Positions 1-64,000 of a stretch of 64,000 bases of DNA are shown here, one piece after another. The position numbers and the translations under genes were made by a program. Numbering within the stretch: the first letter of the stretch is position 1; every line of letters starts with the position of its first letter. Where the stretch lies: NCBI GenBank assembly GCA_016745075.1, contig JADGDD010000002.1, positions 385,881-449,880 on the forward strand, written 5' to 3'. The notes under the pieces are model-generated. The model did no database searches and had not been told where the DNA came from. It was given only the letters and a program-made list of their open reading frames with translations. The DNA comes from Planctomycetota bacterium (GTDB taxonomy: Bacteria; Planctomycetota; UBA11346).

Positions 1-480
1 GAATGTCTTGGGTGAGCAACCGCAGCGATGTTTAAACCATGCCGAGAAATATTGTGCATCGTATCCACAGCTTTGGGCAATGTTGAGAATATTATCAGTA
101 CTTGATAGTAACAAGTGTTTGGCGTGCTTTTCACGTTTCATGAGTGGTATCATCTCATGAAGATATGTCAGTAAGTGTGATAAGAGTGTGTTCGCGTAAT
201 CCATAATAGTGTATGAGGTGGTAGAGAGCAGCACCAATAAGTGTAACGTTTTTCTGACGAGGTGAGATTTGACTTTCAGTAATGATGTAGGCCTTATCTG
301 AGACGAACTCTTTTCTTAAGAAACGGCTCTAGCTATTTCTTACCGAAGCTACCTATTTTGCGGCTTGCAGACGTGGGCCAACTGAGACAGTTACGCCGTG
401 CTGGTGAGTCTGTGCTTGAATGAGCATGGTGTCACAGCCTGAGATAAGTCTGTACGTAATGCCGGAAAGCGAGCGTAAAT

Positions 481-2718
481 ATGTTGGGTTTGGTTGTGTT
501 TTTGGTGGTGTTGGCCATTGGTTTCGTGATTTTTGTTCATGAATTAGGCCACTTCCTTTTTGCGAAGTGGGCTGGCGTGAAAGTGGAACGTTTTTCTATT
601 GGTATGGGGCCAGTTATCTGGAGTAAAAAAGTTGGCGAAACAGAATACGCCATTTCCCTGTTACCAGTTGGTGGCTATGTGGCTATGCTTGGTCAAAGTG
701 AAGTGCCAGGTGAAGTTGTTGATACCGAATCTGAAAATAGTTTTGCGGTAAAACATCCAGCATGGCGCGCAGCTATTCTGTCTGCTGGTGTGCTATTTAA
801 TTTAATTTCTAGCTATATTATTCTCCTTGCTTTGGCTTTTTACGGAACGCCAATTAACGAACCTGTTGTTGGTCATGTAGTGAAGGAATTTCGCGCAGTA
901 GATGACAGTTTAGTATTAAGCCCAGCTTATGAGGTTGGATTGCGTCCGGGAGATCGTATTCTTACCGTTAATGGCGTGAAAATCCGCTCCTTTAATGACG
1001 TGGTGATGAATACCATTTCCAGTGCTGATGACCCTATTGTATTAGAAGTTGAACGGGATGGTGCAACTTTACGTTTGCCAAAAACTGGCACTGGGGTTTT
1101 GCTTCGTCGTGATGAAAACCAAGGCCGTCCAGCTTTAGGGATACTTCCAGCGGTTGGTTTGAAAATTGGTAGAGTGGTTGCGGCACATGGTGTTGAGATG
1201 TCAGCAGATGCCCCGAAGGCGGGCGAACGTGTTATTGGTATTGAAGGTAGCAATGAAAACTTTGATGAATTGCGTTTTACTGGACAGCAAGCAGAGGAGC
1301 GTTTGCTGCCATTTATTGGCAAGGATGTTGGGTTACGAATGCAGGCTTCAGATGGCACCGAGCGCGTTGCCTCTTGTCGCTATGCCGGCATGTCGGCAAT
1401 AACAGATGCGGCATTAGGTTTGCCTGTGCGGATAGATCACGTTGCGAAAGGTTCTCCGGCAGCAGTAGCGGGTATGCAAGCGGGCGATGTTGTTGAACAA
1501 ATTGATGGTCAAGCTGTTGCTCATGTAGAACAATTGCGTGCTCTTGTTCGTGCCTCTGTTGCAGAGAAACGTTCAGTACAGATTGGTGTAATGCGTTATG
1601 AAAACGGGATCTGGGCTCGCAAAGATATGGCTATGCAGGCCGATTACGATGAGAGTATTGGCCGTATGGTGATTGGAGTGCGGATGAGCGCAATGCGTGT
1701 TGGTTCTGTACCCTTTTTACCAAAAACACTTGGGACTGACGTTTCTCCATTAGAACAGGCTGGTATCAAAGCTGGAGAAATTATTATTGGCATAGATACC
1801 ATCTATAAAGAAGAAGGAACGGAAATAGAGCGGATAGAGGCACGAGTATTGTCTGCTGGAACCATTCGTAGTCTCTCATGCAATAAAACCGCTTGGGATG
1901 AACTTACGCGCAGCCGGAAAGTGCACCCTATTTCACGGCTGGTGGGGATGAAAAATACTCCGTCCATCGTTAGCAAGCTTGCAGGAGGACGTGTCAGTGG
2001 AACTGCTGATAGCGCTCTTATTACTTTGCCAATAGAGAAGATGACGGGTGCACAGGCGGATAGCGTTGATGTCAGTCTTGAACGACTGGGCGGAACCCTA
2101 ATGCCATATCGTGAACAACTTATGGCCTTGAAACAAAATGAATGGATTGCAGATAGTTATAGCTGGACAGATAAAACTGGTGGAAATGCCTTAGCTATTA
2201 TCACTCCAGCAGTAGATGCGACAGTGCGCACTGTGTCATTACGGGTGCAAGATGTTGGAGTTGCCTTTGGCTTTACTTATGAAGAGCGGCCCTATCAAAT
2301 TTCTGATTGGACCGAAGCCTTTAGTGTTGCAAACGCTGAAACAGGCTCGCTTATTGGTGGAACGTTAAAGATTATTCCACGACTCTTTCAACCAGCATCT
2401 TCTGGAGGTATTGATGCAAGCAGTAGCTTATCTGGGCCTATTGGCATCTTTTCTATGATGATGTCTCAGTTGCAAGAAAACGGCTTTGCGAGCATGCTCA
2501 AGTTCACAGCCCTCATCGGTGTGAATCTATTCTTGATCAATCTCATGCCTATTCCAATGGTGGATGGTGGCCAGCTCTTATTTCTTGGGGTAGAAACTAT
2601 TCTGCGGCGGCCAATTCCAGAGCGTCTCAAGTTATTCCTGAATAATATTGGTTTTATTGCGATTATTGCTCTGATGCTCTTTGTTGTGGCCTTAGATATT
2701 GGTAGACAAATCGGATAA
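481..2718 (+). CDS. rseP: RIP metalloprotease RseP (site-2 protease, M50 family), long form with an extended multi-PDZ periplasmic region
   Basis: HELGH zinc-binding motif near the N-terminus inside a TM helix. C-terminal membrane segment carries the LINLMPIPMVDGG motif typical of RseP. The 745-aa length implies extra PDZ-like repeats between them. Confidence 0.85.
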   Translation: MLGLVVFLVVLAIGFVIFVHELGHFLFAKWAGVKVERFSIGMGPVIWSKKVGETEYAISLLPVGGYVAMLGQSEVPGEVVDTESENSFAVKHPAWRAAILSAGVLFNLISSYIILLALAFYGTPINEPVVGHVVKEFRAVDDSLVLSPAYEVGLRPGDRILTVNGVKIRSFNDVVMNTISSADDPIVLEVERDGATLRLPKTGTGVLLRRDENQGRPALGILPAVGLKIGRVVAAHGVEMSADAPKAGERVIGIEGSNENFDELRFTGQQAEERLLPFIGKDVGLRMQASDGTERVASCRYAGMSAITDAALGLPVRIDHVAKGSPAAVAGMQAGDVVEQIDGQAVAHVEQLRALVRASVAEKRSVQIGVMRYENGIWARKDMAMQADYDESIGRMVIGVRMSAMRVGSVPFLPKTLGTDVSPLEQAGIKAGEIIIGIDTIYKEEGTEIERIEARVLSAGTIRSLSCNKTAWDELTRSRKVHPISRLVGMKNTPSIVSKLAGGRVSGTADSALITLPIEKMTGAQADSVDVSLERLGGTLMPYREQLMALKQNEWIADSYSWTDKTGGNALAIITPAVDATVRTVSLRVQDVGVAFGFTYEERPYQISDWTEAFSVANAETGSLIGGTLKIIPRLFQPASSGGIDASSSLSGPIGIFSMMMSQLQENGFASMLKFTALIGVNLFLINLMPIPMVDGGQLLFLGVETILRRPIPERLKLFLNNIGFIAIIALMLFVVALDIGRQIG

Positions 2719-2800
2719 ATTGAAGCCTAGGATTCATTCCAAGTGGTGAACGGTTCTCCCCCTTTCTTTGTATGGTTGAGGGGCTAGTATACGTCTAATT

Positions 2801-5800
2801 ATGATGATGCGTTTCGTTTGTTTCTTGCTCGTACTAGCTCTTACTCCACTTACCGTGCCGCTTTGTGCGCAAGATGTCTATCGTGAAGTTTTACCGAATG
2901 GTGTTACGCTTGTCGTGGCAGAGCACCACGTAACAGGTTTGGTATCGGTGGAAGCCTTTGTTCGTGCTGGTCCAAGCTATGAGAGTGAACTACAAGGAAC
3001 AGGTGTAAGTGCTTTGGTAGAAAGCATGTTACGTGGATCTCCTGCTGTGCGTGGAGATTTGCAACGTTTAGGAAATGCGGTTTCATCAGAGACAGATGTG
3101 GGATGGACCAGCTACCGATTAATGGCTACTAGGAATGATATGTCGGAAGCGGTGCAGACCATGAGTCGATGGATCGGAGCCAGTGGTAATTTTGATGAAC
3201 AAACTTTTCAACGAGCGGTGCAACAACAACAGCGTGCGCAAGAGCAATCGCAGCAAGATGCCACATCGTTTCTAGCACAAGCTGTTCGCTCTGCTTTGTA
3301 TCAACGCGATGCTGCTCGTTTACCTGTACTAGGGAGTCCAGAGTTATTAAGTATGCTCACGTTGCCGCAGGTCCAGACCTACTATAATAAACGTTATACG
3401 GCTTCTCATATTGTCTTAGTTGTGACTGGTAATGTTCAGACCGAAGCTGTACGAGTAGCAGCCACAACAGCTTTTACCGGATTTCCCATTGGAAGTGAGC
3501 AACGTGAAGATGAACGGCGGATTGAGGCAGAGCAATTGCACCCTCGTGATCATGCTATGTATAGTCCGTCATTAAGCCCAGCATTAAATGAAAACCGTGT
3601 GTACTTAGCATGGCAGACTGTTGGCCTTGGGCATCCAGATCAACCTGCCTTAGAATTATTAGCGCAGTATTTAGATGACTCGGATTTACGTGTGCAAATG
3701 ACGGCAAAACAAATCGCCCGTCATTTCAAAGTTGAACATGTTGCCCCAGTTGGCCGTCCTGGTTATTTATTGGTAAGTTATGATGTTCGTGATGCAGAGC
3801 GTGGTGAAGCGTATCGACTTTTTCATGAAAGTATGCCGAGAATCGCAGCAGACATTCAAAAAACGGCATTACTTCATCGCCGTTATCGTAAATTGACACA
3901 AGGTAATCGTGCCGGAGAAATGCCGCCAGCAGACGTAGAACATCTTGAGTCAGCCAGTCAGGTATTATCTCATTTAGTCTCGCGTTTGGAAGCAAATAGG
4001 CGCACACGTTTATTGGTAGAAATTTCTCGTGATTTAGGTATGTGGGAATTGGCGGTACGAGATGCCACTGTTGGTGAGCAATTAAGTTCATTATATACAC
4101 AGGTTGATGCCAGCCGCATGGGAGCTGTTGTGAGCCGTTATATTCGTGGTTCAGGTTTTACTCGTTTTGTTGTACGTCCAGGTGAAGATCCGAAGAAAGT
4201 TGAACAGACGACAGAGATACGCGTTGAGCCTAAAGCACCCGTGGTTGATATAGATCCGGTCGTGAATAGCTATAGGAAGGTTCGCTTATTAACACATAGC
4301 ATGCCGTCATTGGGAGTGTGTTGGCTGCGGATGAGTTGTGGTGGTGGTAGCCGTGTTGAGCAAGATGGTGAACATGGTAGTGGATTATTACTCGCTCGTT
4401 TACTTGGTGTTGAAAGCGCCAAATATGAAACGGATGTTTTGCGTACGCTGTTGCGTGAACGTAATATGTCACTGAAGGTAGAACATACATCCAATGGTTT
4501 ACATATGACAGTTCGATGTTTTCGTACGGATGCAGCAGAAGCCTTAGAAATGTTGTGCGACGCTATGGTTCGTCCTGTTTTGAATAATGAACGTTTGGTT
4601 GAAGGGCAACAAGAAATAGAAACGCAACTTGCAGAATTGGCTCGTTTTGATGGTGAGTGGTCTGCAATTATACAGCAACTTATTCGAGAGAATATGTACC
4701 AAGATCATTATGCAGGAATTGCGTTAGATGATTTACAAACCAGCGTTGCAGATTTGCGACCAGAAGCGCTGGAGAAATTCCATAAAAAATTATTGCATGG
4801 CGGTAATGTTATTATCAGTGCAATTGGTGATTTTGATGAAGAGGAAGTTATTGATGTGGTTGAGGATAGCATGCTCCGCTACAAAGAATTTCGTGTAGCC
4901 CCTTTAAGTATTCCAGACCTTTCTGAACCAGTAAAAACAGCAGGCAATGGCGCGGAGGCAGCTCCAGTAGAGAATACAGGAGGAAGCACAACGAATGCAG
5001 AAAGAGTACGTGTGGATAAACGAAGTTGGTCACGCGAGCAAAGCGCTTGTGGCTTGGCATGGAGTACACCGTCTTTAGATGATGATGCGAAAACCCGTGC
5101 TATCATGGATGTGCTAGCCGCGGTAGTCATAGGAGGAAATGGCTCAGAGCTTCTCGGTGGTCGTTTGGGTTTCGCCATTGAACAAGCAACAGAAGGCATG
5201 GTTAGCAGCCGTCATGCACATTTAGAATATTACCACGGACGTGGAGCGCTTGTATTAAGTTTGTTGCTCAATGGAGGAACGGTGGAGTCTATTCGTGATG
5301 ACATTATTCAATCCGCTTTAGATCGCCTACTTGCCGACTTAAAGATAACCAAAAAACGAGCGGCTGAGGATGGTGGACAAGAAATGCCAGAGATTATCAC
5401 CTTTAGCTTGAATGAACTTGATGCAGCAAAAGCTGTTTGCTTGATTCGTCATGAACAAGAATTGGAGCAACAAGGCGATTCTTATTTATACCCAGAAACG
5501 TTGTTGCGAGAGCATTCCTTAGACGGTGTTACAACATATAGAGACCTTATTGCATCTGTAAGCGTTACAGACATTGCAACATTAGCACAAACAGTGTTGC
5601 AACAACCTGCATGTACTGTGTGGATTGCGCCAGAAGGCGAAGCGCTTATTACCCCAATTACTCCATCAACAACGGTAAGCACAACAACCGCTACGGCTGT
5701 GACCGTAAAGCCGATTACCCCTGCACTCACGCCAACGACAGTGCCGATCCCAGCAAATGTTGATACCGTATCACCGACAACACCAACAGTTACTCCAACG

Positions 5801-5815
5801 CCGGTAACACCTTAG
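2801..5815 (+). CDS. Secreted tandem M16 (pitrilysin/insulinase-like) family protein, probably catalytically inactive, with a Pro/Thr/Val-rich C-terminal tail
   Basis: N-terminal signal peptide (MMMRFVCFLLVLALTPLTVPLCA). Two M16-like halves in which the HxxEH zinc motif position reads SALVE/ARLLGVE. The last ~60 aa are a low-complexity ITPxTP/TVTPTP repeat. Confidence 0.55.
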   Translation: MMMRFVCFLLVLALTPLTVPLCAQDVYREVLPNGVTLVVAEHHVTGLVSVEAFVRAGPSYESELQGTGVSALVESMLRGSPAVRGDLQRLGNAVSSETDVGWTSYRLMATRNDMSEAVQTMSRWIGASGNFDEQTFQRAVQQQQRAQEQSQQDATSFLAQAVRSALYQRDAARLPVLGSPELLSMLTLPQVQTYYNKRYTASHIVLVVTGNVQTEAVRVAATTAFTGFPIGSEQREDERRIEAEQLHPRDHAMYSPSLSPALNENRVYLAWQTVGLGHPDQPALELLAQYLDDSDLRVQMTAKQIARHFKVEHVAPVGRPGYLLVSYDVRDAERGEAYRLFHESMPRIAADIQKTALLHRRYRKLTQGNRAGEMPPADVEHLESASQVLSHLVSRLEANRRTRLLVEISRDLGMWELAVRDATVGEQLSSLYTQVDASRMGAVVSRYIRGSGFTRFVVRPGEDPKKVEQTTEIRVEPKAPVVDIDPVVNSYRKVRLLTHSMPSLGVCWLRMSCGGGSRVEQDGEHGSGLLLARLLGVESAKYETDVLRTLLRERNMSLKVEHTSNGLHMTVRCFRTDAAEALEMLCDAMVRPVLNNERLVEGQQEIETQLAELARFDGEWSAIIQQLIRENMYQDHYAGIALDDLQTSVADLRPEALEKFHKKLLHGGNVIISAIGDFDEEEVIDVVEDSMLRYKEFRVAPLSIPDLSEPVKTAGNGAEAAPVENTGGSTTNAERVRVDKRSWSREQSACGLAWSTPSLDDDAKTRAIMDVLAAVVIGGNGSELLGGRLGFAIEQATEGMVSSRHAHLEYYHGRGALVLSLLLNGGTVESIRDDIIQSALDRLLADLKITKKRAAEDGGQEMPEIITFSLNELDAAKAVCLIRHEQELEQQGDSYLYPETLLREHSLDGVTTYRDLIASVSVTDIATLAQTVLQQPACTVWIAPEGEALITPITPSTTVSTTTATAVTVKPITPALTPTTVPIPANVDTVSPTTPTVTPTPVTP

Positions 5816-5824
5816 GAATACTGC

Positions 5825-6226
5825 GTGAAGTTATTAATAAAATTAATACTTATTGGAGCCTTTTTATTGGCTGTCTATATTGGCGGTTATTGGCTCTATG
5901 CACGATCAGATTATGTGACAAGTAACAGCTTTTTTGGAAAAAATCTTGTTGTGTATGAAGATAGTACTCTTTCAAATATGTGCTTCACTGTATTTCGCCC
6001 TTTGATTTCCTTACAAAGCTGGATGGACGATTCGACCGTATTTAACGCGAAAGAAAATATAGATACAGTAAAAAATTCAATTGAAGACTTTCAAAATGTG
6101 CTCGAAGAGCAATCTGAATCAGCGAAAGAAATCTGGAAGCCTGTTGCTGAAAGCTTAGAACAGAGCGTGGATGATTTAGAAAAACAGCGTCAACAACATA
6201 AGAAGAAAGCCGACGGAGAAGAATAA
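5825..6226 (+). CDS. Hypothetical small membrane-anchored protein (GTG start) with an acidic coiled-coil-like C-terminus
   Basis: One N-terminal hydrophobic helix ([23 protein letters not shown]). Ends 2 bp before thyA. No family recognised. Confidence 0.35.
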
Positions 6227-6228
6227 AT

Positions 6229-7077
6229 ATGCGTCCGTATTTAGATTTATTGCAACATATTTTAGATAATGGTATAGATCGTTCTGATCGTACTGGCACT
6301 GGTACCTTAAGTGTATTTGGCCATCAAATGCGTTTTGATATGGCAGAGGGTTTTCCTTTACTGACGACCAAAAAAGTACACGTAAAGTCTATCATTAAAG
6401 AATTATTATGGTTTTTAAGTGGCTCAACAAATGTCGTGCCCTTGCAAGATGCGGGTGTGCGTATTTGGAATGAATGGGCTACGGCAGAGCAGTGTGCTCG
6501 CTTTGGTCGGGAAGAGGGCGATCTTGGCCCTATCTATGGGCATCAATGGCGAAACTTTGGCGCGAGCATAAATGAAGATGGGAGCTATGCCTCTAATGGC
6601 GTAGATCAAATTGTTCAGGTTATTGATCAGATTCGCAATAATCCAAGTAGCCGCCGTTTAATCGTTTCTGGTTGGAACCCACAAGAGGCCGATCAGGTTG
6701 CATTACCGCCTTGTCATACTCTATTTCAGTTTTATGTCGATGAAGGAGCAGGTTTATTACATTGCCAACTGTATCAGCGTAGTGCCGATGTCTTTCTTGG
6801 TGTGCCTTTTAATATTGCCAGCTATGCGGTATTAACGATGATGATCGCGCAAGTTACTGGCCTTAAGGCAGGTACTTTTGTCCATACTCTTGGTGACGCA
6901 CATTTATATAAAGATCATCTAGAGCAGGCGCGTTTACAGTTAAGCCGAGATCTGCGTAGCAGACCAACCATGACTTTAAACCCAGCAGTAGATGATATTT
7001 TTAAATTCACCTATGAAGATTTTGCGGTTACCGATTATGACCCGCATCCACATATTAAGGCAAAGGTATCAGTCTAG
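6229..7077 (+). CDS. thyA: Thymidylate synthase
   Basis: Translation begins [32 protein letters not shown] and contains the PPCH active-site region ([13 protein letters not shown]) and a typical C-terminus. 282 aa. Confidence 0.95.
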
Positions 7078-7556
7078 TGTCAGAACAACTCGCTCTTATG
7101 GTGGCCTATGCTCAGGATCGTATTATTGGCAATGGCAATGATATCCCGTGGCATTATCCAGAAGATTTTAAACATTTTAAAACAACGACGATGGGTCATG
7201 CTCTGATTATGGGTAGGCTCACGTGTGAATCTATCGGCCGTCCATTGCCGGGCCGTCGTAATATATTGGTGACTCGTCAAGCTGATTACCAAGCACTCGG
7301 TTATGAAGTGTTCACTGATCTGGATGCGGCACTTGCCGCAGCGCGCGAAACAGATGACATGCCATTTATTTGTGGTGGTGGTAATATTTATAAACAAATG
7401 TTGCCACAAGTAACGCGTATGTTCATTAGTGAAATAGATATCGCTGTTGAAGGTGATACGGTATTTCCAGAATGGGAAACCGATACAAGCTGGCAAGAAA
7501 TAAGTAGTCGTCGAAGTGATTGCATCACCTATCGTGAGCTTGAACGCCGTTTATAG
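7077..7556 (+). CDS. folA: Dihydrofolate reductase
   Basis: MVAYAQDRIIGNGNDIPWHYPEDFKHFKTTTMGHALIMGR matches the DHFR N-terminal signature. GTG start overlaps the thyA stop by 1 nt. 159 aa. Confidence 0.9.
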   Translation: MSEQLALMVAYAQDRIIGNGNDIPWHYPEDFKHFKTTTMGHALIMGRLTCESIGRPLPGRRNILVTRQADYQALGYEVFTDLDAALAAARETDDMPFICGGGNIYKQMLPQVTRMFISEIDIAVEGDTVFPEWETDTSWQEISSRRSDCITYRELERRL

Positions 7557-7562
7557 AAGGAA

Positions 7563-8099
7563 ATGAAGATGTCTCAATCACAAGAACGAAATGAAGACCA
7601 ATTACCATCAGCAACCCTTGGTACACGTCGAGAAACACCGTTTACGTATACACCGTCGTTATTAGAATCTATTACTATAGACATTAAACGCCCTTTTGCC
7701 GGACAACATAGTTGGGTTACTAATAATTGTTTGCGTTTCACGGCTTTGTGTCCAGTGACAGGTCAGCCTGATTGGGCTGACATCTGTATTAATTATATCC
7801 CTAAGCAACATCTTGTTGAATCAAAAAGTCTCAAAGAATATCTTGGTTCATTTCGTATGCATGGTGATTTTCATGAAGATGTGTGTCGTATCTTTTGTGA
7901 AGATATAGTGGAATGTATTCAACCGACTTACATAGAAGTCATTGGCCAATTTGATAGCCGTGGCAGTATTGCTATTTGGCCGTATGTTCAGTGGGCAGAT
8001 CCGAGTAGTGCATGGGCAGTGGAATTGCAGCGTGAACGTTGTCTGCATTATGCTCCCGGTAAATATAGTGCTCAACAATCATATACACGTTCTATTTAG
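7563..8099 (+). CDS. queF: NADPH-dependent 7-cyano-7-deazaguanine reductase, unimodular type I
   Basis: FTALCPVTGQPDWA catalytic Cys region and the E(S)KSLKxYLxSFR QueF motif. 178 aa fits the YkvM-type unimodular form. Confidence 0.85.
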   Translation: MKMSQSQERNEDQLPSATLGTRRETPFTYTPSLLESITIDIKRPFAGQHSWVTNNCLRFTALCPVTGQPDWADICINYIPKQHLVESKSLKEYLGSFRMHGDFHEDVCRIFCEDIVECIQPTYIEVIGQFDSRGSIAIWPYVQWADPSSAWAVELQRERCLHYAPGKYSAQQSYTRSI

Positions 8100-8107
8100 G
8101 AAGCGGT

Positions 8108-9736
8108 ATGTCAGATCGTAAATTGCTCTGGAGAGATATTGGTGGCATTCATGCACCGGCTCGCCGCATCACCATTCGTTTGCCGGAGGGTTATGCTTCT
8201 TCTGATGAACGTTATCCTGTGTTGTATATTCATGATAATGGATTGCTTGCTTGTCATGATCAGTTGGTGCAGTTGGGATATATTACTCCCTGCATCTTAG
8301 TTTCTGTGCCATCACCAGATCGTAATTATGAATACACATTGCCTGCGCCAGAAGGAGGCCTAGGGGAATGTCTTGTTGGTGGAAGCGAAGCGTACGCACA
8401 GTTTTTAATCCAAGAATTAAAACCAAAAGTAGATGCTGAATTACGTACACGTCCTGAAGCGGCTACAACGGGTACTACAGGCTGTTCATTGGGCGGTTTA
8501 ATCTCTATGTATTTAAGTGTGAAACATGGAGATGTTTTTGGTATGGCAGGATGCTTGTCGCCATCACTTTGGTGGAATGACAAAGCGCTTCTGAATGATA
8601 TGCAAAAAGAATTACCAGCTAAAGGAACACGCTTTTGGTTGAGTGCTGGATCATATGAAAATAGCATGTGGCATGATGCACGTGATGCGTCGGCTATTTT
8701 ATTAGCAGCCGGTTGGGTGGAAGGCGAAGACCTCGCATGGCTTCATGACCCAGAAGGTGAGCATGCTAGTTGGTATTGGAAAAAACATCAGATGCATATG
8801 TTAGGTTTTTTGTTGGGGATAGATGTGCCAGCACCAAGCAGTATGCATGTAGAGAAGCATCATAGACGTGGCCCTGTGCGCATGAATATGGAAGATGCAC
8901 ACGGAACGCATATTGTGTGTCAGGTGAATCATGGTTATCATTTTCAACGAACGGCAGTCGCTCCACAGTGGGACAGCGCAGACCCTGCAATTATTACGGT
9001 GAATCAGATCGGTAAAATTGAATCATGGTCAGAAGGTAAGACAAAATTGTCTGCAATTCATAATGACTTTGCCGCAGATATTACCATATTTACTCCAGGC
9101 CCACAAACATTGCCACAAGCAGGCTGTATACAGCCAAGACAGACAGCGGTGTTAAATGCAACAGGCCAATGGATAGAAGAACCGCGTTTTACCGGAGGAG
9201 AACATCCCTGTATAGATGAGCCGATGCAATGGGATTGTAGTATTTCTGATACAGGCTTAACCATTACTGTTCGTGTTGTGGAAGATGAGTTGCAGGTTTT
9301 ACGTGGTCCCGGCTCATGGGGACAAGACCGTCTTGAATTGTATATAGATCTGCGTCCAGAATCAGAACGGAGAGCAGGTCGGGCACAAGGTAAACAATCT
9401 GCCTATGTTAGTATTGTTCCTCTATTTTATGACGAACATTGGAAAGTTGGTGGTGGTGCATTAGATTCAGAATCAACACGGGTATTTATTGATGAAGAAG
9501 GATATACCGTACAGACAACATTGCCGCATACGTGGTTGAACGAACGTCTTACGGCTTGTGATGGTCAACATAGCACAAGCGAGTGGACAGAACTCTGGTT
9601 GAATATTCATGCCTGCCACATTAACAGTGTAACAGGCCGAGAGGTACGCGAACAATCTGTGCCAGCAATATATGCGGATCATTGGATTCCTGGTTCAGGA
9701 ATTATCAGCCGAGGTTCAGAGTCAGCGGAAACATAA
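8108..9736 (+). CDS. Putative esterase family protein (alpha/beta hydrolase, enterochelin-esterase-like) with a ~250 aa C-terminal extension of unknown function
   Basis: YPVLYIHDNG and the GCSLGG nucleophile-elbow motif (GxSxG). The C-terminal half has no recognisable domain. Confidence 0.65.
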   Translation: MSDRKLLWRDIGGIHAPARRITIRLPEGYASSDERYPVLYIHDNGLLACHDQLVQLGYITPCILVSVPSPDRNYEYTLPAPEGGLGECLVGGSEAYAQFLIQELKPKVDAELRTRPEAATTGTTGCSLGGLISMYLSVKHGDVFGMAGCLSPSLWWNDKALLNDMQKELPAKGTRFWLSAGSYENSMWHDARDASAILLAAGWVEGEDLAWLHDPEGEHASWYWKKHQMHMLGFLLGIDVPAPSSMHVEKHHRRGPVRMNMEDAHGTHIVCQVNHGYHFQRTAVAPQWDSADPAIITVNQIGKIESWSEGKTKLSAIHNDFAADITIFTPGPQTLPQAGCIQPRQTAVLNATGQWIEEPRFTGGEHPCIDEPMQWDCSISDTGLTITVRVVEDELQVLRGPGSWGQDRLELYIDLRPESERRAGRAQGKQSAYVSIVPLFYDEHWKVGGGALDSESTRVFIDEEGYTVQTTLPHTWLNERLTACDGQHSTSEWTELWLNIHACHINSVTGREVREQSVPAIYADHWIPGSGIISRGSESAET

Positions 9737-9830
9737 CTATCCCGTTTATTTTCAATGCTCATTGTTCACAGACTACAGAGCACTTGTGCCTTGCGGTTTA
9801 ATAGGAAAAATTGGGGAACTGCTGTGGCAT

Positions 9831-11870
9831 TTATGTGTTTTGTATCCATTTATGTAACATGGATACAAGCGTATTCTTGGTAAGTGGTTTGGCGAGATAA
9901 TCATCCATCCCAGCCTGTAAGCATTTTTCTCTATCACCTTCCATCGCGTTTGCAGTGAGAGCAATAATGATATTGTGCTGCTTCTCTTGCGTTCGAATGG
10001 CATTGGTAGCCATATAGCCGTCAATTTCAGGCATTTGACAATCCATGAAAATGATACCGTAATCATTGTTGAGGGATTTCTGTATTGCCTCATCACCACT
10101 TTCAGCGAGTTCAACTTCATAGCCTAGTTTTTTCAGCAGGCTCTGGCCGACCAATCGATTTATGCTATTGTCATCAACCAGCAGGAGAGGACGGTTGCAT
10201 GCAGGGGCTTGTGGAGAATTATTTGGTGTAGATATATGACGGTCTGGTGCATTGGGTATAAGGGTGTTTTGTAAGAGAATAGTAAACTGGCTTTTGCGAA
10301 GAGGCAGTTGTAAGGCTTGTGGATTGAGAGAACGGTTAATGGGGCAACAGATGAATTTATCCATTTCTGTTTGGCTAAGCGTTGTTATCCATTGTTCATC
10401 AGCAATAAGTATACTTGTTGCTGTTTGTGGAAGAGCCAGTGTTTTTTGTAGCTCCTGCAAATTTTGGCATTCATACAATGAGAGAGAAGTCTCTTCAGAC
10501 CACAGATGTAACATGTTGCGAATAGTGGCACTTTCAGAGGCAATGATGAGATTCGCTTGTGGTAGAACTGGGGCAGGCGTGGTACTATTATGATCAGTAT
10601 CTCGTGCGAGCTGTAGAGTGAAGTGGAAAAATGAGCCATAGCCTTCCATACTTTCAATGGCAATATCACCGCCCATTTTATGGACTAGATGGCGTGAAAT
10701 GGATAGACCAAGGCCAGTACCGCCGTAATTTCTGGTGGTAGATTGATCTGCTTGGGAAAAAGCATCGAAGATGCGAGTAATTGCCGGTGCGGAGATACCA
10801 ATGCCCGTATCCATAACCACTACTCGAATTATACACGTATTGTCATTCAGGTTATCGGATTCGTCCAACATGATTTGGACTGTTACTTCTCCACCTTTAG
10901 TAAATTTAATCGCGTTGCCAATGAGGTTGGTCAAAATTTGACGAATGCGATATTGATCGCCAATAAGTGTTTTCGGAACATCTGGCGCTAACCAGCCATG
11001 CAGATGTAGTTGGCGTTCGTAGGCGTGTGGGGCTAGGAGCTCAAGGACTGATTCCAGTGTGTATTCCAGTGAGAATGGTATCTGTTCAAGTTGCATGCCT
11101 CCCGATTCAATCTTTGATAGATCCAAGACATCATTGATGAGTACGAGTAAGGAGTCGCCGCAATCCTGAATGATTTGTAGGCTGTGTTTATGAGCCTCGT
11201 CCTCGATGCTCTCTTGGAGCAATTCGGCCATACCAATAATCCCATTCATTGGAGTACGAATCTCATGGCTCATACTTGCTAGAAATGCAGATTTTGTTTG
11301 CAGTGCATCCTCAGCAATTTTTTGTTGGCGTAGGGCTTCATGGGTGCGTTCAGAAACGCGTTCTTCTAATTGTTCATTATGTAATTCGATTTTGTGCAGC
11401 ATATGCCTTGTGCTGAGTTCGTTGGCAAGCTGTGCTGCTATAATATTAATGCCATGTTGGATGTCGCCGTTTGGTACTGTTGGACAAGAGATAAAAAGAA
11501 AACCATTCATGTCTTGCTGTGTAGAGAGCGAATGGAGAACAAGCGTTCCCGTGTCTTGGTTTTCAAGTGTTGCGTCAATACAGACACAATGTTGTTGTTG
11601 GAGTGCCCATGAGGCCATGCCGTCATCAATAAGTATGTCGAGTTGAGATTGCGCAGTGTGATGGGCATTGGCTGGATAAGCGGCAATTAATTGCAAATCA
11701 AAACCTTCTTCATCAAATAATGAGAAAGCAATAGAGGTATGTGGGAAAAATTCAGAAAGACGTTGCCAAGCGAGATAGAATAAATCTAAATCTGTTCTCG
11801 CATGGTCCCAAGGTTTTGCGAGGGCAGCGAGCATCTCTCTGAGTTGGCTAAGGGGAGTGTGTGCGTTCAT
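9831..11870 (-). CDS. Hybrid sensor histidine kinase / response regulator with an N-terminal GAF-like sensor region
   Basis: H-box SHEIRTPMNGIIGMAELL. HATPase_c G-boxes (DTGIGI, GGTGLGLSI). C-terminal receiver LLLVDDNSINR...FMDCQMPEIDGY. The start codon overlaps the upstream HDOD gene by 4 bp. Confidence 0.85.
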   Translation of the reverse strand: MNAHTPLSQLREMLAALAKPWDHARTDLDLFYLAWQRLSEFFPHTSIAFSLFDEEGFDLQLIAAYPANAHHTAQSQLDILIDDGMASWALQQQHCVCIDATLENQDTGTLVLHSLSTQQDMNGFLFISCPTVPNGDIQHGINIIAAQLANELSTRHMLHKIELHNEQLEERVSERTHEALRQQKIAEDALQTKSAFLASMSHEIRTPMNGIIGMAELLQESIEDEAHKHSLQIIQDCGDSLLVLINDVLDLSKIESGGMQLEQIPFSLEYTLESVLELLAPHAYERQLHLHGWLAPDVPKTLIGDQYRIRQILTNLIGNAIKFTKGGEVTVQIMLDESDNLNDNTCIIRVVVMDTGIGISAPAITRIFDAFSQADQSTTRNYGGTGLGLSISRHLVHKMGGDIAIESMEGYGSFFHFTLQLARDTDHNSTTPAPVLPQANLIIASESATIRNMLHLWSEETSLSLYECQNLQELQKTLALPQTATSILIADEQWITTLSQTEMDKFICCPINRSLNPQALQLPLRKSQFTILLQNTLIPNAPDRHISTPNNSPQAPACNRPLLLVDDNSINRLVGQSLLKKLGYEVELAESGDEAIQKSLNNDYGIIFMDCQMPEIDGYMATNAIRTQEKQHNIIIALTANAMEGDREKCLQAGMDDYLAKPLTKNTLVSMLHKWIQNT

Positions 11871-12730
11871 GATAAGTCGCCCAAAAGCAGTTCTGCTATT
11901 TGAGTGTGTTCCGTTTCAGTTTTTTTAATAAAGTTTGAGAGCTTTTCAGTAGGTAATGAGAGTTTTTCCCATGCGTCAGGAGCAATGCGTGGGACTAAGT
12001 TTTCACCGCTGGAGCCAATTTGAATGGCGTTAATGGTTGCATCGGCGCAGTGTAAGAGGCAGGCATCGAGTTGAAAACTGGTAGCCGCTAGCGGGGTATG
12101 ATGGGAGGCAATGGCTTCGTGTACAGAATTGGGCAAACCCCAGTCATTTAATAGTAATGAACCAATATCTGCGTGAGTAAAACCAAGAACGGCATGCTCT
12201 ATATCTGTAAGTGATAACGGTCGCCCTTTGAGTACGTCTAAAATATTTTGAATAATCTCCCCTTCTTGAATAAAGAGAATGAGTCGTCCAATATCATGTA
12301 AAATGCCAAGTAAGAAAAAATGTTCGGCATTGGCTTCTCGTCGTTCTTGAGCAAAGGTCCGGCTTAAGCAGCCAACAGCAATAGAATGACTCCAAAATTC
12401 TAGGATATCGAGGTGTTCACTGTTTACTTCAGAGAATTGGTCAATAACAGCGGTTGCGGTTGCTAAATCATTAATTTGTCGTGTACCAATAATGGTCACA
12501 GCTCGGTTAATATCTTCAATTTTCCCCGGAAAGCCGTAGAGTGCGCTGTTGGCCATGCGTAATAAACGGGCACTCAAGCTGGCATCAGTACTAATTACTT
12601 GAGAGATATCTATTGCGGAAGCTGAGCTACTTGCCATTATTTCTTGTATTTGATGGTAAATCATTGGTGGGGAGCCAAGGTCCCCAAGGTTTTCAAGGAT
12701 ACTTTCGGCCGTTATGCCATGTTCATTCAT
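11867..12730 (-). CDS. HDOD domain-containing signalling protein
   Basis: HDOD-type degenerate HD fold (LLGILHDIGRLIL, GFTHADIG, NAEHFFLLG). 4-bp overlaps with both neighbouring genes. Confidence 0.7.
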   Translation of the reverse strand: MNEHGITAESILENLGDLGSPPMIYHQIQEIMASSSASAIDISQVISTDASLSARLLRMANSALYGFPGKIEDINRAVTIIGTRQINDLATATAVIDQFSEVNSEHLDILEFWSHSIAVGCLSRTFAQERREANAEHFFLLGILHDIGRLILFIQEGEIIQNILDVLKGRPLSLTDIEHAVLGFTHADIGSLLLNDWGLPNSVHEAIASHHTPLAATSFQLDACLLHCADATINAIQIGSSGENLVPRIAPDAWEKLSLPTEKLSNFIKKTETEHTQIAELLLGDLS

Positions 12731-13080
12731 GTTGGTGTGTTTCGTACGAGTTCTTGAGCATGTCGTAAGACAGTTTGATTGAGGAGTTCTTTGACAAAGG
12801 GGTCTTTCGTATTATTTAAGTGAAAGCGTGGAGCTTCAGCAGCAATGGCTTGACGTAAAAAAATTTCAGGTGTTGCTTCAGAAACCGATGTTGTGCTACC
12901 ACTTGAATGAGCATCAGTAGAAACGATATGCACATCGTGAATGCCCCAGACTTTTAATACACGAATATGTTTTTCTGTCAATTCTGTCCCTTTTGGTATG
13001 AGAATACGGTCATTCCGATCACAAATTTCATGTGAGGTACAGGCACCAACGTAAAGATCTTTGACGGCAATGTGCGGCAT
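12727..13080 (-). CDS. Small DUF3391-like protein (resembles the N-terminal domain of HD-GYP/HDOD proteins)
   Basis: MPHIAVKDLYVGACTSHEICDRNDRILIPKGTELTEKHIRVLKVWGIHDVHI follows the DUF3391 pattern. The start was moved from the ORF-track Met (13242) to the internal Met at 13080 to remove the overlap with the divergent kinase gene. Confidence 0.45.
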   Translation of the reverse strand: MPHIAVKDLYVGACTSHEICDRNDRILIPKGTELTEKHIRVLKVWGIHDVHIVSTDAHSSGSTTSVSEATPEIFLRQAIAAEAPRFHLNNTKDPFVKELLNQTVLRHAQELVRNTPT

Positions 13081-13156
13081 GGAAACATTATACCATAGAG
13101 ATTGGTGGAGAGCAAATGTTAGTGGCGATGTGGTAGTTTTATTTGTATACTGTACT

Positions 13157-16111
13157 ATGGTGTTCCGGATATTACTCTTTCGCCTTGTTTTACTGACGCT
13201 CATTCCGTTGGCGGCAGCGTTGTTTTTGGTTCTTGATAACATTGATAATAAGAAGCAGGCTCTTGATGAGTTAGAACAGGTGGAAGAGAGCTTTCACTTT
13301 GAGACTTTATTGGCGGATGTTATTCATGAAGTGCAAAAGGAACGAGGGCTCAGTGCTGGTTACCTTGGTTCTTCAGCTACTCTTTTTGAGGATGAGTTAC
13401 GCGCACAAAGAAAGAAGACGGATATCAGTCAATTCTATGTAGATCAATATGTTGAATTATCTGCCTATAGTGATGTGAAATTACAGAGTGAAATAAATGG
13501 TTTATGGCGACGGCTCACTATTGCGAGAAAGAAAGTTTTTGAGCAGACAATGACGGCGCAACAGGCTATTGCTCTTTTTTCGAGAATAAATGAAGAATTA
13601 TTTTTTCTGGTAAGAAAAAGTTTGCGCTCTCTTTTTACTTATGAAGATAGTAATGAGTTGCGTGCTTATGCCCACTTATTACAAGTGAAGGAATACCGAG
13701 GGAAAGAACGAGCGATTGTAAGTGGTGCTTTCGCACATCAGAACTATGAGACAGATCTCTTGTTTGGCTTTCGTGAAGCCCTTAAAGCACAAGAAGTTTA
13801 CGAACGTTTTTTTCGGATTTATGCTTCAGATAGACATCTATATGAGTATGATATGATGATGCAGTCCGATTGTTTTGTGAATGTTGATAGAATACGCAGA
13901 GAAATAGACCAGCATCAACGAGCCACTGAATACTTAGCTATACTTACTGAATTTCATAGCCAATTAGGGTATGGTGGATTTATCCACAATTTTAAAAATT
14001 ATATCATTCGAAATGAAATTGAAAATAAGGAAAAATGTGAGAAGTCTTATGCTTTATGCATGCAGGCAGTTAAGCGTTTGCAAGGACTACAGGGTGTTAA
14101 TAAGACTGAGGTGCAGGCGATAGAAGATGTCGTCCAATTGTATTATCAGAAGATATTCGTGATTGAAGCAGGGCATGCAGAAGGGCTTTCGAGTAATGAA
14201 ATCGACAGACGTGTCAGAATTGATGACTCGAGTGCTTTGGTAGCAGTGGAGCATTTACGCAATACTTTTATTCTGAATGATTTTAAGGAGACTCCGCATT
14301 ATTGGTGGGATCAATCAACGGCGTGCATAGAAGCCTTTGACCGTTATTTAGATGCCTACTCAGAGAGTATGGAATCTGATTTTCTTCATAGAAAAGAAGG
14401 TGTTGAACAGGAAATTCTTAACTATTTTTTGATGTTGTTTGTTGTGTTTGTTTCTGTTGTCGTGGTGCTGATTTGGCTCACACGTGGCATAACCAAACCT
14501 CTGATGTCATTGGTATCTTATGCCTCATCGGTGAGCCGTCACGAAACACCAGCGCCAATGCAGCCGGTGGCTATTGCAGAACTGGCAACATTGGAATCTG
14601 CGTTACGCCGAATGAATGTGACACTACAAGAACAAGCGCAAAGGACAGTTCATTTGTTACAGGCATTTTTGAAAAATTCTCAGGCACTGGTGCAGATGCA
14701 TAGTCCGACTGGAGAAATATTGCTTTCTAATGCACGCTTTGAAGAAAAATTCCCTTTAGTGGAAGGGCAGTTCTGGGAAAGTCTACCGAGAAAAGAACGG
14801 GCAATTTTTTCTCAGCTAGAGCAGGAAGTACAAATGTATGATACTGTTGTTGAAAGAGAAACACAATTTGGTGATCAATTATATGTAACATCGTGTTTTT
14901 TGGTTAAAGATGATGATGGCAAAACTATAGGGTTTGGGTCAATTTCTTCTGACTTAAGTGAAATAAGTCGCTTAAATGATCAGCTGCAACATTCTGAGCG
15001 CTTGCGAGCTGTTGGAGAATTAGCTGGCGGTATCGCTCATGATTTTAATAACCAATTGGCAGGTATTCAAGGCTTTGCCGAAATTATAAAAATGAGAACA
15101 GAAGATTCTGGAGTCGAAAAATATGCGCGAGGAATTTTATCTGCGACACAGCGTTCAGCAGATATGATCAGTAAGCTTCTGGCTTTTGCGAAGAAGGGGA
15201 AGAATGTCACTGAAATATTTGATATTGCAGAGACGTTAGACGAAACATTAGAACTAGCACTCCATCGTTCTGGCAAGTTTACGTCTTCCTATAATAAAGA
15301 TAATCAGCCGTATTATGTTAGCGGTGATGCTACACAGATTCAAAATGCATTGCTGAATATTATTGTGAATGCATTAGATGCGATGGGGAAAACAGGAAAA
15401 GTGTCATGTATTTTAAGCCGAGTCAGACTTGATACAGAATTATTGTCTTTAACACATCCATTGTCTGCCGGTGATTATATAACAGTTTGTGTTACAGATG
15501 AAGGTGGTGGTATCCGAGCAGATGTGCGAGAACAAATTTTCAATCCATTTTTTACGAGTAAATCTAAAGGGTCTGGTATGGGTTTGGCTGCGGTCTATGG
15601 CACCATGGGTAATCATCATGGTGCTATACAAGTTGAATCAGAACTGGGTAACGGAGCCTCTTTTACCCTCTTTTTCCCTGCAATAGATAAGGAGGAAGCG
15701 CATTTATCCAGACTTGATACAGGAAGTGTTCGTATTGCAACGCCACAAATTGCTCAAACGAGTATCTTGATTATTGATGACGAGGATATGGTGAGAGAGG
15801 TCCATGGTGCATTACTGCGTGAATTTGGTTTTGAGGTAGTTACCGTTCCTAGTGGCGCAGAGGGGTGTGCTATTTATGAAGCAGATCGTTTTGATATTGT
15901 GTTGTTGGATATGATTATGCCAGAGATGGATGGATCAGCAACATTCCAAGCTTTGCAGGAAAAAGACCCAGAAGTCCGTGTGGTGGTTGTTTCTGGGTAT
16001 AGCGCAGACGATAGTGTACAGCGTCTTATTGAACAGGGTGCTATTGGATTTATTCAGAAACCAATTATTGGAAAAGATTTTGTAAAATATCTTATTTCAT
16101 TAAATATGTAA
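13157..16111 (+). CDS. Hybrid sensor histidine kinase with a periplasmic NIT (nitrate/nitrite-sensing) domain, PAS, HisKA, HATPase and C-terminal receiver
   Basis: TM1 MVFRILLFRLVLLTLIPLAAALF. NIT-like LLADVIHEVQKERGLSAGYLGS. Second TM LMLFVVFVSVVVVLIWL. H-box HDFNNQLAGIQGFAEII. G-boxes. Receiver ILIIDDEDMV...LLDMIMPEMDG. The start was trimmed from 13061 to Met33. Confidence 0.8.
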   Translation: MVFRILLFRLVLLTLIPLAAALFLVLDNIDNKKQALDELEQVEESFHFETLLADVIHEVQKERGLSAGYLGSSATLFEDELRAQRKKTDISQFYVDQYVELSAYSDVKLQSEINGLWRRLTIARKKVFEQTMTAQQAIALFSRINEELFFLVRKSLRSLFTYEDSNELRAYAHLLQVKEYRGKERAIVSGAFAHQNYETDLLFGFREALKAQEVYERFFRIYASDRHLYEYDMMMQSDCFVNVDRIRREIDQHQRATEYLAILTEFHSQLGYGGFIHNFKNYIIRNEIENKEKCEKSYALCMQAVKRLQGLQGVNKTEVQAIEDVVQLYYQKIFVIEAGHAEGLSSNEIDRRVRIDDSSALVAVEHLRNTFILNDFKETPHYWWDQSTACIEAFDRYLDAYSESMESDFLHRKEGVEQEILNYFLMLFVVFVSVVVVLIWLTRGITKPLMSLVSYASSVSRHETPAPMQPVAIAELATLESALRRMNVTLQEQAQRTVHLLQAFLKNSQALVQMHSPTGEILLSNARFEEKFPLVEGQFWESLPRKERAIFSQLEQEVQMYDTVVERETQFGDQLYVTSCFLVKDDDGKTIGFGSISSDLSEISRLNDQLQHSERLRAVGELAGGIAHDFNNQLAGIQGFAEIIKMRTEDSGVEKYARGILSATQRSADMISKLLAFAKKGKNVTEIFDIAETLDETLELALHRSGKFTSSYNKDNQPYYVSGDATQIQNALLNIIVNALDAMGKTGKVSCILSRVRLDTELLSLTHPLSAGDYITVCVTDEGGGIRADVREQIFNPFFTSKSKGSGMGLAAVYGTMGNHHGAIQVESELGNGASFTLFFPAIDKEEAHLSRLDTGSVRIATPQIAQTSILIIDDEDMVREVHGALLREFGFEVVTVPSGAEGCAIYEADRFDIVLLDMIMPEMDGSATFQALQEKDPEVRVVVVSGYSADDSVQRLIEQGAIGFIQKPIIGKDFVKYLISLNM

Positions 16112-16172
16112 TGCAGCCTAAAGAGTGACACAGAGTTTCTTAAGAACATTTTAATAGTTCTGTGCCTCTGCT

Positions 16173-17576
16173 CTAAAACACCCTGTTCATACCATTGAGT
16201 GCTGCAACGCGGTAGGCTTCAGCCATGGTTGGGTAGTTAAAGGTAGTGTTGACAAAATAGCGTATGTCATTGCCATTTTCTGCCGTTCCTCGTGACATGA
16301 TAGCTTGTCCAATATGAATAATTTCTGCGGCATTAACACCAAAACAATGAATACCTAATATTTCAAATGTTTCACGGTGGAATAATAGTTTCAGCATGCC
16401 AACGCGTTCACCCATGATTTGGGCACGAGCAAGGCTGCGGAAGAGAGCGGAGCCTACTTCATAAGGAACCTGTGCCTCTGTTAATTCACGTTCGGTTTTA
16501 CCAATACTTGATATTTCTGGGCTCGTATAAATGCCGGTTGGTATATTGGAGACAAGTCGTTTTTCACAAGTTCCTTCAACGATATGAGTAGCGGCAAATC
16601 GGCCTTGGTCGTAAGAAGCGCTCGCAAGGCATGGGAAGCCAACGATATCGCCGACGGCATAAATATGTGTTTGTGATGTTTGGTAATTTTCATTGACGGT
16701 GATTTGTCCGCGTGAATCGCAATCAATACCAATATTTTCGAGGCCAAGCGTGTCAGAATTACCACTACGGCCATTAGCCCAAAGGAAGGCATCGCTTTTT
16801 ATTTTTTTACCAGAAGCCAAGGTCACAATAACGCCATCGTCTACGCCTTCTATGCTTTCCATCGTTTCGTTATGACGGATGACGACGCCTTGATCGCGTA
16901 GGTGGTAAGAAAGAGCATCCGTGATTTCATCATCTAAAAAAGATAATAAATGTGATCGTGTATTAATAAGGTTTACTTTCACCCCAAGATTGCGGAATAT
17001 ACTGGCGTATTCACAGCCAATCACGCCAGCACCATACACGGTGAGCGTAAATGGTGTATTTTGCATGCTTAAAACGGTATCGCTATCAAAAATGCGTGGA
17101 TGAGTAAAGTCAACATGTGCTGGGCGGAATGGGCGAGAGCCTGCCGCAATCACAATGTGGTCAGCCTCTATACGTTTAAAGGCACCAGAGGGTTGAGAAA
17201 CAGCTAGTGTATGTTCGTCTAGAAAAGCTGCATCACCCCAAATAACAGGGATATCGTTACGGTCATAAAAACCTTGTCGCAAGTCAACTTGTTGGCTAAT
17301 AACTTTGTCAGCGGAATGAAGCAGGGTTTGGAAATTGCAGTCTACATCTCGCATTGCTTCCCGCATCATTGGAATACGTTTGGCATCAAGGATTTGACGA
17401 ATGGTAAAACGGAGCGCTTTAGATGGAATTGTTCCCCAGTGGGTGCAGCCACCGCCTACATCACGGTAGCGCTCTATCACTGCGACACGTTTACCGTCTT
17501 TGGCAGCTTTCATAGCAGCGCCTTCACCGCCAGGTCCTGTTCCGATTACGACAACATCATAACGACTCTCTGACAT
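16173..17576 (-). CDS. sthA: Soluble pyridine nucleotide transhydrogenase (Si-specific NAD(P)+ transhydrogenase)
   Basis: [51 protein letters not shown] is near-identical to the SthA/UdhA signature. It has a single Cys, not the Lpd CxxxxC. Confidence 0.9.
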
Positions 17577-17671
17577 ACTTGTGCCCCTTCTTACTCATCT
17601 ATAGAATGGCCGACCACGTATCTCAGGCAAGTGTGTGTTTATTGAGCGACAGTAGAAATAGAACGAGGTTG

Positions 17672-18559
17672 TTATTTTCGGTAGACTTTGCCAACTTGGA
17701 CGCGGCGTGTAACCTGTTTTTTTGCTTCGTGGTCCCAGTATGAGATAGGAAGCCCCTCGCTATTATCTGCATCTTTCATAGCGTTGGCAATGCAGTAACG
17801 AGATTGTAGTGGGCAATCAGCTACAGAAAGAATGACATCACCTGGTTTAAGACCAATGGTATCAGCAGGGCTTTCTGCTGTTACTTGGGTAATCATCAAG
17901 CCTTTAGAAACATCTTTTCCGTGAACGGTAATGTTTTCAGCAAGCGTCACCGGTTTGTGCTCTACGCCAAGCCACGGATAGCTTACTAGTGGTAATCTGT
18001 CTGGTAAGTCACGGCTATTGCGTAAGCTGACGGTGCGAACACGGCTCCAATCAGAAGCCCAGTTCGCATTCATATGTGCTTCTGGTGGGAGAACGGCTTC
18101 GCCATTTTCACTGTAAACAGCACTCTGTAATAAGTTTGTTTCAGATTGGGCGATAACTTCTTCTTGGGTTGGTTGCCAATGTTGCTGTCCCATACTAAGT
18201 GAAAGGAGTAATGCTGCGGCGGCGGCCCATCCACCCCATTGTCCAACGAGCCGAGTAAAGCTTACAGGTCGGCTGGATTGCTTCCCAGACTCTTGTTGCA
18301 AGCGGTTTTGACTTTCAGGAGCTTGGTTTTCAAGAGAAAGTCGGAAGTGGAGCCGCTCTGCAAGGTTATTACTTGGGGTACGTGCCAGTGGTCGGCCCAT
18401 TGTGGGGAGGTCAGCACGCATCTTTTTCCAGTAGGCAACCTGGGATTGTAGGTCAGCATTGTTAGCAAGTAGGTTTTTAAAATGTGCGGATTCATCAGCA
18501 TTCAATTCGCCTGCAACGTAGCTGCCAGCAGCATGACGTAACTCGGATTCTTCCATCGT
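17672..18559 (-). CDS. Anti-sigma-factor-like single-pass membrane protein with a C-terminal PDZ domain
   Basis: N-terminal AAGSYVAGELNADESAHFKNLL resembles the RskA/ChrR anti-sigma N-domain but lacks the zinc Cys residues. TM WGGWAAAAALLLSLSM. C-terminal PDZ-like IGLKPGDVILSVAD. The start could also be the upstream Met at 18664. Confidence 0.45.
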   Translation of the reverse strand, partial: TMEESELRHAAGSYVAGELNADESAHFKNLLANNADLQSQVAYWKKMRADLPTMGRPLARTPSNNLAERLHFRLSLENQAPESQNRLQQESGKQSSRPVSFTRLVGQWGGWAAAAALLLSLSMGQQHWQPTQEEVIAQSETNLLQSAVYSENGEAVLPPEAHMNANWASDWSRVRTVSLRNSRDLPDRLPLVSYPWLGVEHKPVTLAENITVHGKDVSKGLMITQVTAESPADTIGLKPGDVILSVADCPLQSRYCIANAMKDADNSEGLPISYWDHEAKKQVTRRVQVGKVYRK

Positions 18560-19242
18560 GGCTCCTTTCTGTAGATATGTGGGCCTGTATTCACGATCGG
18601 CTGATACCATACATTGCTGATATTGTTTTCTTATAGTCTTGTCACAATTGTATACGTGCAACATGTGGTTCTGTTTGCAGAAATAATAATGATGATTTGC
18701 TTTTGTGAAAATCGTGCAGTTGTATCTAGAGGGTTGGTGTTGCTGGTTAATCTGTTGGCAGGGTATTTACTGTAAGTTATTTAATAGAAAATGGTTATGT
18801 ATCCATCTTTCGGTAGGAACGATATGTGATCTCGATTTGATAGGAGAGATCTGTGGCTAGGCCTTTGCCCTTGTCGTTGTAGAAGGGCTTGATAGGGTTC
18901 TCGCGTTGTTTGGCTGCACGGTGTGGTCAGATCAGCGTGTGCTTGGTCGCTGGATTGAATGCTTCGTCATAGTATTCAGAAGAAGGTTTTACCGAGCACA
19001 GTACATTTACCTTTTCTGCCAAATGTTAAGAGGTTTACTCACAGGATTTGGCTACACATATGCAACTCGGTAACAGGGGAATACCTATTCACCGAGTAAC
19101 AAAGGCGATCAGAGAGAGCCGATGCGTGCAAGCGACTAAGGTCACAGAATGCATACTATAAAATGTATGCTGCCTTGGTGCGCAATGCCCAGCTCTCCAT
19201 CCACCTTTTTGCAGATACACATCCGGAGCTATAGGCTGCGAG

Positions 19243-21972
19243 ATGAACGAATGGATACAATACATGACTGAACTCAGTGACATGACCATCAAGGACTTGC
19301 GCAAATTAGCGAGTGACCACAAAATTCCCGGACGCAGCGGATTAGCAAAACAGGATTTATTATCCGCCCTTGGCCAACTTTTGAAAAACCGTCAGGCTGG
19401 TGCTGTCGAAGAGACAGCGAAGAAAGCTCCTGCTCATAAAGCGGAAAAAGCTACTACAACAAAAAAAGACATTAAAAAGCCGCATAAAAAGACATCGAAG
19501 AAGGTTGTGGAAAAAGCACCGGAGAAGAAAACTCCTGCTCAAGAGCCAGAGGTTTTAGACGCATCATTATTTGTTGAAGCGGTAGCTCCAGAGGCAAGCA
19601 CAACAAGTAAAAAAGATGCCGTTGATACAGCTGCAAGTAAGCCAGAAGAGAAAATTGAAGAAAAAACCGAGGACGGTGCTCCGCGTCGTCGTCGTCGCCG
19701 TTCACGTGGTGGGAAAAAGAAAACAGCAGGACAGGTAGAACAATCGGCAGAGTCATCAGATGCTGAACAGTCTGTAGAGCAGGTTGCAGAGAAAACAGAT
19801 GAAACACAGGCAAAAACTGTGGAACAGCCAGCATCTGACAAAGCGGAACAAAAAACTGAAGCATCAAGCGCTTCAGCAAGTGCGAATAAAAACACAACTC
19901 GCGGTGGTCAACGTGACGAGCGTCGTAATGATCGCCAACAACGTCCTCCGCGTGATCCACATCGTCCACATCGCCCACGTTTAGAAGGCAATGATCATCG
20001 TCGTTTGCCGGGTATGATCGACCGTATGATTTCATTCACCAGTGGCATTGTTGGTTTGTGTGATCCAGAGACCCCATCATGGGCGCAAGCGCATCTGAGT
20101 GAATTATTGGCAGAAGCTGGTGTGTGTGCGATGCCATGTTCTGGTTTGCCACATCCAGATTACCATGAAGTTGTTGGTGAGTATGCCGTTGAAGGTATTC
20201 CGGCAGGTCACATTACCAGTGTAGAAATTCCTGGTTTTTGCTTACGTGGTGATCGTGGTGGTCGCTTATTTCCAGTCCAAAAATCAAAAGTCAATATTGC
20301 TCCTGGCACAGTAGAAGATGTTCAAGCAGAAACTGAACAGCCAACTGTTGTTGCAGAAGAGGCAACTGCAGCAGAGCTCCCAGTAGATACTCTTATTGAA
20401 GAAGCTGCGCCATCGGTAGAAGACACTACAGCCGCTGAACCAGCGCCTGAACCAGCGCCTGAATCAGCGGACAAAGCTGATAGTGCGGCTGATAGCAATA
20501 GCACAGAGAAGAATATTCAGCAAGCTGAGGAGGCTGCGTCTGCCGAAAAAAAGCTCAAAGAGGCCGCCGAGGGGGCGGACGTAGACGCTCCCGTGGCGGA
20601 TCGTCAAGAAACAAAACAAGCCAGTCGTAAGTCAGCTCAAAAATCCGTTACTCAGAAACAATCTCGTTCACAAAAAGCGGAACGTTTACCGTTGGTTCAA
20701 CAAAGTAAAGAAGAGCTTGCAGATCGTCCTCAGGCAGAAGGTTTCCGTGCCCTTGGGTTAAATGATCAGGTGTTGGCAGATGTAGCTGCTTGTGGCTACA
20801 GCGACCCATCTCCCATTCAGGAAGCTGCTATCCCTATCACCTTGACTGGTGTTGATATTATTGGCCAAGCACAAACGGGTACTGGTAAAACAGCGGCCTT
20901 TGTGCTGCCAATTCTTCATAAATTATATGAATTAGAGCCAGAATCTGACGGTCCGGTTGCGCTCATGTGTTGCCCAACTCGTGAACTTGCGCGACAAGTA
21001 CATGCTGAATTTGTACGTATGGCTGGTCAATCCTCTGCTCGTGCTGCCCTTATTTATGGCGGTGTGAGTATGCAAGACCAGTTTGACGCGCTTGATCGTA
21101 AACCACATGTCGTCATTGGTACACCAGGCCGTATTATTGATTTAATTAAACGTGGCAGCCTGAAAACATCAAATATTTCTATCGCCGTTTTGGACGAGGC
21201 TGATCAAATGTTAGATATCGGTTTTTTACCTGATATAGAATATATTCTCAGCCACACGCCACCAGCACGACAAACGTTGTTGTTCTCAGCAACCATGCCA
21301 GACGAGATCCGTCGTTTAGTGGAACGTTTTCAGAAAAATCCAGAACATATCCATATGGCGCCAAAACATGTGACCGCAGACCAAGTAGATCAGAAGTATA
21401 TTGCCGTTGAACAAAAACGAAAAGTAGATATTCTTGCGCATTATATTGAAACTGAAAAACCAGAACAATTAGTGGTGTTTTGTAAAACAAAACATCAGAC
21501 TGATCGTGTTGCCACCATCTTGAAAAAGAAAAAAATGAAAGCTGGTGCTATTCATGGTGATTTGCCACAGAATAAACGTGAACGTACCTTAACTGGTTTT
21601 CGTAATAATGAACTGCAATGTCTTATTGCCACCAATGTGGCTGCACGTGGTTTAGATATTCCCGCTGTATCGCATGTCATTAACTATGATATTCCCGAAA
21701 ACCCAGAAGAATATGTACATCGTATTGGTCGTACTGGCCGCATGGGCAGCTCTGGGTTTGCTCGTACCTTTATTACCCCAGATGATGGTCAATTTCTTAT
21801 TGAGATAGAAAAACATATCGGTTTTGAATTAGAAGAAGAAACTATTGAAGGCATTACCACCCATAGTGAAAAATCTGCCTCTCGCCCAATTGCAGATATG
21901 GAAATTAAAGGCCCGCGTTTATTAAAACCAATCGCTGGTGGTATTCGCTTAGGTCGTCGCCGTCGTCGTTAA
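19243..21972 (+). CDS. DEAD-box ATP-dependent RNA helicase with a Rho-like N-terminal region and K/E- and R-rich disordered linkers
   Basis: N-terminal Rho_N-like MTIKDLRKLASDHKIPGRSGLAKQDLLSALGQLL. Lys/Glu/Ala-rich linker, RRRRRRSRGGKKK. A Cys-containing segment EIPGFCLRGDRGG reminiscent of the Rho RNA-binding OB fold. Helicase motifs [30 protein letters not shown]-terminal GRRRRR. Confidence 0.85.
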   Translation: MNEWIQYMTELSDMTIKDLRKLASDHKIPGRSGLAKQDLLSALGQLLKNRQAGAVEETAKKAPAHKAEKATTTKKDIKKPHKKTSKKVVEKAPEKKTPAQEPEVLDASLFVEAVAPEASTTSKKDAVDTAASKPEEKIEEKTEDGAPRRRRRRSRGGKKKTAGQVEQSAESSDAEQSVEQVAEKTDETQAKTVEQPASDKAEQKTEASSASASANKNTTRGGQRDERRNDRQQRPPRDPHRPHRPRLEGNDHRRLPGMIDRMISFTSGIVGLCDPETPSWAQAHLSELLAEAGVCAMPCSGLPHPDYHEVVGEYAVEGIPAGHITSVEIPGFCLRGDRGGRLFPVQKSKVNIAPGTVEDVQAETEQPTVVAEEATAAELPVDTLIEEAAPSVEDTTAAEPAPEPAPESADKADSAADSNSTEKNIQQAEEAASAEKKLKEAAEGADVDAPVADRQETKQASRKSAQKSVTQKQSRSQKAERLPLVQQSKEELADRPQAEGFRALGLNDQVLADVAACGYSDPSPIQEAAIPITLTGVDIIGQAQTGTGKTAAFVLPILHKLYELEPESDGPVALMCCPTRELARQVHAEFVRMAGQSSARAALIYGGVSMQDQFDALDRKPHVVIGTPGRIIDLIKRGSLKTSNISIAVLDEADQMLDIGFLPDIEYILSHTPPARQTLLFSATMPDEIRRLVERFQKNPEHIHMAPKHVTADQVDQKYIAVEQKRKVDILAHYIETEKPEQLVVFCKTKHQTDRVATILKKKKMKAGAIHGDLPQNKRERTLTGFRNNELQCLIATNVAARGLDIPAVSHVINYDIPENPEEYVHRIGRTGRMGSSGFARTFITPDDGQFLIEIEKHIGFELEEETIEGITTHSEKSASRPIADMEIKGPRLLKPIAGGIRLGRRRRR

Positions 21973-22017
21973 GACAATTTGCACTATTAATAACCGTTAG
22001 TAAGAAAGAGAACTCCA

Positions 22018-22629
22018 GTGGATTTTATTTGTTTAGACTTAGAAGGTGTTTTAGTTCCAGAAATCTGGATTAACTTTGCCGAGCGAACAGGTATAGACGA
22101 ACTCCGTGCAACTACTCGTGACATTCCAGATTACGATGTACTGATGCGCCAACGTTTAGATATTTTACGTGAACACAAACTGGGTATGCCCGATATTCAA
22201 GCAGTTATAGCGGATATGGGTCCAATGGATGGAGCTCGTGATTTTCTTGACTGGGCTCGTGCTCATTTCCAAGTTGCCATTTTATCTGATACTTTTTATG
22301 AGTTTGTTGCTCCACTTATGAAACAACTTGGTCAACCAACCTTGCTCTGTCATCGTTTAGAAGTTGCGGAAAATGGTACCGTGATTGATTATCATCTTCG
22401 TCAAAAAGATCCTAAACGTAAATCTATCCAAGCACTTAAGAGTCTTACCTACACTACTTTGGCTGCTGGTGATTCGTATAACGATACCACTATGCTTGCC
22501 GAAGCGGACGCAGGCTTCCTCTTTAAAGCTCCTGATAATGTTATTGCAGAATTCCCACAATTCCCATCTTGTGAAACCTACGAAGAGCTTCAAGCCAATT
22601 TTATAGAAGCTTCAAAGCGCCTCGGATAG
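22018..22629 (+). CDS. thrH: Phosphoserine phosphatase / homoserine phosphotransferase ThrH (HAD superfamily)
   Basis: DFICLDLEGVLVPEIWINFAERTGIDELRATTRDIPDYDVLMRQRL and the C-terminal AAGDSYNDTTML closely follow the Pseudomonas ThrH sequence. 203 aa. Confidence 0.85.
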   Translation: MDFICLDLEGVLVPEIWINFAERTGIDELRATTRDIPDYDVLMRQRLDILREHKLGMPDIQAVIADMGPMDGARDFLDWARAHFQVAILSDTFYEFVAPLMKQLGQPTLLCHRLEVAENGTVIDYHLRQKDPKRKSIQALKSLTYTTLAAGDSYNDTTMLAEADAGFLFKAPDNVIAEFPQFPSCETYEELQANFIEASKRLG

Positions 22630-22736
22630 CTGAATTCATCAGCAGCGCTCGCTTTAACGTTTGAATGGGGTGCAAGACTTTTGGAGTAGCTTGGGATATT
22701 CAAAGTGGACGAGGATGTTCGCTTTTCGAGTGAGCC

Positions 22737-24065
22737 TTAGGGGCTCATAAATGCATGTGTATCTGGATGCTCGCTAAGATATTCTTTGCGAGCATTTTTT
22801 GTCCAAGCAGGTCCGTGATATACCACGTCATCATTTTCGTCACCGTTATTATCCACATTGTCAAAACCAATGTCGTACAGTGTCCAAAGTCCTTCTGTTT
22901 GTATGTTGTAACGAATTGTTCTCGGAATATCTAAAGACGATAATTCAGACAGTTCTTGTGGCGGTATGGTTTGTTGGTGAATTGCCTGTGCAATCTGAAG
23001 GAGTTTGTATTGAGATACAACTTGTTCATGGCTATTTCTTGCTCCAGATACTGCTGGTGTCATGTAGGCAGTGAGGATGAGCCCAATGGTGTCATCGTAC
23101 AGATACGGTGCGTTTTGAAACTCTTCAAACTTTGATTCTATTCTTTGCATACTTAGAAAATTGTAGGGTTTGGTGTGAGCCGTAATTAAATGTCCCCAAA
23201 AATGGTCAAGGTTGTTGAGTGTTGTCTTTTTGGAACTGCCGAGCAGAGGAGCAATACTGAAGAAAAAAGGGAGTCCATCTCCAAGGTCAGGATCTTTTCC
23301 GTTATTATCAAAAAGAGAAGCGATGGCTGTGCGAATAACGTTGTATTCATGACGAAAAGTATGGTTCAGCGTTTGGATCGATTGCGTATTATTGAGTGAC
23401 AGTATTTTTTCCCCATCCGGGTTGTTGAGGAGGTCGTATTCAATGGCGGCTTCAAGTACTCTATTTAATGCCCCGCGAATGGACAGAGCGACTAGATGGT
23501 TAATGAGCGTGCCGCCATGATCGATCGTGTTACTTATAGAGCAAATGGCTTGCATGATACGTAACGATTTATCGTATTGCTGGTGTGCTAAGTTGTTGTA
23601 AAGATGAAGACATAATACTTCTGTACAGTTTCTGGCTTGGATAACGTAATTAATGTCTTCATCAAATGAGATACAGCGTGGAGGGTATACTTGTTGAGTA
23701 AAGTCATAGGTGAGCAATGTATTCACGGCTTGTTGTGTTTCGAGTAAAAATTGCTTGGTTTTCGGGACTTGGGCAAGGTCCCACGGTATGATATAATAGA
23801 GGTCACTCTCATCAGAATAACAAGAGTCTTCGTATGGTTCTGTCTCTTCAGTACATTCTTGAAGGTGTTTTTCCCAAATAAAAAAAGGATCGTTCTGCGC
23901 CATTTCGCCACGTGGTTTATGGGCAGGGTCAACGGAGAAATCAATCGTACTTAAATCTATTGGCTCAACCCAGACAGGGCGTGTTTGCAGCCAAATCATA
24001 CAGGTCAGAAGGATAGCGCCAAAACTAAAGGCTAGCCAGAGGAGTGTTTTTTTAAGAGAGTTCAT
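22737..24065 (-). CDS. Hypothetical secreted protein
   Basis: N-terminal signal/anchor MNSLKKTLLWLAFSFGAILLTCMIWL. 442 aa, no recognisable domain. Acidic Cys-containing N-region. Confidence 0.5.
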   Translation of the reverse strand: MNSLKKTLLWLAFSFGAILLTCMIWLQTRPVWVEPIDLSTIDFSVDPAHKPRGEMAQNDPFFIWEKHLQECTEETEPYEDSCYSDESDLYYIIPWDLAQVPKTKQFLLETQQAVNTLLTYDFTQQVYPPRCISFDEDINYVIQARNCTEVLCLHLYNNLAHQQYDKSLRIMQAICSISNTIDHGGTLINHLVALSIRGALNRVLEAAIEYDLLNNPDGEKILSLNNTQSIQTLNHTFRHEYNVIRTAIASLFDNNGKDPDLGDGLPFFFSIAPLLGSSKKTTLNNLDHFWGHLITAHTKPYNFLSMQRIESKFEEFQNAPYLYDDTIGLILTAYMTPAVSGARNSHEQVVSQYKLLQIAQAIHQQTIPPQELSELSSLDIPRTIRYNIQTEGLWTLYDIGFDNVDNNGDENDDVVYHGPAWTKNARKEYLSEHPDTHAFMSP

Positions 24066-24404
24066 CTCTTGAGTATAAAAAAACTAGACACGAGTCAATG
24101 TCTGCTTGTTTTTTTTTAGACTGTTTAGCAGGAATGGATCTTAATATGCAGCTGTAGAGATGGCTATGTTCGCATTCTGAAAAAATTGTAGCAAAGCATG
24201 TATGCCGCAATCTTCTTCGGAAATAGTTGCTAAAGTACCATCTGTGAGTATTATGTCATGCCGTGTTTCGTTCCAATAGATATGATCAATATTGTGTTCG
24301 GTGACAGTAACAATTTCATTTGGATGAAAAGACCACTCACCGCCAGAACTATGGACGATGGAAATACGTTCAGTAGAAACCGTTATATTATTACAGATGG
24401 GACA

Positions 24405-26069
24405 CTACCCTGCGAGAGAGTCGTTATCGTTGGTTGCATTACGACGTAGTAATTTATCAAGCATAGAATTCCAGATGCTGGTTTTACGATGGTTGCCGAA
24501 TGGGCCGGCTCCATGTGTAAGAGCATCAAGGTCACTTATTAGGTGTTCATAGGTTTGGTAGCGGTCTTGTGGTGCTTTGGCTATCATCCGATGAACTAGC
24601 ATATAGATGCGTTCATCTAAGCCTGGGCGCAGCTCTTCCAGTTGTGGTGGGATTTCGCTAATATGTTTGGCCATCAGGCGAACGGGGTTGTCGTCTTCAA
24701 ATGGGGTGCGACCAGCAAGCGCTTGGTACAAGGTGATACCAAGGGCATAGATATCGGAGCGTAGATCAGTTGCGTTTACGCCACCTTTCACCTGTTCCGG
24801 TGCAATGTAAGCGGGGGTCCCAGCTACAAGGTCGGTCATATCACTTTCAAAGTCTTCAATATCAGTGTGTCGTGTAATACCACGGGCAAGGCCAAGATCA
24901 GCCAGTTTTGCATGCCCTTTATTTGATCCGTTGGTGCTAATAAGGATGTTAGACGGTTTAATGTCGCAATGAATAACGCTCAAGTTGCGTTGTGCCCATG
25001 CGAGTCCATCTGCAATTTGCCGGATAATAGGTAGGGCATCATTTGCGGAGAGGCGGTTTTTCTTTTGAATCAGTTTGCTAAAGTCGGTGCCATCTATGTA
25101 TTCCATAACCAAATGTGGGTAATATCCTTCGGCCTCATAATGGAAAACGCGTAAGATGTGTGGATGATTAATACGGGCAAGTAATTGTGCTTCATGTTCG
25201 GTGCAGCGTTTTTCACGGTCGTAGTGTTGGCTGCCAGTAAGCAATACTTTGACTGCTACAGGAATATGCAGGCCGGTATGTTGAGCGCGATAAACCATAG
25301 AGCAGGCACCAGTGCCAACTTCTGCTTCTAAGAGGCATGCGCCAAGTTTACTGCCGATTTTAGGCGGGTGGTAGCCAGGAATGCAGATGCTGCCACTACC
25401 AGCATTGTTTTCAGATTGAAAGGCAATGGTGGCTTCTGGGTCTTCGCTAGATTCACCTTCTACTAAGATCGCATCCAGCATGTTGAGGGTGGCGCTGCGA
25501 TCTGCTCCATCTTCTGGCACTTCTACCAGTAAGGGTTGACTATTATCATTGTCAGAATCACTCTTGGTATATCGGTCTGTGTCTACAGCCGCAGTTGCTA
25601 TGGCAGGTTCCGTTTCTGTGTGTTGCATTTGTGTTGGCACAGCAATGGGTTGTAGAGTAAGCATTTGAGCGATAGTGCTACCATCGTAGTCAGCAAGAAC
25701 GCTGCGAATAATATGGAGTACCTCAGCAGTATCACGGTGTAGGTTTGGAACAATGCTATCATCATTCGGGGCTGCCAGCCACGAGCATGGGCCAGCTAGG
25801 ACAAGACGAGTGAGGGCCTTCATGCCGGTGAGGTCACCAAAGACGACGTAGACGAGTTGGCCATTTATCCACGCAATGTGGGCTGGAATATCTTGAACTT
25901 GAACGTGTAAGGTGCCGGATGATTTTTGTCTGTGTAGAATATAGAGCAGGTCAAACATACACACCGCATCAGCGCGGCCTGCAAAGCAAGCGCCAGGTCC
26001 CGGAATAGGGCTGCGAAAACGGCCGGAGCCGTCGGAAGGTCTATCTTCAAAGGGTTCTGTATGTACCAT
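24405..26069 (-). CDS. Ser/Thr protein kinase with an N-terminal DUF4388-like domain
   Basis: Kinase subdomains VAVKVL, HCDIKPSNILI, DLGLARG, GTPAYIAPE in the C-terminal half. N-terminal MFDLLYILHRQKSSGTLHV resembles DUF4388. Confidence 0.85.
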   Translation of the reverse strand: MVHTEPFEDRPSDGSGRFRSPIPGPGACFAGRADAVCMFDLLYILHRQKSSGTLHVQVQDIPAHIAWINGQLVYVVFGDLTGMKALTRLVLAGPCSWLAAPNDDSIVPNLHRDTAEVLHIIRSVLADYDGSTIAQMLTLQPIAVPTQMQHTETEPAIATAAVDTDRYTKSDSDNDNSQPLLVEVPEDGADRSATLNMLDAILVEGESSEDPEATIAFQSENNAGSGSICIPGYHPPKIGSKLGACLLEAEVGTGACSMVYRAQHTGLHIPVAVKVLLTGSQHYDREKRCTEHEAQLLARINHPHILRVFHYEAEGYYPHLVMEYIDGTDFSKLIQKKNRLSANDALPIIRQIADGLAWAQRNLSVIHCDIKPSNILISTNGSNKGHAKLADLGLARGITRHTDIEDFESDMTDLVAGTPAYIAPEQVKGGVNATDLRSDIYALGITLYQALAGRTPFEDDNPVRLMAKHISEIPPQLEELRPGLDERIYMLVHRMIAKAPQDRYQTYEHLISDLDALTHGAGPFGNHRKTSIWNSMLDKLLRRNATNDNDSLAG

Positions 26070-26136
26070 AGTGATTCAGTTTATGACACTATCGGCTGGT
26101 GCGCAAACAGCAAGAGCGGGACTTGTGCATCCATAG

Positions 26137-28647
<2,511 letters not shown>

Positions 28648-28649
28648 GT

Positions 28650-29072
28650 ATGACAAATGATGTAAGATGGGTGCAGCTTTTTCAACAGTATAAAAAAGCT
28701 CTTCAGAATTTAAGTGATGCTGTAGAGCTGGACCGCGTTCGGAAATTATCAAAATTAGAAGAGCAAGGCCTTATCAAAGCATTTGAACTGGTTCACGAAC
28801 TTTCATGGTTGGTGATAAAAGATTATTACCAAGACCAAGGAGATGTTGCGATTCAAGGGAGCAAAGATGCCATTCGTCTTGCGTTTAAGCGAGGTCTCAT
28901 TGATGATGGTGAGGCGTTCATGCAATCGATCAAAACAAGACAGTTAACTGTGCATACATACAATGAAGAGACTGCTCATAAAATTCATACTGATATTATT
29001 GATGTCTATTATGGCGCATTTAAGAAGCTTGCACAAAAACTTGAAATCCATCAGTGTGATCTCGGGTTATAG
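28650..29072 (+). CDS. HEPN-domain protein, HI0074 family (nucleotidyltransferase substrate-binding protein); putative toxin of a HEPN/MNT pair
   Basis: HI0074-like N-terminus (WVQLFQQYKKALQNL). An Rx4H motif (RQLTVH) near the C-terminus. ATG sits 2 bp after the gyrB stop. Confidence 0.85.
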   Translation: MTNDVRWVQLFQQYKKALQNLSDAVELDRVRKLSKLEEQGLIKAFELVHELSWLVIKDYYQDQGDVAIQGSKDAIRLAFKRGLIDDGEAFMQSIKTRQLTVHTYNEETAHKIHTDIIDVYYGAFKKLAQKLEIHQCDLGL

Positions 29073-29084
29073 GGTTTTTACCCT

Positions 29085-29411
29085 GTGAGATACGGTTTAG
29101 AAGAAACGGTTCTTAATCGCCTGCGACAAGCGTTCAGTAGTGTTAATGCTATTGAAAAGATAGTTTTGTATGGTTCGCGCGCGAAAGGGAATTATCGCAC
29201 TGGTTCGGATATTGATATTACTTTATTCGGAAGCAACCTTACGTTAGACAATAGTGTTTATCCTTTAATGGATGAAATAGAAAAACTGTATATGCCGTAT
29301 TCTTTCGATATTTCCATATTTGAACATATTGATAATGAACAGCTTGTAGATCATATCAAGAGAGTCGGAAAGATTTTATATAGAAAAGAAGACAGATTGT
29401 TACAAGAGTGA
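29085..29411 (+). CDS. Minimal nucleotidyltransferase (MNT, HI0073-like); putative antitoxin of the HEPN/MNT pair
   Basis: LYGSRAKGNYRTGSDIDI matches the GSx9-13DxD pol-beta NTase motif. GTG start. 108 aa. The 3-prime end overlaps the convergent downstream gene by 12 bp. Confidence 0.85.
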   Translation: MRYGLEETVLNRLRQAFSSVNAIEKIVLYGSRAKGNYRTGSDIDITLFGSNLTLDNSVYPLMDEIEKLYMPYSFDISIFEHIDNEQLVDHIKRVGKILYRKEDRLLQE

Positions 29412-31070
29412 TCGCAATAAGCCCGCGCACGCTAATGGTGCGTAACGTGTTAATGCAGCATGTGCCTCAATGATTTTATTCTGAAAATCAGTGTTCCCTA
29501 ATTGCTGTGCAAGCTGGGCGGTGCAGGCAGCAGTGCTTTCGCGCCACGGAGTGTCTACCATGTCGGCAGCGCTGGTGTGGCTTGGATGAGCCGAGCTGAT
29601 AGTAAACCCACCATGTTTGGCGAAATGTTCTTCAAGCTGGTGTAGAGCATTGTTGGCGTAGTTTAAAAAAGATTCATCTGTGCTAAAGGTAAACCAAGCC
29701 TGTGCTCCACGTCCGCAGACTGCTTTTTCATATGTATTCAGTTCTTCCAGTGGAGGTAATTGCGCTGCGCATTTTTTGGCTGCTGGCAGAATGTCTTCGT
29801 GATCAGTTTCGGTGGTGAGTGGGTGGTTCAAAAACTGTGCGAGTGTCTCAAGTATGAGTCCTTGATCACTAGCACGGCAATCCTCGTTTCGTGCGGGGCT
29901 TGGTCGTTCGTGACGGGCAATTAACAATCTGCGGCAGGCTTCAGGTAAACGGGCGTTTGCATCAGCATCATCTAAAGCTCCTTGGATGGCCGGAATATGG
30001 AAGGTCGCATCCAGCGCCGCACGTTCATCGTGCCAGTAGCGTTGTAGAAAATGTTCACCGAGTTCTTGGCCAAGCACATCGGCAATGGCCTCTTTGCTCC
30101 ACGCGTAATAAGCGCCGTTTATCAGTTGTTCGCCTGCGCCAAAGCTTTCAGCATCTAGTCCGGTCATAAATGCACCATCATCAGTTTGCAGGGTATGGAT
30201 GGTCCACAGTAGAGTGGTGCTGGCTATGGTATGGGCGAGTGGGTTTTCTAAAGCGCTGGCAGCCGCTAGTAGGAGTGAGGACATAATTGCTTGGTCAGCC
30301 GTGGTTTTCTCAAAAAAAGGCAAGCCCCAAACAGGATCGCTGCAACCATGGAAAAAGCCACCACCAAGATGGTCGTGCATACCGCCTGCAATGTAAGCAG
30401 TGATAGTGCGTTCAACATGAGCACGTACAGAGGCAGATGTTTTTCCTGAAGCAGTGCGTTTCAATAAAAAATGCAATAATGGCGCATTGAAATAACGAGG
30501 AGACTCGCCAAATCCACCTTCTAGGCTGTCTGCTGCTTCCATCGCGTGGGCTTCACAGGCATCCTGAGCCAATGTTTTGTTAAATGATTTTTCCGCCGGT
30601 GGGAGTTCTTCCAGCTGTGCCAGCACACCTTTAAATTGTTCCGCATCAGCTGTAATATTTTCGCCCTGTTCTTGCCATGTCTGGGCCACATCAATAAGTA
30701 AATTCAAAAAACCATGACTATTTTCTGCATCAGCCCGCATATTGCGCCATGGACTTGCACCAAAAAATGAGCCGCTTGGTGTAGCAAAGGCAGAGAGTGG
30801 CCAGCCTTGTGCTTCGGCAGTTAAGCCAAGTACATTTTGCATGGTGAGGGCTAAGCCTTCATGTTTGAGCGTATCAACAAAAACTGGTTGAAAATGTTCG
30901 TTAATAAGTGTCACGACCTCTTTATCTTCTGCCATAGTACGCAGCCATGAATTGGTAAAAGAATCTAGTGAACTCCCCGCAATTAATAGGGTCGGCAGCT
31001 CAGTTTGAGAGCCAATAGCAGTAGGGGGCAACCAAGGAATAGCAGGAGATGAAGTCATGTTTGGCAGCAT
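29400..31070 (-). CDS. DUF255/YyaL-like thioredoxin-fold plus six-hairpin-glycosidase-like protein, with a degenerate redox motif
   Basis: The N-domain aligns to DUF255 ([23 protein letters not shown]), but the CHWC position reads DSFT (LLIAGSSLDSFTNSWLRTMAE). Long helical C-terminal domain. Confidence 0.65.
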   Translation of the reverse strand: MLPNMTSSPAIPWLPPTAIGSQTELPTLLIAGSSLDSFTNSWLRTMAEDKEVVTLINEHFQPVFVDTLKHEGLALTMQNVLGLTAEAQGWPLSAFATPSGSFFGASPWRNMRADAENSHGFLNLLIDVAQTWQEQGENITADAEQFKGVLAQLEELPPAEKSFNKTLAQDACEAHAMEAADSLEGGFGESPRYFNAPLLHFLLKRTASGKTSASVRAHVERTITAYIAGGMHDHLGGGFFHGCSDPVWGLPFFEKTTADQAIMSSLLLAAASALENPLAHTIASTTLLWTIHTLQTDDGAFMTGLDAESFGAGEQLINGAYYAWSKEAIADVLGQELGEHFLQRYWHDERAALDATFHIPAIQGALDDADANARLPEACRRLLIARHERPSPARNEDCRASDQGLILETLAQFLNHPLTTETDHEDILPAAKKCAAQLPPLEELNTYEKAVCGRGAQAWFTFSTDESFLNYANNALHQLEEHFAKHGGFTISSAHPSHTSAADMVDTPWRESTAACTAQLAQQLGNTDFQNKIIEAHAALTRYAPLACAGLLRSLL

Positions 31071-31231
31071 GGCAATGAATGGCCAACGACAAGCAGCAGG
31101 TGCGTGGTTCTTTTCATAGAATATTTATCTCTTGTGATTGCGTGAGCATCTATGCCGGTTAGTGCTAAAAAAAGAGCATGCATGCTGTATTCTTGTTGTT
31201 ATCCTCTCGCCATCACTCACAGGAGAATTAT

Positions 31232-32770
31232 ATGGGCCTTTTTGTCATCGGCGTGATCTTTGTTGCTTGCGCGTTCTTTTCTGGAATCATTTTGCATTTG
31301 GCTGGGCTCACACAGCGGAAGCAAAGCAGCGGTATTATGGGCAAGGTTGTGTCGGCTCTTTTTGCTCTGGCTGGAATTGCACTTATCACTTGGTCTAGTG
31401 CGGTTTATGTTGAGAGTGATATGCGCGGCCTGCTTACGAAAAAGATTTTTGCTGATGACTTATCTGGCGGCCGTATTATTGCCCTTGAAAACGAAAAAGG
31501 TCCACAAGCCAAGTTGCTACCACCAGGTTGGCATTTTGGCTATTGGCCATTTATTTATGATATTCAACTGGTAAAAATTGTAACGGTTCCCGCTGGCAGC
31601 GTTGGTGTGGTGAAAGCAAATGATGGTTTACCTTTATTAAAAGGGCAAGCATTTGCAGACGAATGGGATTCACCAATGGACATGCTTGATGCGGTGCAAT
31701 TTTTGAATAAAGGGAAGAAAGGGCCACAATTAACCGTTTTGTCTCCCGGTTCGTACCCAGTGCATCCGCTTCTCTTTAGCGTAGAAATAAAAAAGGCTTT
31801 AGAAGTAGAAGTTGGTCAAGTCGCGGTAATTAAAGCAAACGCTGGCCCAGATTATACGGGTGAAGATTTAGTGTCAGTCAATGGTGTGCCCATTGTTCCG
31901 AATAGTTTTCGTGGTATTTGGAAAGACGCATTACAACCAGACATGTATTACATTAATCCAGATGCTTATAATATTACACGTGTAGCAACGGTGAATCGTG
32001 TCTATAATTATGTAGAAGGTAACGCCATAGAAGTACGTTCAAAAGACGGTTTTGAATTTCCTGTAGATGTACGTGTTTCAGTAAAGGTTTCTGCGCAAGA
32101 TGCACCGTATGTTGTTGCTCAGTTAGCGAAGCCTGACTCAGACATAGATAGAACGGGCTTCACCACTATAGAAGACCGCGTTATTTTACCCGTTATACGC
32201 GCGATTTTCAGAAATACTGCTGAAAGCCAGCGGGCCTTAGAATACGTTAATAATCGTTCTGTGATAGAAAAAGAAGCAACCAAGAAATTTGGAGAAGGTA
32301 TTAAGCGTTTTCATATTACCACAGACGGTGTTTTTGTGAACGACATCGGTTTGAGCAAAAACCCAGCAGGGCAAGAATTGCTGGCAACTCAAACACAAAG
32401 AGAAGTAGCTGAGCAAGAGAAAGCGACATGGGCCAAAAAACAAGAAGCTCAAGTTGCTCGTGCAGAAGCAGTCCGTGCAGAAGAGGAAGCCAATCAAGAA
32501 CGTCAAAAAGCAGCAGCTCGTGCGTCTATTGATATTAATAAATCCGAAGCGCTCGCTCTAATGGAAAGAGCTCGAGGTGAAGCTCGCGCCTATGAAGAAA
32601 AAATCAAAGCTCTCGGCGGCACTGATAATTTCATTATGCTTGAGGTCGTCAAAGATAGCGTCAACCGTTGGGATGGTGTTGCACCTTCTGTTCTCGTCAT
32701 GGGTGATGGCGGCGTAGGCGATGGCGCGTCTGCAGGAGTGTTGCGAGAAATTATTAAACGCGATAAATAA
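31232..32770 (+). CDS. SPFH/band-7 (flotillin-like) membrane protein with a C-terminal coiled coil
   Basis: N-terminal TM helices (GLFVIGVIFVACAFFSGIILHLAG). Band-7-like core. A/E/K/R-rich coiled-coil C-terminus. The start was trimmed from 31178 to the internal Met. Confidence 0.65.
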   Translation: MGLFVIGVIFVACAFFSGIILHLAGLTQRKQSSGIMGKVVSALFALAGIALITWSSAVYVESDMRGLLTKKIFADDLSGGRIIALENEKGPQAKLLPPGWHFGYWPFIYDIQLVKIVTVPAGSVGVVKANDGLPLLKGQAFADEWDSPMDMLDAVQFLNKGKKGPQLTVLSPGSYPVHPLLFSVEIKKALEVEVGQVAVIKANAGPDYTGEDLVSVNGVPIVPNSFRGIWKDALQPDMYYINPDAYNITRVATVNRVYNYVEGNAIEVRSKDGFEFPVDVRVSVKVSAQDAPYVVAQLAKPDSDIDRTGFTTIEDRVILPVIRAIFRNTAESQRALEYVNNRSVIEKEATKKFGEGIKRFHITTDGVFVNDIGLSKNPAGQELLATQTQREVAEQEKATWAKKQEAQVARAEAVRAEEEANQERQKAAARASIDINKSEALALMERARGEARAYEEKIKALGGTDNFIMLEVVKDSVNRWDGVAPSVLVMGDGGVGDGASAGVLREIIKRDK

Positions 32771-32783
32771 TTTCTGTGTCGAG

Positions 32784-34250
32784 ATGATTGATTCAAGAAC
32801 AGTATCACAACCTTACCTGCCGTGGATTGCGGCAGGTTTTGTTTTTGGTATTATTGGGAGTGATGTTCTTCCTCATCATGCGCTGCCGTTTCACCCTTTG
32901 ATTTGGTTATGGGGATTGGCTGTACCGCTCGCGTTTTTTTCTCTTTGTTGGAAAAAGGTTGGTAGTCACGCGGGGATGTTTTGTGCACTGATGATATGTG
33001 GTTGGGCTGCTGTGCCAGCTACAAGTCAAAGTTCAAGAACACCACACCTCGTCGATGTTTGTGCAGAAGTGACGGCTGTTCGTTATCAAGAGCGGTCTCA
33101 GGTTCTTGTTTGTGCGGTGCAAGAGGTGTACGTACCGCAAGGAAAAGACATAAAACGTATAACCTGCCTTGGACCATGTACGGATATTGTGAGCGTTGGT
33201 GACATGGTGCGTGTGCGTGGTGTGTGGCAAATGGTCTCGTATAAAGGCCGAGAACGGCCTGAAATTCGGGCAACAGATATATACTTGGAAGAATCACGTT
33301 ATGATGGTACGCGTGGATGGGCGTGGCGGGCAATAGGCCGGATAGGAGTCCGTCAAGAATTAGCGGCTACATTATTACTCGGAAGTGGTCGACCACCAGA
33401 GCGTAATGTTTTTCGACAAGCAGGCCTTGCCCATATTATGGCGGTTAGTGGTTTACATGTTGGTTTAGCATTACTGAGTATTGTGTGGATCTGTCGAATC
33501 TGTGCGGTGCCGTGGCTATGGAGACAAGGGCTGGTATTGATAGCAGCAGGTGGTTATGTCTGGTTGACGGGTGGCAGTATGCCGACCCAACGCGCGGCAT
33601 TGATGGCCATTATTATTATTGTAGCACAAATAATGAGAAGAGAATTGCATCCATTAACCGCTTTATCATTAACTGTTCTTTGTCTGATTGTGATTGACCC
33701 TGCTGATATAAAAAGTTTGAGCTTTCAACTGAGTGCATGCGCTGTACTTGGGATTCTTACCCTTGGTCGTTCTTTGTTAGCATGGCGAATGCATGTGCTG
33801 CCATTGAACCCATGGCCTCTCGATAGACCGCTCTGGCGTGTGCTTTTATATGTGATGCGCGCTTTCTGTGACGGTATTTTAGTAGGAGTTTCAGCAAGTT
33901 TGGCAACAGCACCACTTATCATGACGACTTTTGCTGAATTACATATTTGGTCACCTGTAGCAACGGTGTTAGCAACGCCGTTTCTCGTTATCATTCTCGC
34001 AATCGGTTTGCCAACGATTACTCTGCACGCCCTGTGGGAAGAAGGCCCGTGGCAGGGTTTATTTTGGGTATGTGAAGTCTCTTTTGAGGGGCTCTGTACC
34101 ATTGCTCAGTGGTGTGCGTCATGGCCGTATGCATATATAAAGACGGAATCGATGCCCATCATTATGATATTTTTATGGCCGCTGCTCTTTGCCTGTGCCG
34201 CATGGAAAAGACCAAGCACTGTTGAAGTGATAGATGATGAAGAACGGTAG
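32784..34250 (+). CDS. ComEC/Rec2 family competence-type membrane protein (no metallo-beta-lactamase domain)
   Basis: GLAHIMAVSGLHVGLALL is the ComEC competence-domain signature. Polytopic. The start was trimmed from 32721 to the internal Met so it does not overlap the upstream gene. Confidence 0.7.
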   Translation: MIDSRTVSQPYLPWIAAGFVFGIIGSDVLPHHALPFHPLIWLWGLAVPLAFFSLCWKKVGSHAGMFCALMICGWAAVPATSQSSRTPHLVDVCAEVTAVRYQERSQVLVCAVQEVYVPQGKDIKRITCLGPCTDIVSVGDMVRVRGVWQMVSYKGRERPEIRATDIYLEESRYDGTRGWAWRAIGRIGVRQELAATLLLGSGRPPERNVFRQAGLAHIMAVSGLHVGLALLSIVWICRICAVPWLWRQGLVLIAAGGYVWLTGGSMPTQRAALMAIIIIVAQIMRRELHPLTALSLTVLCLIVIDPADIKSLSFQLSACAVLGILTLGRSLLAWRMHVLPLNPWPLDRPLWRVLLYVMRAFCDGILVGVSASLATAPLIMTTFAELHIWSPVATVLATPFLVIILAIGLPTITLHALWEEGPWQGLFWVCEVSFEGLCTIAQWCASWPYAYIKTESMPIIMIFLWPLLFACAAWKRPSTVEVIDDEER

Positions 34251-34290
34251 GATGTTTTGCAAAAAAAGTGAATAGTGTGAGCCTATAAAA

Positions 34291-34320
34291 TACTCTCGGA
34301 CCTGCAAAGGTCCGAGAGTA
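34291..34320. terminator. Perfect 12-bp-stem hairpin between the convergent ComEC-like (+) and GH94 (-) genes. Likely intrinsic terminator, mainly for the minus-strand transcript
   Basis: TACTCTCGGACC-TGCAAA-GGTCCGAGAGTA with an A-run on the left, which is a U-tract for the minus-strand RNA. Confidence 0.6.
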
Positions 34321-34346
34321 TAGATTACTTATTGTGAGAGAATCTC

Positions 34347-36746
34347 TTACAATTCACAGATAACGACATTGTTGTCGTTGTGTAATTTATCGATTGGAAT
34401 CAGGCTGCCATCTAATACTTCACCGTTGAGGCTCAGTTTGGAAATGCCTTTGTTTTTCCTGTTTGGATTTCTTACTGTGATAGCAATTGTGTAGTCTCGG
34501 AATGTACGGGTGGCTGTGAAGCCGTCCCACTCTTTTGGAATACACGGGTCTAAACGTAGGCCGTTTTCTTCAGGGCGAATACCGAGAATATATTGGGCGG
34601 CAGAATAATAGGCCCATGTAGCGGCGCCAGTTAGCCACGGAAGATGAGATTCACCTTCTTTTTCACTGTAACGACTGTCGGTTGTTTGGCAGTGTACATA
34701 TGGTTCTACGCGTCGTAATTCGGCTTGGTTATTAAAACGTGATGGCATAAATGCACGATAGTATTTATAAGCGCGATCGCCTTCACCAATCATACAGTTG
34801 GCCATAACCGTCCAGCCTTGCGAGTGACTAAAGATACCGCCATTTTCTTTTTGTCCCGGTGGGAATAAGACAGCACGAATCTCGTTATGGTTTGCTTTTG
34901 TATATGGAGGCGCAAGTGCCATTAAACCGTATTCGGTGGCAAGATGTTCATCTACAGAATCGAGCGCAATGCGGGCTTGTTCATCTGTGGCCGCACCACT
35001 CATGACAGACCAGCTTTGTGGTGGTCGGAAGATAAACCCTTCTTCACATTCGGCTGCGCCAAGTTTGTCACCTTTTTCACGGAAGGCGCGAATAAACCAT
35101 TTACCATCCCAACAATGCTTTTGAATGTTGCCATCGAGAAGAGCGAGCTGTTCGATAGCCCATGTTGCGTCGTCTGTTTTGCCAAGCTTTTCAGCAACTT
35201 CAGCAAACACAGACCAACCAAGGCGAATTTGGAAAGCAAGCATAACGGTTTCACCGTTAAAGCCGAGACGGAAACCATCATCCCAGTCTGCAAATAGACC
35301 ACATGGCAATCCGTGGATGCCGCTACGCTCTTGGTTAAATTGTAGGGCGCGTTTGAGATGTTCATAAACGGTAGCTTCGCCTTCGTCAGAGAAAGGAACC
35401 ACTTTATTGTAGAAATCAAAATCACCAGTTTCTTTGACGTATTCAGGAATAGCATTGAAATGCCAGATGCAGTCATCTGAACGTTGTTTCGCAGGATCAA
35501 TTTTTGGCATTTTACCTGGATAGTGGGCAAAGGGGCGAACTTCCGGCATGCCGCCGCCATTTGATTCTTGAGCAGATAACATGAGCTCAATCATTGCCCG
35601 TGCTTCTTGTGGTACGGAATGCATAACACCCATAAAGTCTTGAACCGTGTCGCGGTAGCCGAGGCCATCACGTTCATGTCCAGAATAAATCATGCCAGCA
35701 CTGCGACTCCAGCCGAACGTGACGTGGCAATTGTATGCGTTCCAGACATTCACCATGTGGTTAAAATCTTCGTCTGGAGTATCGACTTGTAGGACTTTTA
35801 ATTTTGCATGCCAGTGGTCTTTTACTTTTTGTAATTCGGCTTCGGCCGCATTTATGTTGCCAAATTCAGCACGAATTTCTTCACCGGTTGTTGTGGCGTG
35901 GCCAATGCCAAGCAAGACAACAATTTCACGAGTTTCACCTGGAGCAAGTTCAATGTCTGCCTTAATTGAAGCACAGGCATTGCCACCGTAGGCGCGACTT
36001 CCTGTACAGACACCATTGCGAACTGAGGCTGGGTTGCCGTAGTCACCATATGCACCAATGAAGGTTTCACGATCGCACTCGTGGCCACTGATTTCTGCGC
36101 CAGACAGTGACATCCATGCCCAACGACTTTGGTCGCCATTTTTGAAATCTTCCGGATCTTCTGGTAAATGTTCTAGTGAAGTGGCTTGTACAATGCCGTT
36201 GTCTTCCATACGGCCGCGAGCGCAGTAGCCACTGTATTGAATATTAAATGCATCTTGAATGATATTCCATTCACTAGCAAATTCGCAATAGCTTTGCACG
36301 CTGAGTGTGCGTGGAGTGTTGCCAGTGTTGGTAATGCGCAGAGTCCAGAATTCAAAGTTTTTATCGAGCGGTACAAAATAGGTGCTCTCTGTTTTGATAT
36401 TGCTGTATGTACTTATAATGCGAGCGTAGCCCGTACCGAAATGACAGGTACTTTTGTACTCGTCTAGAGGTTTGGCAACAGGTTGCCAAGAGGTCGTCCA
36501 AAAATCATTAGAATCATTATCACGAATGTAAAATAATTTGCCTGGTTGATCCAAGGGAACCGCATTAAAATTACAGCGGGTAAAACGACCAAGTGAAGGG
36601 GAGTTTACAAAAGAATAACCACCAGCGTTATTGGTAATAACACTGCCGTATTTTTTGGTTCCAAGATAATTGGTCCAAGATGTTGGAGTGTCTGGGCGGT
36701 CGATAATATACTCAAAATTTGCATCGTCAAAATGTCCGTATTGCAT
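34347..36746 (-). CDS. Glycoside hydrolase family 94 cellobiose/cellodextrin phosphorylase
   Basis: N-terminus MQYGHFDDANFEYIIDRPDTPTSWTNYLG matches the cellobiose phosphorylase start (MKFGYFDD...PWINYLG). 799 aa is typical. Confidence 0.85.
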   Translation of the reverse strand: MQYGHFDDANFEYIIDRPDTPTSWTNYLGTKKYGSVITNNAGGYSFVNSPSLGRFTRCNFNAVPLDQPGKLFYIRDNDSNDFWTTSWQPVAKPLDEYKSTCHFGTGYARIISTYSNIKTESTYFVPLDKNFEFWTLRITNTGNTPRTLSVQSYCEFASEWNIIQDAFNIQYSGYCARGRMEDNGIVQATSLEHLPEDPEDFKNGDQSRWAWMSLSGAEISGHECDRETFIGAYGDYGNPASVRNGVCTGSRAYGGNACASIKADIELAPGETREIVVLLGIGHATTTGEEIRAEFGNINAAEAELQKVKDHWHAKLKVLQVDTPDEDFNHMVNVWNAYNCHVTFGWSRSAGMIYSGHERDGLGYRDTVQDFMGVMHSVPQEARAMIELMLSAQESNGGGMPEVRPFAHYPGKMPKIDPAKQRSDDCIWHFNAIPEYVKETGDFDFYNKVVPFSDEGEATVYEHLKRALQFNQERSGIHGLPCGLFADWDDGFRLGFNGETVMLAFQIRLGWSVFAEVAEKLGKTDDATWAIEQLALLDGNIQKHCWDGKWFIRAFREKGDKLGAAECEEGFIFRPPQSWSVMSGAATDEQARIALDSVDEHLATEYGLMALAPPYTKANHNEIRAVLFPPGQKENGGIFSHSQGWTVMANCMIGEGDRAYKYYRAFMPSRFNNQAELRRVEPYVHCQTTDSRYSEKEGESHLPWLTGAATWAYYSAAQYILGIRPEENGLRLDPCIPKEWDGFTATRTFRDYTIAITVRNPNRKNKGISKLSLNGEVLDGSLIPIDKLHNDNNVVICEL

Positions 36747-36813
36747 GTAAAATCCTTAGGTGTTCAAAGAAAAAGAGAGGAAGAGTAAAGAGTGTTTCTG
36801 GAACGGGTTGCCA

Positions 36814-36846
36814 CAACAGCTCTCTTTATAAACGAGAGCTGTTGTG
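36814..36846. other. Perfect 12-bp inverted repeat (ACAACAGCTCTC-TTTATAAAC-GAGAGCTGTTGT) between the HAD-like gene and the GH94 gene, followed by T7 on the plus strand
   Basis: Read directly. There is no U-tract for the minus-strand transcript. It could be an attenuator, an RNA processing site or a protein-binding site rather than a simple terminator. Confidence 0.4.
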
Positions 36847-36865
36847 AGTAATCGTTTTTTTATTC

Positions 36866-37861
36866 TTAGTTGTAGAACATGTCCAATAAGGCAGGGTCTG
36901 TGTAATCGGTGACAATCATGTTGGTGCCAAGTTTGGTGTGAATTTCGCGCTGTCGTGTTTCGTTGGTTGGCAGACGGCTAATGGTAACGCCGTTCATTTG
37001 AACGCCGACTTTAATTTCTGTGCGACCATCGCCAACGACGAGCACTTTTTCCGCATCTAAGCCTTCTTCCTCAATGATGGCAAGAATCCAATCATCTTTT
37101 GGCATTTTTTTGTCCCAAGAAGAACCGCGTAGCGATTCAATAATTTTACCCGGTCCAATATTATAACCACAGGCTTCAACTTCTTCTTTCATGCCACCGT
37201 CTTCGTAGACAACCGCTCCGGTTACAAAATAGTTGACGCAGCCAAGATCTTTCAGGTGTTGCATGAATTCAATAGAGCCAGGTACACGCCAGCGTCCTGG
37301 ATTGGTGCGTGCGTCTTCTGTGTTTTTGTCACGGCAGGCACCGTTGAGGATTTTTTCGTAGAAATAGAAGAGACGTGTGCCAACATCGATCAGATACTCA
37401 TGGAATGCCTGTGGTTCGTCAACATCATCAAAAACTTCTTCGCCACCCCAAATGCGTTTGATAATAGCAGAGTTGTTGGCTTTGTTTTCATCTGTGAGTT
37501 GGAGCTTCTGCTTAACCTTGTCAGGAATATTGCCCATTTCTACGGCGCGGCGTACCGCATATTCCATTTGTGTGAGCGCAGAAAATCCAGCGCATTCAAT
37601 GCAATATTTATCTGTTTCTGGTAATGCTTGCTTGCCAACCCGAGCAATTTGTTTTTCAAGATTTTCATCAGAGTCAAAATTGTCTTCAAGACCGCAGTAC
37701 ATGGCCCAGTTCATAGAGGCGCTCATGACTGGTTGCCATTCGCGGATGAGGCTATGAGTTCCATCAATGTCATGAATAATATGAGTAATTTCGCGCTTAC
37801 CGAAATGGTTGAGAATTTCTATGCTGCTGCCTGCAGCTTTTGAGTCGTCCATGAATGCCAT
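36866..37861 (-). CDS. HAD-superfamily hydrolase with a large cap insertion
   Basis: Motif I IHDIDGTHS. Motif IV VVGDGRTE near the C-terminus. 331 aa. Confidence 0.5.
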   Translation of the reverse strand: MAFMDDSKAAGSSIEILNHFGKREITHIIHDIDGTHSLIREWQPVMSASMNWAMYCGLEDNFDSDENLEKQIARVGKQALPETDKYCIECAGFSALTQMEYAVRRAVEMGNIPDKVKQKLQLTDENKANNSAIIKRIWGGEEVFDDVDEPQAFHEYLIDVGTRLFYFYEKILNGACRDKNTEDARTNPGRWRVPGSIEFMQHLKDLGCVNYFVTGAVVYEDGGMKEEVEACGYNIGPGKIIESLRGSSWDKKMPKDDWILAIIEEEGLDAEKVLVVGDGRTEIKVGVQMNGVTISRLPTNETRQREIHTKLGTNMIVTDYTDPALLDMFYN

Positions 37862-37947
37862 GCGTGGTGCTCCTGTTGTTGAGAAAAAGAAAGGGAAATG
37901 CCCCCAGTGGGGCGTAATAGAAGGAAGGGGAAGGATTAATAAATCCA

Positions 37948-37964
37948 GTTAACTAAACGTTAGT
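37948..37964. promoter_or_regulatory. 17-bp palindromic motif GTTAACTAAACGTTAGT (arms AACTAA / TTAGTT around a central CG), a candidate LacI-family operator upstream of the HAD-like/GH94 genes
   Basis: A near-identical copy occurs at 40410-40426. Both lie in promoter regions of this locus. Confidence 0.45.
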
Positions 37965-38024
37965 TTGGCGACCTTGGGGTTTGGTACACATTAAATAATT
38001 CTCCATTTTAAAAATGTTTTTTGG

Positions 38025-39029
38025 TTATAGGTTTCGTAGAATAAGTTGTGGTTCGCAGAGGGTGCGATGGCCGGTAAAAGTAATTGATTCGCGTTGTTGT
38101 ACCGTTGTCATTAATGTTTTTGCAAGGCGTAAGCCGCTGTCACCTGCGTTGACACGAATAGAGGTGATGCAGTCATTTAGGTTTTGCGTGCGTAATTCGT
38201 CACCGTGCCCAATAAGGCAGACATCTTCTGGTACAGAGAGATTCAGTTCACGCAGGGCATAATAGCCGCCGAGTGCCATCATATCGCTTTGGAAATAAAT
38301 GGCATCTGGAGTTGTGTTGCCGTGTAGGTGTGAGAGGACAACATCATGGGCATCGGTGATCCAGAAATTGCCCCCAGGCCAAATAGATTGTGGTGGTAAT
38401 GTTTTTCCTGCGTCAGCCATTTGATCACAAAATCCACGGCTACGTTCAATGGTATGTCGATCACCTGTTATACCTTCCACCATGGCTATATTGCGACGAC
38501 CTTGTTCAAGCAAATAAGAAGCAGCCAAGCGGCCAGCAGCATAATGGTCGGCATCAACATAGAGTGCAGGGATGTCATCAAAATCACGCCCAAGGACCAC
38601 TGGAATTAAACTATTTTGTGCAGCTTGTTTGATGACTTCTTTTGCTCGTTCTATTTGGGTACTATGTGGGGTAATTAAAATAGCATCGTTGCGTGCAAAT
38701 AGGGTGTCGCTGAGAATAGCCCCGTCTTTTAATGGGGGGGCAAGAGTGATTTGCCAATTATTGTGTTCTAATTCTTCAAGTAATGGATCTACTACGTCCA
38801 TGAGAAAACGTTGGTCATGCAAAGCGAAATCACGACTACCGGCAATCAGCATACTGCGGCGTGCTTTGCGGTTGGTTCGTGCGCTGTAGCCAACTGCTTT
38901 AGCGTGGTTTTTTATCAATTCTTCCGTATCTTTATTAATACTAAATTCGTCCCCTCGGCCATTGAGGACCAAGGAAACGGTAGTTGGGCTCAGCCCAATG
39001 TCAGCAGCAATAGATTTAATTGATGCCAT
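38025..39029 (-). CDS. LacI-family transcriptional regulator
   Basis: N-terminal HTH ASIKSIAADIGLSPTTVSLVLNGRG. Periplasmic-binding-protein-like sugar-binding fold. The start was taken at Met10 to avoid overlapping the upstream gene stop. Confidence 0.8.
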   Translation of the reverse strand: MASIKSIAADIGLSPTTVSLVLNGRGDEFSINKDTEELIKNHAKAVGYSARTNRKARRSMLIAGSRDFALHDQRFLMDVVDPLLEELEHNNWQITLAPPLKDGAILSDTLFARNDAILITPHSTQIERAKEVIKQAAQNSLIPVVLGRDFDDIPALYVDADHYAAGRLAASYLLEQGRRNIAMVEGITGDRHTIERSRGFCDQMADAGKTLPPQSIWPGGNFWITDAHDVVLSHLHGNTTPDAIYFQSDMMALGGYYALRELNLSVPEDVCLIGHGDELRTQNLNDCITSIRVNAGDSGLRLAKTLMTTVQQRESITFTGHRTLCEPQLILRNL

Positions 39030-39030
39030 G

Positions 39031-40359
39031 TTAGTAATAGCATCTATCGAGAACATTGTTTGCAGGTGGTGTTACGGCAAATATTTGACCGTAACAGAAG
39101 GTAATGACTTCATTAGTAGAAATGGTCGCATCTGCGCGAAGCTTGTCTTCCAAAGCATGCGTTTCTTGTTGCCCGAGTTTGCGTTGACCAGTTGGAATAT
39201 TGGCATCTACGTCAATAACACGGACAGCAAACTGTGATTGTAAATAGGCGCGAATGACTTCACCGCAGGAGTGACCAATCATGGCAATAGCAAAATCTAA
39301 ATCGTAGTCGGCAAACATGCTAATATTAATGTCATCTGAACCAATTACAGAAAACGGTGTATTGCTTGCTTCTAAAATTTGTCGGCAGTGATTATAGACC
39401 TCTACTTGGCCTTCAATATTACAGAGGAGACCATAATCCTGAGTGTGTGGCAGATGTTTTACGAGGCCATCAGCAATAATAAAATCAGAACCATCATCAT
39501 TAGCCGTTGCCTGAGCTGAATTCATGCTGAAACATTCTGGCGTTGCTAAGCCGCGTACAGGAATGGTATTGGTTGCGCCACGACCCATATCAGCGCGGAA
39601 ATGGTTGGCACCAATGCCTAAACCAAGGACGAGCGTGCGGCTATTGGTGATTATTGTGTTCATCATGCCAACGCCCAGTTTGGTCAGCGCATCTATATTA
39701 TTTTCACAATTAAAGGCTTCTTGAGCAGTAACCATAGCAGTAAGTGCGTCTGCAATAGATGTGTCTGTTTTCAGTGAGCGCAACACGACCAACATCATAA
39801 AGCAATGTAGGTCTTCAATCGCTTCCATGCAATTGTTGGTGCCAATCATAGAGTGGGTATCACTACAAATGCCACGCATTTTGCCGCCGTCACGTCCACC
39901 CATGCAGAAGATGGCAGCGCCGTTATCGGTAGCGTATTGTAGTGCGTTAACGATGTTTGGAGAATTACCAGAGCCAGAAATGCCGATTAGAATATCAGAA
40001 GAATCCATGCGGTCTTGCTTGAGACCTTCTACGTAAATAGCGGCATATTCTTTCTCCGCGGTAGTTTGAAAGTAGTCGTCAGCTTCACCTGGTGTGGTGG
40101 CAGCAATACCTTGGCGACGGCAGAGTTGTGCCATTAAGCGAGCATTATCGAAAGATCCTCCATTGCCCATAAAAAACAAACGGCTACGCTCATCGCGTTG
40201 AGCGATGGTGGCTCTGAAGCTTTCGAGTTGTTCAATTGGCAGTTGGCGTAAAGAGCGTAGGATATCTACGCCGCCAGTTTCTGTGCCAAAGTAGCGTGCA
40301 TAACCAGTGCGGAAGAATTGTTGTAAGCCACTGTTTGTACTCATTCTATACGTCCCCAT
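39031..40359 (-). CDS. SIS (sugar isomerase) domain protein with an additional C-terminal domain
   Basis: GNGGSFDNARLMAQ and ISGSGNSPN match the GmhA/SIS signature. 442 aa. Confidence 0.6.
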   Translation of the reverse strand: MGTYRMSTNSGLQQFFRTGYARYFGTETGGVDILRSLRQLPIEQLESFRATIAQRDERSRLFFMGNGGSFDNARLMAQLCRRQGIAATTPGEADDYFQTTAEKEYAAIYVEGLKQDRMDSSDILIGISGSGNSPNIVNALQYATDNGAAIFCMGGRDGGKMRGICSDTHSMIGTNNCMEAIEDLHCFMMLVVLRSLKTDTSIADALTAMVTAQEAFNCENNIDALTKLGVGMMNTIITNSRTLVLGLGIGANHFRADMGRGATNTIPVRGLATPECFSMNSAQATANDDGSDFIIADGLVKHLPHTQDYGLLCNIEGQVEVYNHCRQILEASNTPFSVIGSDDINISMFADYDLDFAIAMIGHSCGEVIRAYLQSQFAVRVIDVDANIPTGQRKLGQQETHALEDKLRADATISTNEVITFCYGQIFAVTPPANNVLDRCYY

Positions 40360-40409
40360 TGTTGCAGAGTCGGCTCACCATGAGCCAGTAACAGATGCAA
40401 CAAGCAAAA

Positions 40410-40426
40410 CGTTAACTAATCGTTAG
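40410..40426. promoter_or_regulatory. Second copy of the palindromic motif (GTTAACTAATCGTTAGT) ~50 bp upstream of the SIS-LacI operon. Candidate autoregulatory operator
   Basis: 16 of 17 positions identical to the 37948-37964 copy. Confidence 0.45.
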
Positions 40427-40470
40427 TGGTAGGCAAGAAAATAATCTAGGGTGGAACGCAGTGCTAGGTG

Positions 40471-41478
40471 TTAAGTCGCTTGGAGAGCAGTGGCCATTTG
40501 TTGCAGAATATCAGGCCGTGCACAGCGAACAAAGTGGCCATCACCAAGATCGTGCATGGTAATAGGCCCACCTGTGAAGGCGTCTTGATGATCAGGAAAA
40601 CGTTTGATGAATCGTTCTGCTGAGCTTGGTTCCATCGGACTTGGGGTATCCCCGGCGAGGCGGATGCGTTGCCGTTTTTGCCCAGGATAGTCTGGGGGAA
40701 TGGCAGATAGCAACGCTTGTGTATAGGGGTGCATTGGATTTTTATAGATGTGTTCAACTGGTCCCTGTTCAACAATTTCGCCAAGATACATGACCGCCAC
40801 ATCATGGCATACATGGGCGACGACAGCCAGATCATGGGCTATGAAAACGTAGGACATTTGTAATTCATCTTGCAAATCCATAAGTACGTTCAGTACCTGC
40901 GCTTGAACACTAACATCAAGGGCGGAGACGGCTTCATCACAGACAATCATACGTGGTTCTACAGCAAGGGCACGAGCAATACCAATGCGCTGCCGTTGGC
41001 CGCCAGAAAATTGATGCGGATAATGATTAAGGTGTTCAGCACCAAGGCCAACCCGCTCTAGCAGAGCTACGGTTTTATCACGTGCCTCTGCCTTGTTTTT
41101 GGAAAGCCCGTGTTGCAGCATGGGTTCAGCTATGGCACTGCCAATAGTATGGCGAGCGTTGAGTGAAGAGTAGGGGTCTTGGAAAATCATTTGCATCTGA
41201 CGACGCCATGGTCGTAATTGATTGCGAGAAAGTCCAGAAAAGTCTGTGCCGTCAAAATGAATGTTGCCTGAAGTTGGTTCAATTAGTCGCAAGAGACAGC
41301 GCCCTGCGGTTGTTTTGCCAGAGCCAGATTCACCAACAAGGCCAAGGCTGCGGCCTACACCCAAGTCAAAGCTTACATCATCAACAGCCCGCACATGGCC
41401 AACGGTTTGGGCGAAGACTCCTCGCTGAATAGGGAAGTATTTCTTCAAATTGCGGACCTGTAACAGTGGGGTTTCCAT
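40471..41478 (-). CDS. Oligopeptide/dipeptide-type ABC transporter ATP-binding protein (OppF/DppF-like) with no adjacent permease or binding protein
   Basis: Walker [10 protein letters not shown]. Signature [15 protein letters not shown]. Walker [12 protein letters not shown]. Opp-type C-terminal extension. The start was taken at the internal METPLLQV. Confidence 0.8.
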
Positions 41479-41583
41479 AAGGGCAGGGTAAAGAGGGCCG
41501 TCGTCTTGCCAAGCAGCAAGCCCGTGCATAGAGTACGAAGAAGCATCCTTGCTCCAGCTTGCGTGGTGCTATTCTTCCCGCCT

Positions 41584-42960
41584 ATGTCATTTGATTCCCT
41601 TGGTTTATCCCCCGCTCTTCTTTCTGCTGTACACAATAAGGGCTATGAAACGCCCTCGCCCATTCAGGCGCAAGCAATTCCTGCTATCTTGAAGGGGCGG
41701 GATGTACTTGCTGCTGCTCAAACAGGTACTGGTAAGACTGCAGGTTTTACCCTGCCGCTGTTGCAATTATTGTCTGAACGGCCCAGTCCAGCTAAGGGGC
41801 GCAAGCCCGTGCGCGCATTGATTATGACTCCAACCAGAGAGTTGGCTGCGCAGGTGGAAGAAAGTGTTAAAACTTATGGAGCACAATCGTCTTTAAGAAG
41901 TGCTGTTGTTTTTGGTGGTGTAAATATAAACCCACAAATGAATCGTTTGCGAACAGGTGTTGATATTTTGGTAGCTACTCCTGGCCGTCTGTTGGATTTG
42001 CATAGCCAATCAGCGGTGAATTTATCACAGGTAGAAATATTGGTCTTAGATGAAGCGGATCGCATGTTGGATATGGGTTTTATTCATGATATCCGTAAAA
42101 TATTGAAGCTGTTACCAGAACGTCGACAGAATTTATTGTTCTCTGCTACGTTCTCATCAGAGATACGAACGTTTACCAAAAATATATTACACAATCCTGT
42201 TTCCATTGATGTGGCACCGCGCAATACGACGGCAGAAACGGTTATGCAGCAGGCCTACCGCATGGAAAAATCTGGTAAACCAGCATTGTTAAAGCACCTT
42301 ATCCATACTGGTCGCTGGGAACAGGTGCTTGTATTTACTCGTACCAAACACGGAGCAGATCGTTTAAGTAAAAAATTAAATGCTTTTAAAATAACGGCTG
42401 CCGCTATTCATGGTAATAAAAGTCAAAATGCTAGAACGCGTGCGTTAGCAGAATTTAAAGCAGGGGAAACGCGAGTTTTGGTTGCTACAGATATTGCTGC
42501 TCGTGGTTTGGATATTAAACAGTTGCCGCATGTCGTAAATTTTGAGTTACCGAATGTGCCAGAAGATTATGTTCACCGGATTGGTCGTACAGGTCGCGCG
42601 GGTGCTACTGGGCATGCTGTGTCTTTAGTTGGTGATGAAGAGATGAAATACCTTCGTGGTATAGAACGCTTGCTGAAACAGAAGATGGTCATGGCTTCTT
42701 TACCAGATGATTTTGAGATGCCAGTAGCTCAGCCAGCTCACGGTGGTGGTGGACAAGGAAGCTCTGGCTCTGCTCAACAAGCGAAACGTCGACCACATAA
42801 GAAGCCTCGTCATGCTGCTGGTGAGCGTACACAGAAGCAAAAACCAGCTACACCTGCGGCCGAAAGCCGAAAAGAAGGTCAAGATTCACGACCTAAGCGC
42901 CGATCGCGCCGTCGGCCATCGAGAAACAGAAATCCTGACTCAACAGGAGATAGGGGTTGA
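41584..42960 (+). CDS. DEAD-box ATP-dependent RNA helicase (RhlE-like) with a basic R/K/S-rich C-terminal tail
   Basis: [34 protein letters not shown]. Start taken at [13 protein letters not shown]. The tail reads [14 protein letters not shown]. Confidence 0.85.
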
Positions 42961-43183
42961 CTGGTCTAAAAGGCTCTATATAAGTCGTCCAGTCTGAAAG
43001 TATGTTTCTTATTTATGTACGCCGTTTCGATGCTTGATAACTGTACTGTGTAAATAGTACTCTGTACCTGTTCTTCGTTCTGTTTCATAAGTACCACAGC
43101 ACCACTTTTAGCTTCACCCAATGGCCTTACATTAAGGCCGAAACACTCTCTTGGTAACAAGAGAAAAGAACAAGGAAAAGACT

Positions 43184-43390
43184 ATGTCTACAACAACCGG
43201 CACCGTTAAATGGTTCAACGAAGCTAAAGGCTTCGGCTTCATCGAGCAAGAATCTGGTCCAGATGTATTTGCTCACTTCAGTGCCATTTCTGGAACTGGC
43301 TTCAAAACTTTGGCTGAAGGCCAAAAAGTTGAGTTCACTGTCACACAGGGCGAAAAAGGTCCTCAAGCAGAAAACATCACACCACTCTAA
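43184..43390 (+). CDS. cspA: Cold-shock protein (CspA family)
   Basis: [35 protein letters not shown] carries the RNP1/RNP2 motifs. 68 aa. ~220-nt leader upstream. Confidence 0.9.
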
Positions 43391-43448
43391 ATAACATTAT
43401 CCTAGGCTGATTCCTTGAGATTCAGTTTACTATAACAAGAGTATTAAA

Positions 43449-43477
43449 AAAGACAGACCAATTGGTCTGTCTTTTTT
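43449..43477 (+). terminator. Intrinsic terminator after cspA
   Basis: AAGACAGACCAATTGGTCTGTCTT perfect palindrome followed by TTTTT. Confidence 0.8.
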
Positions 43478-43562
43478 ATTGAGATTAGAATGGGGCAAAA
43501 GCCGATCTCTTTATCTGTATATGGGCTTCTTGACTACGCTTTATCTCGGGCACAGTTCAGTT

Positions 43563-43913
43563 ATGATATATATAGATACCTTGCCAAATGATAACGTAGA
43601 TGAAGCGGTCATGGCGACCTTCGCTGAAAAAGGCACATCACGGACGCTTACCCGTGTCTATTGCCGAGTGCGTACCAAAGAGGCATGGCATGCGATTACA
43701 GGCTGGGCAGATGGTGAGCCAGTAGATGCGATCTTAAGCGATATCGAAGAAAGCGGTGATGGTGAAGCTTGCTTGATTCACGGCGGAAATGAAGGTCTTC
43801 GCTTATGTGAGCTGACGAATGTTGAAGACCCAGACCCAGAATGGGATCTAGATAATCCAGATCAATGGGGTGAAGGCTTAATTATTGTTCGGCCTGATGC
43901 ACCGGTTCGATAG
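43563..43913 (+). CDS. Hypothetical small acidic protein
   Basis: ORF starting MIYIDTLPNDNVDEAV. Acidic C-terminus (EDPDPEWDLDNPDQWGEG). Weak RBS. No family recognised. Confidence 0.3.
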   Translation: MIYIDTLPNDNVDEAVMATFAEKGTSRTLTRVYCRVRTKEAWHAITGWADGEPVDAILSDIEESGDGEACLIHGGNEGLRLCELTNVEDPDPEWDLDNPDQWGEGLIIVRPDAPVR

Positions 43914-43961
43914 AGAGTTGTTTCATCTGCAATCTTGAATAGCGATATTGTTCGTGGAAAG

Positions 43962-45554
43962 TTATTTCTCCGTTGTCGCTAAATATTTACGAATAGCCTC
44001 AGAGGCTACCTGTATACCAACCTTATTTGGTGTGTAACGGCTACGGTAGAGTGCGTTGCTTGATGAATGGGCCCAAGCGGTTCCTATCGGAATAAGGTCG
44101 ATACTATTGTTATCAGCAAGCTTTTGGCAATTATGAGAAATAGTGTCGAGTTCGTCTAAGTGATCTTGTCGTGCCCATGGTTCTAGTACGGCAATTGTTG
44201 TGTCGGGACATGCAGAACGAATGAGGGCAATAAGTTCTGCACCTGCGTCAAAAAAATCATGCTCTTCTGGGGCTGTTGTGCCGCGGAATGGTAAAATGAA
44301 AATATGATCCCAATTTACATCACGTTCTAATTGTGCACTGAGGGCTCCCTTGCGCTTGGCAATCATATCAACGGCCATTTGGTAAGGGTAATCACCCATG
44401 CCATCCAGCTCGTCCATGTCGTAAGCGCCTTCATTCATTTTTGTAAAATTGGCTTGTACGTCATCAAGGACGCGTTGTTGGCGTTTTGTCTGTTTGCCAG
44501 CATTATTGGTGAGGTGACTTTGTAAGGTAGCGGCATCATCGCACTGGGCTTCTACGTGTAGAGCTATGTCGTCACGGGCAGCAAAACTATTGCTGAGTTC
44601 ATCCCATAATTTTCCGTCATTATCGTACCATGCATTGCCAATAACGAGTATGCGTGTATCTGCATCGGCAATAGCTGTGTTATTATCTATTTGTTCAATA
44701 ATTGGTTCGGAAAATGTTTCAGGAGTGAGTTCAGCTAATTCTTTTTTGGCTGCGCTGTAGGCAAGCCACGCCTGTTCTTGGAACCATTCACCAGTGTTGT
44801 TTTCAAGAGCAAAAGTGCCACCTTCAAAGTCATAAGAGGGTTGCATATCGCTGATCTTGGTTGGTAAGCCTTGTGGGTTTGCATCGGTGAGGGCAGCGAT
44901 AAGGGTGTAGGCAATTAAGAAGGAAGACACTTGATTTTGATGGTCATCCTTCAGGCTGCGGTGCATATTGATTTCTGGTTTATCTGCACGGGATGCGGCA
45001 AAGGCGTTCCCAACAGGTGCCAGTATGGCATTGTTTTGTAGGGCTGCTTGAGCACTAATCCAATATCGCATGGGTAGTTGCTCGGGGGCTGCCTGTTGAG
45101 CCCATGGCATATAAAAAACAATTCGAATCTTAGGATTATTAGCGCGCAGCTTTTCACAGATGTCTTTGGCAAATCGAAATGTATCGCCGCTTTTATGATC
45201 ATCACAATCTTTACTTGAGACTAAAATAATGGCGTAGTCATGTTGGCATTCAGCAAGGGCCGCATCAACACGTCCTTTGTATTCTGTATATTGTGTGTAG
45301 AGAAAGTCGCATTTTTCATCTGTGAACCAACCGCCAACGCGTCCTGTTTCAATGCCTTCTCGTTGGGAGTCGGTAACGTCGCCGATATTATTGAGAACAT
45401 GCCCAGCAAGGGTTTGGCCTGGAGCATAACAGGCTGAAACCCGAAGGTCACAGCCACGTGTTTTCAGTAAGGCGGGGATCAGTTGATCCTGGCCAATGCC
45501 GGAGGCGCACAAGGAATTGCCGAGGATGATAAGGCTTGCTTGGGATGCTGACAT
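43962..45554 (-). CDS. Cytoplasmic protein with two tandem SGNH/GDSL-like (DUF4886-like) domains
   Basis: Internal duplication: ILGNSLCASG...PVGNAFAAS and ILVIGNAWYDNDG...IPIGTAWAHS. No signal peptide. Confidence 0.45.
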   Translation of the reverse strand: MSASQASLIILGNSLCASGIGQDQLIPALLKTRGCDLRVSACYAPGQTLAGHVLNNIGDVTDSQREGIETGRVGGWFTDEKCDFLYTQYTEYKGRVDAALAECQHDYAIILVSSKDCDDHKSGDTFRFAKDICEKLRANNPKIRIVFYMPWAQQAAPEQLPMRYWISAQAALQNNAILAPVGNAFAASRADKPEINMHRSLKDDHQNQVSSFLIAYTLIAALTDANPQGLPTKISDMQPSYDFEGGTFALENNTGEWFQEQAWLAYSAAKKELAELTPETFSEPIIEQIDNNTAIADADTRILVIGNAWYDNDGKLWDELSNSFAARDDIALHVEAQCDDAATLQSHLTNNAGKQTKRQQRVLDDVQANFTKMNEGAYDMDELDGMGDYPYQMAVDMIAKRKGALSAQLERDVNWDHIFILPFRGTTAPEEHDFFDAGAELIALIRSACPDTTIAVLEPWARQDHLDELDTISHNCQKLADNNSIDLIPIGTAWAHSSSNALYRSRYTPNKVGIQVASEAIRKYLATTEK

Positions 45555-45611
45555 ATAAAACTCCTAGAGAAGGCAGACCAGTCCATCTGGTATTGTTTGA
45601 TGGTCAACGGC

Positions 45612-45657
45612 TATTTTTATATAAAAATACCCCTGCATGATTCAAGTCATGCAGGGG
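45612..45657 (-). terminator. Intrinsic terminator downstream of the dnaJ-grpE-brx operon
   Basis: CCCCTGCATGA-TTCAAG-TCATGCAGGGG perfect hairpin with a U-tract on the minus strand. Confidence 0.7.
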
Positions 45658-45684
45658 CAGGTGTTTTGTTTCTTACTGTTTTAT

Positions 45685-46119
45685 TTAGCAGAATTCTTCA
45701 AAGGCAGCGGTAATATCTGCTGCAATATCGCCTGGATGGCGGCCTTCAATTTGGTGACGGTGCATCATCCATACAACATCTCCATCTTGGAGTAAAGCCA
45801 TGCTTGGACTTGATGCTGGATATTCTGGAAATTGTCCACGAACGGCGGCAACCGCTTCGGGATCAACACCAGCGAAGGCAGTGGTGATTTGGTGTGGTTT
45901 TTTGCTATCAGCATTTTTTGCCATCAGTACAGCTGGACGAGCGCCGCCAGCCGCACAGCCGCATACAGAGTTAATTAAAACGAAGCAGGTGCCAGCTTGA
46001 GAAAAAGCGGTGCTTACATCTTCAGAGCTGCGCAGCTCGGCAACGCCGTGGTCAGACAGTTCAGCGCGCATTGGATTGGTTAATTCTTCTGGGTACATAC
46101 GTTCTCCTTGGTCAGGCAT
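45685..46119 (-). CDS. Bacilliredoxin-like protein (DUF1094, BrxA/BrxB family)
   Basis: FVLINSVCGCAAGGARP matches the CGC active site of YphP/YqiW-type bacilliredoxins. 144 aa. Confidence 0.65.
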   Translation of the reverse strand: MPDQGERMYPEELTNPMRAELSDHGVAELRSSEDVSTAFSQAGTCFVLINSVCGCAAGGARPAVLMAKNADSKKPHQITTAFAGVDPEAVAAVRGQFPEYPASSPSMALLQDGDVVWMMHRHQIEGRHPGDIAADITAAFEEFC

Positions 46120-46286
46120 GCTAGCAATAATTTCGCGTTCGCAACCTACTTCGTTACTATTCTGGTCCTTTTGGTCCAGAAGGTGTTTATCAGCTAAGGC
46201 ACCAATTGTATTGATGTTTGGTTGTATAGAATCCCCCTTCTTTAAGGAAGGGGGAAAGTAGGGCGGAGTCGTAGAGAATGGTTCTT

Positions 46287-46976
46287 TTATTCTTCACTTA
46301 TGGTGTCATCAGTATCTTCGTTCGTTTCTTCTTCAACCGGCGTTGCTTCTACTGCTGGTTTTGGTTCTGTTGCCACAATAACTTGGGTAGCACGAATAAC
46401 TTGTTCGCCGAGGCGGTAGCCGTTACGGAGAACTTGTATGATTTCACCGCGCTTATGTTCTGGGCTTTCTTGCTGCATAGCAACTTCGTGTAGTGCTGGG
46501 TCAAAGATGCCTTCAGCTGGAATAAGTTCTATTCCAGAATTTGACAACGTGCTGGAAATATTTTCTTTAATCATGGAAATACCCATGGCAAAGTCGTTAA
46601 ACTTTTCTGGGTCGGCAGAGGTGAGTGCTAGATCAAAGTTATCCATTTCTGTCAAAATTGGACGGACAAAACGAGCAAGGGCGCGTTTACCAGATTCATC
46701 AGCTTCTTTACGCAGGCGTTTGCGGACATTATCAAACTCTGCCTGTTGGCGTACGACTCGTTCACGGAGTTCTTGCAGATCTGCTTGTAATTTTTCATAC
46801 TCGCCAGCAGCAAGGGTGACTGGTTCTTGCTGTTCGGCTGTCTCTTCTGTGTTTTCAGTATCATGCACTTCTTCGTTATCAGTTTCATCGCCATTAGCGT
46901 TTTCGATAACTTCTTCGTTTACAACATCTTCACTGCTCATTGTGAATATATCCTTTATTTTCTTTGGTATTCTCAA
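46287..46976 (-). CDS. grpE: Nucleotide exchange factor GrpE
   Basis: AEFDNVRKRLRKEAD...FVRPILTEMDNFDLAL...GYRLGEQVIRATQVIVA are typical GrpE core motifs. Confidence 0.9.
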   Translation of the reverse strand: MRIPKKIKDIFTMSSEDVVNEEVIENANGDETDNEEVHDTENTEETAEQQEPVTLAAGEYEKLQADLQELRERVVRQQAEFDNVRKRLRKEADESGKRALARFVRPILTEMDNFDLALTSADPEKFNDFAMGISMIKENISSTLSNSGIELIPAEGIFDPALHEVAMQQESPEHKRGEIIQVLRNGYRLGEQVIRATQVIVATEPKPAVEATPVEEETNEDTDDTISEE

Positions 46977-46979
46977 GGT

Positions 46980-48125
46980 TTAAAATAAATCTTTCAGACG
47001 GTCAAGAAAACCTTTGTTTTCTTTGTTAACTTCTTTTTTCTCAACTTCTGCCAATTGCTTGAGGAGATCTTTGTATTCTTTGCTGGGCTTTTTCGGTACG
47101 GTAACGGTTAATACAATATGTTGGTCGCCGCGTGATCCACGTCCGGCTGGGATGCCCTGTCCGCGCATGCGGAGTACATCGCCAGGTTGGGTGCCGGCAG
47201 GTACTTTGAGTTTTGCCCGGCCATCAAGGGTTGGCACTTCAATGTCTGCCCCCAGCGCTGCTTGGCAGTAAGCAATTGGTACACGACAAACGATGTCATT
47301 ATTGGAGCGTTCAAAGAACTCGTCTTCTTTGACTCGTACACCAACATAGAGATCTCCACGCGGGCCACCATTTGGTCCGGCTTCGCCCTCGCCAGAAACG
47401 CGTAGGCGGTCTCCGTGATCAATGCCTTCGGGAATACGTACTTTAATCGTCACTTTTTCTGGGGTGGTGCCTTGGCCATGGCAAGCATCACATGGGTCCT
47501 TAATGACTTGGCCGCTACCGCCACAGGTTGGGCAGGTTGTTTGTACTACAAAAAAGCCAGAACCTTGGCGTACTGCGCCAGCGCCACCACAGGTGCCACA
47601 AGTGGTGGGGCCACTGCCTTTTTTTGCGCCAGTGCCAGAGCAAACGGTGCAACTTTCTTGGCGGCGCAAATCAATAGTGCGGGTGCAACCAAAAGCAGCT
47701 TCTTTAAAGGTGACTTCTAGATTGACTTTGAGACTGGCACCTTGATTGGCTGCGGTACGTCGTCCGCCGCCACCACCTCCACCAAAGAAGCTGTCAAAGA
47801 TAGAGCCGCCTCCACCGCCGCCTCCACCGCCAAAGATGTCACCGAAAGAGGAGAATATGTCATCCATGGAGCTAAAGCCGCCGCCAGCATGGCCCATGCC
47901 ATCTACGCCAGCATGACCATATTGGTCATAGCGACCACGCTTATCATTGTCAGAAAGGACTTCATAGGCTTCAGCAGCCTCTTTGAACTTCTCTTCAGCT
48001 TCTTGGTCATCTGGATTGCGGTCCGGATGGTATTTCATCGCTAATTTACGATAGGACTTCTTGATTTCTGCGTCAGATGAGCCTTTGGCCAGACCAAGGA
48101 CTTCATAATAATCTCGTTTTGACAT
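46980..48125 (-). CDS. dnaJ: Chaperone DnaJ
   Basis: J-domain [25 protein letters not shown]-rich linker. Four CxxCxGxG zinc-finger repeats. The start was taken at MSKRDYY. Confidence 0.9.
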
Positions 48126-48302
48126 ACACACTCCCAGTATCATCGGTCAGAACGACCTATATGAATGAGGGCGTCATGAACCATTGTAACTTACGACACA
48201 TGCATAGCACATACCTTGCCGAATGTTGGTGGAAGTAAGGCGGGGGGGATGAGGGAGGTAAGAGAGCATTGCATGCAGGAGAGATCTTGAAAGAATAGTG
48301 GC

Positions 48303-49781
48303 ATGGGACGAGTGTTAATAGTTGATGATGAACCGGGGCTGCGCGAGACTTTAACCCTTATCTTGAAACGAGATGGGCATGACGTTGATTCGGTAACATC
48401 TGGAGAGGAGGCACTTTCCTTTTTACAGATTCATGACGATGTACAGGTGGTTCTCTCTGATATCCGCATGGGTGGGATGACAGGCCTTGAGCTGTTATCT
48501 CATGTGCGGAAAGACTACCACGATGTTTTTTTTATCTTAATGACAGCCTATGCTGCTTGGGATACCTCTACTGAAGCAATGCGGTTAGGTGCATTTAACT
48601 TTATTGCGAAGCCTTTTGATAACAACGCCGTGCGGATGATGGTTCGTCGAGCTTGCGACTCTCATGACCATTACATTGCATCTTTGCAGAGTGGTGAACA
48701 TGTCTCGCCTCTGATTGATCTCATTGGGTGTAGCCCGCAAATTCAGGCAGTACAACGTCTTATAGAGCAGATTGCTGCTACGGATACGACTTGTTTAGTG
48801 ACTGGACGCAGTGGGACTGGTAAGGAATTGGTCTCACGTGCTATTCATTATGGTTCGATGCGTAGTGATGGCCCTTTAGTCCGAGTGAATGCTGGTGCGC
48901 TCACCTCTACGTTATTAGAGAGCGAACTATTCGGCCATGTTAAAGGAGCTTTCACTGGTGCTACTCATGATCGGCCGGGCTTGTTTAGTTTGGCAGATGG
49001 TGGGACGCTTTTTCTTGATGAAGTGGGTGAACTCTCTTTAGAAACGCAGGTCAAATTGCTGCGTGTTCTTGAAAGCGGTGAGTATATACCGGTTGGTGGA
49101 ACAGATTTGTGTTATTGTGACGTACGGGTCGTTACCGCAACAAATCGAGACCTAAAAATGATGGTCACGAATGAGACATTTCGAGAAGATTTATTTTACC
49201 GATTAGCGGTTATTGCTATTGAGTTGCCACCACTCAAAGAGCGTATTGGTGATATTCCATTGCTGGTTGGTCACATGCTTGCGCGTCATGGTAAACGTAT
49301 GCCAACAGCTTCCATCCGTATTACCGAAGATGCTATGCGTGCTATGCAGGGCTATGCATGGCCAGGCAATGTACGTGAGTTAGATAACCGTATCCAGCGG
49401 GCGCTTACTTTAGCGAGTGGCGCAGATATAGACGTTGAAGATATCTTTGGCGATTTGGCCGGATCAAAAACAGGTATGTGGCGGGCTATTAGCAGTACAC
49501 CGAAAACCACGCGGGTATCTTTAGCGCAAGAAGAGACAGAAGCATTGGCTCCTCAACCTATTCAACCAGAAGCCAGTCTAGAGGTTGGCGTAGACTTGAA
49601 AGAACAGTTACAACGTGGAGCAAGCATCGACCTAGAAGCTGAAGTTATGCATTACGAACGAGAACTCATGGAAGCTGCTCTCAAGAAAACCGATCACAAT
49701 TTAACGGAAGCCGCCAAGCTACTTGGTATTTCTTTTCGACAAATTCGTTACAAAGCGAGAACGCTGGGTTTGCGTCGATAA
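48303..49781 (+). CDS. Sigma-54-dependent response regulator (NtrC family)
   Basis: Receiver VLIVDDEPGLRETL...D. AAA+ GRSGTGKE. GAFTGA motif (KGAFTGA). ESELFGH. C-terminal Fis-type HTH. No cognate kinase is adjacent. Confidence 0.85.
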   Translation: MGRVLIVDDEPGLRETLTLILKRDGHDVDSVTSGEEALSFLQIHDDVQVVLSDIRMGGMTGLELLSHVRKDYHDVFFILMTAYAAWDTSTEAMRLGAFNFIAKPFDNNAVRMMVRRACDSHDHYIASLQSGEHVSPLIDLIGCSPQIQAVQRLIEQIAATDTTCLVTGRSGTGKELVSRAIHYGSMRSDGPLVRVNAGALTSTLLESELFGHVKGAFTGATHDRPGLFSLADGGTLFLDEVGELSLETQVKLLRVLESGEYIPVGGTDLCYCDVRVVTATNRDLKMMVTNETFREDLFYRLAVIAIELPPLKERIGDIPLLVGHMLARHGKRMPTASIRITEDAMRAMQGYAWPGNVRELDNRIQRALTLASGADIDVEDIFGDLAGSKTGMWRAISSTPKTTRVSLAQEETEALAPQPIQPEASLEVGVDLKEQLQRGASIDLEAEVMHYERELMEAALKKTDHNLTEAAKLLGISFRQIRYKARTLGLRR

Positions 49782-49900
49782 TTTTTCTGTGAATATTATC
49801 ATTACGCCTATTTCAAGAAAACTTCCAGTTCTGGAAATGGCTTTGTGTTGAAAATATAAGTATTGAGAATTTTCGGTAGTGAACGTCTAAGAGGACGAGC

Positions 49901-50635
49901 TTATTTCCCGAGCGATAAACGTTGGGCCAGTACTTCTGGTAGGCCAGCGTCACGAATTTTTTGTGCAGCTGATTCAATATCGTATTCAAGACGAGAAAGG
50001 GTGACAGTGTTTTTCTCAGTGTCGAGCAGAGCGTAGCAGGCTAGTGGGTTTTCATCACGTGGCTGGCCAACGCTACCGGCGTTGATGATGCAAGGAGTGT
50101 CATCAAGTGGAATTTCTGGATCAAGCGTGTAAGTAATTGGGTCGGTGTTAAAGAAGCCAACAGGGACGTGGCTATGGCCAAGGAAGCCAATTTTTGCACC
50201 AATTTCTTGCAATGCTTCAAAGCTGAGTTGGGCATCAAATACAGTTTGAATGTAGTTGAAGTTTTCTGGCTGATGGAAAGTGCCGTGGGCCAGAGAAAAA
50301 TGTTCAAAATTGCGGGTGAGTGGTTGTTGGCCAAGCCAATCTTTGTGTTCATTGCTGAGTTGTTCACGGGTCCACATGGCAGATGCTTTGGCGTAAGCAT
50401 TAAAGAAATCAATGCTAATGCGTTCTATGGCCGCCCAATCATGGTTGCCAGCAACAACTTCTATTTCACGTTCTTGAACAGTCTCTAAACAGCGTACTGG
50501 TTCTGCGCCGTAACCAACGATATCGCCTAATTGAACAATTTTATCAACAGGTTCTTCTTGTCCATCAACATGGTCAAGAACTGTGCTGAGTGCATCGTAG
50601 TTAGCGTGAATGTCACCAAGTATCGCGTAGCGCAA
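49901..50635 (-). CDS. Calcineurin-like metallophosphoesterase (YfcE/MJ0936-like)
   Basis: MRYAILGDIHANYDAL, GDIVGYG, GNHDW motifs. Confidence 0.75.
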   Translation of the reverse strand: MRYAILGDIHANYDALSTVLDHVDGQEEPVDKIVQLGDIVGYGAEPVRCLETVQEREIEVVAGNHDWAAIERISIDFFNAYAKASAMWTREQLSNEHKDWLGQQPLTRNFEHFSLAHGTFHQPENFNYIQTVFDAQLSFEALQEIGAKIGFLGHSHVPVGFFNTDPITYTLDPEIPLDDTPCIINAGSVGQPRDENPLACYALLDTEKNTVTLSRLEYDIESAAQKIRDAGLPEVLAQRLSLGK

Positions 50636-50694
50636 AGCGTAGTCTCACTGTGTTAAAGGTTCACGAAAGTGGAGCAGAGTCTATCTATGATGTT

Positions 50695-51462
50695 TCACGG
50701 TATATCTTGCTCTTGGAAGAGCGCCAGCCCTAAGATGAGGACTCCGGCGCTATAGAGTAATCCATACAGGGCGCAGAGTATGATATAAGAAGGGCTTATG
50801 GTCAAGGCCGCAAAATGGAGGCTGTCATCTATGTTCAGTAAGCCCATTGCAGGCAAGAGTACAAATCCGTCAACTCCTGAGCTAGCAAGCAGATGAGAGA
50901 GGACAAACACGGCAAAGGCAATCACCATATTGCTGACAAGTGAGAGGCGTAGAGCACAAACAGTGGTTACGCTTACTAAGACAGCGCTGCCAATCCACGC
51001 TAATAGATGCCCGCCAACGATACGGGACCATGGTATCCACCACTCACTATGGTGGTGTTGGAAACGTTCAAAGAGGAGCAACATGGTGATGTGGGCTGCC
51101 AATAAGACGAGATGAACAACACCAATGGCAACGGTAATTCCTAGTGCTTTCTCAACGAGAAAGCTAGCGCGGCTCATTGGTTTGGCAAACAGCGTGAGAG
51201 CGGTGCGGCTGGCTAGTTCATCGTGAATAGCAGTAGAAGTGAGCACTACGCTCAGAAATAGGCCAGAAAGGGTGCTAATGGCAACACCAATTGTGAAGAG
51301 CATCCGCAGACGGTCTGCATCGGAGAAGTTGAACATACCAAAAAAGGCGCTGAGAGTAATAAGGGCTAGGCCGATAACACCAACCAGAATGGTGGACGTT
51401 TGCCGAATGCTATTAGCAAAGGTCATGCGAGAGAGTGCGCAAGTTGGTAGAGAGAGTGACAT
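50695..51462 (-). CDS. Polytopic membrane protein (ABC-2-permease-like or unknown)
   Basis: Six or more hydrophobic helices. Start taken at the internal MSLSLPT, which sits 14 bp downstream of the stop of the upstream TPR gene. Confidence 0.4.
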   Translation of the reverse strand: MSLSLPTCALSRMTFANSIRQTSTILVGVIGLALITLSAFFGMFNFSDADRLRMLFTIGVAISTLSGLFLSVVLTSTAIHDELASRTALTLFAKPMSRASFLVEKALGITVAIGVVHLVLLAAHITMLLLFERFQHHHSEWWIPWSRIVGGHLLAWIGSAVLVSVTTVCALRLSLVSNMVIAFAVFVLSHLLASSGVDGFVLLPAMGLLNIDDSLHFAALTISPSYIILCALYGLLYSAGVLILGLALFQEQDIP

Positions 51463-51475
51463 AATAGGGTTCTGT

Positions 51476-54400
51476 CTATAGGGCGAATAGCGCGCGGGCA
51501 AGTGCCAGTGGCGAGCGAGCCATCCAGGCAACAGAAATGGCTTGGCTGCGTTTGCCAGCAAGTAAGAGCAAGCGAGAAGCGTGTCGGAAATGTTGGCGCT
51601 TAGTGTGCGGCTTTTTCAAGAGGTGACACAGTTGTGCGCCATGCAAATGGGTGAGTGCGGCTAAGTCGCTATGACCATTATCAGAGAAAGCCTGAGCAAA
51701 TTGAGCCAGCATGCGTGGGTATGGCGGTAGCAGTCGTAGGTTTTCAGTAGAAATTTCTGGGTGGTCGCTGACATGAGTTGTTTTGTTAATACCCCATGCT
51801 TGTGGCCAAGCTGCATGGAACAGAGCGATGCGTTCATCTTCCGCCTGTGCATGTTGCGAGGAATGGCCGAGCCAGGCAAAGGCATGGGCAACAGATTGAT
51901 GTTCGAGAGCAAGAAAGGCTCCCAAGACAGTGCGTTCAAGGGCGTGTTGTTGCGGCAGGTCGTTATGGCGAAGGATGGCAATGGCCTCAGGATAGCGACC
52001 AGTAAAGGCAAGGTTTTCTGCGTAGGTAACAGCATGTTCTTCAATGCTGGTATCATGTTCATATAAAGTGTGAGCCAGCTTGAGGGCCAGCTCTGGTTCG
52101 CCCAGTACGGTAACACAACGAATGCGCATCCGCATAATCAGGGCAAAATGTTGGTGAATGTGTTCGTCATTTTCGTCGACTTCGTTTAAGAGGTCACAGA
52201 GAATATCATTGGCGCGTTCTGGATTGTTACAGTCTAGTTCGCATTGCGCGAGCATAATAGCATTTGGTGGATTGAGTACGGTGGCACTATGTAATATAGA
52301 ACGAGCAGAAGCCGCATCATTTTGACGTAGCGCATGCAAAGCCCGCTCGTGGAGGGCGTGCTGTGTTACATGATTATCTTCATGATTACGCAGTTCATCA
52401 AGATCTTTGAGGCGTGCTTCTGTGTCTTCCCGACTCTGCGGATGGCGCAAATAATAGGAATGCGCAGCCAATTGAACAGTGGTATTATTCGGATGCTCTG
52501 TAGAAACGTGGCTCCAGTAATGATGGGCAAGCTCTGGTTTGCCAGCTTGCTCAGCAAGTGTTGCCAATTGCATGGTTAAGGATACGTGCTCTTCATGATT
52601 GTGATCATCTGATTTGCCATCTAAATTACGGTCCAAGATAGTATGTACGTGTTCAAGCTGGCGAACAGCTTCGGAGAAATCTTCATCCTGTTCGGCAATC
52701 ATGGCGGCTAATAAACGTGCTGGAATGTAATCTGGATTGGTGGCGAGGCTTTGTGCAAGCGCTTCACGAGATTCACCAATATTATGAAGGACCAGCAGTG
52801 ATTCTGCTAAGACTAACCATGAGCGGGCAATCGCTTCTGAGTCACCTTGCACTTGTTGTTGATAGAGCCAGAAGGATTGTCTGGTTGCGTGCGCATCTTG
52901 GCCACGCGCAAATAACGGCACAATTTCATGCCACGGTAGCCAGTCTGATTCTTCCAGTAATGGATAGAGATGCCTGAGTGGCGCATCACATGTATCATCT
53001 AAAGCAAGGCGAGTGTAGCGGATACGTAAGCGATAAAAAGAAGGGAAATGTGCGATGCCACGGGCGCACCATTTTCTGGCGAGTGCCGTATCACCATCGT
53101 ACTCTGCAAATTGTGCTGATAAATCAAAAGGCACAGGCGAACGAATAATTAGTTCTTTATTGAGTTCAGCATTTTTTTCCGCTTCGTCATAATGTTCTAG
53201 TACAGAAGCAATTAGTGCCCGAGCATCTGCATGTAATCTTTTAACGCGGGCGGTAGTGGTCTTGCTTGCTTGATCGTTTTCCTGATCATTTTCTGAAGTT
53301 GTGCCGCAGAGTAAACAGCACTGTGCTAGTAAAATTCGAAAGTCTGGCCCGTCATTTAAGTCACAGGCTTTGCGCGCAATGCGTTCTGCCTGCTCTGGGT
53401 GGTCGGGTAATAATAATTCTGCGCGCATTGCCAAGAGTTGAGCATTCTCTGGATGATGATTGATGGTCTCTTCAATCGCTGCTCGTGCGGCACCACGATT
53501 ATTACGTTGGCGTTCTGCTTCAGCAAGAAGCATGGTCAAATGTAAATTGTGTGGAATATTTCGTAGGGCAACGGTGCAGGCATCAGCAGCTTTGTCATAT
53601 GCATCACAAGATAAATGGTATTCAATGAGTTCGCGCCAAGCCCATAAATAATTTGGATCTCTGTCTAGGGCGCGTTCTAAGTGTGGCACCGCAGCTTCAC
53701 GCATGTTGCGATGGCGTAATAAAAAAGCACGCAGGCCTTCGTTGCTGGCATCGCCTGGCTCAATCGTTTCAACATGTTTGCAGGCATCTTCGGCTAAGTG
53801 GTGTTCGTCAGCAACTGCATGCAGCTCCGCTTTTTCTCGCCACGCCCAGGTATAATTTTCATCAAGCTCTACTGCTTTATTCAGCCAAGCTAGCGCTTCA
53901 TCTGCTTTGCCATCATTACGGAGGCAGTCAGCCATATATCCAAAGGTGGTCGCATCATAGGGTGCAATATTACGTGCATGTTCAAGATGGGTATAGGCTT
54001 CCTCTTTCCGACCCATTTGTCGGCAAACATCAGATAATTCATGAAGAATCCACACATTTCTTGGAGCCGAACGCATGGCATTAACTAAGTGTGTGCGCGC
54101 ATTGTCTAGATTATTGGCTAAGCGGGCCAACACGGCTAGTTGGGCGTAGGCCCACGGATATTCAGGATCTTGCAGAAGTGCTTCTTCGCAGAGTTCGGTG
54201 CTGCGTATCGGGTCTTGTTGAGAGAGCGTTTGTGCCAGTTCGACTTTGGCCCAGATGGTATCTGGTGTATCAGCTAATATTTTTTCATACAATTCTATGG
54301 CACGGCTTGTGTTGCCGTTGTCATATTCGAGATTTGCCAATCGGCCACGAATCCACATCACATCTTTGCCATCAGAGCCTTCAGTTCCAGATTGCCCGTG

Positions 54401-55060
54401 GAGAATCGCTAGTTCATAAGAATGACGGGCCTCGTCTGTCATATCGAGGCTACGCTGTGTTTCTGCAAGTTCAGATACAATCCAATAATTCTCAGGGTCG
54501 AGTTCGTGTGCTTCTTCAAGGTACTGAAGGCTTTCTCGTTCATCATTGTCTTGTCGCATGCAGGCACCAATACGGCCAAGAAAGCCTGCGCGCATATGAT
54601 CCTGTTCTTCACCGTCGTTGTTTGCGAGTGACTCCTGAAGTAGTCGCTCTAGTTCGGTGCGGGCTTCAAGGTAACGGCCCTGATTAAAATAGAGATCAGC
54701 AAGTTGATCTGGTGGCGCATCATCAAAATGCACCATGGTTGATTGCAGAACGTCGCGGCAAAGTTGCGCACGAACGGTATCTTCTCTGCGCTCAAAAAAC
54801 ATATGGCAAAAGCGTTGTACATGTCTGTTCGCTTTATTTGAACGAGCGACTTCTTCCAAAGCATGCTCGGCTTGATCTACATCACCAGCACATTCCAAAG
54901 CACTGACATAGCCAAGTCGTGCCCATGGATTGCTTGGCTCGTTGCGAAAGAGTTCTTCGTAACGATTCGCTGCATCCGTATAACGCCCTTGGCGCATCAG
55001 CTCTTCAGCTTCATGAGAGAGCTGCTCATTGTTATCAAAAGAATCACCAGACATAGCCAT
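51476..55060 (-). CDS. Large tetratricopeptide-repeat (TPR) protein, 1194 aa
   Basis: Repeated 34-aa W/LG/Y/A/F/A/P TPR-like units along the whole length (for example AWLNKAVELDENYTWAWREKAELH). Confidence 0.7.
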   Translation of the reverse strand: MAMSGDSFDNNEQLSHEAEELMRQGRYTDAANRYEELFRNEPSNPWARLGYVSALECAGDVDQAEHALEEVARSNKANRHVQRFCHMFFERREDTVRAQLCRDVLQSTMVHFDDAPPDQLADLYFNQGRYLEARTELERLLQESLANNDGEEQDHMRAGFLGRIGACMRQDNDERESLQYLEEAHELDPENYWIVSELAETQRSLDMTDEARHSYELAILHGQSGTEGSDGKDVMWIRGRLANLEYDNGNTSRAIELYEKILADTPDTIWAKVELAQTLSQQDPIRSTELCEEALLQDPEYPWAYAQLAVLARLANNLDNARTHLVNAMRSAPRNVWILHELSDVCRQMGRKEEAYTHLEHARNIAPYDATTFGYMADCLRNDGKADEALAWLNKAVELDENYTWAWREKAELHAVADEHHLAEDACKHVETIEPGDASNEGLRAFLLRHRNMREAAVPHLERALDRDPNYLWAWRELIEYHLSCDAYDKAADACTVALRNIPHNLHLTMLLAEAERQRNNRGAARAAIEETINHHPENAQLLAMRAELLLPDHPEQAERIARKACDLNDGPDFRILLAQCCLLCGTTSENDQENDQASKTTTARVKRLHADARALIASVLEHYDEAEKNAELNKELIIRSPVPFDLSAQFAEYDGDTALARKWCARGIAHFPSFYRLRIRYTRLALDDTCDAPLRHLYPLLEESDWLPWHEIVPLFARGQDAHATRQSFWLYQQQVQGDSEAIARSWLVLAESLLVLHNIGESREALAQSLATNPDYIPARLLAAMIAEQDEDFSEAVRQLEHVHTILDRNLDGKSDDHNHEEHVSLTMQLATLAEQAGKPELAHHYWSHVSTEHPNNTTVQLAAHSYYLRHPQSREDTEARLKDLDELRNHEDNHVTQHALHERALHALRQNDAASARSILHSATVLNPPNAIMLAQCELDCNNPERANDILCDLLNEVDENDEHIHQHFALIMRMRIRCVTVLGEPELALKLAHTLYEHDTSIEEHAVTYAENLAFTGRYPEAIAILRHNDLPQQHALERTVLGAFLALEHQSVAHAFAWLGHSSQHAQAEDERIALFHAAWPQAWGINKTTHVSDHPEISTENLRLLPPYPRMLAQFAQAFSDNGHSDLAALTHLHGAQLCHLLKKPHTKRQHFRHASRLLLLAGKRSQAISVAWMARSPLALARALFAL

Positions 55061-55208
55061 ATAATATATCGAGAGTGCTAGGTGTCTAGGTCAGCAATGC
55101 GCAAAAATAAGTCCGTCTATTTATGGACCCAAAGAGTTAAAACTTTAACTGAGAAGGGGAGGCAAGGGGCTTACTAGCATTAACGAAGCAGACCTATCGT
55201 AGACCCAA

Positions 55209-55850
55209 ACCTTCAAACGGAGGTATAGAGAGTGATGCTCATGTGCATAGAAAATTTGTGTAATAAGGGAAAACGGGAAAGAAAACATATTCAACCCTTC
55301 CCCCTTTCCCAATTTTCCCCACCTTACACAAACCACTCTTCAGACGGATGTATAGAGAGTGATGCTCATGTGCATAGGAAATTTGTGTAATAAGGGAAAA
55401 CGGGAAAACGGGAAAGATGGGAAGGTGGGAAAGAAAACATATTCAATCCTTCCCCATTTTCCAATTTTCCCCTTTCCCCACCTTACACAAACCACTCTTC
55501 AGACGGATGTATAGAGAGTGATGCTCATGTGCATAGGAAATTTGTGTAATAAGGGAAAACGGGAAAGATGGGAGAATGGGAAAGAAAACATATTCAACCC
55601 TTCCCCATTTTCCAATTTTCCCCTTTCCCCACCTTACACAAATCACCCGCTCTACCTTTTACCACTACAATAGAACAAGAGAATCCATGTCTATAAGTTC
55701 CGTAATTAAATCCATTCAAGACATTATGCAGACAGTGCGCTCATGTGCATAGAAAATTTGTGTAATAAGGGAAAACGGGAAAGAAAATATATTCAATCCT
55801 TCCCCTTTTTCTAATTTCCCTTTTTTCCCGCCTTACACAAAATCAACCGA
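55209..55850. repeat. Tandem array of four copies of a structured non-coding repeat (unit ~127-216 bp) containing variable-number GGGAAAR / TTTYCCC subrepeats
   Basis: GATGCTCATGTGCATAG starts at 55234, 55361, 55520 (diverged copy at ~55737). Conserved TTTGTGTAATAAGGGAAAACGGGAAAG...AAAACATATTCAAYCCTTCCCC...ACCTTACACAAA core in each copy. Confidence 0.8.
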
Positions 55851-55866
55851 AAACCCTTCTCTCACA

Positions 55867-56139
55867 CAGAGACACGAAGAAAACAACGGCCAAATCCGCG
55901 TGGATTGCCGTGCTTTGGATGGAACTATTTGGTTGTCTCAAGCACAGATCGCAGAAGCCTTTGGCCGTTCTAAGAAAACCATCAGTGAACATTTTGGAAA
56001 CCTGCTTAATGATGCCGAATTCGATCAACAGGCAGTTGTCCGGAAATTCCGGACAACTGCCGCAGACGGCAAACAGTACGATGTAAACCACTACAACTCG
56101 GAAAAGAAGCCGCAGAGGCTAATGATTTACGAGAGCTGA
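55867..56139 (+). pseudogene. rhuM: Truncated rhuM-family gene (N-terminal ~90 codons only, native start lost into the repeat array)
   Basis: ENNGQIRVDCRALDGTIWLSQAQIAEAFGRSKKTISEHFGNLLNDAEFDQQAVVRKFRTTAADGKQYDVNHYN matches the RhuM N-terminus (…DGETVWLTQAQMAELFGR…DGKQYEVEHYNLD). The reading frame stops after ~80 aa, against ~330 aa for intact RhuM. Confidence 0.6.
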
Positions 56140-56176
56140 AAAGCCTTGAGGATGAACTTAAACGGAAGGGGAACTC

Positions 56177-56359
56177 ATGAGCATTGAACATGCCATTTGG
56201 CAAGTGGACGAACAACCACAGGCTCTTGTGCCCACCACCCTAGAGAGCGAACGGCAATGAGAAGCTTTGATTGTCGCTGATATGCGTATTCTCAATGAAC
56301 AATGGCTGTTAATAGGGCGGCAAGTTCTTACAAACAGCAATGTTGTGGAAACTATGTAA
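56177..56359 (+). pseudogene. Short gene fragment with good RBS and start, interrupted by an in-frame TGA after codon 27 and ending after ~60 codons. Family unidentified, possibly the N-terminus of a nuclease/defence-island gene
   Basis: AAGGGGA SD then ATG. MSIEHAIWQVDEQPQALVPTTLESERQ-TGA-EALIVADMRILNEQWLLIGRQVLTNSNVVETM-stop, all in one frame. Confidence 0.35.
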
Positions 56360-56398
56360 AAGACGTTGACTCTGTTGTAATTAGAGGTCGGATAGTGC

Positions 56399-56989
56399 AT
56401 GCATTGGTCATATTGGATAGTATTTCCGCTGGTAGCGGCGCTGATTGGTTACGCGACGAATTGGATAGCGGTACGGATGTTATTTCACCCACGTAAGCCG
56501 CGTTTTGGTTTGCATGGCTTGTTACCACGCCGACAAAATGAGTTGGCGGAACGGGTTGGTAAGGTGGTTGGTGAAGAGCTTATTGTTTTGGATGAGTTAT
56601 TAGAGCCACTCACCGATATTGATATAACAACACCATTGCGTGAGATCATAGATAAAGTGATGGAAACCAAGTTGGCAGATCTGCAAAAGATGCCACTGAT
56701 TGGTGCTATGATTACCCCAGAACGTTTGGCACCGTTGCGGGAAGGTGTTATTCGTGAAGTCGAAAAACATAAAGAAGAGTTGATGCGGGCAGTTATGCAT
56801 GCGGCTCGTGAAAACATGGATGTGGCAGAATTAGCTCGGCAGAAATTGGCCTCTTTTGAGTTAGATAGATTAGAAGATATTGTGAACCGAGTTGCTCATC
56901 ACGAATTTCGTGCTATCGAGTTATGGGGTGCCGTTTTAGGCCTCTTTATCGGGTTATTGCAAGCAGCCTATTTGTGGGTTATGGTTTAA
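56399..56989 (+). CDS. DUF445 (UPF0754-like) family membrane protein, short form
   Basis: N-terminus WIVFPLVAALIGYATNWIAVRMLFHPRKPRFGLHGLLPRRQNELAERVGKVV matches the DUF445 N-terminal pattern. 196 aa. Confidence 0.55.
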   Translation: MHWSYWIVFPLVAALIGYATNWIAVRMLFHPRKPRFGLHGLLPRRQNELAERVGKVVGEELIVLDELLEPLTDIDITTPLREIIDKVMETKLADLQKMPLIGAMITPERLAPLREGVIREVEKHKEELMRAVMHAARENMDVAELARQKLASFELDRLEDIVNRVAHHEFRAIELWGAVLGLFIGLLQAAYLWVMV

Positions 56990-57082
56990 ACATCTGCCAT
57001 ATACAGGATAAAACATATTGAGATGGTGTGCTTGCATCGGTGTTATTTCACCGTTTACTTGCAGCTATGTAGGAGATAGCGT

Positions 57083-57916
57083 GTGACAGATATCCGTTCA
57101 GACCAGATGATTCTTTGTGATGATGCGCCACCGCAAGGTTGGGCGCAAGAAATGGCAACAGTGTTGTCACAAGGCTCATTAACGGGTGATCAAGTTGCGC
57201 AAATAGATGAACGTATCGTTGGTCTTGGTCATGGTGTAGAGCTTGCTCACTTGCGGACCCCATTGGTTACAGAGCCAACACTTGGTGCGTATAAGAAACA
57301 GGATGCCAATGAAGGACATTTGTGGCTGTGGTTGGTCGTTCTTATTCCACAGTCTGATGCATCTCGCCACCTTGGTTGGATGGCTCACTTGGCAGCAGGC
57401 CTCAAGGATGACGCAAGCCGCCAAACCCTTTTAGAGGCACATTCAGCGATAGCAGTGGAAGAAGCTTTGGAAGATATGCTGGCGGTTCACACGCATCGTT
57501 ACCGATCGGTTCGGAGTGGAGACACATCCACTATAGAGAGAAAAGATGCAGATAGCAGCCAAAAGTCGCAGTCGGATGTTGATTGGAAATTAGTGGTCGC
57601 TATTTTGAAAGAAGAAACCTACGTCGATGATTTGTTAGCGCTTTTTGTTGAACATGATATTCGTGGTGCGACTTTGCTAGAGGCCCGCGGTATGGCAGAA
57701 CACCTCGCGGCACATATGAGTTTGTTTGCTGGGTTTAAAAGCGCATTTAAGGCTGTTGGTCATAGCCAAGTTATTCTGTCATTGGTTCCCAATGGCCGTG
57801 TGCGTGAGGTTTTGGAAATGGTTAAAACGGCTGCTGGTGGTATGGTTACGCCTGGGGCTGGCATTGCCTTTGCATTGGATGTTCCAATGGTTGTTGGTTT
57901 GAATAAAGGCGAATAA
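57083..57916 (+). CDS. Fusion protein: PTS EIIA type-2 (EIIA-Ntr/PtsN-like) domain + P-II-like (GlnB-fold) domain
   Basis: EIIA-2 phospho-His region GLGHGVELAHLRTPLVTEP. C-terminal 110 aa align in pattern to GlnB (KLVVAILKEETYVDDLLALFVEHDIRGATLLEARG...QVILSLVPNGRVREVLEMVKTAAGGMVTPGAGIAFALDV). GTG start with AGGAG RBS. Confidence 0.65.
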   Translation: MTDIRSDQMILCDDAPPQGWAQEMATVLSQGSLTGDQVAQIDERIVGLGHGVELAHLRTPLVTEPTLGAYKKQDANEGHLWLWLVVLIPQSDASRHLGWMAHLAAGLKDDASRQTLLEAHSAIAVEEALEDMLAVHTHRYRSVRSGDTSTIERKDADSSQKSQSDVDWKLVVAILKEETYVDDLLALFVEHDIRGATLLEARGMAEHLAAHMSLFAGFKSAFKAVGHSQVILSLVPNGRVREVLEMVKTAAGGMVTPGAGIAFALDVPMVVGLNKGE

Positions 57917-57919
57917 GGC

Positions 57920-59107
57920 GTGCAGGTCCTTATTCTTATTGTTGCTGGTTTGTTGGCTTTGGGTTTGCCAACATCGTCGCCTCTATCTGGGAAACGTCGG
58001 CTGTGGCATCCGTGGATAGAAAGTGGTCTGTTTCCGATTATTGTTGGTATGGTCACTCATGTCTTAGCCGTTCCGAAAGCTGCACATGAAGAGTTTGCTT
58101 TGCAATGGCGGCCGTTGCTTGCTCTGGCACTGGCTACGGCAGGAGTGCTTGTCGGAACACAACTGCGTATGGCTTATGTCCATCGAGCAGGCAAACCATT
58201 TTTATTAAACCAAAGCTACGCGGCTTGTATACAAGGACTTGCAGTAGCAGGGGTGTTAGTGCTGATCTTCTCATTCACAACAGATTGGCATCCTTTAATG
58301 GTGTTGGCTTGTGTTGGTATGTCGGCTGCGTTGGCTATCGCATCAAGTCAGCGTCCATTACTTGGCTGTGGTAATATTTTGCGACGGGATGTCGTCGGTA
58401 AACATATTGCTCCGAGTGGGTGGTGGAATCTGATTGCATTATTTGTTGGTAGTTTGTCTTTGCAGCTTGGTTTAATGAATACAGATACCGAACTCATTCC
58501 GTGGGTAGAGCCGCGCCTGCAAGTGTTGCTTGTTTCGGTGTTTCTCGGTTTAACGCTTGGTCGCTTAACGGTGGGGGTAAAAGCGAGCGGTGAGTCTTCA
58601 CTCTTCTTACTCGCTATTCTCGCGCTCTCCGGCGGTGTTGCTCTGTTGTTTGACGGGTCACCAATGTTAACGGGTCTGATTGTTGGTGCTGTGTTTGCAA
58701 ATGTGGCGCTTGGCCGTTTAGCGATGATAGAACGGCAATTGGCTGATCTTGAGCAACCCTTAGTGGTGGTCATTGGTTTTTTGTGTGGCTTGCTGATGCC
58801 ACTCGAAACAATACAGATATGGCTGTGGGCTATCCCTGCTGTTGTTCTCTGTGTTCGTTATGCGGTGCGGGCTTTTTATTGTCCAACGTCTCCATTAATT
58901 GGTGATCGCATGGAGCGCGCGCTTGTGCCACCAGGGGCTACTGGTGTGTTGTTATTGGGGAGTTGTGTACTTGCCCCAGGCATAGGGACCGAATTGGCAG
59001 TACCCGTGTTTGTGGCCTGTACGATTGCTCTGCTGGTTGGTGAAATATATGAAGTACGTTATTTACGCCGTGGGGTGCTGACTGCTCCAACAGGGCGTGC
59101 TTTGTAA
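57920..59107 (+). CDS. Polytopic membrane protein (putative permease/transporter, ~11-12 TM helices) immediately downstream of the EIIA-PII fusion
   Basis: Hydrophobic helices throughout. Gly-rich segments (LSGGVALLFDGSPMLTGLIVGAVFANVA). 4 bp after the upstream stop. Family not identified (SbtA-like or DUF1538-like is possible). Confidence 0.55.
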   Translation: MQVLILIVAGLLALGLPTSSPLSGKRRLWHPWIESGLFPIIVGMVTHVLAVPKAAHEEFALQWRPLLALALATAGVLVGTQLRMAYVHRAGKPFLLNQSYAACIQGLAVAGVLVLIFSFTTDWHPLMVLACVGMSAALAIASSQRPLLGCGNILRRDVVGKHIAPSGWWNLIALFVGSLSLQLGLMNTDTELIPWVEPRLQVLLVSVFLGLTLGRLTVGVKASGESSLFLLAILALSGGVALLFDGSPMLTGLIVGAVFANVALGRLAMIERQLADLEQPLVVVIGFLCGLLMPLETIQIWLWAIPAVVLCVRYAVRAFYCPTSPLIGDRMERALVPPGATGVLLLGSCVLAPGIGTELAVPVFVACTIALLVGEIYEVRYLRRGVLTAPTGRAL

Positions 59108-59109
59108 TG

Positions 59110-59529
59110 CTATGACCAAGTACTCCAATTAGAGAGTGCATGGATGGCAAAAGCATAGACGAAAATAATCAGGCTTACAATAAAGCCACTTCCTACCGCT
59201 ATCGTTGTTGTACGTGGGTGTGCAAGCCAGTACATCGGTAATGGTAGTACCATTGTTATACCAAGGGTAATAAATGACCAACACATCAGGGTCATGCTCC
59301 AGCCAGACAGTTCTGCTCCAGTTCGTGATAAGCGAAGAATCAATTGTCCGCGTGCGAGGCTCATAATGCCTGCGCTAAAGAGACCTGTGCCAGCGATGGA
59401 ACAGAGTGCCAGAGAAATAGAGATCGATACTTTATCCCAAAACCGTGCGCGTTTACGAACAGCATCCATCAGCTCCGCAAGCCGCGAAGGGTATGGTTTG
59501 TTGGGGCCTTCATTTTGTCGAAATGGCAC
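59110..59529 (-). CDS. Hypothetical small membrane protein (3 predicted TM helices)
   Basis: ORF with a basic N-terminus and hydrophobic segments. Convergent with the transporter gene. No family recognised. Confidence 0.3.
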   Translation of the reverse strand: MPFRQNEGPNKPYPSRLAELMDAVRKRARFWDKVSISISLALCSIAGTGLFSAGIMSLARGQLILRLSRTGAELSGWSMTLMCWSFITLGITMVLPLPMYWLAHPRTTTIAVGSGFIVSLIIFVYAFAIHALSNWSTWS

Positions 59530-59641
59530 ACGTTCTCCTTTGCCACGGTTTGTAGCTAAAGTCTATCAGAGACAGAAGCCTACGCAAACCGAATGCCAGT
59601 TCATCTGTTTGCTCTGATAGTGGCTGCGCATATCTTCTGGT

Positions 59642-60475
59642 ATGCAGTATAAAAACATTCAGATGTTATGGCCAGGCGGTTTGCCAGCAGCACTGACCAG
59701 TAGTTGGGATGATGGAACAAGTGCAGATAGGCGTTTGGTAGCCATTTATAAAAAGCATGGTTTAAAAGCTACGTGGAATCTGAATAGCGGTTTACTTGGT
59801 TGTAGCACAGCAGACAGCGGCTGGAAAGACTATGTTGGAGCTGATGAAGTGGCAGAGCTGTATGCTGGGCAAGAAGTTGCTTGTCATAGTTGCTGCCATC
59901 CACGTATTCATACTCAGCCTAAAGATGTGATACGTGATGATATGTTACGAGATAGACAAGCGCTTGAATCACTGGTTGCCTATCCTGTTCGTGGAGTGGC
60001 AACGCCAATGACATCACGGTACAATGCAAACCTAGCAGAATTATATGCGCAGATTGGCTTATTGTATGCGCGTGCCAGTGATCAAATCAATAGTACTTTT
60101 GATATTCCGTGGGACTTTTATTGCTGGGAGGTGAGTTGTCATTACCGTGATCAATTAGTCGAACGAAGCCAGCAATTTTGTGAACAGCAGCAACTGGGAC
60201 GTTTATTTTATCTTTGGGGTCATAGTTATGAACTCGATGATCATGATGATTGGCAAGGCTTTGAGCATTGGGCAGAGAATATCGGTGCTCGGGAAGATAT
60301 ATGGCATGCGACCAATCTCCAGATTTATGATTATGTTCAAGCGTGGCGAAACCTTCGTTGGACAATGGATAATCGTATTGTTCACAATCTATCTGCACAC
60401 ACTATATATTTTCAATATGATGATATGCAGATTTGTTTGTTGCCAAACATGATAAAAAATTTAGATGAGCTCTAA
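59642..60475 (+). CDS. Polysaccharide deacetylase (CE4/NodB-homology) family protein
   Basis: LTSSWDDGTSADRRL (D-D motif 1) and HSCCHPRIH (H-S/T-x-x-H motif 2). Confidence 0.65.
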   Translation: MQYKNIQMLWPGGLPAALTSSWDDGTSADRRLVAIYKKHGLKATWNLNSGLLGCSTADSGWKDYVGADEVAELYAGQEVACHSCCHPRIHTQPKDVIRDDMLRDRQALESLVAYPVRGVATPMTSRYNANLAELYAQIGLLYARASDQINSTFDIPWDFYCWEVSCHYRDQLVERSQQFCEQQQLGRLFYLWGHSYELDDHDDWQGFEHWAENIGAREDIWHATNLQIYDYVQAWRNLRWTMDNRIVHNLSAHTIYFQYDDMQICLLPNMIKNLDEL

Positions 60476-60480
60476 GAGAG

Positions 60481-60945
60481 ATGGCGGCATCTAATGTGTA
60501 TCCACCATATTGTTGTGCCATTTTACAAGATGAATGTGGCCAATTTATTTTAGAGCAACGTGGAGCAGATGCCAAGTATGCCGCCGGTACATTAACCTGT
60601 TTTGGTGGTGCGCGGGAAGATGGGGAAGAACCATTAGCTTGCATGCATCGTGAATTAACAGAAGAGTTGACATGGGTTCCTAGCCATCTGTATCGTGTTT
60701 GTGATTTATATGTAGATGGTGTGATAACAGCATGGTTTTTTACCAGTACAGAACTGGTGCCCGCACTGTGCGTCGCACGAGAATCTGGGCGCAGTTTACA
60801 ACGAATCGCTCAAGAGAAATTAGAAAATGCTGTTATAAGCCCGTGGCATAAAACCGTTTTGCGAGCCTTTATAACACAAACACGTGTAGATGGAAAAGAT
60901 TGGGGACAGCATTTTTATGCTGTCCCCAATACGCTAGAAAAATAA
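60481..60945 (+). CDS. Nudix hydrolase
   Basis: Nudix box GGAREDGEEPLACMHRELTEELTW (Gx5Ex7REUxEExGU). Confidence 0.8.
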   Translation: MAASNVYPPYCCAILQDECGQFILEQRGADAKYAAGTLTCFGGAREDGEEPLACMHRELTEELTWVPSHLYRVCDLYVDGVITAWFFTSTELVPALCVARESGRSLQRIAQEKLENAVISPWHKTVLRAFITQTRVDGKDWGQHFYAVPNTLEK

Positions 60946-60967
60946 TAAGCTTTTTGTTCGGTAAAAA

Positions 60968-60990
60968 CCCACCTCCTTACAGGGAGGGGT
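60968..60990 (+). terminator. GC-rich imperfect hairpin followed by a T-rich tract, downstream of the Nudix gene
   Basis: CCCACCTCC-TTACA-GGGAGGGGTG then ATTGATACATTTTGTTTAT. Confidence 0.4.
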
Positions 60991-61000
60991 GATTGATACA

Positions 61001-61031
61001 TTTTGTTTATACAAATGTCGTATAAACAAAA
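61001..61031. other. Perfect 12-bp AT-rich inverted repeat (TTTTGTTTATAC-AAATGTC-GTATAAACAAAA) between convergent genes
   Basis: Read directly. Could be a terminator for the minus-strand large gene or a protein-binding palindrome. Confidence 0.4.
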
Positions 61032-61046
61032 TGTATCTTGTGTACA

Positions 61047-63992
61047 TTAAGCACCCATTGGATGGGCACCCAGTGTACCGCTCAGATTTTCCAAGTAGGA
61101 AGCGCTGTCAATTTCTTCCAGTTTTTCTTTCGCTTCTGCTAGGCGCTGATGTACGTTTAAGCGTTCTGCTTCATCAGTATGAGACGTACGTTCCAAGAAC
61201 GAAGACAGTGCGTTGCAATGGCGTTCCCAGAGTTTGCTGTCTCGTTGTTGTTTCGTGCGTAGACGTTGCGCGTACCATTCACTGTTGAGGACACTTTCGC
61301 GGGTAAACAGGTCACGAACTTCTGAGTCAGTGATTGTTTTACCTTCGTAACTGCCAGTTGCCATAATGTGCAACAAAGCACGTAATGGTGGGCAGGCTTC
61401 TTCAACAGAACCATCGTCTAAATATTTTTGAGCAACACGTTGTTGTGCTTCAACAATATTATTAATGCCATCAGCAAAATTTTCTAAGCTTTGTAGCTCA
61501 GGCTTGAGCATGATGTCATCAAATACTTCAGATGGTTGGTCAAATAAACGGCCGAAGAAGGTGTGCAAGAATTTGGTGGTAATGCGGTAGCCAAGGCGGC
61601 TTGCATGAACCATTTGTCCGTCATGTTCAAAGTCTTCAAGTTTTTCAAGATGACCATCTGCAATGAGTGATTGTGGTTCGTATTCATGTGGATGCAGACG
61701 ACACCATAATTCAGGAATGAGCAAGCTTACATCATGATCGACACGACGCTCGTGACCAACATAGCCAGCAGCAGAAGAGAAACCTTGGTAGCCACACAGA
61801 ATAAAGCCGAGTAAGGCGTTATTTAAGTCAGCAGTAGCGCGGAGGGCGTTAAACGGTCCTTTAGTTAATGCGCCTTCAGAACCAGCACCAGTGGTTGATG
61901 GAGATTTACCAGTGAGGCTACAAATGAAATCCATAAACAATTCTGGAAGTTCTTGATAATGAATTGGGTTGTATACGGCTAATGGACGAATACCCGGTTC
62001 TGCAGGGTTATTACGACGACCAGGCAGAACAACGTTCACTGGATTAATAACCTGTTTGTTGACTGGAACGCGGCGTTTCAGGCGCGCACCAACTTCTGCA
62101 ATATAGCTATCACGTTGATCGAGCAGTTTTTCAGAGGTTTGCAAGTAACGTGGGTTTTTGGTTGGTTTGCCATTAACGATGCGTGGATGGGCAGAAGACA
62201 CAACAAAGGTATCTTCGTGACCTTCTTCTTCGTTTTCAGCGGTCTTTTTAATGAGGTCCTGCATTGGTTGTGTCCATGCAGAGAAATCAACACTGTTTTG
62301 AACCAGTTCTTGTGATTCTGTTTGGGTCATTGGTTTGTAGTTAGAAATGAAGACGCTATGGCCACCAAAGCCAGCAAGGTCACTTTCTGCCTGTTTATCA
62401 AACCCACGTACAATGGCTTCGTCTGGACGTTGGAAGAATCTGTTTTCACAGTTGGTTACTAATTTACAGCTTGGTAGGTCGAACTCGGCATAGACATTAT
62501 GCAGGGTGTTGGTGTTGACAATTGTTGAGACAGAAATGTCATCTTCCATCTGTATTTTGTCGGCTGGCATAAAGTCTTGGCGTAGTTTATGTGTGCGCCA
62601 GCTTCCATTGGTGCTGACACCAATGCGTAAGTAGTTTGCAACCAGTTTACGGCCCATGAAACGGAGTTCATGGCCAGGCCCACCATTAACGGTGTCTACA
62701 TTGAAGAACATGCGCCAGTTATCTTCCCAGCTGTCTGCATAGAATCGCTTAATAATGAAGAGCATTGCTGTGATGTGGCTTGGGATGGTTTCCAGCCAGG
62801 CATTGTATTCATCGGTAAACTCATTTGGTGATGGGGTAAACAATTTAATAACAGAACCAAGTGAGCGTTTTTGCGAGAGAAGTGGACGGGATGGTTTGTC
62901 TGAATAATCAGGACGGAATTTTTCAAGCAAACGATCTGAATAATCGCGTTTAAATAATTCGTCAATAATATCGAAATCTTTTTCCATATCTGCGGTGAAA
63001 ATTGGGCCGTAAATAATTGCATCAGAAATAGATTTTGAAATTTCAGACTTACCACCGCCAGAAACCGTACATGGTTTATGACAGAAAACACCTTCAGAAA
63101 CGGTGCCGACTAAACGCCAGCTTGGCGCAGCGGTATGTTTTTCCATGCGTACTTTGAATCCAGATGGATAAACATAGGTATGGGCTGCTAATAATGGTAG
63201 TTTTTGTTTTTGACCAAGGTGAACCCATTCAATGCTTTGCTTATCACGGTAGATAATCGCATCTTCTTGGATGTAAATAATATTTGGATATTTTTTATCT
63301 ATGGCATAGCCATTCGATTGAATGTCCATCATAGATGAGAACAGTGCGGTTGCATCAGCAAAGGTGTGGGTCATCGCATCTTGATGCTGGCAGTACATTT
63401 CACCCAAAGAGTATGAGGCGAAGGCGAGTGCGCCGCCTGCGTGTTCTTCTTCGGTTGCACCGTAGAGGTTGCTAGAGAAAGAAATTTGTGTTTTAACTTC
63501 TTTTTTGCAGTAGCCAAAATAGTTATCTGCAATCAGAGTGACGATAACGCCATCTTCATTACGTGCGCAGATTTTAAATGGAAGACCATCGTTGTAGAGT
63601 TCGTCGTCTTCTTTGTAGCACATGCCATCGGCTTTTTGGCGTTTGTTTGCTTTCTTAAATGGTGGCAAGCCAAGGTCTTTTTTGCGCAAGCCACGAATAT
63701 GTGGAGCAAGAATGACACAACCTGTATGGCCGGTCCAATGTTCTACATCAAGAGCAGCGTCATTTTCTGGCAGGTATGGAGCACCAGCATTGCCAAAAAT
63801 AGATTCAACAAAGTCAAGGTTACTGACTAAGCTGCCAGGAGCAAAAAAGCGAACTTCTAGGCTTTTCTCTGGGCTGACATCTGGTACTTCTGGGCAGACG
63901 GTTGGACGCAAGAGCAAAGATGCCCAACAAGACGCTTTTTCTTCTGAAGTGCTGGTGAATGGCAACTGCATGATATCGTCTGGTGGAGTCAA
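61047..63992 (-). CDS. Large conserved protein of unrecognised function, C-terminal 981 aa seen. The ORF continues past the window end, so the N-terminus is missing
   Basis: Uninterrupted 2.9 kb ORF with ordinary amino-acid composition and no internal stops. Size and composition suggest a large soluble enzyme. I could not assign a family from motifs. Confidence 0.55.
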   Translation of the reverse strand: MTPPDDIMQLPFTSTSEEKASCWASLLLRPTVCPEVPDVSPEKSLEVRFFAPGSLVSNLDFVESIFGNAGAPYLPENDAALDVEHWTGHTGCVILAPHIRGLRKKDLGLPPFKKANKRQKADGMCYKEDDELYNDGLPFKICARNEDGVIVTLIADNYFGYCKKEVKTQISFSSNLYGATEEEHAGGALAFASYSLGEMYCQHQDAMTHTFADATALFSSMMDIQSNGYAIDKKYPNIIYIQEDAIIYRDKQSIEWVHLGQKQKLPLLAAHTYVYPSGFKVRMEKHTAAPSWRLVGTVSEGVFCHKPCTVSGGGKSEISKSISDAIIYGPIFTADMEKDFDIIDELFKRDYSDRLLEKFRPDYSDKPSRPLLSQKRSLGSVIKLFTPSPNEFTDEYNAWLETIPSHITAMLFIIKRFYADSWEDNWRMFFNVDTVNGGPGHELRFMGRKLVANYLRIGVSTNGSWRTHKLRQDFMPADKIQMEDDISVSTIVNTNTLHNVYAEFDLPSCKLVTNCENRFFQRPDEAIVRGFDKQAESDLAGFGGHSVFISNYKPMTQTESQELVQNSVDFSAWTQPMQDLIKKTAENEEEGHEDTFVVSSAHPRIVNGKPTKNPRYLQTSEKLLDQRDSYIAEVGARLKRRVPVNKQVINPVNVVLPGRRNNPAEPGIRPLAVYNPIHYQELPELFMDFICSLTGKSPSTTGAGSEGALTKGPFNALRATADLNNALLGFILCGYQGFSSAAGYVGHERRVDHDVSLLIPELWCRLHPHEYEPQSLIADGHLEKLEDFEHDGQMVHASRLGYRITTKFLHTFFGRLFDQPSEVFDDIMLKPELQSLENFADGINNIVEAQQRVAQKYLDDGSVEEACPPLRALLHIMATGSYEGKTITDSEVRDLFTRESVLNSEWYAQRLRTKQQRDSKLWERHCNALSSFLERTSHTDEAERLNVHQRLAEAKEKLEEIDSASYLENLSGTLGAHPMGA

Positions 63993-64000
63993 TGCGGCTT

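Follow-up and report, generated by a model that had tools for sequence, protein, structure and literature searches.

A four-copy array of hairpin-forming tandem repeats beside defence-gene remnants in a Planctomycetota genome

A short intergenic region in the 64-kb stretch of DNA that we analysed (64,000 nucleotides, hereafter the window) holds four direct copies of a repeat unit at 55209-55841, each made of a spacer of about 48 nt and an imperfect hairpin of 78-110 nt. The array is ordinary in kind, a variant of the hairpin-forming intergenic repeats of bacteria. It is apparently private to its lineage, and it shows no sign of being a gene or of belonging to a known kind of mobile element or RNA. 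Our tentative reading is that it is a lineage-private quasi-palindromic tandem repeat, that is, a hairpin-forming minisatellite, whose form may be due to slippage, unequal crossing-over and template switching in a region prone to rearrangement. We lean towards this reading because the paired positions of the hairpin lack compensatory changes, gene stumps lie on both sides of the fourth unit, and searches found no further copy of the unit in the window and no relative in the collections covered.

Exact copies of the 17-mer GATGCTCATGTGCATAG are found at 55234, 55361 and 55520, and one carrying 3 mismatches is at 55736 (4 matches, versus 0.25 expected by shuffling), and the 20-mer TTTGTGTAATAAGGGAAAAC occurs four times, versus 0.00 expected. 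The preliminary description of this DNA had proposed a tandem array with these positions of the 17-mer and with spacings of 127, 159 and 216, and all of this was reproduced. The periodicity was recovered by TRF as well, with a period of 151-159 nt, 85-92% matches and a score of 530-559. It is the whole unit of 127-159 nt, spacer included, that is repeated, at 85-95% identity. In the 64-kb window the array is the sole tandem repeat scoring above 63 and the sole long, closely spaced inverted repeat. Alignment of the four units gives a common layout of the spacer (ending ..CTCTTCAGACGGATGTATAGAGAGTGATGCTCATGTGCATAGGAA) followed by the hairpin. The features of the array and its surroundings are as follows.

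51476-55060, minus strand: TPR gene of 1194 aa, left flank (Pfam)
55209-55254, plus strand: spacer of unit 1, CCTTCAAACGGAGGTATAGAGAGTGATGCTCATGTGCATAGAAAA (four-unit alignment; motif search)
55255-55332, plus strand: hairpin of unit 1, 2 purine and 3 pyrimidine blocks (inverted repeat)
55333-55381, plus strand: spacer of unit 2 (motif search; alignment)
55382-55491, plus strand: hairpin of unit 2, 5 purine and 4 pyrimidine blocks (inverted repeat)
55394-55421, plus strand: G-quadruplex (G4) motif in unit 2 (regex)
55492-55539, plus strand: spacer of unit 3 (motif search; alignment)
55540-55643, plus strand: hairpin of unit 3, 4 purine and 4 pyrimidine blocks (inverted repeat)
55553-55580, plus strand: G4 motif in unit 3 (regex)
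55644-55730, plus strand: leader and start of hsdM, the former "unique insert" (blastn)
55731-55756, plus strand: partial spacer of unit 4 (alignment)
55757-55841, plus strand: hairpin of unit 4, 2 purine and 4 pyrimidine blocks (inverted repeat)
55876-56100, plus strand: RhuM-like N-terminal fragment (PADLOC PDC-S05, E 1.4e-25)
56178-56342, plus strand: PDC-S11 N-terminal fragment (PADLOC PDC-S11, E 1.8e-14)
56399-56989, plus strand: DUF445 gene, right flank (Pfam PF04286)

The array is real. A separate assembly of this strain from short reads (Logan SRR11072027) matches the window at 100% identity over 9,791 nt; it stops at 55266 and restarts at about 55758, which is where 31-mers become common to units 1 and 4. 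Since the breaks fall exactly at these shared 31-mers, the array is not an invention of the assembly. Its internal copy number rests on one assembly, and for that number only there is a small probability of an assembly artefact. The Logan unitigs extend 58 nt into unit 1 and cover all of the 3' half of unit 4, and they are unbranched in these unit-specific parts, which speaks against the genome holding many near-identical copies in other places.

The hairpin is built in layers. A perfect basal stem of 9-10 bp (TTTGTGTAA/TTACACAAA), invariant in all four units, is followed by a 3x4-nt internal loop, by stacked GGGAAAA/TTTTCCC modules and by the loop AAAAYATATTCAAY, whose conservation had been noted in the preliminary description and was evident in the alignment. 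The long imperfect hairpin claimed there for each unit was likewise found on both strands. As RNA and as DNA alike, each of the four units folds well, with RNA energies from -25 to -55 kcal/mol and z values from -3.6 to -7.3 against dinucleotide shuffles. On the plus and minus strands, respectively, the energies are -25.1 and -34.4 kcal/mol for unit 1 (z -5.4 and -5.2), -46.4 and -55.4 for unit 2 (z -5.8 and -6.6), -43.0 and -53.6 for unit 3 (z -6.5 and -7.3), and -26.9 and -27.0 for unit 4 (z -5.8 and -3.6). The RNA folds are thus more stable on the minus strand, by 0.1-10.6 kcal/mol.

The units differ mainly by the gain or loss of 8-nt blocks of the GGGAAAAC type. In units 1 to 4, the purine arms contain 2, 5, 4 and 2 G-blocks (15, 40, 32 and 15 nt), just as had been counted by eye, and the pyrimidine arms contain 3, 4, 4 and 4 blocks (28, 35, 35 and 35 nt). 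The claim that the pyrimidine arm changes in step was therefore overstated: the lengths of the two arms correlate weakly, and unit 4 combines a short purine arm with a long pyrimidine arm. Units 2 and 3 have identical 3' arms, and their 5' arms differ by one extra GGGAAAAC block and by AAGGT versus AGAAT; both 5' arms pair with the identical 3' arm, in shifted registers. Such pairing is a matter of low-complexity purine/pyrimidine complementarity and not of a conserved RNA helix. Because the purine arm can pair with the pyrimidine arm in many registers, a good fold comes cheaply.

The arms had also been called compensatory, and this did not survive the covariation check. Two-sided change was seen in none of the 26 RNAalifold consensus pairs, a test of low power with only four related copies; 23 pairs are invariant where both bases are present, two have one-sided variants and one is broken in one unit. 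Unit 4 is a mosaic. Its 5' half is identical to that of unit 1 (49 of 49 nt), and its 3' arm carries substitutions at 7 of 44 positions relative to units 2 and 3, four of which are C to T. A neutral reading does not explain this mosaic, which would point to gene conversion or else to a 5' half that is under constraint.

G-quadruplex motifs had been ascribed to both arms of the unit. A regular expression for (G3+N1-7)x4 matched unit 2 and unit 3 on the plus strand and unit 1 on the minus strand, so the motifs do exist in three units; they do not occur on both arms together, and unit 4 has none. Outside the array, the same expression found no G4 motif within the 64-kb window.

The position of the array among broken genes is the other main line of evidence. 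The piece of about 90 bp between hairpin 3 and unit 4, which had been regarded as unique, turned out to be the 5' end of the type I methylase gene hsdM. It comprises a leader, a ribosome-binding site and the first 14 hsdM codons (MSISSVIKSIQDIM, with the ATG at 55687), and it is cut after ..IQDIM. By blastn, this stump is 87.7% identical over 57 nt to the start of an N-6 DNA methylase gene on the Pseudoalteromonas plasmid NZ_CP133572.1, where the homologue sits in an hsdR-hsdM-hsdS locus; the region upstream of the plasmid gene is unrelated. Unit 4 is homologous to the other units from 55731 (AGACAGTG-CGCTCATG) onwards, a point within the spacer, so that it lacks the leftmost 21 nt of the spacer; to the left of this point shuffle tests found no similarity to the other units beyond chance. 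The idea that the spacer itself derives, in degenerate form, from the start or 5' coding region of hsdM was rejected, as local and anchored alignments scored no better than shuffles.

Units 1-3 lie upstream of the hsdM start, and unit 4 is flanked by hsdM codon 14 on its left and by a truncated RhuM-like gene, a defence candidate, on its right. The latter retains about 75 N-terminal residues, equivalent to model residues ~11-85 of proteins of ~330 aa; it is truncated near 56100 and continues into a short out-of-context tail that ends at 56181. Homologues of this fragment (P0116 and P0118) carry the Pfam domain PF13310, Virulence_RhuM. As to a donor of the island, none stood out, the closest relatives of the RhuM-like stump being just 45-55% identical. 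After it comes a truncated PDC-S11 gene, also a defence candidate, which covers the first 55 of 358 model positions and has an in-frame TGA at 56259. On the other side, the start of the TPR gene is 149 nt from unit 1. The flanks named in the preliminary description, a TPR gene and a RhuM-like remnant, were thus recognised by Pfam and PADLOC. Because the array brackets stumps between the TPR and DUF445 genes, both of housekeeping type, we regard 55209-56398 as a defence-island graveyard of 1.2 kb that has undergone several deletions.

Relatives of the unit were sought widely. Within the 64-kb window, blastn with word size 7 found no further copy, and a covariance model of the unit run with filters off found just the four units; zero other copies in ~63 kb is compatible with a density as high as about one copy in every 20 kb. 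The most conserved 18-mer of the array gave 16 single matches in a scan of 185,579 species with one genome per species (a collection apparently without the source genome) and 33 single matches in JGI metagenomes, both at chance level. Five 17-22-mers gave 0-4 matches each in IMG/VR, 6 in all, again at chance level. None of these matches from genomes, metagenomes or IMG/VR extends past 36 nt, and none of the matching loci was recognised by the covariance model. Plasmid blastn returned nothing beyond the hsdM stump, phage blastn returned nothing, and no analogous hairpin arrays were seen in the Planctomycetota contigs examined. No Rfam 15 family reached its gathering threshold in the array; the best match below threshold was MIR2670 (40 bits versus a threshold of 117), which is noise from eukaryotic miRNA hairpins. 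A fragment of a known RNA gene, IS or MITE had been named as an identity that would speak against the proposal, and the search gave no Rfam match and no IS or transposase genes in the window.

The array had been described as non-coding, and the protein searches agree with this. Reading frames are not preserved between units, a search of 5.8 billion protein clusters with the six-frame concatenate of units 2 and 3 gave nothing at E<=1, and none of the nine array ORFs was present in a collection of 15 billion proteins. Coding for a small protein was rejected on the periods of 127 and 159 nt, on the frames, which differ after the variable blocks, and on the lack of a protein relative. The host itself seems to be isolated. 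The best non-self homologues of the TPR protein are 43% identical, the named ones being proteins of Planctomycetota MAGs, and the closest homologues (43% and 41% identity) lie in unrelated neighbourhoods. With a best homologue at 43% and without synteny, the lineage offers no close relative for an empty-site or ortholog comparison.

If the array arose by amplification at the DNA level, its history might be as follows. A hairpin-forming sequence tied to the flanks of hsdM would have multiplied through replication slippage or unequal crossing-over, at a hot spot that may have taken up defence genes by horizontal transfer and then lost most of them piece by piece. The 8-nt blocks would expand and contract through slippage, and the complementarity of the arms would be upheld by intrastrand template switching between them. 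Hairpin-prone or G4-prone DNA could stall replication and so promote deletions nearby; the unit would then have no dedicated sequence-specific function, and its effect would be a structural one, namely local genome instability. Unit 4 may have been an original copy between hsdM and the next gene, in which case hsdM would later have been deleted from codon 15 into the spacer. Alternatively, a restriction-modification (R-M) unit may have inserted into the spacer before hairpin 4 of a contiguous four-unit array and afterwards been almost wholly deleted. These two origins explain the arrangement about equally well. Among the three candidates offered in the preliminary description, a slipped-strand or recombination hot spot that eroded the adjacent island is the best fit, as the units bracket the gene stumps.

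Precedents exist for both parts of this scheme. Template switching creates and "corrects" hairpins at the DNA level without selection on RNA (PMC8794818, PMC7202029), and quasipalindrome hot spots have been reported in E. coli (PMC7202029). The array resembles such quasipalindromes in its imperfect inverted repeats, whose arms are complementary without base-by-base covariation, and in its association with a presumed mutation and rearrangement hot spot, so that a DNA-level origin of the hairpins is plausible. However, the described cases are single short inverted repeats, whereas the array has a hairpin of 78-110 nt with an internal 8-nt microsatellite, tandemly amplified together with a spacer. 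Locus-specific direct repeats longer than 30 bp that flank R-M genes in the absence of a mobility gene are also a recognised pattern (PMC2853133). In R-M insertion with long target duplication, the repeats flank both R and M and are single-copy in the genome with the empty site (PMC2853133). Here units 3 and 4 (more than 30 bp) bracket the hsdM remnant and no mobility gene is nearby, but the array holds just an hsdM stump, and its repeats are hairpins that were further amplified. Some observations weigh against local amplification. The identity of the 5' half of unit 4, next to its diverged 3' arm, could reflect selection on the 5' half; the basal stem is invariant and the loop conserved; and the minus-strand RNA folds are the more stable ones, as would be the case if a transcript from that strand mattered.

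Other explanations assign the hairpins a mobility or a function of their own. It is unlikely that the array is a cluster of non-autonomous mobile elements of the REPIN, MITE or organelle "selfish palindrome" type, belonging to a family with few copies elsewhere in this genome and mobilised in trans, with unit 4 having inserted into hsdM or beside it and triggered a deletion there. Such elements would agree with the long imperfect hairpins and their perfect terminal inverted repeats of 9-10 bp, and with the location of unit 4 exactly at a gene-truncation joint. Like REPINs and BIMEs, the array is intergenic and non-coding, and its hairpins are formed by inverted arms; tandem clusters with conserved linkers are known for both. 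In REP, BIME and REPIN families, a genome carries tens to hundreds of scattered copies along with a RAYT gene, whereas the copies here are all direct, number four and are not dispersed in the 64 kb, where no RAYT gene was seen. The REP sequences of bacteria, Planctomycetes included, are palindromes of 20-40 bp, one end of which bears the tag GTAG or CGTC (PMC3733652); the hairpins of the array have 78-110 nt, lack these tags at their ends, where the flanks read CATAG-GAAA and ACAAA-CCAC, and have arms of variable-number, low-complexity GGGAAA/TTTCCC blocks. There is no target-site duplication, as no direct repeat flanks any hairpin. The spacers are repeated along with the hairpins, which indicates tandem duplication of the unit and not independent insertions. 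The lack of further copies in 64 kb and of relatives in any collection searched, together with the unbranched Logan unitigs, also speaks against mobility. No transposase, HUH/Y1 included, is present in the window; IS genes are absent throughout it, in agreement with the earlier statement that no IS ends were seen. The TIR-like ends recall a MITE, but with the spacers co-duplicated and neither target-site duplication nor dispersed copies, the array is not a MITE by the usual criteria, and with the tag absent and the size wrong it is not a REP.

A structured RNA, which the preliminary description had listed as a candidate, fared worse and appears to us decidedly improbable. It would consist of tandem small-RNA genes or of a repetitive leader or insulator within a transcript, which would run on the minus strand toward the TPR gene or on the plus strand as the leader of a former hsdM operon. 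The strong folds (z as low as -7.3), to which G-U pairs lend extra stability on the minus strand, the invariant stem with the conserved loop and the divergent intergenic location upstream of the TPR gene would all suit an RNA. Yet no pair covaries, no Rfam family or homologue in any other genome searched was found, and the many pairing registers of the arms reduce the meaning of the folds. The spacers contain no sigma-70-like promoter and no hairpin is followed by an intrinsic terminator; the single match in the scan for these signals lies in the variant loop of unit 4. We give very little credence to the view that the hairpins are attC-like single-strand recombination sites of an integrase-less, CALIN-like cluster, with the gene stumps as decayed cassettes. 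An attC site is an imperfect hairpin of 57-141 nt that has extrahelical bases, contains an unpaired spacer at its centre and varies in its terminal structure. The array resembles this in hairpin size, in the succession of a 9-bp basal stem, a 3x4-nt unpaired spacer, a 7-bp second stem with bulges and a variable top, and in the gene fragments between hairpins 3 and 4 and after hairpin 4; it is a resemblance only. The cores RYYYAAC...GTTRRRY are absent from the hairpin bases on both strands. As the preliminary description had stated, a regex search of both strands in 55100-55900 found no attC core pair; RYYYAAC matched in loops only, at 55289 and 55592, and the basal stem ends in TAA/TTA, without the AAC/GTT core triplets. 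Moreover, one and the same 48-nt sequence recurs as the "cassette" between hairpins 1-3, intI and other recombinases are missing from the 64 kb, and a type I restriction locus is atypical as a cassette. With the cores absent, attC sites were rejected.

Equally slight is the probability of a protein-binding or G-quadruplex regulatory array, for example of upstream activator sites for the TPR gene or the lost hsdM operon. The place of the array upstream of the TPR gene, the three G4 matches with none elsewhere in the window and a sigma-54 activator gene 5 kb away could be taken as hints of it. However, the G4 motifs are missing in unit 4 and change strand among the units, and the 8-9-nt period of the blocks is off the helical phase. 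Sigma-54 promoter or activator sites for the TPR gene were rejected, since nothing in 55061-55208 comes within 2 mismatches of a sigma-54 promoter, and the window as a whole has about as many matches as chance predicts. The iteron-like variant of this idea, which had been put forward from the letters, did not hold either: the window has no replication gene and no origin signal, its GC skew is positive throughout with no switch, and iterons are direct repeats of 17-22 bp by a rep gene or an origin skew switch, compared with units of 127-159 nt here. The array had been called not CRISPR-like, correctly so, because its spacers are themselves repeated, whereas in a CRISPR array the short conserved repeats alternate with unique spacers of similar length. 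We also consider it very improbable that the units are functional ssDNA or RNA structures of an undescribed kind, whether integrase-independent, attC-like entry and exit sites for defence genes (type I R-M, RhuM-like, PDC-S11) or new tandem structured RNAs in a deep-branching Planctomycetota lineage.

If local amplification is the true history, the array would be a natural example of how hairpin repeats, together with slippage and template switching, can shape a graveyard of defence genes, and would illustrate the decay of a defence island and not a new principle. Were the hairpins recombination or insertion sites, they would account for the gain and loss of accessory defence genes at type I R-M loci without the help of a recombinase, and the array would also gain weight if its units were a new structured RNA. 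In practice, the array breaks short-read assemblies exactly at the shared 31-mers, and such a feature would be invisible in most MAGs of this lineage. No integrase or recombinase, transposase, reverse transcriptase or replication gene was found in the 64-kb window, and the other genes examined there are of housekeeping type: gyrB, thyA, folA, comEC, dnaJ, grpE, dprA, kinases and helicases.

The perfect palindrome next to the hairpin array lies within the decayed defence genes, which are listed with it here.

55876-56342: two defence-candidate gene stumps in series, the N-terminus of a RhuM-like PDC-S05 gene and then that of a PDC-S11 gene
56029-56063: 15+1+15 palindrome, with perfect arms at 56031-56045 and 56047-56061, found by inverted-repeat search

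The RhuM-like stump has apparently undergone an internal deletion near 56100, and the PDC-S11 N-terminus carries an in-frame TGA at 56259 and breaks off near 56342, immediately ahead of the DUF445 gene. Neither deletion joint of these stumps contains a hairpin unit of the neighbouring array. The palindrome, which reads GGCAGTTGTCCGGAA-A-TTCCGGACAACTGCC, is situated inside the RhuM-like coding remnant at the codons for AVVRKFRTTAA.

In RhuM homologues of just 45-53% identity, the palindrome was kept at the DNA level (14 and 12 of the 15 arm pairs) and its codons CGG AAA TTC CGG ACA ACT were identical. Its 19-nt core was also contained in 48 IMG/VR contigs, for which less than one was expected by our own estimate. 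Around the core, 33 distinct viral contexts could be extracted, and only three of them gave a RhuM-like reading (database loci L075 and L111); most of the others had stop codons in the frame of the motif, and the conserved stretch in the viral contexts was limited to about 27 nt. The core was located 0.4-0.5 kb upstream of the genes for the small and large terminase subunits in three of six contigs inspected, and some matches were 60-400 nt from contig ends. No mention of the palindrome string was found in the literature searched. It is possible that the palindrome is a packaging site or an operator of phages that is also carried by one sub-family of RhuM.

Between the third hairpin and the fourth unit, the hsdM start fragment (55674-55729) shared 87.7% DNA identity with the hsdM of a plasmid of Pseudoalteromonas (Gammaproteobacteria). 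The genome that hosts the fragment is Planctomycetota-like. The fragment is a trace of a type I restriction-modification system transferred across phyla.

Among 5.8 billion clusters, no homologue of the 1194-aa TPR protein encoded to the left of the array (51476-55060, minus strand) exceeded 43% identity, and the protein's own cluster held one member. Few relatives of this lineage have been sampled, which restricts all comparative tests on the window. The sole sigma-70-like promoter match upstream of this gene, TAGACA-16-TATTAT (10 of 12 positions; 55061-55088, minus strand), runs right up to the ATG annotated at 55060. This leaves two readings: a leaderless mRNA, or a true start codon downstream of the annotated one.

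An Rfam match lies elsewhere in the window.

43044-43478, plus strand: cspA thermoregulator (enterobacterial; RF01766), full-length match

At 84 bits the match exceeds the gathering score of 78, and it overlaps a cold-shock-domain ORF (43151-43390). The conserved coding part may largely be behind it. This enterobacterial match occurs in a genome whose proteins otherwise look planctomycetal.
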